Assembly (NCBI GenBank): GCA_035576045.1
Contig: DATLWY010000007.1
Coordinates: 1-63,350 of the forward strand
Source of the DNA: Gammaproteobacteria bacterium
GTDB taxonomy: Bacteria > Pseudomonadota > Gammaproteobacteria > UBA6186 > Azoamicaceae
Direction: 5' to 3'
Length of the DNA stretch: 63,350 nt
Shown: piece by piece, positions 1 through 63,350 of the stretch
How positions within the stretch are numbered: position 1 is the first letter of the stretch
How the letters are laid out: each line of letters begins with the position of its first letter
Position numbers and translations under genes: made by a program
Notes under the pieces: generated by a model
What the model saw: the letters and a program-made list of their open reading frames with translations, nothing else
Databases searched by the model: none
Told to the model about the DNA's origin: nothing

Positions 1-152
1 ATGAAGCCCAAGATGAAGATGAGATAGAGGATGAAGCCCCAGCGGAAGACAAAGCAGAGGATGAGGGTGAAGCGGAAGATCAAGAGAGGGCTGGAGATAA
101 AATAGCAAACGAAAGCAAAAAAAAGGATGAAGATACACGCACTGACGAATAA
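1..152 (+). CDS. 3' end of an ORF entering from upstream; extremely acidic C-terminal tail (hypothetical)
   Basis: Frame 3 is open from nt 3 to TAA at 150-152 and reads EAQDEDEIEDEAPAEDKAEDEGEAEDQERAGDKIANESKKKDEDTRTDE*. Too short to assign a family. Confidence 0.35.
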   Translation, partial: EAQDEDEIEDEAPAEDKAEDEGEAEDQERAGDKIANESKKKDEDTRTDE

Positions 153-228
153 AAATAATTTATTTAGCTTTTGAGGAACTTCTCTATACAAACCTTGCCT
201 AAACTCAATAAGGAAATTGAGTTTTTAG

Positions 229-1176
229 ATGGGGGTATGTATGAGCACCGAGGCGGAAAAGGCAAAGGAGGAAGCTAAAAAAGCAGCAGAGCTTAAAGCT
301 GCTAACGAGGTTAATGCCTCGGGAAATTCCACCGCACTTGTAGCGACACAACCCATACCTACACAGACCACATTAGAAACCAAAAACGAAGACGACCCTT
401 CACCTACGCCACCCGTAAAACCGTACAGCGAAAAGGGAGATCCTGATGCATCGAAAGGAAACAAGGATTTCTGGGAACGTTTTGTTGCGGCGATTTTTGC
501 AGTGATGAATACGAAAACTGGGAAGATGTTTGCGGCAGCTGGGGAGAAGCTTTGGGAGAAAACGCCTCAGTTTATAAAAAAACCGATTGTCGCTGCAAAA
601 AATTCGGCTGTTGGTGCTGTTAATAAGAAAGTTAATGCCGCAAAAGAAAATGTTGTTGCCGTTAAGGATGCTGTTAACAGGAAAGTTGTTGAGCCTATCA
701 ATAGAAAAGTTGTTGAGCCTATCAATAGGAAAATTGTTAGCCCTGTAAAGCGGGGCGCAAAGGCTGTAGTCGCTAAAAAAGATAAGGCTGTCAAGGCTGT
801 AGTCGCTAAAAAAGATAAGGTGGTTGGTGCCGCAAAAGAGAGTGTAAAAACGAAATTGAATTCTGCAGGCTCCGCTCTAAAAGAAGGTGCAACATCGGGA
901 TTGGATTCCACAAAACAGGGTGTAAAAGCGGCAGGCTCGGCTCTAAGTCATGCCGCTACTGCGGTAAAAGAGAAACTCTCTCGGCAAAAGGACCACACCT
1001 CGGCGAAAAAAGGAGATAATAGCTTTCAGCCTGCCCATGCTCGTCAGAGGAGCATGTCAAATTCACAACGAACGCCCCTCCTTAAACCGGAGGATCCAAA
1101 CGCAACTGCAAAACAAAAAGTAGGCGCAAGAACGCCTCCCCCATCCCCGCCCCGTAAAAACACAATGAGTCAATAA
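229..1176 (+). CDS. Hypothetical Lys/Ala/Val-rich repeat protein with MGVCMS N-terminus and proline-rich C-terminus; candidate secreted effector
   Basis: 315-aa ORF. N-terminus is MGVCMST. Internal tandem repeats are NRKVVEPI x3 and KAVVAKKDKAV x2. C-terminal RTPPPSPPRK. No enzyme motif recognised. An alternative start at M5 (nt 241) is possible. Confidence 0.6.
   Translation: MGVCMSTEAEKAKEEAKKAAELKAANEVNASGNSTALVATQPIPTQTTLETKNEDDPSPTPPVKPYSEKGDPDASKGNKDFWERFVAAIFAVMNTKTGKMFAAAGEKLWEKTPQFIKKPIVAAKNSAVGAVNKKVNAAKENVVAVKDAVNRKVVEPINRKVVEPINRKIVSPVKRGAKAVVAKKDKAVKAVVAKKDKVVGAAKESVKTKLNSAGSALKEGATSGLDSTKQGVKAAGSALSHAATAVKEKLSRQKDHTSAKKGDNSFQPAHARQRSMSNSQRTPLLKPEDPNATAKQKVGARTPPPSPPRKNTMSQ
676..825 (+). 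repeat. In-frame coding tandem repeats: 24-bp unit x3 (676-747), then 33-bp unit x2 (760-825)
   Basis: Read directly from the sequence: aacaggaaagttgttgagcctatc / aatagaaaagttgttgagcctatc / aataggaaaattgttagccctgta, then aaggctgtagtcgctaaaaaagataaggctgtc repeated with a 3' variant. Confidence 0.85.
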
Positions 1177-1278
1177 ACAAACTATTGACTCCTGCTCCTC
1201 ATTCATGTTCTAATAAGAAGTCATGAATCCAGGAAATCTTTAATTAAGCAGAAACATAATTTTTGAGGAGATACACCT

Positions 1279-1932
1279 ATGCCAGCCTTTACCCCCGCTT
1301 TCAATAGAGCATTTAAGAATTTAACCAATTTAGCAGGTACTAGTCCAGAAAAACTGGTTGCCCTACATAAACACTTAACCCCTCAAGAGCGCTTCCAGGA
1401 TATACAACAAAAATTTGAGCTCTTTCAAGGACTGCAGTTTAGTTCGGAGGTTGTAGCCAAAATGACCGCGTTGTTAAAAGCGGTGAACCATACCGTTCAA
1501 TCCGATAAACTTGCTGCGAGCTTGCAGGAAATAGCCGCCATTCACGATGAGAATGAAAAATTTCGCATGCTTAAAGAAATATTTAAAGAACAGGAAACCC
1601 TAAAGGCTTTTGCACAGTGTTGGGAAATCTATCTCCAATCGCAATCTACTCCAATGGAAGAGATTGAAAAGCGCTTTGAAGAAGTCACTAAAAATTCCCA
1701 TGAGGGGATGAGCTCTTTGGATACACAATCGAAATTTGAGCTTACAAAGAGAATGGTGCAAGAGCTGATGAATATATTTTATGCGCTGTTCGATGCTCTT
1801 TTGATTTCAGCAGGGCATAAAAATGTTTTTGCGCCGGACAATAATGATGAACAAGGCGCAGGGTTCCGAGATCCTAAGAGCGGCCTTGTTTACGACCAAA
1901 GCGGTGTACACCCCGCCAACGCTGCAAGATAG
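1279..1932 (+). CDS. Hypothetical protein, predicted mostly helical, no recognisable domain
   Basis: 217-aa ORF with a GAGGAG-like RBS (ttgaggagatacacctATG). Convergent with dotA and followed by a strong hairpin. Confidence 0.55.
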   Translation: MPAFTPAFNRAFKNLTNLAGTSPEKLVALHKHLTPQERFQDIQQKFELFQGLQFSSEVVAKMTALLKAVNHTVQSDKLAASLQEIAAIHDENEKFRMLKEIFKEQETLKAFAQCWEIYLQSQSTPMEEIEKRFEEVTKNSHEGMSSLDTQSKFELTKRMVQELMNIFYALFDALLISAGHKNVFAPDNNDEQGAGFRDPKSGLVYDQSGVHPANAAR

Positions 1933-2004
1933 GGAGCCCGAGTCGAGTAGACGCCGGTAGCCATATGTTATCGAGATGAGAGAACACTCTTGGAGGGAAT
2001 AAAC

Positions 2005-2039
2005 GCATAAGCGATGCGGTTCTAGCGCATCGCTTATGC
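2005..2039. terminator. Perfect 14-bp stem hairpin between the convergent genes 1279-1932 and dotA (bidirectional terminator candidate)
   Basis: gcataagcgatgcg (2005-2018), loop gttctag, cgcatcgcttatgc (2026-2039). No strong U-tract on the + strand. Confidence 0.55.
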
Positions 2040-2045
2040 AGGCGG

Positions 2046-4457
2046 CTACCTCCGGCCTCGTGTTTGGGGGTTCTGAAGTGCTTTTTGAGCTTTTTCCTCA
2101 TCCTTTCTATCTTTGTTCTTCGTATTATGAGCACTCTCTTTTTGGCCTTCTTTGCTGTCCTTACTCGACTTAGCCAATTTGGCGCCCGTTTTTTCACTCG
2201 CTTTTGCATGTCCTGCTTCGAGGCCTTTTGAAGCTTGTCCCGCACCACTGTCTAAACCACCTTTCGCTTCTTTGACCATATCGCCTGGGTCGCCACCTTC
2301 AGCGGAGCCGCCCATCCAGCGCATAATCTGATTGGGCAAGACATAAATTAACGAAAAAGACTTATTCACAATCGAGGTTATAATGCCCACATAAAAACCT
2401 AAGACCGCGAGAATACTAAAGATACTCACCGCAGCGCCTTCGTTAATGGCAGGAATAAATCCAAAATTGATTAAGGCTATACCTGCTCTCAGTAAACTAG
2501 AGCCCAAAACAAAGCCGAAAATCATCAAAGTGGGCCTTAAGAAAATATTGGCTAAAATTGGCAGTGCCGAGCCAAGTTTTCCGAGTTCTTCTCCGCCGGG
2601 CTGAACTAATGCCAGTGCAATAATGGGAGCTGCGACGACGGCTTCTATCACTTGGATTATCCACCCGAAAGCAGTCATGGTAAAAACGAGATAAGGTACC
2701 AACGGAATGTAGATGCCAAGGGTTGCACCAAGCGTCCACAGCACAATGGCCAGTGAATAAATCATAGGCAGTATCGATACAAAGAGTAAGTTTATTGCCC
2801 AGGCTACGGGGCTTACGCAAGAAGCTGGAGATGCTATCAAGGAAATAAGAAAAGAGCTAATTATGGAGATAAATACGGCAATCTCACCCGCTAACATTAA
2901 AATACCACCAAACTGCCCAATGCCAATTAACGGATCAGCGACCCCTCCCGTAGCAGTCTTGCCCTCGGCAATACTTTGCACGTATTCAAGTATCGGTGTT
3001 TGTATGCCATCTTTAATGCCGTTCACGATCCCATCTAAAACCTTATCGCCTGTTGAGGCTGCTGACATGGCTAATCCATGCGAGGGGGGACCTGGGTTGC
3101 TTCGGTCGCTATTCCAATAGTCGAAACTATGGATGAGAGCGTTATTCATTTTTGTGAGTGTTGGACCCGTCGAGATGTATAGCTGGAGTGAAGACGCGCT
3201 AGTAGTATCAGTGGTTGGCCACGGTCCTGTTAGCGTATTATTGGCGGATAGATTACGCGGATCTATACGCTGCGGAACACCAGAGGACGCAGGCAGTTTG
3301 GCTGTCCCAGGCTTTGTTTCCTCATCTATGTTGGCCGTCGTAGCTCTCACCATTGTAAAATAATAACTCCCTGCATGGATCCATCCATAACTTTTAAGCG
3401 CTGCATAGTCCGTGTTAAGAGCCGAAGCAGGTTTAAGACGCTCTTCCCAATCGGGTGCGTCGTTAGCGGGTGCGGCGCTAACACCGGTTGCAAATGCTGC
3501 AATTTTGTTAATATACGCTTCTCCTGCCGCGCGAACATAGCCGGGATCGGGTGGGGCATAAGTGTTTTGATCAGGATTTGCCAAGATTCGTGCTGCTGCA
3601 TCTACTGCACTAAACATACTTTGTAATGCCTCTACTTTAATGCGGAGTTTTTGTTGTAAGGTTGCATAATTAAATGTATTAACGTCACCTTGGAGGATCG
3701 TGGTAGTGACTGCAAAAGACCCACATAAGCTCCTAAGTGGTTCAAGGGCGCCTTCTACACCAACATACAGAGTCGCTGTTTGTGTGAGCTGTGTTGCGGG
3801 TTTGGCGGAAGGGGCGGGTTGTGGGGCGCCTATGGTCGTGTGAATTGAAATCGATTTATTTTGCAGAGGGCCGGCGTCTGTGAGGAGTCCTGGTATTTCG
3901 TCATTAATAGCATACATGCAGGTGCTGGATTGTAAAATGCTTTGTGTGATATTATTTAAATCACCGGGTTTCAGTTGCATGCTAATTCCGCCTACAGTGG
4001 GTACCCCTTGCATTAATTGATCTAAGACCACATTCCAAACCGAGTTTGCAGCGCCTATGCCGTTTAAGACAATCCACATGACGGTCATTTGCACAACGGA
4101 GTAGCCAGAAGTGGGGCCTGGTACCATCAATAACATGCCCGAAAAGGCGCGAAGCGGCACCCAAAGCGACATTTTTTTCCCCATGGCTTCGCCTTCGCGG
4201 GCAGTATTGATAGTCGTCATCACACCAATATAAGAAAGCACTACGGCGCCAATCGTGACAATAATAAAATTAAATCGTTCAAACATAAGAGATAAAGTTG
4301 GATTGTTACCGCCACCTAAATTAATGGCGCCAACACTGCCACCAAACACCATGCCGAGATATTCTTGCGATTTATCGGTTGGGATTACCGAGAAAACACC
4401 TGCAAAAACTTCTCCGCAAATAAGACAAAAAAGGAAAAAAACAAGTCCTTTTTTCAT
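2046..4457 (-). CDS. dotA: Dot/Icm type IVB secretion protein DotA
   Basis: Large polytopic protein immediately downstream of icmV and divergent from icmW-icmX, the canonical Dot/Icm arrangement. N-terminal signal/TM is MKKGLVFFLFCLICGEVFAGVF, followed by SQEYLGMVFGG. There is a long soluble middle region and a C-terminal cluster of TM helices. The likely start ATG at 4457 overlaps the icmV stop (ATGA). The ORF-track start at 4505 is probably too long. Confidence 0.8.
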   Translation of the reverse strand: MKKGLVFFLFCLICGEVFAGVFSVIPTDKSQEYLGMVFGGSVGAINLGGGNNPTLSLMFERFNFIIVTIGAVVLSYIGVMTTINTAREGEAMGKKMSLWVPLRAFSGMLLMVPGPTSGYSVVQMTVMWIVLNGIGAANSVWNVVLDQLMQGVPTVGGISMQLKPGDLNNITQSILQSSTCMYAINDEIPGLLTDAGPLQNKSISIHTTIGAPQPAPSAKPATQLTQTATLYVGVEGALEPLRSLCGSFAVTTTILQGDVNTFNYATLQQKLRIKVEALQSMFSAVDAAARILANPDQNTYAPPDPGYVRAAGEAYINKIAAFATGVSAAPANDAPDWEERLKPASALNTDYAALKSYGWIHAGSYYFTMVRATTANIDEETKPGTAKLPASSGVPQRIDPRNLSANNTLTGPWPTTDTTSASSLQLYISTGPTLTKMNNALIHSFDYWNSDRSNPGPPSHGLAMSAASTGDKVLDGIVNGIKDGIQTPILEYVQSIAEGKTATGGVADPLIGIGQFGGILMLAGEIAVFISIISSFLISLIASPASCVSPVAWAINLLFVSILPMIYSLAIVLWTLGATLGIYIPLVPYLVFTMTAFGWIIQVIEAVVAAPIIALALVQPGGEELGKLGSALPILANIFLRPTLMIFGFVLGSSLLRAGIALINFGFIPAINEGAAVSIFSILAVLGFYVGIITSIVNKSFSLIYVLPNQIMRWMGGSAEGGDPGDMVKEAKGGLDSGAGQASKGLEAGHAKASEKTGAKLAKSSKDSKEGQKESAHNTKNKDRKDEEKAQKALQNPQTRGRR

Positions 4458-4918
4458 AGCTGATTTTTCCTTTTCTGAGGCAGTATTAAGCGACACCATT
4501 CCCAAACATTACACCCCAATTTTTTTTGAGATATTTGGAAATGCCAAAAGTGAAAGCGAAAGGCAAGCGATAAAGCATATAACGACAGCGAAATACAAAT
4601 ACCCATACCTGTCCAATTTTTTAGATGAGAGAGTACTATTGTGTAAATAAGGAGTGCCATTGCCATAAGCACAAAAAAAAGGGAGAGTTTCAGAAAGCGC
4701 TCGGATTGTTTTGTGACGGTTTCTGGAGAGAGCGCCATCCTATCGATGGCTTCTTCAAAGCTTTCGGGATGCTCGGCCACTTGGATGCTGAAAAGATTTT
4801 TTATTCTCTCCCAAAAATAGAGGCTTGAATTTTTAAGCGAGGCAAGATCGATCCAGCGATCAACACGCACATCTACCATGTGACCTACAAATTTCTTGCT
4901 CCCTTTCCAGAGTCCCAT
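4454..4918 (-). CDS. icmV: Dot/Icm protein IcmV (small inner-membrane protein)
   Basis: 154 aa with two hydrophobic helices (LSLFFVLMAMALLIYTIVL, GMGICISLSLYALSLAF). Sits directly upstream of, and translationally coupled to, dotA, and is divergent from icmW. Confidence 0.7.
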   Translation of the reverse strand: MGLWKGSKKFVGHMVDVRVDRWIDLASLKNSSLYFWERIKNLFSIQVAEHPESFEEAIDRMALSPETVTKQSERFLKLSLFFVLMAMALLIYTIVLSHLKNWTGMGICISLSLYALSLAFRFHFWHFQISQKKLGCNVWEWCRLILPQKRKNQL

Positions 4919-5057
4919 GCTTCGCTCTCCTCATCTTATCGTACTTTGCTTTGTTTCTGTATGGGTTTGGATAATGCTTTTAAGGTGTTCCTGGTAAAAT
5001 CATCTATCTAACGATATCATTATAGAATAGGTTTTATCAGCGACGCTAGGAATTCGT

Positions 5058-5522
5058 ATGCCAGATCTTCATTTAGATGCGTTGAATGCTTTTTGGGACA
5101 GTTATGATCGCCGAACGTTGTATCGCGTGATTGTTGCACTGGAACGTGTAGAGCATTGGATGTTAGATAGCATTCCAGCCGTGGAGGCGGCGCTCATTCA
5201 ACTGGGTGAAACGATGGATCAAGCAAGTGACTTTGAGCTTACGGCCGAAGTCAAAGTCGTTCGGGTTTTAGCGAATACTCGAGCCAGCCGAGCCTTACGT
5301 ATCCTCCAAGCGCTGGATATGGTAAAACCGGGTTCCGCTTCTCAATTATTAATGTATGCGGAAGAGGCGAGCACCGAAGCCGAGGGAAAAACCCCCGATT
5401 ATTGTGCACAGTTGTTTTTAAGGCGCAATTTGGTGTTTGAGCGGCTACAATTATTATCACGAGTGTTTGCACCCCAACGGATTTCTTTGATTTTAAAAGC
5501 ATTGGAACAACAGACTGAATAG
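5058..5522 (+). CDS. icmW: Dot/Icm type IV coupling-complex adaptor/chaperone IcmW
   Basis: 154 aa. The N-terminus MPDLHLDALNAFWDSYDRRTLYRVIVALERVEHWMLD closely resembles the IcmW N-terminus as I recall it (MPDLSHEA...YRVI...E.VE.W.LD). Position is upstream of icmX and divergent from icmV. Confidence 0.85.
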   Translation: MPDLHLDALNAFWDSYDRRTLYRVIVALERVEHWMLDSIPAVEAALIQLGETMDQASDFELTAEVKVVRVLANTRASRALRILQALDMVKPGSASQLLMYAEEASTEAEGKTPDYCAQLFLRRNLVFERLQLLSRVFAPQRISLILKALEQQTE

Positions 5523-5542
5523 TTTACACGGAGGAAAGGTTA

Positions 5543-6589
5543 ATGGAAAAAGATAGAAAGAGAACAGGGCGTTTAGGCGCAGCGCTAGCCGCTATTTGTA
5601 TCATGGGCGGTTTAGTTGGATGGGTAGCCTATGCAGAAACAGCGGATTCGCCTGCTGTTGATAAAGATGTCGAAGGTATAGCTCAAAAAGTACTTAGCGG
5701 TTCCCCTTTAACACAACCGCCCCCGGCGCCGCCACTCGGGTTGGGAGTTCCACAGCCGCCTCTGCCACTCGGCATTTTGGATACAGCGACAAACTTTATG
5801 GAACAATTGAGTGAGGGCGTTTTGTCATTCATTAATAAAAATACAAACAGCGCTTTGTATGGTAAACAAGAAGTAGAAACCTCAAAAGCAATGGTTGCGC
5901 GGCATTTTAATAGTTATTGCGCAGGTGCTGAAACGGGTAATTGCCCAAGCGAGCCTTTGCTGCAATACGGGGATGTTAAAATCAGTAGCATTCTTTCCGG
6001 AACAGCTTATAGTGATCCCGCGCGCGTACAAGCTGCACAAGATTATCTGACGAATTTATTTGTGCCACCTAGTGGACCCTTAGTGTCCAACTTTAGCAGT
6101 GATTTAAAAGACGGTACCTTAGATGTCGCGACGGTTGTCAATGATCCCAAATTATTGAAAAAATATGCCCAGGCATTATCAGACGAAGCAGTTCTCTCTG
6201 CCGCCAGGCAATCGTTTGCACACATGATGGCTATGCGAACGGTATCGAGCTCAGAGGCGGGTAGTATTTCTGAAATGCAGTTAATGGAAGCGGAAGCGAT
6301 TAAACGATTTATGAGCGCAGGTTGGCTCCAAAAAACGAATGATCCAAAAACAACGCCAGCAGAGCATCAGAAAGAAATGGTTATTATGCAAGCGTATCAA
6401 AATTGGATGGCTTATCAACAATTTAGGCAATTAGAACGCATTGAAGCATTATTAGCGACTGTCATTGTGCAAAGTGCGCGCACCATGCAGACGATCTCAG
6501 CGAGTATCCCAGCAGCACCTTCAGGTGGTGATCTCAGTCGTGCAACGGCGGCTACAGGCAATATGCCGTCGTCTTCTGAAAGTCCGTAG
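5543..6589 (+). CDS. icmX: Dot/Icm periplasmic protein IcmX
   Basis: 348 aa with an N-terminal signal-like segment (LGAALAAICIMGGLVGWVAYA) and a proline-rich linker. Follows icmW by 20 nt. The assignment is mainly positional. Confidence 0.7.
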   Translation: MEKDRKRTGRLGAALAAICIMGGLVGWVAYAETADSPAVDKDVEGIAQKVLSGSPLTQPPPAPPLGLGVPQPPLPLGILDTATNFMEQLSEGVLSFINKNTNSALYGKQEVETSKAMVARHFNSYCAGAETGNCPSEPLLQYGDVKISSILSGTAYSDPARVQAAQDYLTNLFVPPSGPLVSNFSSDLKDGTLDVATVVNDPKLLKKYAQALSDEAVLSAARQSFAHMMAMRTVSSSEAGSISEMQLMEAEAIKRFMSAGWLQKTNDPKTTPAEHQKEMVIMQAYQNWMAYQQFRQLERIEALLATVIVQSARTMQTISASIPAAPSGGDLSRATAATGNMPSSSESP

Positions 6590-6652
6590 TCGGGGGGAAA
6601 TGTTATCAAATTAAAACGCCGGATAACGTTCAGTAGTTATGTTTCTTATCTG

Positions 6653-8092
6653 TTGTTAGCGATAGCCTTTGGACTAGCGGGTTGTGCATTTGCCGGCTTA
6701 CTGCCTGCAATATTGATAAGTGGGGGGATTGTAGGTGCACTTGGTGTGTTGTGTTGCGTAATAACAGCTTTTGTGTACCCGAAACCCCTCACAAACCCAA
6801 TATTGCAGGCGTTAATACTTCAAAAGCCTTATTTTAGAACACAGCAAGTGTGTCGATTATGGGTAGGGCAAATTGTTTTTGTCTGCCTGTCTTTTGTTTT
6901 ATTTCATTTTTTAGAAACTCAAACTCAGCTCAACACACGCTTATCTTTGGTAGAAACGGGATATATCGTGAAAGCATTGCAGCAGCATCCTTTTGGATTG
7001 GGGTTGTTGCCTTTTATTATTTATGGTGTTTTGGGATTGGGTTTAGCCTATTTTAGCATTTGCGTAGGCGAAAAACCGATTTTAACGCGGGCTTTTTCGC
7101 TTAAACGGGCTTTTTCGTTGGCCGAAGCCGGGCATCCTATGACAAATCTTGCTTTATTTTGGCAAAGTTGTATATGCAGCGTGATCGAGATTGCTATTAC
7201 GTTGTCACTGGTATTCATTTCCACATTTGCATTATTTTGGCTTTGTGAAACAGTGAATACCTGTTTCGGATGGGATTCGCTTTTTAGTGTACCTTTGCGG
7301 ACATTGTTTATTTTAGGATTGATGATGTTCTTTTTTCGAAGGATTAATAAACAACTGATTGCGTGGATGAGTAAACATCAGATTTCTGTTGGGCAGATTC
7401 TGATTATTTATATTTTAAGTTTTTCGCTATTTGTATTGTGGCTGCACGCCGCAGGCGATTGGCTAACCTCAATAATGCCTGCGCCATTGCCGGATTCAGA
7501 AAAAAGTTATTTTGCAGGGATGTTTAACGAAAAATCATTACAAGTGAGAATTCAGTATTTGATTTGGGGGTGGTGGAGTATTTGGATCCCCTGGCTGACA
7601 TCATTGGTTGCGCGTTCAGCGATCGGTTGTTCAATACTGCAGGCTTTAATACAGGCGCTTTTATTGCCAGCAATAGTCTTTGCTGTGGGCGTGTACTACC
7701 CCGATCGTGTCGACTGGACTTTGATATATGCATGGCTGCAATTGCCCGCTATTCAATTGCTCGTTCTCTTCGGCATATTTTTCTCTCTGTGGGTAATCGG
7801 TGGTGAGATGCGAACCATGGGCGATGTTTTAAAAGGCGACATGTTACCCATAGGCCGTATATCAAATCGTCCGTTAACCCGGTGGATGACTGTTCTGATA
7901 TTTTGGTTAACGTGTTATGTTCCCAGCGGGTTTATTTTGGGATGGTTGCCTATGCAATTTAGCGTTACCTTTTTCGGATTATTTATGAACAGTGCGGTGG
8001 CGATTTTTATTGGCATATGGGGTATGACTCTTATCCGGCGCTTCGCGCCATCTTCTCCCGTAAAACGAGGGAAGGGAATGGCAATTTATTAA
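6653..8092 (+). CDS. Polytopic membrane protein, degenerate BCCT-family (betaine/carnitine/choline transporter)-like
   Basis: 479 aa with about 12 hydrophobic segments. The segment IQYLIWGWWSIWIPWLTSLVARSAIG matches the BCCT signature W-x-F-Y-W-A-W-W-I-S-W-S-P-F-V-G-x-F-I-A-R-I-S-x-G at the W, WW, W, P, AR and G positions. TTG start. Confidence 0.45.
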   Translation: MLAIAFGLAGCAFAGLLPAILISGGIVGALGVLCCVITAFVYPKPLTNPILQALILQKPYFRTQQVCRLWVGQIVFVCLSFVLFHFLETQTQLNTRLSLVETGYIVKALQQHPFGLGLLPFIIYGVLGLGLAYFSICVGEKPILTRAFSLKRAFSLAEAGHPMTNLALFWQSCICSVIEIAITLSLVFISTFALFWLCETVNTCFGWDSLFSVPLRTLFILGLMMFFFRRINKQLIAWMSKHQISVGQILIIYILSFSLFVLWLHAAGDWLTSIMPAPLPDSEKSYFAGMFNEKSLQVRIQYLIWGWWSIWIPWLTSLVARSAIGCSILQALIQALLLPAIVFAVGVYYPDRVDWTLIYAWLQLPAIQLLVLFGIFFSLWVIGGEMRTMGDVLKGDMLPIGRISNRPLTRWMTVLIFWLTCYVPSGFILGWLPMQFSVTFFGLFMNSAVAIFIGIWGMTLIRRFAPSSPVKRGKGMAIY

Positions 8093-8106
8093 ATTAAGAT
8101 TTTGTT

Positions 8107-8127
8107 TCCCGCTCTCGTTTCGCGGGA
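8107..8127. terminator. Weak hairpin between convergent genes
   Basis: tcccgc (8107-8112) pairs with gcggga (8122-8127), with a 9-nt loop. Lies between the stops at 8092 (+) and 8154 (-). Confidence 0.3.
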
Positions 8128-8153
8128 GAAAGTGTTCAAAAAGCGGGCGAAGG

Positions 8154-8975
8154 TCAGGTTCGCTTTTTGCCTGGCCCCCGGGTTGCAGCCGTCGGGTCGA
8201 GTGTTGGTTCGAGCGTGCGACGCAAATTCTGTTGACGCCTAAATTCGGTTGAATCTTTTGGCGCGGTTGCTACGTTGGCATCTAAAAGCTCGTATTGTTT
8301 AATCAAATCTTCTTTGAGCTGCTTAAATTGCCCTTCAGATTGTTTACGCCAGGTATCGAAATCTAAGAAGTGCGTAAGGGGTTTTTGGGCATGAAAAATG
8401 CGTTTTAGTTGTTGTGCCATACGCTCAATGGTCGTTAAATCTAAATTTAATTTGGCGGCAATATAGGTTAAAGAATCGGTGCAGCCCATCAAGTACCAGC
8501 ATTGCATCCAAATATTGATGGGTGGCTGTCCTATTTCTAGGGGCGTACCTGAGTCGTCATTAAACTCTAATAAGCATTCCAAGCAGCGGTAGCGATGATT
8601 ATGGGGTGAGTGCGAAGGTAATTGGGCTAGACGTTTAACGTTGGTTGCGTTGCATTGAGGACACTGGATCTGGGGATGCCACCGTTCTTGTCGAACCGTC
8701 TCAAAAGACTCTGCAATACCAACCATTTTTATGATTTCTGTGGCGCGTGAATCAGGCTTTTCTTCTTTAGGTTCATTCATGCGGGCTTTTAACGCCACGA
8801 GATGCTCTAAAATATCTTCACTTTGTAAGTATTCTGTTTCTGCTTCCATATAGGTGTGCAGCACGGAGTCTTTCAGTTCTTCAGCGGTGCGCGCCTTTTT
8901 TTCTGTAACGGCGACATTGCTGTCTGATGAAACAGGCGCATTGAATTTTTTCCAAAGATCGCTTAAAAAAGTCAT
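8154..8975 (-). CDS. Zinc-ribbon plus HTH protein resembling the N-terminal DNA-binding module of IS1595-family transposases; no DDE domain
   Basis: CPQCNATNV...(14 aa)...YRCLECLLEFNDDSGTPLEIGQPPINIWMQCWYLMGCTDSLTYIAAKLNLDLTTIERMAQQLKRIF. This is the CxxC...CxxC-F-x3-GT...W...HTH pattern typical of Zn_Tnp_IS1595 N-termini. The remaining 273 aa hold only coiled-coil or low-complexity sequence. Confidence 0.55.
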   Translation of the reverse strand: MTFLSDLWKKFNAPVSSDSNVAVTEKKARTAEELKDSVLHTYMEAETEYLQSEDILEHLVALKARMNEPKEEKPDSRATEIIKMVGIAESFETVRQERWHPQIQCPQCNATNVKRLAQLPSHSPHNHRYRCLECLLEFNDDSGTPLEIGQPPINIWMQCWYLMGCTDSLTYIAAKLNLDLTTIERMAQQLKRIFHAQKPLTHFLDFDTWRKQSEGQFKQLKEDLIKQYELLDANVATAPKDSTEFRRQQNLRRTLEPTLDPTAATRGPGKKRT

Positions 8976-9010
8976 TGCGTGATTCCATTCGTTTTGTTTA
9001 GTGACTTAGA

Positions 9011-18403: not shown

Positions 18404-19087
18404 ATGCAAGCATTAGCAACAGCCATCATGCCAAATTGGAACAAACAATTTCGAATTATCCCTTCAAAATTCCCCCCCATTAATTTTTTTGAAAAATTAG
18501 TGCCCTCAGATGATATGGCTGAAATATTCTATTTAGAAAGTTTAACAAACGATCGGCTAAGAGAAGAAGTGGGAGACATTTCGCTTGTGCGCCCAGAAGA
18601 TCGCATAGGGGGTAAGGGTTCGAGTGTCGTCATGGCCGCTTTTACACATATTGGTAAAAATAGCCGTTTTACCGATGGATCTTATGGGGTGTATTATGCT
18701 GCTAAAGATCTGAAAACAGCAATTATTGAAACTGTTTTTTGGCGCGAGAAATTTTTGGCTTATACGAATGAATCCGCCGGAGAAATTGATATGCGGGTTT
18801 ATGTTGGGAGAATCTTAAAGCCGCTACATGATATTAGAAGCAATAAATTTCAGCACCTCCATGATCTTAATAATTATTTAGCAGCGCAATCGTATGCTTT
18901 AAAATTAAGAAGTCTTGGCGCATTTGGACTATTGTACAATAGTGTGCGAGATACGGGTGGACAGTGCATTGCAGCGTTCCGTCCATCCGCTATTTCTATA
19001 CCCATCCAATCAAAGCATTTAGCCTATGTATGGAACGGTGAAAAAATTTCACATATAGTCGAGAAATCTGAAGTGATGCTTGCTTGA
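18404..19087 (+). CDS. RES-domain toxin (ParT/MbcT-type NAD+-targeting enzyme family)
   Basis: 227 aa with R-E-S spacing: NSRFTDGSYGVYYAA (Arg), AIIETVFW (Glu), LLYNSVRD (Ser). Paired with the upstream DUF2384 antitoxin. Confidence 0.75.
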   Translation: MQALATAIMPNWNKQFRIIPSKFPPINFFEKLVPSDDMAEIFYLESLTNDRLREEVGDISLVRPEDRIGGKGSSVVMAAFTHIGKNSRFTDGSYGVYYAAKDLKTAIIETVFWREKFLAYTNESAGEIDMRVYVGRILKPLHDIRSNKFQHLHDLNNYLAAQSYALKLRSLGAFGLLYNSVRDTGGQCIAAFRPSAISIPIQSKHLAYVWNGEKISHIVEKSEVMLA

Positions 19088-19225
19088 GGTGATCGTGTGT
19101 AGCCCTTGGTTTAAAGTAGTAGTAGTTATCTAACTTAAAAAATTTTAGGGGCGAGTGAGTTATAAACAAAGTATAAACGGTTGTAACGTTACCCCCAGGT
19201 TCAGTATAATGACCCTTGATTTCTA

Positions 19226-20308
19226 TTGAGATCCCTGGGGCAAACATTGAAAAAATCACCTGTTTACGCTGAAATTCCAATGCGAACCGTAGGTCCGGTT
19301 AGAATCACAGGACCAATACTGCAAGAGGATATTCACGTTCCCCTAGCAACCTTCGAAACACCCTTATGGCCCTCAGTAAACCGGGGAGCATTGGTTTCAA
19401 AGTTAGCGGGTGGGATTAAATCTGTCGTCGTTGAAGAAAGCATGACGCGGTCCGTTGTCGTCGAAGGCATAGATGCGGAATATGTTTCTCATGTTGCAGC
19501 TGCACTCAAAGGTTATAAAGAAGAATTAAAAGCCGTTGTAACAACCACCAGTCATTTTGCACGCCTAGAAGATTGGCATGTACAAATTGTAGGCAATCTT
19601 TTATATATTCGTTTTTCTATGTCAACAGGAGATGCTTCTGGTCATAATATGACCACCAAAGCCGCAGATGCTTTGTTAGATTGGATTTTAAAACACTTTC
19701 CGAAATTATGTTATGTTTCTATTTCTGGCAATTACTGTACGGATAAAAAATCCTCTGCTGTGAATGGTATTTTAGGTCGTGGAAAATACGTGGTTTGTGA
19801 AATGAGCGTTTCACGTGAGATCTGCGAACGTACATTAAGAACCACACCCGAAAAAATGGTTAATTTGCACATAAAGAAAAATCTCATTGGTACAATGTTG
19901 GCAGGGGGGATTCGTAGTGCGAACGCACATTTTGCAAATATGTTGCTCGCAATTTATTTAGCGACCGGTCAGGATGCTGCTAATATTATTGAAGGATCGC
20001 AAGGCATGGTTCATGCGGAAGTACGAAATCAAGATCTGTATTTTTCTGTTACCTTGCCCAATGTTATTGTGGGTACGGTCGGTAACGGAAAACATTTGCC
20101 TTTTGTGAAAGAAAACCTGGCAGGTTTAGGTTGCTTAGAGCCTCGAACACCCGGGCAAAATAGTAGACGTTTAGCAGCCATTGTAGGCGCGACAGTATTG
20201 TGTGGGGAGCTTTCTCTTTTAGCGGCTCAAACAAATCCAGGAGAACTCATGGAAAGTCATCTTCGGTTGGAACGTTTAGCATCCGAGAAGGTTGAACAAG
20301 CAATATGA
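19226..20308 (+). CDS. HMG-CoA reductase, class I-like, short N-terminus
   Basis: YAEIPMRTVGPVRITGP...VPLATFETPLWPSVNRGA aligns by eye to class I IGxxxxPxGxAGPL...VPMATTEGxLVASxxRG. Also has STGDASGHNMTTKA (cf. DAMGMNM) and GTVGNG. TTG start at 19226. The stop overlaps the mvaS start (ATGA). Confidence 0.8.
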   Translation: MRSLGQTLKKSPVYAEIPMRTVGPVRITGPILQEDIHVPLATFETPLWPSVNRGALVSKLAGGIKSVVVEESMTRSVVVEGIDAEYVSHVAAALKGYKEELKAVVTTTSHFARLEDWHVQIVGNLLYIRFSMSTGDASGHNMTTKAADALLDWILKHFPKLCYVSISGNYCTDKKSSAVNGILGRGKYVVCEMSVSREICERTLRTTPEKMVNLHIKKNLIGTMLAGGIRSANAHFANMLLAIYLATGQDAANIIEGSQGMVHAEVRNQDLYFSVTLPNVIVGTVGNGKHLPFVKENLAGLGCLEPRTPGQNSRRLAAIVGATVLCGELSLLAAQTNPGELMESHLRLERLASEKVEQAI

Positions 20309-21480
20309 TAAAAGTGGGAATTGATGCAATCGCCTTTTATACTCCCCATTATTATTTGGATCTTAGAGTATTGGCAAAAGCGCGTGGTGTGGATGTGAAT
20401 AAATACCATACAGGCTTGGGTCAAGAAAAAATGGCCGTTATTCCACCCGATGAAGACGTGGTAACGATGGCAGCAGACGCCGCTGCTCGTGTGTTAGAAG
20501 ACGTTAATATGAATGATATTGATTTATTGCTGTTTGCAACCGAAAGCGCTGTCGATCAATCTAAGGCGACGGGTATTTTTGTGCATCGATTATTGAATTT
20601 GCCAGCACGTTGTAGAGTTGTTGAATTAAAGCAAGCCTGCTATAGCGCTACGGCAGGATTACAAATGGCGTTGCCAATGTTGCGCGAAGATCCCAATAAA
20701 AAAATATTGTTAATTGCCTCGGATGTTGCGCGTTATGGTTTACAGTCTACAGGTGAGTCGTCGCAAGGTGGCGGCGCTGTTGCTATGGTGTTGTCACAGA
20801 ACCCCAGAATTTTAGCGATTGAGCCTGAAAGTGGATTTCATACAGAAGACGTGATGGACTTTTGGCGCCCAAACTATCGTGAAGAGGCGATCGTTGATGG
20901 TAAATATTCGTGTGATCTTTATCTAAAATTAGTGCAAAAAACCTGGGAACAATATACAGGTTTGTCAGGTCGAACATTTTCAGATCATGCACGTTTTTGT
21001 TATCATGTGCCAGTGCCTCGGTTAGTAGAAAAAGCGCATCAATGTTTGGTAAAGTTCAATGGGTTACCCAAATTATCGCCTCTGGAATTAAATGCGCAAC
21101 TGGGCCCTTCGTTACAATATGGACGAACTATTGGTAACTGTTATACAGCAGCGCTTTATTTAAGCTTGATTTCATTGTTAGAAAATACGCCCGAAGACTT
21201 AGCGCATCAGCGTATTGGCTTTTATAGTTATGGTTCTGGGTGCGTTGCAGAGTTCTTTAGTGGAATCGTTCAAAAAGGTTATCAAGACAGGCTTAAAAAA
21301 GCTGCTCACCAAAAAATGTTAGAAAATCGACAGGCGCTTTCAGAAGAAGAATATACTGCCTTTTACAATTTTCGTTACCCTGTCGATGGAGGCGCTCTTA
21401 TTATAACTAACCACAACAAGCGTCAATATCGATTGGCTGCTATAGAGCAACATAAACGTATTTACGAGAAAAAAGATTAA
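20305..21480 (+). CDS. mvaS: HMG-CoA synthase
   Basis: 391 aa. Contains MIKVGIDAIAFYTPHYYLDL, ATESAVDQSKA, KQACYSATAGL (catalytic Cys context) and FYSYGSGCVAEFF. Confidence 0.9.
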   Translation: MIKVGIDAIAFYTPHYYLDLRVLAKARGVDVNKYHTGLGQEKMAVIPPDEDVVTMAADAAARVLEDVNMNDIDLLLFATESAVDQSKATGIFVHRLLNLPARCRVVELKQACYSATAGLQMALPMLREDPNKKILLIASDVARYGLQSTGESSQGGGAVAMVLSQNPRILAIEPESGFHTEDVMDFWRPNYREEAIVDGKYSCDLYLKLVQKTWEQYTGLSGRTFSDHARFCYHVPVPRLVEKAHQCLVKFNGLPKLSPLELNAQLGPSLQYGRTIGNCYTAALYLSLISLLENTPEDLAHQRIGFYSYGSGCVAEFFSGIVQKGYQDRLKKAAHQKMLENRQALSEEEYTAFYNFRYPVDGGALIITNHNKRQYRLAAIEQHKRIYEKKD

Positions 21481-22496
21481 TGAATAAGCAATTCAAAGCG
21501 CGGTCGCCTGCCAAGTTAATTTTATCGGGCGAGCATGCTGTCGTTTATGGAAAACCTGCCATTGCGATGGCGATTAATCGGTATGCAGAAAGTACAATAA
21601 ATGCGAATTTGTCTTCGGCTATTTTGTTTAATTGTTTAAATTTTAAGTCTGCAAAATCTTTTACGTTACAAGCATTAGAAGGGATAAGACACAGGTTGCA
21701 AGATAAATATCATGCCTTTCTAGAGGGTCGTTGTGGTATTCGAGACGTGTTAAAAACGCCTTTTGAGTTATTGCAGTATACTGTTACACATTTGTTGGAG
21801 ACCTTAAACATTACATTGTCTGAAGGCTTAGAAATTCGTGCGGCCTCAGAAATTCCGATTGGTTGTGGTATGGGATCTTCTGCTGCAATTGTCATGAGTA
21901 CCTTGTATGCACTCGCACATTTTTTAAAATTAGAGATTGATCCTGCGCGATTTTTGGCGCTGGGTCGGGAAGCCGAAAATTTACAACATGGTTATTCCAG
22001 TGGATTAGATTTACATTTAGCGATGAAGGGTGGTTGTTTGCGATTTGAAGAGGGCCAGACGTTGGTTCGCACTTTGCCAAATGTTCCACTTCGTATTGTT
22101 CAAACGGGTACACCTGAATCCACAACAGGGCAATGTGTCAGCAGCGTTGCAAAACATTTTACACAGGGGGCGATGGCAGACGATTTTGCGGCTATTACCG
22201 AGCTTTTTGATCAAGCGCTGCAAGCCAATGATCTGCCTAATATGCAAGCATGCATTCGACAAAACCATCGACTTTTAGTGAAAATTGGGGTTGTACCCCC
22301 GAAAGTGCAAGACTTTATTTGCGCACTCGAGCAAGAAGGCGCTGCAGCCAAAATTTGTGGGGCAGGTGCTATAAAAGGTAACAATGGAGGGGTTGTTTTA
22401 GTGCTCTCTGATCGGGATTTGTCTGCTGTTACGAGAGAGTATGGTTACAGTCTTCAATCTGTTCATGGGGACTTATATGGCACGCAAATCGTTTAG
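21480..22496 (+). CDS. mvk: Mevalonate kinase (GHMP family)
   Basis: ARSPAKLILSGEHAVVYGKPAIAMAI and IPIGCGMGSSAAIVMS (GHMP motif II). TAATG overlap with mvaS. Confidence 0.88.
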   Translation: MNKQFKARSPAKLILSGEHAVVYGKPAIAMAINRYAESTINANLSSAILFNCLNFKSAKSFTLQALEGIRHRLQDKYHAFLEGRCGIRDVLKTPFELLQYTVTHLLETLNITLSEGLEIRAASEIPIGCGMGSSAAIVMSTLYALAHFLKLEIDPARFLALGREAENLQHGYSSGLDLHLAMKGGCLRFEEGQTLVRTLPNVPLRIVQTGTPESTTGQCVSSVAKHFTQGAMADDFAAITELFDQALQANDLPNMQACIRQNHRLLVKIGVVPPKVQDFICALEQEGAAAKICGAGAIKGNNGGVVLVLSDRDLSAVTREYGYSLQSVHGDLYGTQIV

Positions 22497-23439
22497 TGCC
22501 TCAGCGCCGGGCACTTTAATGCTGTTGGGCGAGCATGCGGTATTGAATGACAAACCCGCTATCGTGTTGGCAATCGATAAACGCATAACAGTTACACTGC
22601 AATCCCGTCTTGATCAAAAAATTCTAATAGCATCTGATTTGGGTAAAATAGCATTCGAGCTGCATGAAATAGAAAGGCTGTCAGTTCACCAACCCTTTCA
22701 CTTTGTATTTGCAGCCATTAAATATTTTAAAGAAGAATTAAAGATACGCAATCAGGGTTTTGAATTAATCATTGATTCAGAATTCTCGCCTAATTGCGGG
22801 TTAGGTTCATCGGCAGCTGTAACGGTTGCTTTAATCGCTGTCTTATTACAATTCTTCTCAAAAAACACGGAAACGCTTTTTGAGATATCTCGAAAAATTA
22901 TTCGCGAAGTACAAGGAGTTGGTTCGGGTGCAGATGTGGCAGCCAGTATTTATGGCGGGGTTATTGTTTACCAACAGCAATCACCGTATATTATAAAAAA
23001 ATTAGACTGCGTATTGCCTTTAGTTGTGATATATTCGGGATCAAAAACGCCAACACCTGTCGTCATTAAAAAAGTAGAAGCGCTACAAAATAAATATCCG
23101 GATGTAATTAACAGATTGTATGATGCCATTGAACATGCGGTAAACCGGGCTTCTGTCTTTCTTGAAAATCAAGACTGGATAGGCTTGGGTGAAGTGATGA
23201 ATATTCAACAAGGTGTTATGAACGCACTTGGCGTTGGAACGCCCGTGTTAAACCAATTAATCGATAGGTTAAATAGCGCGCCGGGTATTTATGGGGCGAA
23301 AATTTCGGGTTCGGGGTTGGGTGATTGTGTGATCGGGCTTGGTGCGGGATGCGATAAACTTTTAGAGATGGAAGCGCTCGGGAATGGCATCCAAAAAATT
23401 CCCCTGTCTGTTTCTTTGCAAGGTGTAGGTTATGGATAA
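22477..23439 (+). CDS. mvaK2: Phosphomevalonate kinase (GHMP family)
   Basis: SAPGTLMLLGEHAVL, NCGLGSSAAVTVALIAVLL, GSGADVAASIYGG. This is the second GHMP kinase in the operon. Start taken at ATG 22477, which overlaps the mvk end by 20 nt. Confidence 0.78.
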   Translation: MARKSFSASAPGTLMLLGEHAVLNDKPAIVLAIDKRITVTLQSRLDQKILIASDLGKIAFELHEIERLSVHQPFHFVFAAIKYFKEELKIRNQGFELIIDSEFSPNCGLGSSAAVTVALIAVLLQFFSKNTETLFEISRKIIREVQGVGSGADVAASIYGGVIVYQQQSPYIIKKLDCVLPLVVIYSGSKTPTPVVIKKVEALQNKYPDVINRLYDAIEHAVNRASVFLENQDWIGLGEVMNIQQGVMNALGVGTPVLNQLIDRLNSAPGIYGAKISGSGLGDCVIGLGAGCDKLLEMEALGNGIQKIPLSVSLQGVGYG

Positions 23440-24463
23440 GGCGGCAGTTATTCAGAAAGTTCTAAAAACGTACTCAAAAGAACCTCAAAACAAAACAGGC
23501 ACGTTTTTTGCACCGTCTAATATTGCATTATGTAAATACTGGGGAAAACGAAATGCTGAACTCAATTTGCCTGTAACCGCGAGTCTCTCTGTTTCACTTG
23601 GTCGTTATGGCGCTAACACAACACTTTCTTTTTCTGAATCAGGATCGCATGATGATATTGTTGTAAATGGCAAGCAGTTTAATATTAACAGCGATCCGGC
23701 TTTTGTTTTAAATTTAACGGCGTATTTAAATTTATTTAGACCCACACCAACGGCTCACTTTTGTGTTAACACGGAGACGAATGTGCCGATTGGCGCAGGG
23801 TTGGCTTCTTCAGCATGTGGTTATGCCGCCCTTATAGGCGCAATGGATAAATTATATGGTTGGCAGCTGCCGCTTCAGACGCTTTCTTTGCTGGCGCGTT
23901 TAGGGAGTGGGAGCGCAAGTCGATCGTTTTGGCAGGGATTTGTAGAATGGCAAACCGGCTCGACAGAAGATGGAATAGATTGTGTAGGGGTTCCGTTGCC
24001 GCAAATCTGGTCAGAATTGCGAATCGGTTTATTAGTAGTGAATCCAGCATCCAAGCGGATAAGTTCAAGAAAAGCGATGGAAGAGACTAAATTAACATCC
24101 CCTTTTTACGGTGCATGGCCCGAAAAACATGCAAAGGATTTAACACGGTTGAAAAAGGCGATTAGCTTGTATAATTTTGTAGAGTTGGGTGAAGCATCGG
24201 AGTCTAATGCTTTGGCCATGCATGCAATGATGCTAACGGCGAACCCACCTATTTTGTATACGGAAGCTAAAACGATCGATGCAATGCATAAAGTTTGGCA
24301 TGCGCGGCAGGCAGGGTTGCCACTTTATTTCACGCAAGATGCAGGGCCCAATTTAAAATTATTATTTTTAGAAAAAGATCAAGAGACGGTCACAGCGTTA
24401 TTTTCAGAACTTATTGTTATTGCGCCATTTGAACAGGAGATATTGAACGGATGGGTCAAATGA
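23432..24463 (+). CDS. mvaD: Diphosphomevalonate decarboxylase
   Basis: APSNIALCKYWGKRN, PIGAGLASSACGYAAL, GSGSASRS and FTQDAGPN motifs. Confidence 0.9.
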   Translation: MDKAAVIQKVLKTYSKEPQNKTGTFFAPSNIALCKYWGKRNAELNLPVTASLSVSLGRYGANTTLSFSESGSHDDIVVNGKQFNINSDPAFVLNLTAYLNLFRPTPTAHFCVNTETNVPIGAGLASSACGYAALIGAMDKLYGWQLPLQTLSLLARLGSGSASRSFWQGFVEWQTGSTEDGIDCVGVPLPQIWSELRIGLLVVNPASKRISSRKAMEETKLTSPFYGAWPEKHAKDLTRLKKAISLYNFVELGEASESNALAMHAMMLTANPPILYTEAKTIDAMHKVWHARQAGLPLYFTQDAGPNLKLLFLEKDQETVTALFSELIVIAPFEQEILNGWVK

Positions 24464-25041
24464 ATAAAGAGAGTAGGAGCGGACAGCTATGTTCGCCCAT
24501 CGAACAAATTGTTTTAGTAGACGCTCAGGATCAAGTCATTGGGCTTGAAGAGAAATTGAAAGCGCATCAGTTGGGCTTATTACATCGCGCTTTTTCGGTG
24601 TTTATTTATAGAAAAAATCCTAATGATTCAAACGTCATTGAATTTTTATTACAACAGCGTCATGTAGATAAATATCACTGCGGCGGCCTTTGGACTAACG
24701 CATGTTGTAGTCATCCGCGCTTAAACGAAGACATCATATTGGCAGGTCAAAGACGTTTAAAAGAAGAACTGTCTCTTGCGCTCACTTTAAAAAAAGTCGG
24801 TGCTTTTCAATATAAGGCCAGTTTTGAAAATGGATTGACCGAACATGAATTCGATCATGTATTGCTTGGAGAATATGATGGCGTACAACCTATTGTATTA
24901 GATCCTAAAGAAGTGCAGGATTTTCGTTGGGTGTCTGAACAACGATTACAGAGAGAATTGGCTCTTTATTCAGAACATTATACCCCCTGGTTTAAAACCG
25001 CCTTTCATTTGGTGTTGGAGAATTTATGGTTCAACTCTTAA
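24460..25041 (+). CDS. idi: Isopentenyl-diphosphate delta-isomerase, type 1 (Nudix)
   Basis: GLLHRAFSVFIY, WTNACCSHP and LTEHEFDHV motifs. The ATG at 24460 forms an ATGA overlap with the mvaD stop. The ORF-track start is 24451. Confidence 0.88.
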   Translation: MNKESRSGQLCSPIEQIVLVDAQDQVIGLEEKLKAHQLGLLHRAFSVFIYRKNPNDSNVIEFLLQQRHVDKYHCGGLWTNACCSHPRLNEDIILAGQRRLKEELSLALTLKKVGAFQYKASFENGLTEHEFDHVLLGEYDGVQPIVLDPKEVQDFRWVSEQRLQRELALYSEHYTPWFKTAFHLVLENLWFNS

Positions 25042-26393
25042 TTTCGATCTTGGCTTTTATTGTGGCCATTAGCCTTTTGGTTGGTATACATGAATTTGGA
25101 CATTTTTGGGTTGCAAGACGGTTTGGCATTAAAGTGCTACGTTTTTCAATTGGATTTGGGCGCCCCCTCTATCGCTGGTACGATAAACTTGGTACGGAAT
25201 ATGTAATATCTGCTATTCCCTTTGGTGGATATGTATCGCTCTTTGGAGAACGCGAGCAAACCGTTTCTCCGCAGGAACAACAACAAGCATTTTGTTTTAA
25301 GTCCGTCTGGGTAAGAATATTGGTATTAGTGGCAGGACCCTTCGCTAATTTATTGTTTGCCATTTTTGTTTACTGGTTATTATTTATGATAGGGACTTCA
25401 ACATTTATTCCTATCTTGGGGAATGTGCCTAAAGATTCCATAGCAGGTTTGGCGGGATTTCATCGGGGCCAAGAAATCATTTCAGTTGAAGGAAAACCCA
25501 CGCCAAGTTGGGAGTCAGTTTCTATGCAGGTATTGGCGCATATTGGAGAAGATGAAACGATTAATGTCGGGGTGCGAGATCATACAGAAGCGCCAGTGCA
25601 AAATAAAATCTTGGATTTAGGTATTGTATCGGGTGGCACTTCAGAATCGAATTGGTTAGACAGTTTGGGGTTGGTGCCATTTGATCCTGTGCCCGCGATT
25701 GTCGGTAATGTTTTGCCAGGTTTACCTGCCTTTAAGGCGGGTTTGCAGCCCGGCGATCTTATTCTCAGTGCAGATGGAGACGTTATAAGCTCTCGTGTGG
25801 ATATTATTCATTATATACAGTCACGGCCTAATAAAAAGATCCATTTGGCGGTTCAACGGGATAGCCAAAAATTATTATTGGTATTAGAAACCGTGACCAA
25901 AACCTCAGAGGAAGACAATAAAAAAATTGGATTTGTGGGTATAGAATTCCCACCGTTGAAAGAAATGCCAAAATCATTATTCCGCCTTCAGCGTTATGGT
26001 GTAGGGACGGCTTTAGTGAAGGCAGTTTCTCAAACGGCGGAATATTCGGTTTTAACACTAGAACTTTTAAAAAAAATGATTGTTGGCAAAGTTTCTCCAC
26101 GTCATATCAGTGGCCCAGTCAGCATTGCTAAATATGCAGGGGAGTCCGCCGCTATTGGATTAAAAGAATTTTTAACTTTTTTAGGCGTGATAAGCATCAG
26201 CCTGGGCGTTTTAAATCTATTGCCGATTCCCATTTTAGATGGAGGTCATGTTATGTATTGCCTTTATGAAGTGATGTTAGGCCGTCGCGCTTCTGAAATA
26301 GCGCAGAATGTGGGCGTATGGATAGGAGGGCTAATATTAGTTGGGTTTATGATATTAGCGCTATATAATGATCTGATGCATTTTTTAAGGTGA
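25026..26393 (+). CDS. rseP: RIP zinc metalloprotease RseP (site-2 protease)
   Basis: HEFGHFWVARRFGIKVLRFSIGFG (HExxH), PDZ-like middle region, LNLLPIPILDGGH near the C-terminus. Confidence 0.95.
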   Translation: MVQLLISILAFIVAISLLVGIHEFGHFWVARRFGIKVLRFSIGFGRPLYRWYDKLGTEYVISAIPFGGYVSLFGEREQTVSPQEQQQAFCFKSVWVRILVLVAGPFANLLFAIFVYWLLFMIGTSTFIPILGNVPKDSIAGLAGFHRGQEIISVEGKPTPSWESVSMQVLAHIGEDETINVGVRDHTEAPVQNKILDLGIVSGGTSESNWLDSLGLVPFDPVPAIVGNVLPGLPAFKAGLQPGDLILSADGDVISSRVDIIHYIQSRPNKKIHLAVQRDSQKLLLVLETVTKTSEEDNKKIGFVGIEFPPLKEMPKSLFRLQRYGVGTALVKAVSQTAEYSVLTLELLKKMIVGKVSPRHISGPVSIAKYAGESAAIGLKEFLTFLGVISISLGVLNLLPIPILDGGHVMYCLYEVMLGRRASEIAQNVGVWIGGLILVGFMILALYNDLMHFLR

Positions 26394-26454
26394 ACCTCAT
26401 CCTATTTTTGTGTTAGGATTTCTCTTAAGATTTTTAACCAGCGAAACCAAAACG

Positions 26455-28779
26455 ATGGCAACGATAAATAAGCGCTCATTTCTATTAATTTTAGTTGGAA
26501 GCCTTGCATTTTTTCAGACTGAAGCCTTTCAATCCTTTGTAGTGCAGACCATCCGTGTGGAAGGGCTACAGCGGGTTTCCAAAGGAGCGGTCTTAGACGA
26601 CTTGCCTGTACAGGTAGGCCAGACCATAACAGATGCAAAGGCAACGGAAGCGATTCGTGCGCTTTACAAATCAGGATTCTTTAAAGAGGTTACTTTAAAT
26701 CGTGATGGCAATGCCTTGGTGGTGCGTGTTATAGAGCGCCCTACGATTAGTCGGTTAACGCTTACCGGCATTAAAGATAAAGATAAAGTTAAAAAACTTC
26801 TCAGGGAAGTCGGTGTGGCAGAAGGGCAGCTCTTTGATCCCGCTATTTTATTACGTGCCCAAAAAGAACTGGAGCGCTATTATTATAGCCGTGGTCGTTA
26901 TGGGGTAAAAATTGAACCAACGGTTACACAAGAAGGTTCGTTGGTTTCTGTGACCATTACTATTTATGAAGGTGACGTTGCACGCATTAAAGAAATCAAG
27001 ATAATGGGAAACACCCTTTTTCCTGAAAAAGAGCTTTTAAAAGAATTTAAAACGGCTAAAACCAATTGGTTATCCTGGTTTTCTAGCGATGATAAATATA
27101 ATAAAGAAAAATTAAACGCGGACTTAGAAACATTACGATCTTACTATATGGATCGCGGATATGTTAATTTCCAAATTGATTCTTCTCAGGTTTCCTTGTC
27201 TTCGGATAAAAAGAGTATTTTTATCACAATACATGTAACCGAAGGGGAGAAATATAACTTTGGACATGTACGTTTGGCCGGACAGTTTATAGTACCCGAA
27301 AAAGAGTTATACATTTTGCTTTCGCCTTTAGAAGCGGGAACGGCTTTCTCTAGGAAGACATTATTAGAAGTAAAACAAGCGCTTGAAAATCGATTAGGAG
27401 ATGAAGGTTTTACCTTTGCCGAAGCACGTACAAACCATGAAATTATAGAAAGCAAAAAATCCGTTGATATCGTTTTTGAGATCCACCCCGGTAAACGCAT
27501 GAGTGTGCGTCGGATCTTATTTAAAGGGAATTCAACCACCAAAGATGAAGTATTGCGGCGTGAGCTTCCTCAAATGGAAGGAACGTGGATTTCAAATGCA
27601 CTAGTCAAAGAAGGTAAAGAAAAGATTTTACGACGTGGATTTGGTTCTGAAGTAGAAATTGAAACGCCACCGGTGCCTGGAACAACCGACGAATTAGATG
27701 TTATTTATAAGATTGAAGAAGCACGTTTAGGGCAAATAAGTGGTGGTCTCGGTTATTCACCTACTGAGAAATTAATGTTTAACTTTGCCATTTCCCAAGA
27801 AAATTTCTTTGGAACCGGTAATGCAGTTGATTTTAATTTTGACAAAAGTAAGGCGACGACAAACTACGCGTTGGGCTACATGGATCCTTATTTTACGGTC
27901 GATGGAGTTGGAATGGGCGCAAGTGGTTATTTTAATGAGTCTAATCTCAGTAAAACTACCAGTATCTCTAATTTTACAACGGATACGCTTGGCGGAGAAT
28001 TGCGTTGGGTATTTCCGGTAGATAAATACGAATTTATAAAACTTTCTGTGGGTTATGATGATACACGATTAAAAGTTGACTCACTACTCGCGCCCCAGGA
28101 AATTAAAAATTTCACAACGCGCTATGGAACACAATTCCGTGAATATGCTGTTGGTGTCACTTGGATTTACGAAACTTTAAACCAACGCATATTCCCAACC
28201 CGAGGTGTATCACAATCTGCGGGCGTTAAAGCGGTGGTTCCAGGGGCAAATCAGCAGTATTACCAGTTGTCTTATTCAGCATTGGCGTATCATCCGTTAA
28301 CTGAGTCTGAATTGTGGGTTGTCGGTTTGAGAGGGAACTTGGGTTATGGTAGGGGGTATGGAAAAACCCCTCAATTGCCTTTCTATAGAAACTCTTATGC
28401 TGGGGGAATGAGCTCTGTGCGCGGTTTTGAAGAAAGCTCATTAGGACCCAAAGATTCGGCTGGCCGTTCATTTGGGGGTAACACACTCATTCTAGGAACC
28501 GCATCTCTTATTTTCCCAAATCCGATTAAACCAGACGCAAAATCCGTTCGAACAGCATTGTTTTTAGATGCCGGTCAGGTATATGATACGAGCTATACGA
28601 AAAGTATCGTGGATGGCAAGTCTCGTAATCCTCGTGGATTAAGATATGCAGCAGGTATATCCCTGACTTGGAATACGCCTTTAGGAGCGCCGTTATCATT
28701 TAGTTTGGCAAAGCCAATAAATGCAAAACGGGGTGACGAGACGCGTTACTTTACGTTTTCGATGGCCACTCAATTTTAG
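26455..28779 (+). CDS. bamA: Outer-membrane protein assembly factor BamA
   Basis: Signal peptide MATINKRSFLLILVGSLAFFQTEAF, POTRA repeats (IRVEGLQRVS..., IKIMGNTLF...), C-terminal beta-barrel ending YFTFSMATQF. Start taken at ATG 26455. Confidence 0.95.
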   Translation: MATINKRSFLLILVGSLAFFQTEAFQSFVVQTIRVEGLQRVSKGAVLDDLPVQVGQTITDAKATEAIRALYKSGFFKEVTLNRDGNALVVRVIERPTISRLTLTGIKDKDKVKKLLREVGVAEGQLFDPAILLRAQKELERYYYSRGRYGVKIEPTVTQEGSLVSVTITIYEGDVARIKEIKIMGNTLFPEKELLKEFKTAKTNWLSWFSSDDKYNKEKLNADLETLRSYYMDRGYVNFQIDSSQVSLSSDKKSIFITIHVTEGEKYNFGHVRLAGQFIVPEKELYILLSPLEAGTAFSRKTLLEVKQALENRLGDEGFTFAEARTNHEIIESKKSVDIVFEIHPGKRMSVRRILFKGNSTTKDEVLRRELPQMEGTWISNALVKEGKEKILRRGFGSEVEIETPPVPGTTDELDVIYKIEEARLGQISGGLGYSPTEKLMFNFAISQENFFGTGNAVDFNFDKSKATTNYALGYMDPYFTVDGVGMGASGYFNESNLSKTTSISNFTTDTLGGELRWVFPVDKYEFIKLSVGYDDTRLKVDSLLAPQEIKNFTTRYGTQFREYAVGVTWIYETLNQRIFPTRGVSQSAGVKAVVPGANQQYYQLSYSALAYHPLTESELWVVGLRGNLGYGRGYGKTPQLPFYRNSYAGGMSSVRGFEESSLGPKDSAGRSFGGNTLILGTASLIFPNPIKPDAKSVRTALFLDAGQVYDTSYTKSIVDGKSRNPRGLRYAAGISLTWNTPLGAPLSFSLAKPINAKRGDETRYFTFSMATQF

Positions 28780-28816
28780 TTGATTATTTAGCATTTTGCG
28801 TGCGAGGAGAGTTACC

Positions 28817-29386
28817 TTGAAATACTTAATAAGATCCATTTTGTTGTCTGTGTTCTTAGGTTTTAGTTCAATGGCCATGGCTGCGGATGACCTGCCAACC
28901 AGAATTGGGGTTTTAGATTGGCAGTTGTTGTTATCAAAAGCGCCTCAGGCAGAAGATGCAGGTAAGCGCCTTGAAAAAGAATTTCAAGCGCCCAAAGATA
29001 AGTTTGTAAATAAGCAGAAAGAGTTTCAAACCAAACGTGAAAAAATGCAGCGTGATGCAGACGTGATGTCGGTAGCAGAACGAGGGAAAAAAGAAAAAGA
29101 ATTGGCTAAAATGGAACAAGACCTGCGTCGTATGGACGAAGAGTTAAGATCTGACTATACAACGCGACACCGAGAAGAGATGGATCTCTTTATCAAGGAA
29201 GTGAAAGATGTCGTCGAGAAGGTTGCGGAAGAATATAAGTATGACGTGGTTATATCGCAAGAAGCGGCATTACATGTTTCAGAACGAGTCGATATCACTG
29301 CAAAAGTCCTAGAACGATTAGAAAAAACGGCTAAATCAACACCCGCTAAAAAGGTTGAGGATGTGAAGTCGTATAAGAAACCCTAA
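28817..29386 (+). CDS. skp: Periplasmic chaperone Skp (OmpH)
   Basis: Signal peptide ...LLSVFLGFSSMAMA followed by a Lys/Glu-rich coiled coil. Sits between bamA and lpxD. TTG 28817 has a GAGGAG RBS 7 nt upstream. The ORF-track start is TTG 28796. Confidence 0.85.
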   Translation: MKYLIRSILLSVFLGFSSMAMAADDLPTRIGVLDWQLLLSKAPQAEDAGKRLEKEFQAPKDKFVNKQKEFQTKREKMQRDADVMSVAERGKKEKELAKMEQDLRRMDEELRSDYTTRHREEMDLFIKEVKDVVEKVAEEYKYDVVISQEAALHVSERVDITAKVLERLEKTAKSTPAKKVEDVKSYKKP

Positions 29387-29392
29387 TCACGA

Positions 29393-30466
29393 ATGAAGCA
29401 CAGCCAATCTTACACACTAGAGGCGCTCGCTGATCTAATCGGCGCGCGCCTTCAAGGCGATCCGGCCTGTCTTATTTCTGGTATTGCGTCTTTAAAGCGT
29501 GCGACAGCAGGCGAGATTTCTTTTTTAAGCAATGCAGAATACCGCAAAGACTTACCTTCACTATACCGTAAAGACTTAGCTTCAACAAAAGCCTCCGCTG
29601 TTATTTTGAGCAATGCTGAGGCGTCGCTTTGTCCCGTACATGTGCTTATTTCCGAGAATCCACGATTAAGTTTAGCAAAAGCCGCTAAAATTTTTGAAAA
29701 AAAGGAAAGCGTGATTCCCGGTATTCATAAAAGCGCAGTTATAGGCGAAGCATGCAAAATTCCGAATTCTGCCTCTATTGGCGCTAATGTTGTTTTAGGT
29801 AATCGTGTTGTTTTGGGGGAAAATGTAGTTGTCGCGCCAGGATGTGTCGTTGGGCATGATTGCATACTTGGCAATAATACAACGTTAATGGCACACGTCA
29901 CCCTCTATGATAATGTTCAAATGGGTAAACACTGCTTCATTTACAGTGGCGCGGTTATTGGTGGCGATGGTTTTGGATTTGCACATCAAAAAGGTTTTTG
30001 GGTAAGGTTGCCGCACTTGGGTAGCGTGGTTATAGGAGATCAGGTTGAAATTGGGGCAAATACGACGATTGATCGGGGATTTTTAGAAGACACACTGTTA
30101 GGCGATGGCGTTGTTATCGACAATTTAGTACAAGTAGGCCATAACGTCTCTATTGGGGCGGGAACTGCTATTGCGGGATGTGTTGCTATCGCAGGTAGCG
30201 CAGTAATTGGAAAATTTTGTTTAATTGGTGGCGGTTCACGTATTGCTGGGCATGTTGAAATTGTTGATCATGTACATCTAACAGGCGCCTCCATGGTGAC
30301 ACATTCTTTAAAGACGCGAGGCGTATACGGTGGTTTTCCAGCGAAACCCGTTGATTTATGGCGAAAAAATATGGCGCGTTTTAATAATCTAGATGATATG
30401 GCACGACGGTTGCGTGCTTTGGAAAATAAGGTATTGAACAATGCACGCTTTGTGGAGGATGAATAA
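29393..30466 (+). CDS. lpxD: UDP-3-O-(3-hydroxyacyl)glucosamine N-acyltransferase
   Basis: 357 aa with left-handed beta-helix hexapeptide repeats and a conserved position. Contains a 24-bp tandem duplication (YRKDLPSL/YRKDLAST) at 29540-29587. Confidence 0.93.
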   Translation: MKHSQSYTLEALADLIGARLQGDPACLISGIASLKRATAGEISFLSNAEYRKDLPSLYRKDLASTKASAVILSNAEASLCPVHVLISENPRLSLAKAAKIFEKKESVIPGIHKSAVIGEACKIPNSASIGANVVLGNRVVLGENVVVAPGCVVGHDCILGNNTTLMAHVTLYDNVQMGKHCFIYSGAVIGGDGFGFAHQKGFWVRLPHLGSVVIGDQVEIGANTTIDRGFLEDTLLGDGVVIDNLVQVGHNVSIGAGTAIAGCVAIAGSAVIGKFCLIGGGSRIAGHVEIVDHVHLTGASMVTHSLKTRGVYGGFPAKPVDLWRKNMARFNNLDDMARRLRALENKVLNNARFVEDE

Positions 30467-30910
30467 ATGATACTAGATATCCAGCAGATTTTAGAGTGTT
30501 TGCCGCATCGATATCCATTCTTGCTGGTAGACCGCGTCTTAGAGTTTGAACAAGATAAAATGTTATTGGCCATAAAAAATGTGTCGTTTAATGAGCCTTT
30601 TTTTTCAGGGCATTTTCCAGTTAAAGCGGTAATGCCTGGTGTCTTAATTTTAGAAGCATTGGCGCAATCAGCTGCTATTTTGGCGAGTCATACTGCCGAA
30701 TGGGATCCAAACGGCTCTTTATTTTACTTGGGTGCCATTGAAAATGCGCGTTTTAAAAAAATTGTTGTTCCAGGAGATCAATTACATTTAAGTGTAGAAG
30801 TTTTAAAGCGCCGAGCAAATGTTTGGAAATTTAAGGGAACTGCATTGGTTGAGAATGAAATTGTTTGTACAGCTGAAATGACCTGTGCAGAAGGATCGGT
30901 GAGTTTGTGA
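30467..30910 (+). CDS. fabZ: 3-hydroxyacyl-ACP dehydratase FabZ
   Basis: LPHRYPFLLVDRV, NEPFFSGHFP and MPGVLILEALAQ motifs. Confidence 0.96.
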   Translation: MILDIQQILECLPHRYPFLLVDRVLEFEQDKMLLAIKNVSFNEPFFSGHFPVKAVMPGVLILEALAQSAAILASHTAEWDPNGSLFYLGAIENARFKKIVVPGDQLHLSVEVLKRRANVWKFKGTALVENEIVCTAEMTCAEGSVSL

Positions 30911-31677
30911 TAGATAAGCACGCGATAGTTGATCCCAAAGCCAAACTTGCTGCTAATGTGGTAGTGGGTCCTTGGACACTGATTGGGCCAGATGTAGAAA
31001 TTGAAGAGGGCACTTGGATTGCATCACATGTTGTTATTCGCGGGCCAACACGTATTGGTCGAGAAAATCGTATTTATCAATTTGCGACCATTGGTGAAGA
31101 TTCTCCCGATAAGAAATATTCGGGTGAACTTACGTATTTAAAAATTGGCGATCGCAATGTTTTTCGTGAATCATGCACCATTCATCGTGGTACAGTACAA
31201 GGTGGCGGAATAACGAAAATTGGAAACGATAATTTGTTTATGGCTTATACGCATGTTGCCCATGATTGCACGGTTGGAAATCAAGTAGTCTTTTCAAATA
31301 ATGCCTCGATTGCAGGGCATGTCAAAGTGGAAGATTTTGTATGCTTGGGTGGTATGGTAGGGGTTCATCAGTTTTGTGCTATTGGTGCTCATAGTTTTGC
31401 CGCAGGTGGTGCAATGATTATCAAAGATGTTCCGCCCTTTGTAATGGTTTCAGGTTATCCGGCCGAAGCCCATGGTTTAAATTCGGTTGGTTTAGAGCGT
31501 AGGGGCTATAGCGCCGCCACAATTGCTGCTTTAAAACGTGCCTATAAAATTATTTTTAGACAGACTTTAACGCTTCAAGAAGCCATTAATGAGCTAAAGA
31601 CCATGGTGGTTGAAAATCCAGAAATACAGATTCTGATTGATTTCTTATCGAATTCAACGCGTGGTATTGTTCGTTAA
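30907..31677 (+). CDS. lpxA: Acyl-ACP--UDP-N-acetylglucosamine O-acyltransferase
   Basis: Hexapeptide-repeat protein of 256 aa. Contains AYTHVAHDCTVGN and LNSVGLERRG. Position is between fabZ and lpxB. Confidence 0.94.
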   Translation: MIDKHAIVDPKAKLAANVVVGPWTLIGPDVEIEEGTWIASHVVIRGPTRIGRENRIYQFATIGEDSPDKKYSGELTYLKIGDRNVFRESCTIHRGTVQGGGITKIGNDNLFMAYTHVAHDCTVGNQVVFSNNASIAGHVKVEDFVCLGGMVGVHQFCAIGAHSFAAGGAMIIKDVPPFVMVSGYPAEAHGLNSVGLERRGYSAATIAALKRAYKIIFRQTLTLQEAINELKTMVVENPEIQILIDFLSNSTRGIVR

Positions 31678-31743
31678 CCCCTCGCTCTTTGCCCTCATCA
31701 GGGGCTGCTCACCATCTTATCTCGCGAAACGGGAGAAGGATCG

Positions 31744-32874
31744 GTGAAAGTCGGCATCGTTGTTGGCGAAGTCTCGGGTGACAATTTAGCAGCCAATTTA
31801 ATGCGCGCTTTACGCCAGCGGTACCCTAATCTTACTTTCGAAGGCATTTTAGGTCCCGCATTATTAAAAGAAGGCGGACAGTCTTTATATCCGATGGAAC
31901 GTTTATCAGTGATGGGGCTGATTGAGCCTTTAGGACGTTTGCCTGAATTATTTCGTATTCGACGACAGCTGATCCAGCATTTTTGTAATAATCCTCCCGA
32001 TGTTTTTATTGGTGTTGATGCGCCAGATTTTAATTTAGGTCTTGAAAAAAAATTAAAAGCGCATGGAATATCCACGGTGCATTATGTTAGTCCTAGTGTT
32101 TGGGCATGGCGTCAGGGACGGATTAAAGGGATTAAAAAAGCCGTCGGTTTAATGCTCACGTTATTTCCTTTTGAGGCAAAATTTTTCGAAGATCACCAGG
32201 TACCGGTTTGTTTTACAGGGCATCCGCTGGCAGATCAGATCCCCCTTGAAGTTAACACGATTGAAGCAAAAGAAGCACTTGGGCTTGATATGTCTAAACC
32301 CGTTATTGCGCTTTTGCCAGGCAGTAGACAAAGCGAAATCAAATATTTGGCAGAAATATTTATTAAAAGTGCACAGCTTTGTTTTGAAAAACAAAAAAAC
32401 CTACAGTTTGTTATGCCCTTGGTATCGGAAGCGCACAAAGTAATATTAGAACATTTACATCAAATGATCGCGCCCGAAATGCCCATCAAAATACTACTGG
32501 GAGATGCACATTTAGCCATGCGTGCAGCAGATGCAGTATTAGTCACATCGGGTACAGCCACTTTGGAAGTGATGTTGCATAAAAAACCAATGATACTTGC
32601 GTATCGTATGCACCCGATTAATTTTTACATTGTAAAGTATTTGGTAAAGCTATCATATATTGCGTTACCTAATTTATTGGCAGGTGAAGTGATTGTGCCG
32701 GAATTTATTCAAAGTGACGCAACGCCCGAAAAATTGAGTACTGCGTTGCTGCAACTATTATCTCCAGATTTTGATCGTACAAGCTTGGTCGAAAAATTTA
32801 AGGAAATTCATTTAACCTTAAAGAAAAATGCAAGTGAAGTGGCTGCTCGTGCGATAAGCGCAATCATGACCTAG
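31744..32874 (+). CDS. lpxB: Lipid-A-disaccharide synthase
   Basis: VKVGIVVGEVSGDNLAA, YVSPSVWAWRQGR and ALLPGSRQSEI motifs. GTG start. Confidence 0.93.
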   Translation: MKVGIVVGEVSGDNLAANLMRALRQRYPNLTFEGILGPALLKEGGQSLYPMERLSVMGLIEPLGRLPELFRIRRQLIQHFCNNPPDVFIGVDAPDFNLGLEKKLKAHGISTVHYVSPSVWAWRQGRIKGIKKAVGLMLTLFPFEAKFFEDHQVPVCFTGHPLADQIPLEVNTIEAKEALGLDMSKPVIALLPGSRQSEIKYLAEIFIKSAQLCFEKQKNLQFVMPLVSEAHKVILEHLHQMIAPEMPIKILLGDAHLAMRAADAVLVTSGTATLEVMLHKKPMILAYRMHPINFYIVKYLVKLSYIALPNLLAGEVIVPEFIQSDATPEKLSTALLQLLSPDFDRTSLVEKFKEIHLTLKKNASEVAARAISAIMT

Positions 32875-32951
32875 ATCCTACTGCATTTATTTGAGTTGGC
32901 GTTTTATTCATGTATAATTTCATACAACTTTTTTATAAAAGAGGTAAGGAT

Positions 32952-33683
32952 ATGATCATGAATACGAGTGCTAGCAAACAGCCTGAACAAACACTTGGTT
33001 TGGAAAAAATGTATGTTGTGTTGTGTGCTTTGTTTTCTGTTTTCATAGTGATTTGTAACCTAACTTATGTAAAATTTGTTTATTTACCCGCCTTACCTTT
33101 TTATACTTTTGAGGTGTCTGTAGGCGCGATGCTTTACCCTATAATGTTTATGCTAACAGATCTGATCGCTGAATTTTATGATAAAAAAAGAGCTACTTTC
33201 TGCGTAAGACTAGCAATTGCGATGAATATCACCGCGGCTTTAATTGTAAGCGGTATGGACTTATTACAAGCGACTCCCTGGTCTAAAGTTGATAATGCCA
33301 TTTTTCATCAAGTATTTGGGCATTTCGGATTGGCTTTTTTTGCTAATATAATTGCCTGTTACACGGCACAACTAGTTGATATAAATTTATATTTATGGAT
33401 TAAAAAATTAACCAGAGGTAGAGGCCTATGGCTTAGAAATAATGGTAGTACAGCAGTATCTTTATTGATAGATACTTGTACAGCGATTATTCTTTTAACT
33501 CTTATGGGAATATTACCAAAAGAACAAATGTGGAATATTATTATGAATAGTTATTTATATAAACTGTTTATAACAATTTGCAACACACCGACATTTTATC
33601 TGTTGGTTGCAATGGTGAAAAAATTTATTTCCCCTCAGAAACAAGAAATTTCTCTTATTACAACAGAGTTAGAGACGGCCTAA
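32952..33683 (+). CDS. yhhQ: Queuosine-precursor transporter (YhhQ/VUT family)
   Basis: YPIMFMLTDLIAEFYDKKRA and LWLRNNGSTAVSLLIDT match YhhQ-family blocks. Six or more TM segments. The ATG at 32952 has an AAGAGGTAAGGA RBS. Confidence 0.75.
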   Translation: MIMNTSASKQPEQTLGLEKMYVVLCALFSVFIVICNLTYVKFVYLPALPFYTFEVSVGAMLYPIMFMLTDLIAEFYDKKRATFCVRLAIAMNITAALIVSGMDLLQATPWSKVDNAIFHQVFGHFGLAFFANIIACYTAQLVDINLYLWIKKLTRGRGLWLRNNGSTAVSLLIDTCTAIILLTLMGILPKEQMWNIIMNSYLYKLFITICNTPTFYLLVAMVKKFISPQKQEISLITTELETA

Positions 33684-34517
33684 AGAACACAAAATTTCTC
33701 CTTTTTCAAATAAGTCATTTTTGTTATTACAATTAAGCTTGTTCTTTATATTCTCTACATAGCTAGCCACTGTCGTGACAGCGAGATTTAAATCTCTGGA
33801 AACTTTTTTGATACTATGTGTTGTAAGATATATTCTAAGACAATTTATTTCTTGGGGCGATAAGGAAATATTAGCTAAAAAACTCTGATCACCGCTATTG
33901 CCTAAGAACCCTGCTTTTTCTAAAAAATGAATTTTGCTTTTGATTTCAGACTGTTCATTAAACACCAACCCCTTTTGCTGATGAAATAGATCTCCTTTAA
34001 GGGTTGCAAAGTCCATCCTGTTTTCTTGTAAATCCTTTTCAACGACTAAAGATAATTTATTATTTAAATCTCGAATAGCTTTTTTAATTATTTGAGTTTC
34101 ATTCATTAATCTATTATTCATTCGATAGTTATCTTTAGCTGTTGCAAAAGCAAATCCGTAATAACCACCGTCAGAGGTTTTTTCTGTGTAAACAAAGCTA
34201 TGATAGCAATTAAAGTTAATCGTTGCGTCATATAGAAATGTATCTTTAAATTCTTGTTCGGTGCTAGCATTATCCAAGGCAAAGCCATTGTGTATATTGT
34301 TTGGATGCACCAGAAAAGGATCTGTCTTATAATATTCTTCTTCTACCACCCGTTGTCCTAACCCCGAATGAGTATAAATACCAAAAAACCTGCTATTTTT
34401 ATCAATATTGACATACACTCCCTGAGTTATGCCTAGATAGTCTGCCAGCGGTTTACAAAGCTCTGCTAATTTATTATGGTACAATTTAGTCCCAAGAAAA
34501 AATTCATCTGTTAACAT
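33669..34517 (-). CDS. LuxR-family transcription regulator (solo): N-terminal ligand-binding-like domain plus C-terminal GerE/LuxR HTH
   Basis: The C-terminus LSPQEINCLRIYLTTHSIKKVSRDLNLAVTTVASYVENIKNKLNCNNKNDL is a LuxR-type HTH. The N-terminal domain has the EEEYYKTDPFL element (cf. the W/Y..Y....DP of autoinducer-binding domains). Its 3' end overlaps the yhhQ 3' end by 15 nt. Confidence 0.75.
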   Translation of the reverse strand: MLTDEFFLGTKLYHNKLAELCKPLADYLGITQGVYVNIDKNSRFFGIYTHSGLGQRVVEEEYYKTDPFLVHPNNIHNGFALDNASTEQEFKDTFLYDATINFNCYHSFVYTEKTSDGGYYGFAFATAKDNYRMNNRLMNETQIIKKAIRDLNNKLSLVVEKDLQENRMDFATLKGDLFHQQKGLVFNEQSEIKSKIHFLEKAGFLGNSGDQSFLANISLSPQEINCLRIYLTTHSIKKVSRDLNLAVTTVASYVENIKNKLNCNNKNDLFEKGEILCSLGRL

Positions 34518-34531
34518 GTTATGTTCCTTCC

Positions 34532-35071
34532 CTAATTTTCTTTTAAACTGAGTGTGTTAATCGCACGCTGTTTTGGCAGTTCTACTTGAATTTTATTAAT
34601 CATGAGATTAATAAAATGCTTTATGATAGCCATGTCATTTAATAGCTTATTCATAAAGATAAAGCGATTATTTTTCGTAAAAAATCTAAAGCAATAATTT
34701 TCCGTTCCTATTTTTTTTTGAATTGAGACAAATTCTTCAACATTAAAAATTTTATATAAATCATATAAAAATCCACATTGATTAAAACTTTCACAATCTG
34801 TTCCCAGGCTTATTTCCCAAACTGCGTCATCGGTGGATTCACTATTCAGAATTGCATCATCGTTGTTGGATTCAGCATTTAGGATAGGATCATGCAAATA
34901 ATATTTTTTATCCCAGTAATCTCCCCAGATAGATTGATCAGTGACGACCATATTTAATACATCATTGTTTAGATTCATTATCCACAGGGAATTACAACTC
35001 AATACTTTAAAGATATCTTTACATAATTGTTGATCGATATTATCATAAATAAAGAGCTTATCTATTTTCAT
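34532..35071 (-). CDS. LuxR-N-terminal-domain-like protein without an HTH (stand-alone ligand-binding-type domain)
   Basis: 179 aa. DYWDKKYYLHDPILN parallels the YY..DP element of the neighbouring LuxR. No DNA-binding domain. Very AT-rich gene. Confidence 0.45.
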   Translation of the reverse strand: MKIDKLFIYDNIDQQLCKDIFKVLSCNSLWIMNLNNDVLNMVVTDQSIWGDYWDKKYYLHDPILNAESNNDDAILNSESTDDAVWEISLGTDCESFNQCGFLYDLYKIFNVEEFVSIQKKIGTENYCFRFFTKNNRFIFMNKLLNDMAIIKHFINLMINKIQVELPKQRAINTLSLKEN

Positions 35072-35311
35072 TTATAACTCCAATTTTTAACATTTCAATC
35101 TCCTAGGTTTCTTGTTAACAGAAATCAAATTTATACCCCTAAAGTATGTCAAAAAATTTCTTAATACACTTGGTTTTATTCTCTCTCAAAATAAAATTAA
35201 AATTCTACCTTAATAATAGAGGTAGCCTAACTATATTTTTAGTACCTTTAATAACTAATCTACAGCTTAGAACTTGTTTTTAAGTATTTTGCAGTGTTAT
35301 TTTTCGCAACA

Positions 35312-36559
35312 TTAGAAAACTGATGGAGATAATGTCTCTGTGGTTAAATTTCGACCTATTTTTTCATCTTTTTGGATCAAGGCATACCAAATAATCGCCG
35401 CGCAGACATATCCAAACACAATAGTTGCAACGGGTACAATCGTGCCATTGAATGCAAGTTCAGAAACCAGCACCAAGCCAGAAGCTAACAACTGGCGAAT
35501 AGCGGTTGACATGGCAGTTGAAGTTCCTTTCATGTCTGGAAAAAGCGTTAAAGCTTTCATACCAAATATTCCGACCATAAAAGATCCACCCGCAGCAACA
35601 AGCGCCATTGAAATACAAATCAGTGAGATTGAATTAGGATTAAATATGGCTGTTAAAAATAGGCTAACGCCCCCAACCGTTGTGATAAGCCCACCTAAAT
35701 TTTTAGTGAAGTCTAATCCTTTTTTTGCGATTAATTTGCTACCCAGGTATGAGAAAATAACAAAAGTTCCCATCGTCGATGCTTGATAATATCCCAAATC
35801 AGTCAATGATACGCCCATATGATTAATCAAAATAAGCGATAAATTAGAAATATAAACCACAATAACGACCAAGGGTAAAAGTGCAATAACGTTATATCCT
35901 ACAAATTTGAAACTACAAATCAATGTACAATAGTCTTTTGCAATGGATAAGGCCTGGAATTTTTTTCTATTTTGTACGGGAAGAGACTCATCAATAAATA
36001 AGAATGAGCCAATTAAAGACAATCCCACTAGAATAGTGATTAAGATAAAATTGCCTCGCCAATGAAAAACACTGCTTATCCAAGTGCCCAAAATAGGTGC
36101 GCCCGCCATTGCAGCTGAAATAACACTGTTACAGATGCCGACGAGTTGGCTTGCTTTTTCGAGAGGGTATTTGTCTAAAAAGAGAGTACATCCGATGACC
36201 ATGGGTACAGAAGCAGACATGCCTTGGATGAATCTCCAGAACAGCATTGTTGTAAAGCTTTCTGCAAACACACACCCAAGGCTGCTCACGAAAAATAGAG
36301 AAAGTCCGCTCATTAATACGTTTCTTCTGCCAAATGTATCGGAAAGTGGCCCAGATACAAGACTGGCGAGGCACAGGCCGACAAAATTGATACTTAAGAT
36401 GAGTTGAATTTTGTCTTCAGTGGTAGAGAAAAATTCAACCATTTCAGGGAAAGCGGGTACATACATATCTGCTTCGGCACATAATGCAATGTACATTAGA
36501 ATAACAACACTTAAGATGGTTAATTCTAATCGGCGTTCCGAAAGGCTTTTAGAAAACAT
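35312..36559 (-). CDS. MFS transporter (Bcr/CflA-type drug efflux-like)
   Basis: 12 TM segments. MFS motif A is GPLSDTFGRRNVLMSGL. Start is ATG 36559 (AGGAT RBS) or ATG 36571. Confidence 0.8.
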   Translation of the reverse strand: MFSKSLSERRLELTILSVVILMYIALCAEADMYVPAFPEMVEFFSTTEDKIQLILSINFVGLCLASLVSGPLSDTFGRRNVLMSGLSLFFVSSLGCVFAESFTTMLFWRFIQGMSASVPMVIGCTLFLDKYPLEKASQLVGICNSVISAAMAGAPILGTWISSVFHWRGNFILITILVGLSLIGSFLFIDESLPVQNRKKFQALSIAKDYCTLICSFKFVGYNVIALLPLVVIVVYISNLSLILINHMGVSLTDLGYYQASTMGTFVIFSYLGSKLIAKKGLDFTKNLGGLITTVGGVSLFLTAIFNPNSISLICISMALVAAGGSFMVGIFGMKALTLFPDMKGTSTAMSTAIRQLLASGLVLVSELAFNGTIVPVATIVFGYVCAAIIWYALIQKDEKIGRNLTTETLSPSVF

Positions 36560-36595
36560 AGATATCCTCATTCTATAACCGGGCCCATGACCAAT

Positions 36596-51165: not shown

Positions 51166-51638
51166 CGACTTATTTTTGGCTAAAATTGATTCACATTATC
51201 AGTGCAACCTTGATTTTTGGCACAGGGCTTGGTAGCGCTTTTTATCTATATCGAGCACATTTATCCAAAGATAATCGTGCCATTGCTTTTGCTGCTCGAA
51301 ACGTCGTAATTGCTGACTGGATGTTTACAACACCAGCAGTGATCATACAACCCATTACAGGTGTATGGTTAATGTATGTAATGAGCTATACGTGGCAAAC
51401 TCCCTGGATCTTGATTGCGCTGGGTCTTTTTGTTTTGGTGGGGGTTTGCTGGCTTCCCGTGGTTTGGATACAAATCAAAATCCGCCAATTAGCAGAGCAA
51501 TCACTTCAAACAGGAGACTTACTTTGTGAAAATCCTATTTATAAACGCTATATAAAAATTTGGTTTGCTTTAGGCTGGCCAGCTTTTAGTGCTGTCATCG
51601 TTATTTTTTATTTAATGGTATTTAAACCAAATTATTGA
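51078..51638 (+). CDS. Integral membrane protein (DUF2269-like), start uncertain
   Basis: Four TM helices beginning at LKLIHIISATLIFGTGLGSAFY. The ORF-track ATG at 51078 overlaps the previous gene by 88 nt. The only nearby in-frame alternative is TTG at 51186. Confidence 0.5.
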   Translation: MVRSLWCYIEKHSHHCCDFYHDSHVGATLTTYFWLKLIHIISATLIFGTGLGSAFYLYRAHLSKDNRAIAFAARNVVIADWMFTTPAVIIQPITGVWLMYVMSYTWQTPWILIALGLFVLVGVCWLPVVWIQIKIRQLAEQSLQTGDLLCENPIYKRYIKIWFALGWPAFSAVIVIFYLMVFKPNY

Positions 51639-51672
51639 ATCAGCTCTCTTATTAATTGACTATAATATACAC

Positions 51673-52095
51673 ATGGGACTCTGGAGGAAATTTACAAAAA
51701 CCATTTTTTATTACTGTCAAGGTAAAGGTAAACCATGGCGTTTAATTTTAATATGGTATTTTTTGCTAAACATTATATCACTTATACTTGGATTTTGCGC
51801 TCTTGCCTCATCAACTGCGTTAACAAAAACGGGTTGGTTAGTAAATGATATTTTAGCCGTTGTGATATGTTTAGTTTTTGGTTTTTTAGGGCAAATCGTC
51901 ACCTTTATTTATCCATTGATATTTGTTTACGCGCTGTGGAAATGTGCTTTTAACGTGAAATGGGAACCATTAGGTTTTATCATCGGGTTTTTTACTTTGC
52001 CTTTTTTAATTGCACATTCTATTCTGGGAACCCTGTATTTTATAGGTAGCATAATGATGTTTTATGGAGCCTTGGATATCTTTAAAAAATGGTGA
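51673..52095 (+). CDS. Hypothetical four-TM membrane protein
   Basis: 140-aa ORF with hydrophobic segments. No recognisable motif. Confidence 0.45.
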   Translation: MGLWRKFTKTIFYYCQGKGKPWRLILIWYFLLNIISLILGFCALASSTALTKTGWLVNDILAVVICLVFGFLGQIVTFIYPLIFVYALWKCAFNVKWEPLGFIIGFFTLPFLIAHSILGTLYFIGSIMMFYGALDIFKKW

Positions 52096-52220
52096 TCATT
52101 ATTTACTTGTCTTGTTTGCTAGTTGCTCAACCAGATGTCTTCAGTAAAATAATTTCTTGATTTGAAATACAACAATGCATAATATAGAGGCTGGATTTAC
52201 TATAGAGTGTAAAATTTATC

Positions 52221-53183
52221 ATGGAAGAAGCACAATCAATTTTTCGAATATTATCGATTGACGGCGGGGGGATTAGAGGAATAATCGCGGCTAGAATACT
52301 TCAATCATTAGAAGAAATTGCTAATAAACCTATCCACCAATTATTTGATCTCATCGTTGGAACCTCTACAGGCGGTATCATTGCACTAGCCCTAACTTGC
52401 CCAAATCAAGCTCAAAATGCCAAATTCTCCGCAAAACAACTCGTTGATATCTATAGGCTTCAGGCGGGTGATATATTTAAAAAATCTTTTTTGAGAAAAA
52501 TCATAACAGGAGGAGGCCTCTGGGGAGCCAAATATGATCGAACGAGTTTTGATTCTTTTTTGAACCAAATATTTGAGGATTCATTGTTTAGCCAAGCCCT
52601 TTGCCCGCTAGTGATACCTACTTATTCTCTTTTGAAAGGACAGCCCAATTTATTTAGTTCTAGAGAAACATTACAAAATAACATCGCATTATTTATGAAA
52701 GACTTGGCAGGCGCGACCAGCTCAGCGCCAACTTATTTTTCTCCTAAAGCATTTACAGATAATCAAGGTAATCATTATCTTGAAGCAGATGGCGGAATTT
52801 TTGCCAATAATCCCGAGGCTGTTGCAGCTGCGGAGGCTTTTGAGTTATGCCCTAATCTGAGTAAAAATAATATCCATATTATATCCATTGGTACTGGCAA
52901 TGTTAAATTAGGCAAGGGAGGTTTAGCTTTAAAAAACGCAGGCGTAATCGGTTGGGTGATGCAAGCTAATTTGATAGATATCATGATTGATTCTAATGTA
53001 AATTGGGCTAACGATGAAGTATCTATATATTATCCTTCGGCTCACCGATTGCAAATTCCGATCCCAAGCGATTTAGGACAAATGGATAATATTTCTGAAC
53101 ATAATATTAAAGGGCTTTTGAACGCTGCTGAAAAATTTATTGGAAATAATTCTGAAGTTTTGAAGCATATATGTAAAAGATAG
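52221..53183 (+). CDS. Patatin-like phospholipase
   Basis: Oxyanion hole LSIDGGGIRGI, nucleophile elbow GTSTGG (GxSxG), catalytic Asp in EADGGIFANNP. 320 aa. Confidence 0.85.
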   Translation: MEEAQSIFRILSIDGGGIRGIIAARILQSLEEIANKPIHQLFDLIVGTSTGGIIALALTCPNQAQNAKFSAKQLVDIYRLQAGDIFKKSFLRKIITGGGLWGAKYDRTSFDSFLNQIFEDSLFSQALCPLVIPTYSLLKGQPNLFSSRETLQNNIALFMKDLAGATSSAPTYFSPKAFTDNQGNHYLEADGGIFANNPEAVAAAEAFELCPNLSKNNIHIISIGTGNVKLGKGGLALKNAGVIGWVMQANLIDIMIDSNVNWANDEVSIYYPSAHRLQIPIPSDLGQMDNISEHNIKGLLNAAEKFIGNNSEVLKHICKR

Positions 53184-53241
53184 CATTAAAATAGCAGCAT
53201 CAATTGGGAACACAGTTAACTGTTAATATATCTTTAATAAG

Positions 53242-53790
53242 TTACCCGTAATCATTTACCCGATTTAACCAACCTTGAAGAAACTGGCTAAGATTTGGAT
53301 TATTTTTGACTAACGCTTGATAATAAAAGGTTACATTCTTACAAAATTCGGTTAGCAAATTGCTAGCATTTAATTTGTTAATAACAGTAAATGATTGTGA
53401 GCCAAGCATTCCATCTACTTCTAAACTTGAGCCAAGCTGAGAACAGGCTTTTTGTAGCAATTTAGCAGCTTCTGCTGGTCCAATGTTGATCGCGATATCA
53501 AAGACTTTATTTGCTAAAAATTGGTCATTAATATTTCCATATTGATATTTATCCCACCAATCTTGCTTATATAAGAGCCTTGCTTCCGCTATATTCATAT
53601 TGCGTACATCGAAAGCGTCAACCGTTGGCTGTTCATCTATTATTACGCCTGGGGGCAAATTATTCCCCAGTGCTTTTAGAAATCGCAGTGAAACGCCATA
53701 ATTTGTAATGCCGCCCGGATCTGCAAGGTTATTGCTTAATCCGCCTTCGTGCTTCAGGACAAAAGATATGGCCAGATTAAAATCACTCAA
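53242..53790 (-). CDS. GH108-type lysozyme / peptidoglycan-binding (PG_binding_3) protein
   Basis: FVLKHEGGLSNNLADPGGITNYGVS matches the GH108 N-terminal EGGY..d..DpGG.TnyGI block. TTG 53790 is preceded by an AAGGAAG RBS. The ORF-track start is TTG 53814. Confidence 0.7.
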   Translation of the reverse strand: MSDFNLAISFVLKHEGGLSNNLADPGGITNYGVSLRFLKALGNNLPPGVIIDEQPTVDAFDVRNMNIAEARLLYKQDWWDKYQYGNINDQFLANKVFDIAINIGPAEAAKLLQKACSQLGSSLEVDGMLGSQSFTVINKLNASNLLTEFCKNVTFYYQALVKNNPNLSQFLQGWLNRVNDYG

Positions 53791-53986
53791 TCTATCTTCC
53801 TTACGCAAAAACAAAACTATAAGATTTAAATTTGATTGTTATAGTATAGTATGGAAGATTTAAATATTTTAGGGTAATTCGATTTTATTTATGATTTAAT
53901 GAAAAATTATTTATAAAATATAAGCTATATTATTTTTTTAAAAAAAATCAACAAGAAAAATGAGGTAATCCATATGAAAAATTTGC

Positions 53987-54130
53987 TTGTGGATACACGT
54001 AAAAAACTACAGGTTTTTTAGTGCTGTTTTGACAAGGGATTCTTGACATTTAATATACGTTTAAGGCAATCTCCCAGAATAAAGCCTAATAAATAATATT
54101 GGAGATTTAGTTGTGGATACACGTAAAAAA
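53987..54130 (+). repeat. Perfect 20-bp direct repeat TTGTGGATACACGTAAAAAA (53987-54006 and 54111-54130); the second copy contains the ankyrin gene start
   Basis: Read directly from the sequence. The first copy lies inside a 15-codon mini-ORF MKNLLVDTRKKLQVF* (53974-54021) that shares VDTRKK with the N-terminus of the ankyrin ORF. Confidence 0.85.
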
Positions 54131-57100
54131 ATAATGTTAACGCGAAAACAAATGTTAGATTTTTTTAGAACTTCTGATACCAAAGGGTTTTTAGAAGCTA
54201 TGCGTGCACTTAAAGGTGTAAGTGCAAATATAAACACCGCAAATTCGGATGGCGTAACGCTTGTTTATATGGCGGCTGAAAAGGATTATGCAAATTCCAT
54301 ACATGAACTGTATGCCGCAGGTGCAAACGTAAATATTGCAAGGCACGATGGTGCAACGCCTATTTTTATTGCCGCTCAAGAGGGGCATACAGAAACCATC
54401 TATGCACTGTGTGCTGCAGGCGCGAACATAAATTCATTGATGCCGGATGGGCTAACTCCGATTCATATCGCTGCCTCAAAGGGGCGCTCAGGAGTCATCT
54501 ATGCACTGTGTGCTGCAGGCGCGAACGTAAATTCATTGATGCCGGATGGCCAAACTCCAATTCATATCGCTGCTGGAAAGGGACATGTAGCCGCTATACG
54601 TGCGCTATACGTTGCAGGGGCAAACGTAAATGCTGTAAGTTCGAATGGTGAAACTCCCCTTTTTATTGCTGCTCGAGAAGGGCATGTAGATGTTATAGAT
54701 GAACTATATGCCGCAGGTGCAAACGTCAATACTGTAAGTTATGGCGTAACTCCCGTTTGGATCGCTGCGCTAGGCGGCCATGTAAAGGCCATACGTGCTC
54801 TGCATACCGCAGGTGCAGACATAAATACACCAAGGTCGGATGGCGTTACTCCGGTTCATATCGCTGCTCAAAGGGGTCATGCAGATGCCATATGCGTACT
54901 CCATCTCTTAGGCGCAGACGTAAATACATCGATGTCGAACGGAGTAACTCCCCTTCATGTCGCTGCTTTCGAGGGGAATTTAGGAGTAATCGATGCACTT
55001 ATAGCTGCGGGCGCGGATGTAAATGTTCTAGATACTGATGACCTTACCCCACTTTATATTGCATCTGAAAAAGGCCATTCCAAGATTGTTGCTGCGTTAT
55101 TGAAAGCGGGCGCTGAGGCACAGATTAAAATAAAAATAGAGGGCTGCACGGCATTAGAAATAGCGAAACAACGCTTTGAGAAGAATCGAAAACAAGAACA
55201 CTTAGCGGTCATTGAGGTATTCGCTACCCATTCAAAGGAAGTAGAACAACGCAACAAACAGATTGCAAAAAAAGCAAAGAAACAAAAACAAAAACAAAAT
55301 GAGCAGGAAAAAGCCCTAATAGAGAATGAAAAAAGAGAACGTATGCAGGGGAAAAACTTATTTCTTGATTCGCTTAGTACTAAAGACCGGGAACTAGAAC
55401 AAATAAAGAATCAGACTAAATCATTAGAAGATAAAAGAAAAGATTTAAAAGTAGAGATTTTTTCGAAAAATATTGTAATGACTGAGAAACTAGTCCAGAC
55501 GTTAGAAGGACGTAAAAACAACGAACGCTTGCGGTTGTTAGAGAAAAATGCTTTAAGTTTAGAAGAGTGGGTTGATCTAGACCATCAAATAAAGATTCAA
55601 AAGCAAAAAGTTGAGATGGCGATAAAGCATTTTTCACAATTGGTTAAAGGCTTAGAAAGTGGATTTTCTGGCAAAGAAAATATGATGTTACAAGAAAAAT
55701 TTAGCGTATTTTCAAAAGTGGGCGAAGCTTTAACGGGCGAAATAAATAATTCCAAAAATGAAATATTAAAAACAGCATTGGTTGATTTTCAAGCAGAATG
55801 GACTTTGCTACAGAGAGAACAGAGGGCACTTTTGGAGCTGATACGTAAGCTAGAAATACTGAGTCAAAGCTTGACCGAGCGACAAGACTTAGTAAACGGA
55901 TTTAGGCTAGGTAAAGATAATGGCGTTTTAACAAAAGATGTATTACATAAGATTAGCGAAATAGCCACAAGGATCCAAAAAACAATAGCGAATCAAAAAG
56001 AATTTGATTCAGCGAGCCAGGCAGCGGAAGCTCTTGCAAGGGCAACTAAAAAATCTCTACCTCGAAGTGCGCTCCAAACTGCACTTATGCTCCCTACGGC
56101 AATAGAACCTAATCAAGACTTAAGAGAAGCGGCGAATGTCCATACACGAGAATCCATTCCACAAGTGTTAGAAGGGGCAATATCGAAAACAACATCTAAT
56201 AAAGAAGACCGTAGATTAGCCTATGCACGCATGCGTGCCAAACAAATGGAAGATTTAAAAATAAACACAGAAAGAGCTGCTATAGATTTTCATCGTAGTA
56301 GGACAGCAGCAGAGATTGAAGCAAGACAAGTTCCGATTCCTGGATGCAAGAAAGAAGAGAAGATCACCCTTGAACAAAGCCCTTTACTGAAGATGTATCT
56401 GCAGTCGTTAGGTTTACTGATAGCGAGGCTAAGGCACAATCATGAGTGGCAACCAGAGGAATTGTATGCTTTACTCGGGAATCTAGGTCAAGTAAATGAG
56501 ATTATTGTTCAAGAGAGAAAGCATGACGCGATTGCGAGAATTGCCAAGCGGCTTAGAAATGCCATTTTCAAGCAGCATAAAGTAATACAGACCAAGCTCA
56601 ATTCTGTGCAATTATGGGAGATGGCGGCCTGTTGGCATGAATTTTTACAAACAGAACAAATAAGCATTTTTGAAAACGAAGAGGCTATTTTACAAAATCT
56701 AAAATCAGATTCATTACGAGTGGTCTATGCGCTAGGAAAAAATTTAGATATAGAGGCCAAAACTGAAGATGAACATTGGGCGATCGTAACAGCGAATATC
56801 GATATCCATAAAAGTATAAATTACATTAAGCAAATGCAAGCCTATTGGAAAGGGCGGGAAGTACGAAAGAGTGATGATGATCTTATTAATTATGCCGCTG
56901 ATGATTTTTATTGGGCAATTATGGGTTCGGAATTGGTCGCTTTAACAGAGGCAAGAAGACAAGGCAAGGCGGGGGCGGCGAATGCTTTAAGACGGTTTAA
57001 GTCCTTAACACCTTATTTGTCTGAATTTAGGGATAGAGGCGTGTTTTCGAGACATCCTTTAACGCGGTTAGCAGAAGAGCGCTCAAATATGTTATTAGCG

Positions 57101-57283
57101 ATTAAAAATGCGGATGACTCTTTTAGTCCCTGGCACTCACTACCGGAATCACAAATGATGTGTTTTTCGCCAAATGTAAAACTCCACTTAAATCCGGTTA
57201 AAAAGAAGGAAATTTTTGGTTCAGAAATTAACACCCCCCCTGAATATGGAAGTAACGCGCAAACCAGTGTATTAAGCCTGTAG
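54113..57283 (+). CDS. Ankyrin-repeat protein (about 9-10 ANK repeats) with a coiled-coil region and a roughly 600-aa C-terminal region of unknown function; candidate Dot/Icm effector
   Basis: Repeats fit the consensus G-x-TP(I/L)HIAA-x-GH-x3-(I/V)-x-L-x3-GA(N/D)VN from about aa 43 to 370. These are followed by the Lys/Gln/Glu-rich KQIAKKAKKQKQKQNEQEK. GTG start at 54113 has a GGAG RBS. An alternative ATG is at 54134. Confidence 0.85.
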   Translation: MDTRKKIMLTRKQMLDFFRTSDTKGFLEAMRALKGVSANINTANSDGVTLVYMAAEKDYANSIHELYAAGANVNIARHDGATPIFIAAQEGHTETIYALCAAGANINSLMPDGLTPIHIAASKGRSGVIYALCAAGANVNSLMPDGQTPIHIAAGKGHVAAIRALYVAGANVNAVSSNGETPLFIAAREGHVDVIDELYAAGANVNTVSYGVTPVWIAALGGHVKAIRALHTAGADINTPRSDGVTPVHIAAQRGHADAICVLHLLGADVNTSMSNGVTPLHVAAFEGNLGVIDALIAAGADVNVLDTDDLTPLYIASEKGHSKIVAALLKAGAEAQIKIKIEGCTALEIAKQRFEKNRKQEHLAVIEVFATHSKEVEQRNKQIAKKAKKQKQKQNEQEKALIENEKRERMQGKNLFLDSLSTKDRELEQIKNQTKSLEDKRKDLKVEIFSKNIVMTEKLVQTLEGRKNNERLRLLEKNALSLEEWVDLDHQIKIQKQKVEMAIKHFSQLVKGLESGFSGKENMMLQEKFSVFSKVGEALTGEINNSKNEILKTALVDFQAEWTLLQREQRALLELIRKLEILSQSLTERQDLVNGFRLGKDNGVLTKDVLHKISEIATRIQKTIANQKEFDSASQAAEALARATKKSLPRSALQTALMLPTAIEPNQDLREAANVHTRESIPQVLEGAISKTTSNKEDRRLAYARMRAKQMEDLKINTERAAIDFHRSRTAAEIEARQVPIPGCKKEEKITLEQSPLLKMYLQSLGLLIARLRHNHEWQPEELYALLGNLGQVNEIIVQERKHDAIARIAKRLRNAIFKQHKVIQTKLNSVQLWEMAACWHEFLQTEQISIFENEEAILQNLKSDSLRVVYALGKNLDIEAKTEDEHWAIVTANIDIHKSINYIKQMQAYWKGREVRKSDDDLINYAADDFYWAIMGSELVALTEARRQGKAGAANALRRFKSLTPYLSEFRDRGVFSRHPLTRLAEERSNMLLAIKNADDSFSPWHSLPESQMMCFSPNVKLHLNPVKKKEIFGSEINTPPEYGSNAQTSVLSL
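54398..54595 (+). repeat. Near-identical 99-bp tandem DNA repeats encoding adjacent ANK units
   Basis: atctatgcactgtgtgctgcaggcgcgaac[a/g]taaattcattgatgccggatgg... occurs at 54398 and again at 54497, with only about 5 mismatches over the first 77 nt. Confidence 0.85.
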
Positions 57284-57375
57284 TATGTATATACATCCCC
57301 TTGCTATTTTTGGGTCATCCCGGCTATTAGCAAAAAAGAGGTCAAATCGAGGCTTTGTAGTAGTTAAATTAATGA

Positions 57376-57750
57376 CTAGTACATGGCCTTGCGCTGACCT
57401 TTTTGGTTTTTTTCTCCAGCTCTCATAAGATGCAACAGACCATGGGCCAAATTCAAATACGTACTCGTTACTTGTTGGCTTTTTGCTTTAACGTCGTGTT
57501 CTGTCAAATTCCAGAACATAATACCCTTAAATCCAGCCTCTGAGGCATACTTCATCCAGGATTGTCTTAGGGGGGATAGATATCCTTCTGGCCATGATTG
57601 AGGTCCAGCTTTTTACCTTTCTTTTTAAGAGCCCGAGTCAAATTCAATCGGAATCCTATGCGTTAACACAATTACTTATTTAGCAGAATGCATACTGAGA
57701 GAAAACATTATTGCTCGTTCTAGTTTACCAAGGCATAATGCTTTGTTCAT
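57376..57750 (-). pseudogene. Decayed gene remnant: 125-codon frame with three in-frame TAA stops
   Basis: The minus strand reads MNKALCLGKLERAIMFSLSMHSAK*VIVLTHRIPIEFDSGS*KER*KAGPQSWPEGYLSPLRQSWMKYASEAGFKGIMFWNLTEHDVKAKSQ...KAMY*. The tail AGFKGIMFWNL..D is reminiscent of the C-terminal strand of TIM-barrel glycosyl hydrolases (GH18-like). The family call is tentative. Confidence 0.35.
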
Positions 57751-57788
57751 GCGAATCGTTTTAGTTCAGTGTATCCAGAGGGGAGGGT

Positions 57789-57947
57789 ATGCCAAAAGAG
57801 CTTGTTAGTGCTATACGCACTTTAGATCTAAGGTTAGTTGGGAGCAGCCTAGAACAAAACACAATATTAAAACAGATTGATAACAATTTGCGGCTAATTA
57901 TAACAGAGGCCTTAATTAAGCAATTTCCAATTAATACGGATGGATAA
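57789..57947 (+). CDS. Small ORF (52 aa) translationally coupled to the downstream ABC exporter
   Basis: GGGGAGGG RBS directly upstream of the ATG at 57789. The TAA at 57945-57947 is followed 2 nt later by the ABC gene ATG (57950). The peptide is MPKELVSAIRTLDLRLVGSSLEQNTILKQIDNNLRLIITEALIKQFPINTDG. It has no Cys and no GG leader. Confidence 0.35.
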   Translation: MPKELVSAIRTLDLRLVGSSLEQNTILKQIDNNLRLIITEALIKQFPINTDG

Positions 57948-57949
57948 TA

Positions 57950-59710
57950 ATGAAAAACCCATATTTTAGGTTAGTACATGCAGTATGGCGCTATGGATCA
58001 TCATGGCATCGTGCAATCGTAGGATACTACCTTGCTTTTATAGTAGGGCAAGGATTTATCAGTTTAACGCCCTTTGCGTTTGGTCGTGCTATTGATGTAT
58101 TGCAAGGTTTTCGAGTCGAACGCCTTAATGAGGTTATATTTTGGCTCTGTGCTAGTGTTGTTTTTGTATTATTATTTTGGGTTTTTCATGGTCCAGCACG
58201 CGTCGTTGAACGACATGTTGCTTTGAAGATCCAACAAACCTTTCGTCTTAAAATGTATGCAGATCTCTCACATTTACCGCTTAAATGGCATCAAAACCAC
58301 CATTCTGGCAATATCCTGACACGTATTAATCGTTCATCAACAGCACTTCATCGCTTTGCAGAATCTCAATTTTTTTACATTGAAACAATTGTTAAATTTG
58401 TGACTTCTATAGGGTTTTTGCTCTGGATTTCTTTACCCGTAGGTTTTATTAGCCTATTTTCTTCGCTATTGGTGATGATCACTATACTGTTATTTGATCG
58501 TAAACTGATTCCTCTTTATGAAACTGAAAACGAAATTGACAATCGTGTAGGTGCTGTATTGTTCGATTATATTAACAACATGACTACCATTTTGACGTTG
58601 CGTCTTGGGGAATTAACACATGCCAATTTATTTCAACGCTTGATGTCTGTTTGGCCATTTTTTAAAAAAGAAGCGGTTTTAAATGAAATAAAATGGTTTA
58701 CCATGATGACTTTGCTCTCAATTATTCAAACAGTTATTCTAGTAGGCTATATTGTACATACCTTAAATACAACGGGTACCATTATGATAGGCATTGTAGT
58801 GATGCTTTTTCGCTACCAATATGAATTGCATAATGTATTTTTTGAATTAAGCTCCCATTATGGTGAAATTGTACGTATGGATACGGATGTCAGGGGCATT
58901 CAACCCATCGTAGATGATATCAATCGTTTAGCATACTTGCCTCAAGGTGCAGCCGTTGCTAGGCAATGGCATACTATTGAAATATCTGATCTTACTTTTC
59001 ATCATGCACCCGGTGAAAAGCGTGGTCAAATTTTCGACAACATAAGTTTTAAAATAAAACGCGGTGAGAAAATTGCCTTAATTGGGACAAGCGGGGGAGG
59101 AAAAAGCACTTTGCTTAACCTTCTATGTGGACTTTATACATCCTCTTCGGTCAGCTTACGGATCGATGGGATATCTTTTAGTTCGCTTGAACCGCTACAA
59201 GCCATTACAACGCTTATCCCTCAAGACCCTGAACTCTTTGAAAATACTATCGCCTTCAATATTACACTCGATTTACCGGCTGAGACCGATGAAATTCATC
59301 ATGTTGTAAATCTTGCTGGATTTTCAAATGTACTAGCAACGCTACCAGAAGGCCTAAAGACCGATATCCGTGAAAAAGGTCTCAATTTTTCCGTAGGGCA
59401 AAAACAAAGATTAGCGCTAGCACGGGGCTTATTCGCCGCGCGACACAGTTCACTCATATTAATGGACGAACCCACCTCGAGTGTTGACTTACCCACAGAA
59501 AAAGAGATCTTAGGGAAAGTTATAGATGCATTTCCTGAAGCAGCATTAATAATATCGTTACATCGACTACATCTTTTGCCCCACTTTGATAACGTCATTA
59601 TGCTAGCCAATGGCAACATTGTCGCTGCAGGTTCCATTCCAGATTTACTAAATACCCCCGGTCCTGTTTATGACTTATGGCAGGCTTATCATCAACAAGA
59701 TGTCAACTAA
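57950..59710 (+). CDS. ABC exporter, fused permease/ATPase (type I exporter, MsbA-like architecture)
   Basis: Six N-terminal TM helices. Walker A GTSGGGKST, signature FSVGQKQRLALARGLF, Walker B LILMDEPTSSVD, H-loop SLHRL. Confidence 0.88.
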   Translation: MKNPYFRLVHAVWRYGSSWHRAIVGYYLAFIVGQGFISLTPFAFGRAIDVLQGFRVERLNEVIFWLCASVVFVLLFWVFHGPARVVERHVALKIQQTFRLKMYADLSHLPLKWHQNHHSGNILTRINRSSTALHRFAESQFFYIETIVKFVTSIGFLLWISLPVGFISLFSSLLVMITILLFDRKLIPLYETENEIDNRVGAVLFDYINNMTTILTLRLGELTHANLFQRLMSVWPFFKKEAVLNEIKWFTMMTLLSIIQTVILVGYIVHTLNTTGTIMIGIVVMLFRYQYELHNVFFELSSHYGEIVRMDTDVRGIQPIVDDINRLAYLPQGAAVARQWHTIEISDLTFHHAPGEKRGQIFDNISFKIKRGEKIALIGTSGGGKSTLLNLLCGLYTSSSVSLRIDGISFSSLEPLQAITTLIPQDPELFENTIAFNITLDLPAETDEIHHVVNLAGFSNVLATLPEGLKTDIREKGLNFSVGQKQRLALARGLFAARHSSLILMDEPTSSVDLPTEKEILGKVIDAFPEAALIISLHRLHLLPHFDNVIMLANGNIVAAGSIPDLLNTPGPVYDLWQAYHQQDVN

Positions 59711-59737
59711 AAGGATCGCAAATCATTTTCGACAATT

Positions 59738-59980
59738 TTGTGTTTAAACAAAGAAATTATTAATATGTTAATTAAAAAAAATTTTAATGATTTGCAAGGA
59801 AGTTGGAAATTTCAAAGAAAATTAGGAGGTAAGACAGAAAATATTTTTTATGGTAAGGCAGTTGAAATTGCTGTTTCTGAAAAGATAGAGAATAATGCTC
59901 TCTTTTATAAAGAAGCGGGTATATTTATCTCTCAAGTTGGTTTTAGGAGGTCTTGGTGTCTGATTCAGCAAAGAAAGTAA
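59738..59980 (+). CDS. Hypothetical short ORF, possibly a truncated gene
   Basis: 80 aa (71 aa from the ATG at 59765). LQGSWKFQRKL...FYGKA...LFYKEAG resembles the N-terminal half of small beta-barrel (DUF6314-like) proteins. The ORF runs into the GNAT gene start. Confidence 0.25.
   Translation: MCLNKEIINMLIKKNFNDLQGSWKFQRKLGGKTENIFYGKAVEIAVSEKIENNALFYKEAGIFISQVGFRRSWCLIQQRK

Positions 59981-63350: not shown

Follow-up and report, generated by a model that had tools for sequence, protein, structure and literature searches.

The IcmR or FIR proteins of Legionella, described by Feldman and Segal, are reportedly encoded by hypervariable, non-homologous genes that hold a fixed position in the icm cluster. 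Lipidation of injected bacterial proteins by host enzymes is established for two groups of effectors, with N-myristoylation acting on the type III effectors of plant pathogens and palmitoylation on Legionella GobX and LpdA (PMC4951486). Legionella effectors were known in that 2016 review as prenylated or palmitoylated, not N-myristoylated (PMC4951486).

Here we describe a locus at the start of a 63,350-nucleotide stretch of DNA (the window), which comes from an uncultured gammaproteobacterial lineage that is probably protist-associated and probably lives in eukaryotic cells. An earlier note on this DNA had proposed that an open reading frame next to Dot/Icm genes (the ORF) encodes a membrane-targeted effector with three host-style features: a dual-acylation N-terminus like that of Src and G-alpha, repeats recalling lipid-binding helices, and an SH3-ligand-like tail. 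The explanation that we consider moderately probable as a whole is that translation starts at ATG 241, directed by a Shine-Dalgarno leader, and yields a type IVB-linked, lineage-variable amphipathic repeat protein.

The ORF (229 to 1,176, forward strand) is real, comprises 315 amino acids when counted from ATG 229, and has an in-frame TAG at 226–228 directly 5' of that codon. It does adjoin Dot/Icm genes, as DotA, IcmV and IcmW were all found in the window. The syntenic locus L005 contains icmS, DotM (NF033890, 392 bits) and an 852-residue VirD4/TrbC-like coupling protein, followed by the ORF, and the gene order is icmS-dotM-dotL-ORF-ORF2, convergent with dotA. A search with the DotL C-terminus placed the remainder of the G000 dotL at the end of contig C68. 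The genome thus encodes a type IVB system, to which the window contributes DotA, IcmV and IcmW, and syntenic loci and contig C68 contribute DotM and a coupling protein of the DotL type; the ORF is probably co-transcribed with icmS-dotM-dotL. The coordinates of the features discussed are listed in the table.

Features of the dotL-ORF-ORF2 locus, with positions numbered from the first nucleotide of the window
Feature	Coordinates	Strand	Description
dotL/icmO 3' end	3..152	+	acidic C-terminal tail, ends ...DEDTRTDE; truncated by contig start
Intercistronic leader	153..240	+	88 nt; weak hairpin 203-221, U-run 222-226, Shine-Dalgarno box
Upstream in-frame ATG (start chosen in the earlier note)	229..231	+	overlaps 5' edge of Shine-Dalgarno box
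Shine-Dalgarno box GGGGGT	231..236	+	serves ATG 241; spacer 4-5 nt
Most probable coding sequence	241..1176	+	311 aa, MSTEAEK start; start called for the window's own protein P0001
Aromatic/hydrophobic segment FWERFVAAIFAVMNTKTGKMFAAAG	469..543	+	best conserved protein block; preceded by conserved GD.D..KG motif
24-nt (8-aa) tandem repeat	671..742	+	NRKVVEPI, NRKVVEPI, NRKIVSPV; 2.6-3 copies
33-nt (11-aa) repeat KAVVAKKDK(A/V)V	760..825	+	two copies; 28 nt identical at 33-nt spacing (760-820)
RTPPPSPPRK PxxP-type motif	1129..1158	+	residues 301-310, C-terminal tail
ORF2	1279..1932	+	217-aa all-alpha protein; follows ORF
dotA	2046..4505	-	convergent with ORF2; TIGR04346 DotA/TraY 297 bits (cut-off 100); NF033886 366 bits

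ORF2 is the more conserved gene after dotL in this bacterial family. A sequence search recovered ORF2 homologues in six of 41 family genomes, and ORF2-like genes lie directly 3' of dotL in genomes G003, G010 and G048. The AlphaFold2 (AF2) model of ORF2 has a pLDDT of 67; a PDB sequence search gave no match, and a Foldseek comparison of the model with the PDB, in which a LvgA, IcmQ or adaptor-like fold was sought, returned none at E ≤ 0.001.

The two candidate start codons of the ORF differ sharply in their upstream sequences. The Shine-Dalgarno duplex of ATG 241 with CACCUCCU has an energy of -9.8 kcal/mol, a strength that only 2.2% of the genome's 1932 candidate starts attain, whereas the region upstream of ATG 229 gives -3.7 kcal/mol against the anti-Shine-Dalgarno sequence, a value reached by 39% of candidate starts; the canonical anti-Shine-Dalgarno sequence was assumed because the 16S 3' end is absent from the assembly. 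The AAGG/AGGA nearest to ATG 229 is 14–15 nt away, and among 179 genes with an unambiguous start, Shine-Dalgarno-like 4-mers peak 7–10 nt upstream and are rare at 14–15 nt.

Orthologues in three other species keep the G-rich box, a spacer and the ATG, and their N-termini align from Met5. Three orthologous loci have no upstream ATG at all: G012 (TTTTTAGAGAGGTGTATGATGGCT), whose protein begins M(M)AIDPD; G001 (...TAGAAGGGGTGTGTATATG), whose protein begins MSVPSPP; and G017, from another genus (AAGGGGTTGCGTATG), whose protein begins MAGNEEELKK, the counterpart in the alignment of the MAGNAEEVKR that follows Met5 in the JGI homologue. The Shine-Dalgarno position in these loci is occupied by AAGGGG (G001 and G017) or AGAGGTG (G012). 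Gene callers disagree on identical DNA, with Met5 chosen for P0001, P0002, P0006 and P0017 and Met1 for P0003, P0004, P0005 and P0018. Taken together, the sequence data make it most likely that translation starts at ATG 241, four codons after ATG 229; use of ATG 229, whether exclusive or for a minor isoform, is less likely.

The bases ATGGGGGTATGT, which would encode 'MGVC', would then be the 3' end of a conserved 88-nt leader, with GGGGGT acting as the Shine-Dalgarno sequence and ATGT as the spacer. An A-to-T substitution, turning AAGGGG into ATGGGG at the 5' edge of the box in a single clade, would have created an in-frame ATG straight after the stop codon, and the resulting four-codon extension would resemble a myristoylation and palmitoylation motif by accident.

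The leader is 92–97% identical among G000, G007, G004 and the Logan loci, and the DNA identities in the same comparison are 71–76% for ORF2, about 62% for the ORF, and 56–71% for the dotL 3' end. It is single-copy in the genome, without a second copy, and neither a match near threshold in Rfam nor a sigma-70-like promoter was found; scans of metagenome and genome collections with the leader pattern recovered only loci already represented. A fold sequestering the Shine-Dalgarno box is predicted, but its covariation term is unfavourable (+1.57). Two regulatory sites sought by eye were rejected: the GGA in the loop of a CsrA-type site is lost in G007, Logan and G012, and of a PmrA-type tandem site there is only a single half-site-like CTTAAT. 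The ORF behind this unusually conserved 88-nt translational leader encodes an amphipathic repeat protein that had not been described before, evolves very fast and is tied to the type IVB coupling-protein operon.

The ORF encodes a Lys-, Ala- and Val-rich protein that evolves very fast, with 18–53% identity among orthologues. The AF2 model has a mean pLDDT of 47.5, with low-confidence long helices at 110–176 and 182–252 and disordered ends, and most of the protein is predicted to be either disordered or in long helices. The putative layout runs from a charged helix at the N-terminus through a disordered linker rich in Pro and Thr and a short conserved aromatic/hydrophobic segment (DFW..F...IF) to a central amphipathic-helical region of expandable tandem repeats and a Pro-rich tail. 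W78 (numbered from Met5; Trp82 from ATG 229) and D67 are invariant or near-invariant (alignment A3), and several positional counterparts carry a hydrophobic 15-mer at a similar place, at about residue 85–120.

Both tandem arrays named in the earlier note, NRKVVEPI in three copies and KAVVAKKDKAV in two, are present, the last copy reading NRKIVSPV and KAVVAKKDKVV, respectively. The signal at lag 11, the periodicity claimed for them, is significant (28 identities, a level seen in 1 of 2000 shuffles), but the one at lag 8 exceeds it (35 identities, 0 of 2000). Repeats also occur in relatives, though not specifically with a period of 11: the dominant period is 8 in the ORF, with 11 in the JGI homologue and 12 in G004 and G007, and G012 has none. 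At 98–100 degrees the central 150 residues have a mean hydrophobic moment of 1.14–1.19, compared with 0.68 ± 0.10 for shuffled sequences (z about 5), and there is no excess at 160–180 degrees. The amphipathicity is thus real, and no LEA, apolipoprotein, synuclein or YtxH model matched.

The C-terminal RTPPPSPPRK fits both the class I ([RK]xxPxxP) and the class II (PxxPx[RK]) SH3-ligand patterns, as had been pointed out, but among the orthologues only P0002, the nearest relative, preserves it exactly; the C-termini of the others are merely Pro-rich. Disordered tails rich in Pro often contain PxxP patterns. The C-terminal signal of Dot/Icm effectors has small or polar residues and an acidic E-block some 10–20 residues before the end. 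In alignment A1, inspected by eye, the final 24 residues of G000 and the JGI homologue include no acidic one, their tails being basic and that of G000 without an obvious E-block, and D/E clusters lie around -6 to -15 in G007, P0004 and G012. Of the three host-style features, then, the amphipathic repeats are real but generic, the PxxP motif is present and poorly conserved, and dual acylation, discussed below, is unsupported.

Searches of the ORF against Pfam found no family at E ≤ 0.1, including LEA_4, YtxH, Apolipoprotein and Phasin, and the homologues P0002, P0005 and P0007 gave none at E ≤ 0.01. There was no match in NCBIfam, and the profile of the ORF family matched no PDB sequence. A homologue search with a 10-sequence alignment, which was saturated by low-complexity words, added nothing new. 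The ORF is patchily distributed, and the slot after dotL holds other Pro-rich disordered proteins or is empty in related genomes; all genomes in which the family was found have this dotL context.

Judging only by gene context, composition and mode of evolution, we infer that the ORF product is most likely a lineage-variable accessory of the type IVB system, as its cargo or its partner, and that amphipathic and aromatic helices, not host lipidation, would bring it to membranes. A reasonable guess from sequence is a membrane-associating, type IVB-linked protein, possibly a substrate. We put translocation as a substrate at a little short of an even chance, a bacterial-side partnership with the coupling complex clearly lower, and a role outside the type IVB system lower still. 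Should the protein prove to be a substrate, it would illustrate co-expression of an effector with the coupling protein; if it is a partner of DotL, it would be a lineage-specific part added to the coupling complex.

The latter possibility can be stated more narrowly, namely that the protein stays in the bacterium, untranslocated, and serves the type IVB coupling complex as a hypervariable chaperone, regulator or other partner, acting at the inner membrane with DotL, DotM or ORF2 and evolving much as IcmR and its non-homologous FIR replacements do. Its location directly 3' of dotL on the same strand, across an 88-nt gap without a promoter-like site, is consistent with such a role, as are the tightly conserved translational leader and a position that is fixed despite extreme sequence turnover, and the predicted short hydrophobic/aromatic helix would suit peripheral membrane binding. 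Non-canonical type IVB parts are also plausible because no IcmQ (PF09475) was recognisable in any of the 41 family genomes, in a search to which the control genomes were silent too. However, several same-genus genomes have no ORF in the slot and an ORF2-like gene straight after dotL, so the ORF does not belong to the core; neither IcmR, LvgA, DotY and DotZ nor any solved structure shows detectable similarity to it, and Pro-rich linear motifs and repeat expansion are commoner in host-facing proteins. We regard a purely bacterial-side role as rather unlikely.

The reading put forward in the earlier note, in which translation starts at ATG 229, the protein is delivered by Dot/Icm, and the host myristoylates Gly2 and palmitoylates Cys4 so as to anchor a repeat/PxxP effector, depends on the first of these steps. 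MGVCMST is indeed literally present from ATG 229, and this hypothetical translation matches both MG{EDRKHPFYW}xx[ST]{P} and the pattern G-{EDRKHPFYW}-x(2)-[STAGCN]-{P} after Met1, with a Cys near Gly2. The upstream ATG and the Gly codon are kept in nine of nine loci of the clade, and residue 6 is always small in these nine (S, S, S, A, G); a small residue at position 6 is a requirement of the myristoyltransferase NMT, and a small second residue is also usual after a bacterial start Met. Four of the gene calls chose the equivalent of ATG 229, the bacterium has a type IVB system, and host lipidation of injected effectors is known elsewhere (PMC4951486).

Set against this, ATG 229 has no usable Shine-Dalgarno sequence of its own and overlaps the very strong one of ATG 241. 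Gly2 and Cys4 are not kept at the protein level: both Gly2 and the upstream ATG are missing from G012, G001, G017 and P0014 (whose protein begins MALDAD), and L042, which keeps GGGGGT, reads GTG CGT and so has Arg in place of Cys4. Codons 1–5 have no synonymous variation in the eight remaining loci that carry the upstream ATG, and divergence starts right after the second ATG. The invariance of 'MGVC' in the nine loci is a property of the DNA, because these codons are part of the 88-nt dotL-ORF leader, and there is no sign of protein-level selection on them since the bases are as identical there as in the whole leader. The motif is not rare, occurring at nine of 1936 candidate ATG starts in the genome, and arises by chance at about 0.5% of them. 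On computational grounds, from Shine-Dalgarno energy and spacing and from the starts of orthologues, the protein actually made appears to begin at Met5 (nucleotide 241) and would lack Gly2, the very outcome that the earlier note had named as telling against dual acylation, and we consider its model quite improbable.

Two further ideas about the motif were set aside. A bacterial lipoprotein reading of 'MGVC' fails, there being no signal-peptide n- or h-region before the Cys, and other MGxxxS/T starts do not make a common effector signal, as that on C41 overlaps a tRNA and those on C73 and C75, each 69 nt away from the beginning of its contig, could be Met codons inside longer ORFs. A variant in which the point change in the Shine-Dalgarno box gave rise to a minor Gly-Val-Cys-Met-Ser isoform, delivered by the type IVB system and both myristoylated and palmitoylated by the host, would be a new Src-like anchor arising by alternative initiation, and we judge it very improbable. 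The general caution is that a G-rich ribosome-binding site that starts with ATG reads "MG..." and can mimic a eukaryotic lipidation motif.

That the ORF encodes a general stress or membrane-protective amphipathic protein of the LEA, YtxH or phasin kind, to which the secretion genes are merely adjacent, is hardly credible: the significant helical amphipathicity, the 8- and 11-residue repeats and a weak profile match to P0013 (E = 2.7e-5), a YtxH-family protein with apolipoprotein-like repeats, point that way, but the ORF family matches no Pfam model and is confined to genomes with this dotL context, Pro breaks the repeats every 8–12 residues, and the P0013 match is probably compositional.

The favoured reading, a type IVB-linked amphipathic repeat protein starting at ATG 241, can finally be set beside the known systems. 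The translation from ATG 229 resembles Src-family kinases, G-alpha-i (SH4) and N-myristoylated effectors in fitting M-G-x-x-x-S/T with a nearby Cys, and the probable intracellular life and the protein-injection system recall the N-myristoylated effectors AvrRpm1, AvrB, AvrPto and HopZ of P. syringae and XopE and XopJ of Xanthomonas. Unlike in these proteins, Gly2 here needs a start codon without a ribosome-binding site, the motif bases are the Shine-Dalgarno box and spacer of the next ATG, and the motif is absent outside one clade, within which Cys4 has been lost in one lineage. Like the SH3-binding PxxP ligands of bacterial effectors, RTPPPSPPRK satisfies both consensus patterns, but in the sequences compared here it appears to be kept in the closest relative only.

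With alpha-synuclein, group 3 LEA proteins (LEA_4), apolipoproteins (PF01442) and YtxH (PF12732) the ORF protein shares a Lys/Ala/Val-rich composition, tandem repeats and a helical moment, and it has one 11-residue pair, with five 11-residue units in the JGI homologue. It differs from these families in giving no profile match, in the Pro inside its repeats, and in a dominant period of 8, with 12 in G004 and G007 and a repeat-free G012. The comparison with the IcmR/FIR proteins has its own differences, as the ORF follows dotL rather than preceding icmQ, its slot is empty of it in some genomes, and IcmQ is not recognisable in this bacterial family (nor in the control genomes). The likeness lies in a small, helical, amphipathic protein encoded at a fixed place in a type IVB cluster and undergoing extreme sequence turnover.

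The contig starts inside a gene, so that the window opens on its acidic 3' end (152 nt); these are the last 50 codons of dotL, and contig C68 of the same assembly (1.6 Mb, 101 contigs) ends with the remainder. The break itself falls within the stretch of dotL that encodes a repetitive, acidic C-terminal tail (window 1-152 and the end of C68). The repeat-protein gene (ORF) comes next, followed by ORF2, convergent dotA, icmV, icmW and an icmX-like gene. A syntenic 23.6-kb contig carries dotB, dotC and dotD (minus strand), icmS, dotM (NF033890, 392 bits), the gene for an 852-aa coupling protein, ORF, ORF2 and dotA; matches to coupling proteins of the TrbC/VirD4 type identify the 852-aa product as DotL/IcmO. 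ORF belongs to this string of coupling-protein genes; the leader ahead of it is strongly conserved and contains a strong Shine-Dalgarno (SD) sequence. Between ORF2 and dotA, a GC-rich stem of 15 bp (2004-2040) resembles a bidirectional terminator, and a 10-bp inverted repeat spans the ORF stop codon (1167-1191).

Features of the dotL-dotA interval
Feature	Position	Strand	Description
ORF	229..1176	+	open frame, 315 codons; in-frame ATGs at 229 and 241
24-nt repeat, 2.6-3 copies	671-742	+	NRKVVEPI, NRKVVEPI, NRKIVSPV
28-nt exact duplicate, 33-nt spacing	760-820	+	KAVVAKKDKAV / KAVVAKKDKVV
RTPPPSPPRK	residues 301-310	+	ORF protein
ORF2	1279-1932	+	217 aa
dotA	2046-4505	convergent	TIGR04346, 297 bits

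Although DotA, DotL, DotM, IcmS, IcmV and IcmW are present, the Pfam model for IcmQ (PF09475) had no match in the window genome or 40 others of the family; control genomes were silent too, so absence of IcmQ is not established. The bacterial family also includes genomes of 0.3-0.4 Mb, which suggests the UBA6186/Azoamicus lineage of protist endosymbionts; one isolate name among related records suggests a membrane bioreactor.

The open frame begins directly after a TAG (226-228) and, read from ATG 229, the protein starts MGVCMST, with Cys4 as its sole cysteine, which the earlier note took for a dual-acylated N-terminus like those of Src and G-alpha proteins. MGVCMS also opens homologues whose overall identity is no more than 28-35% (P0003 and those of the G007 and G004 loci), which at first sight strengthens that reading; the DNA accounts for it. 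Nine loci share the 15 bases ATGGGGGTATGTATG, except for ATGGGGGTGCGTATG in one, and the approximately 70-88 non-coding bases 5' of them are equally conserved. Divergence begins at the first codon past the second ATG (AGC ACC, AGT GTC, AGT GCC, GCT GGC, GGT GTT). Conservation of the DNA throughout the leader means that 'MGVC' is kept as a piece of a non-coding leader, and its codons contain no synonymous variation that could reveal selection on the peptide.

No other DNA of the locus is as well conserved as the 88-nt leader (153-240), whose identities between species are 92-97% compared to 62-76% for flanking coding sequence: 92-94% when the window is compared with G007, with G004 or with a Logan contig and 97% between G007 and G004, versus 71-76% for ORF2, approximately 62% for ORF and 56-71% for the last 150 nt of dotL. 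It is single-copy, matches no Rfam family, and no sigma-70-like promoter was found in it. A weak hairpin and U-run just 5' of the SD (203-226) may attenuate transcription; a fold hiding the SD is also predicted, to which covariation lends no support.

The ribosome-binding site speaks for the second ATG. GGGGGT (231-236) pairs at six positions with the 16S tail (a canonical anti-SD was assumed; the 16S 3' end is absent from the assembly), 4-5 nt from ATG 241, and the duplex energy of -9.8 kcal/mol is reached by only 2.2% of 1932 candidate starts in the window genome, versus -3.7 kcal/mol, reached by 39%, for the region serving ATG 229. The sole AAGG/AGGA available to ATG 229 is 14-15 nt away; among 179 genes whose starts are unambiguous, words resembling an SD are most frequent at 7-10 nt and seldom occur at 14-15 nt. 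Orthologues outside the clade point the same way. G012 has TTTTTAG-AGAGGTGT-ATG-ATG-GCT, a classical SD with no upstream ATG (protein start M(M)AIDPD), G001 has TAG-AAGGGGTGTGTAT-ATG (MSVPSPP), and P0014 begins MALDAD. In G017, of a different genus, AAGGGG-TTGCGT-ATG precedes MAGNEEELKK, which aligns with MAGNAEEVKR after Met5 of the JGI homologue. With these four as outgroups the upstream ATG is derived, by a change of AAGGGG to ATGGGG within the SD. Inside the clade, locus L042 keeps GGGGGT with the spacer GTG CGT, replacing Cys4 by Arg in the 229 frame. Gene callers disagree on identical DNA, choosing Met5 in P0001, P0002, P0006 and P0017 and Met1 in P0003, P0004, P0005 and P0018.

On these sequence grounds ATG 241 is very probably the main initiation site, although a minor isoform may initiate at ATG 229. 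The SD energies, the outgroup orthologues and the Cys4 replacement therefore oppose the proposed acylated N-terminus, and initiation at Met5, named in the earlier note as contrary to its own reading, is the outcome favored by the ribosome-binding site and the orthologues.

Of 1936 candidate starts in the genome, 9 fit a PROSITE-type pattern for myristoylation. The one other fit that has a Cys close by lies over a tRNA and was discarded, and two more, each 69 nt into its contig, could be Met codons inside a longer frame. Contigs C73 and C75 open with near-identical sequence and, from position 70 onwards, encode large Gly/Ala/Val-rich products (719 and 611 aa, starting MGVTMSAT...). These products part company some 200 residues in, and are possibly paralogous polymorphic proteins cut short by the contig edges.

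Turnover of its repeats makes the ORF protein (A 15%, K 15%, V 10%) evolve very fast. Searched with a profile, 1.84 billion representatives yielded nine proteins at E <= 1e-10, all of the same narrow group, with a few weak multi-stretch matches to unrelated repeat proteins, one a YtxH-family protein with sub-threshold apolipoprotein similarity; the family has no match in Pfam, NCBIfam or PDB. Its conserved blocks are a charged N-terminal helix, a T-T-L motif, GD.D..KG..FW..F followed by a short hydrophobic stretch, KKP, AG.AL..AA..V.E..S, GDN..LP and a Pro-rich end. Homologues are 175 to 402 aa long, a spread caused by the central repeat region, which may be expanded, of another period or missing; the period is 8 and 11 residues in ORF, 11 in the JGI homologue and 12 in G004 and G007, with no repeat in G012. 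The repeats and Pro-rich motif described in the earlier note are all present in the sequence, and its amphipathic reading is borne out: the central 150 residues have a significant alpha-helical hydrophobic moment (mean 1.14-1.19 versus 0.68 +/- 0.10 for shuffles), with no such signal for beta-strand. Likeness to 11-mer families does not extend to membership, and the PxxP tail is retained exactly only in P0002. An AF2 model from 11 sequences (pLDDT 47.5) has low-confidence long helices at 110-176 and 182-252 and disordered ends. The protein is amphipathic-helical or disordered, with one conserved aromatic/hydrophobic segment.

Sequence search finds ORF in three of 41 sampled genomes, the window genome included, all of one genus; looking at what follows dotL in 30 genomes brings in G012, G001, G009 (weakly) and G017. 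In G001 an IS-type transposase gene (L010 8-1303) lies just 5' of the ORF2 homologue, between it and the dotL-ORF pair some 4 kb off. Elsewhere the slot after dotL is occupied by unrelated, apparently disordered proteins rich in Pro, Ala and Ser, of which some carry a hydrophobic stretch at a comparable position. In G006 (L016, 2183 onwards) the gene there specifies a 401-aa protein whose several polyproline runs of the PKAPPPP type recall profilin, WH1 or SH3 ligands; it is a candidate for another host-facing protein of this slot. An ORF2-like gene directly follows dotL in G003, G010 and G048, indicating that ORF2 is the more conserved neighbor and ORF a variable insert. ORF2 is predicted to be all-alpha (AF2 pLDDT 67), matches nothing in Pfam, PDB sequences or PDB folds, and is a candidate lineage-specific part of the coupling complex.

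ORF would be co-transcribed with dotL and its product peripherally membrane-associated. That product could plausibly be a translocated substrate, a reading slightly favored by its patchy distribution, the turnover of its repeats and its Pro-rich linear motifs over a bacterial-side partner of the coupling complex, a somewhat less likely role. Host N-myristoylation is documented for plant-pathogen type III effectors, whereas the host lipidations documented for Legionella are prenylation and palmitoylation (review PMC4951486). A myristoylated Dot/Icm substrate would be new, and the present evidence points against one here.
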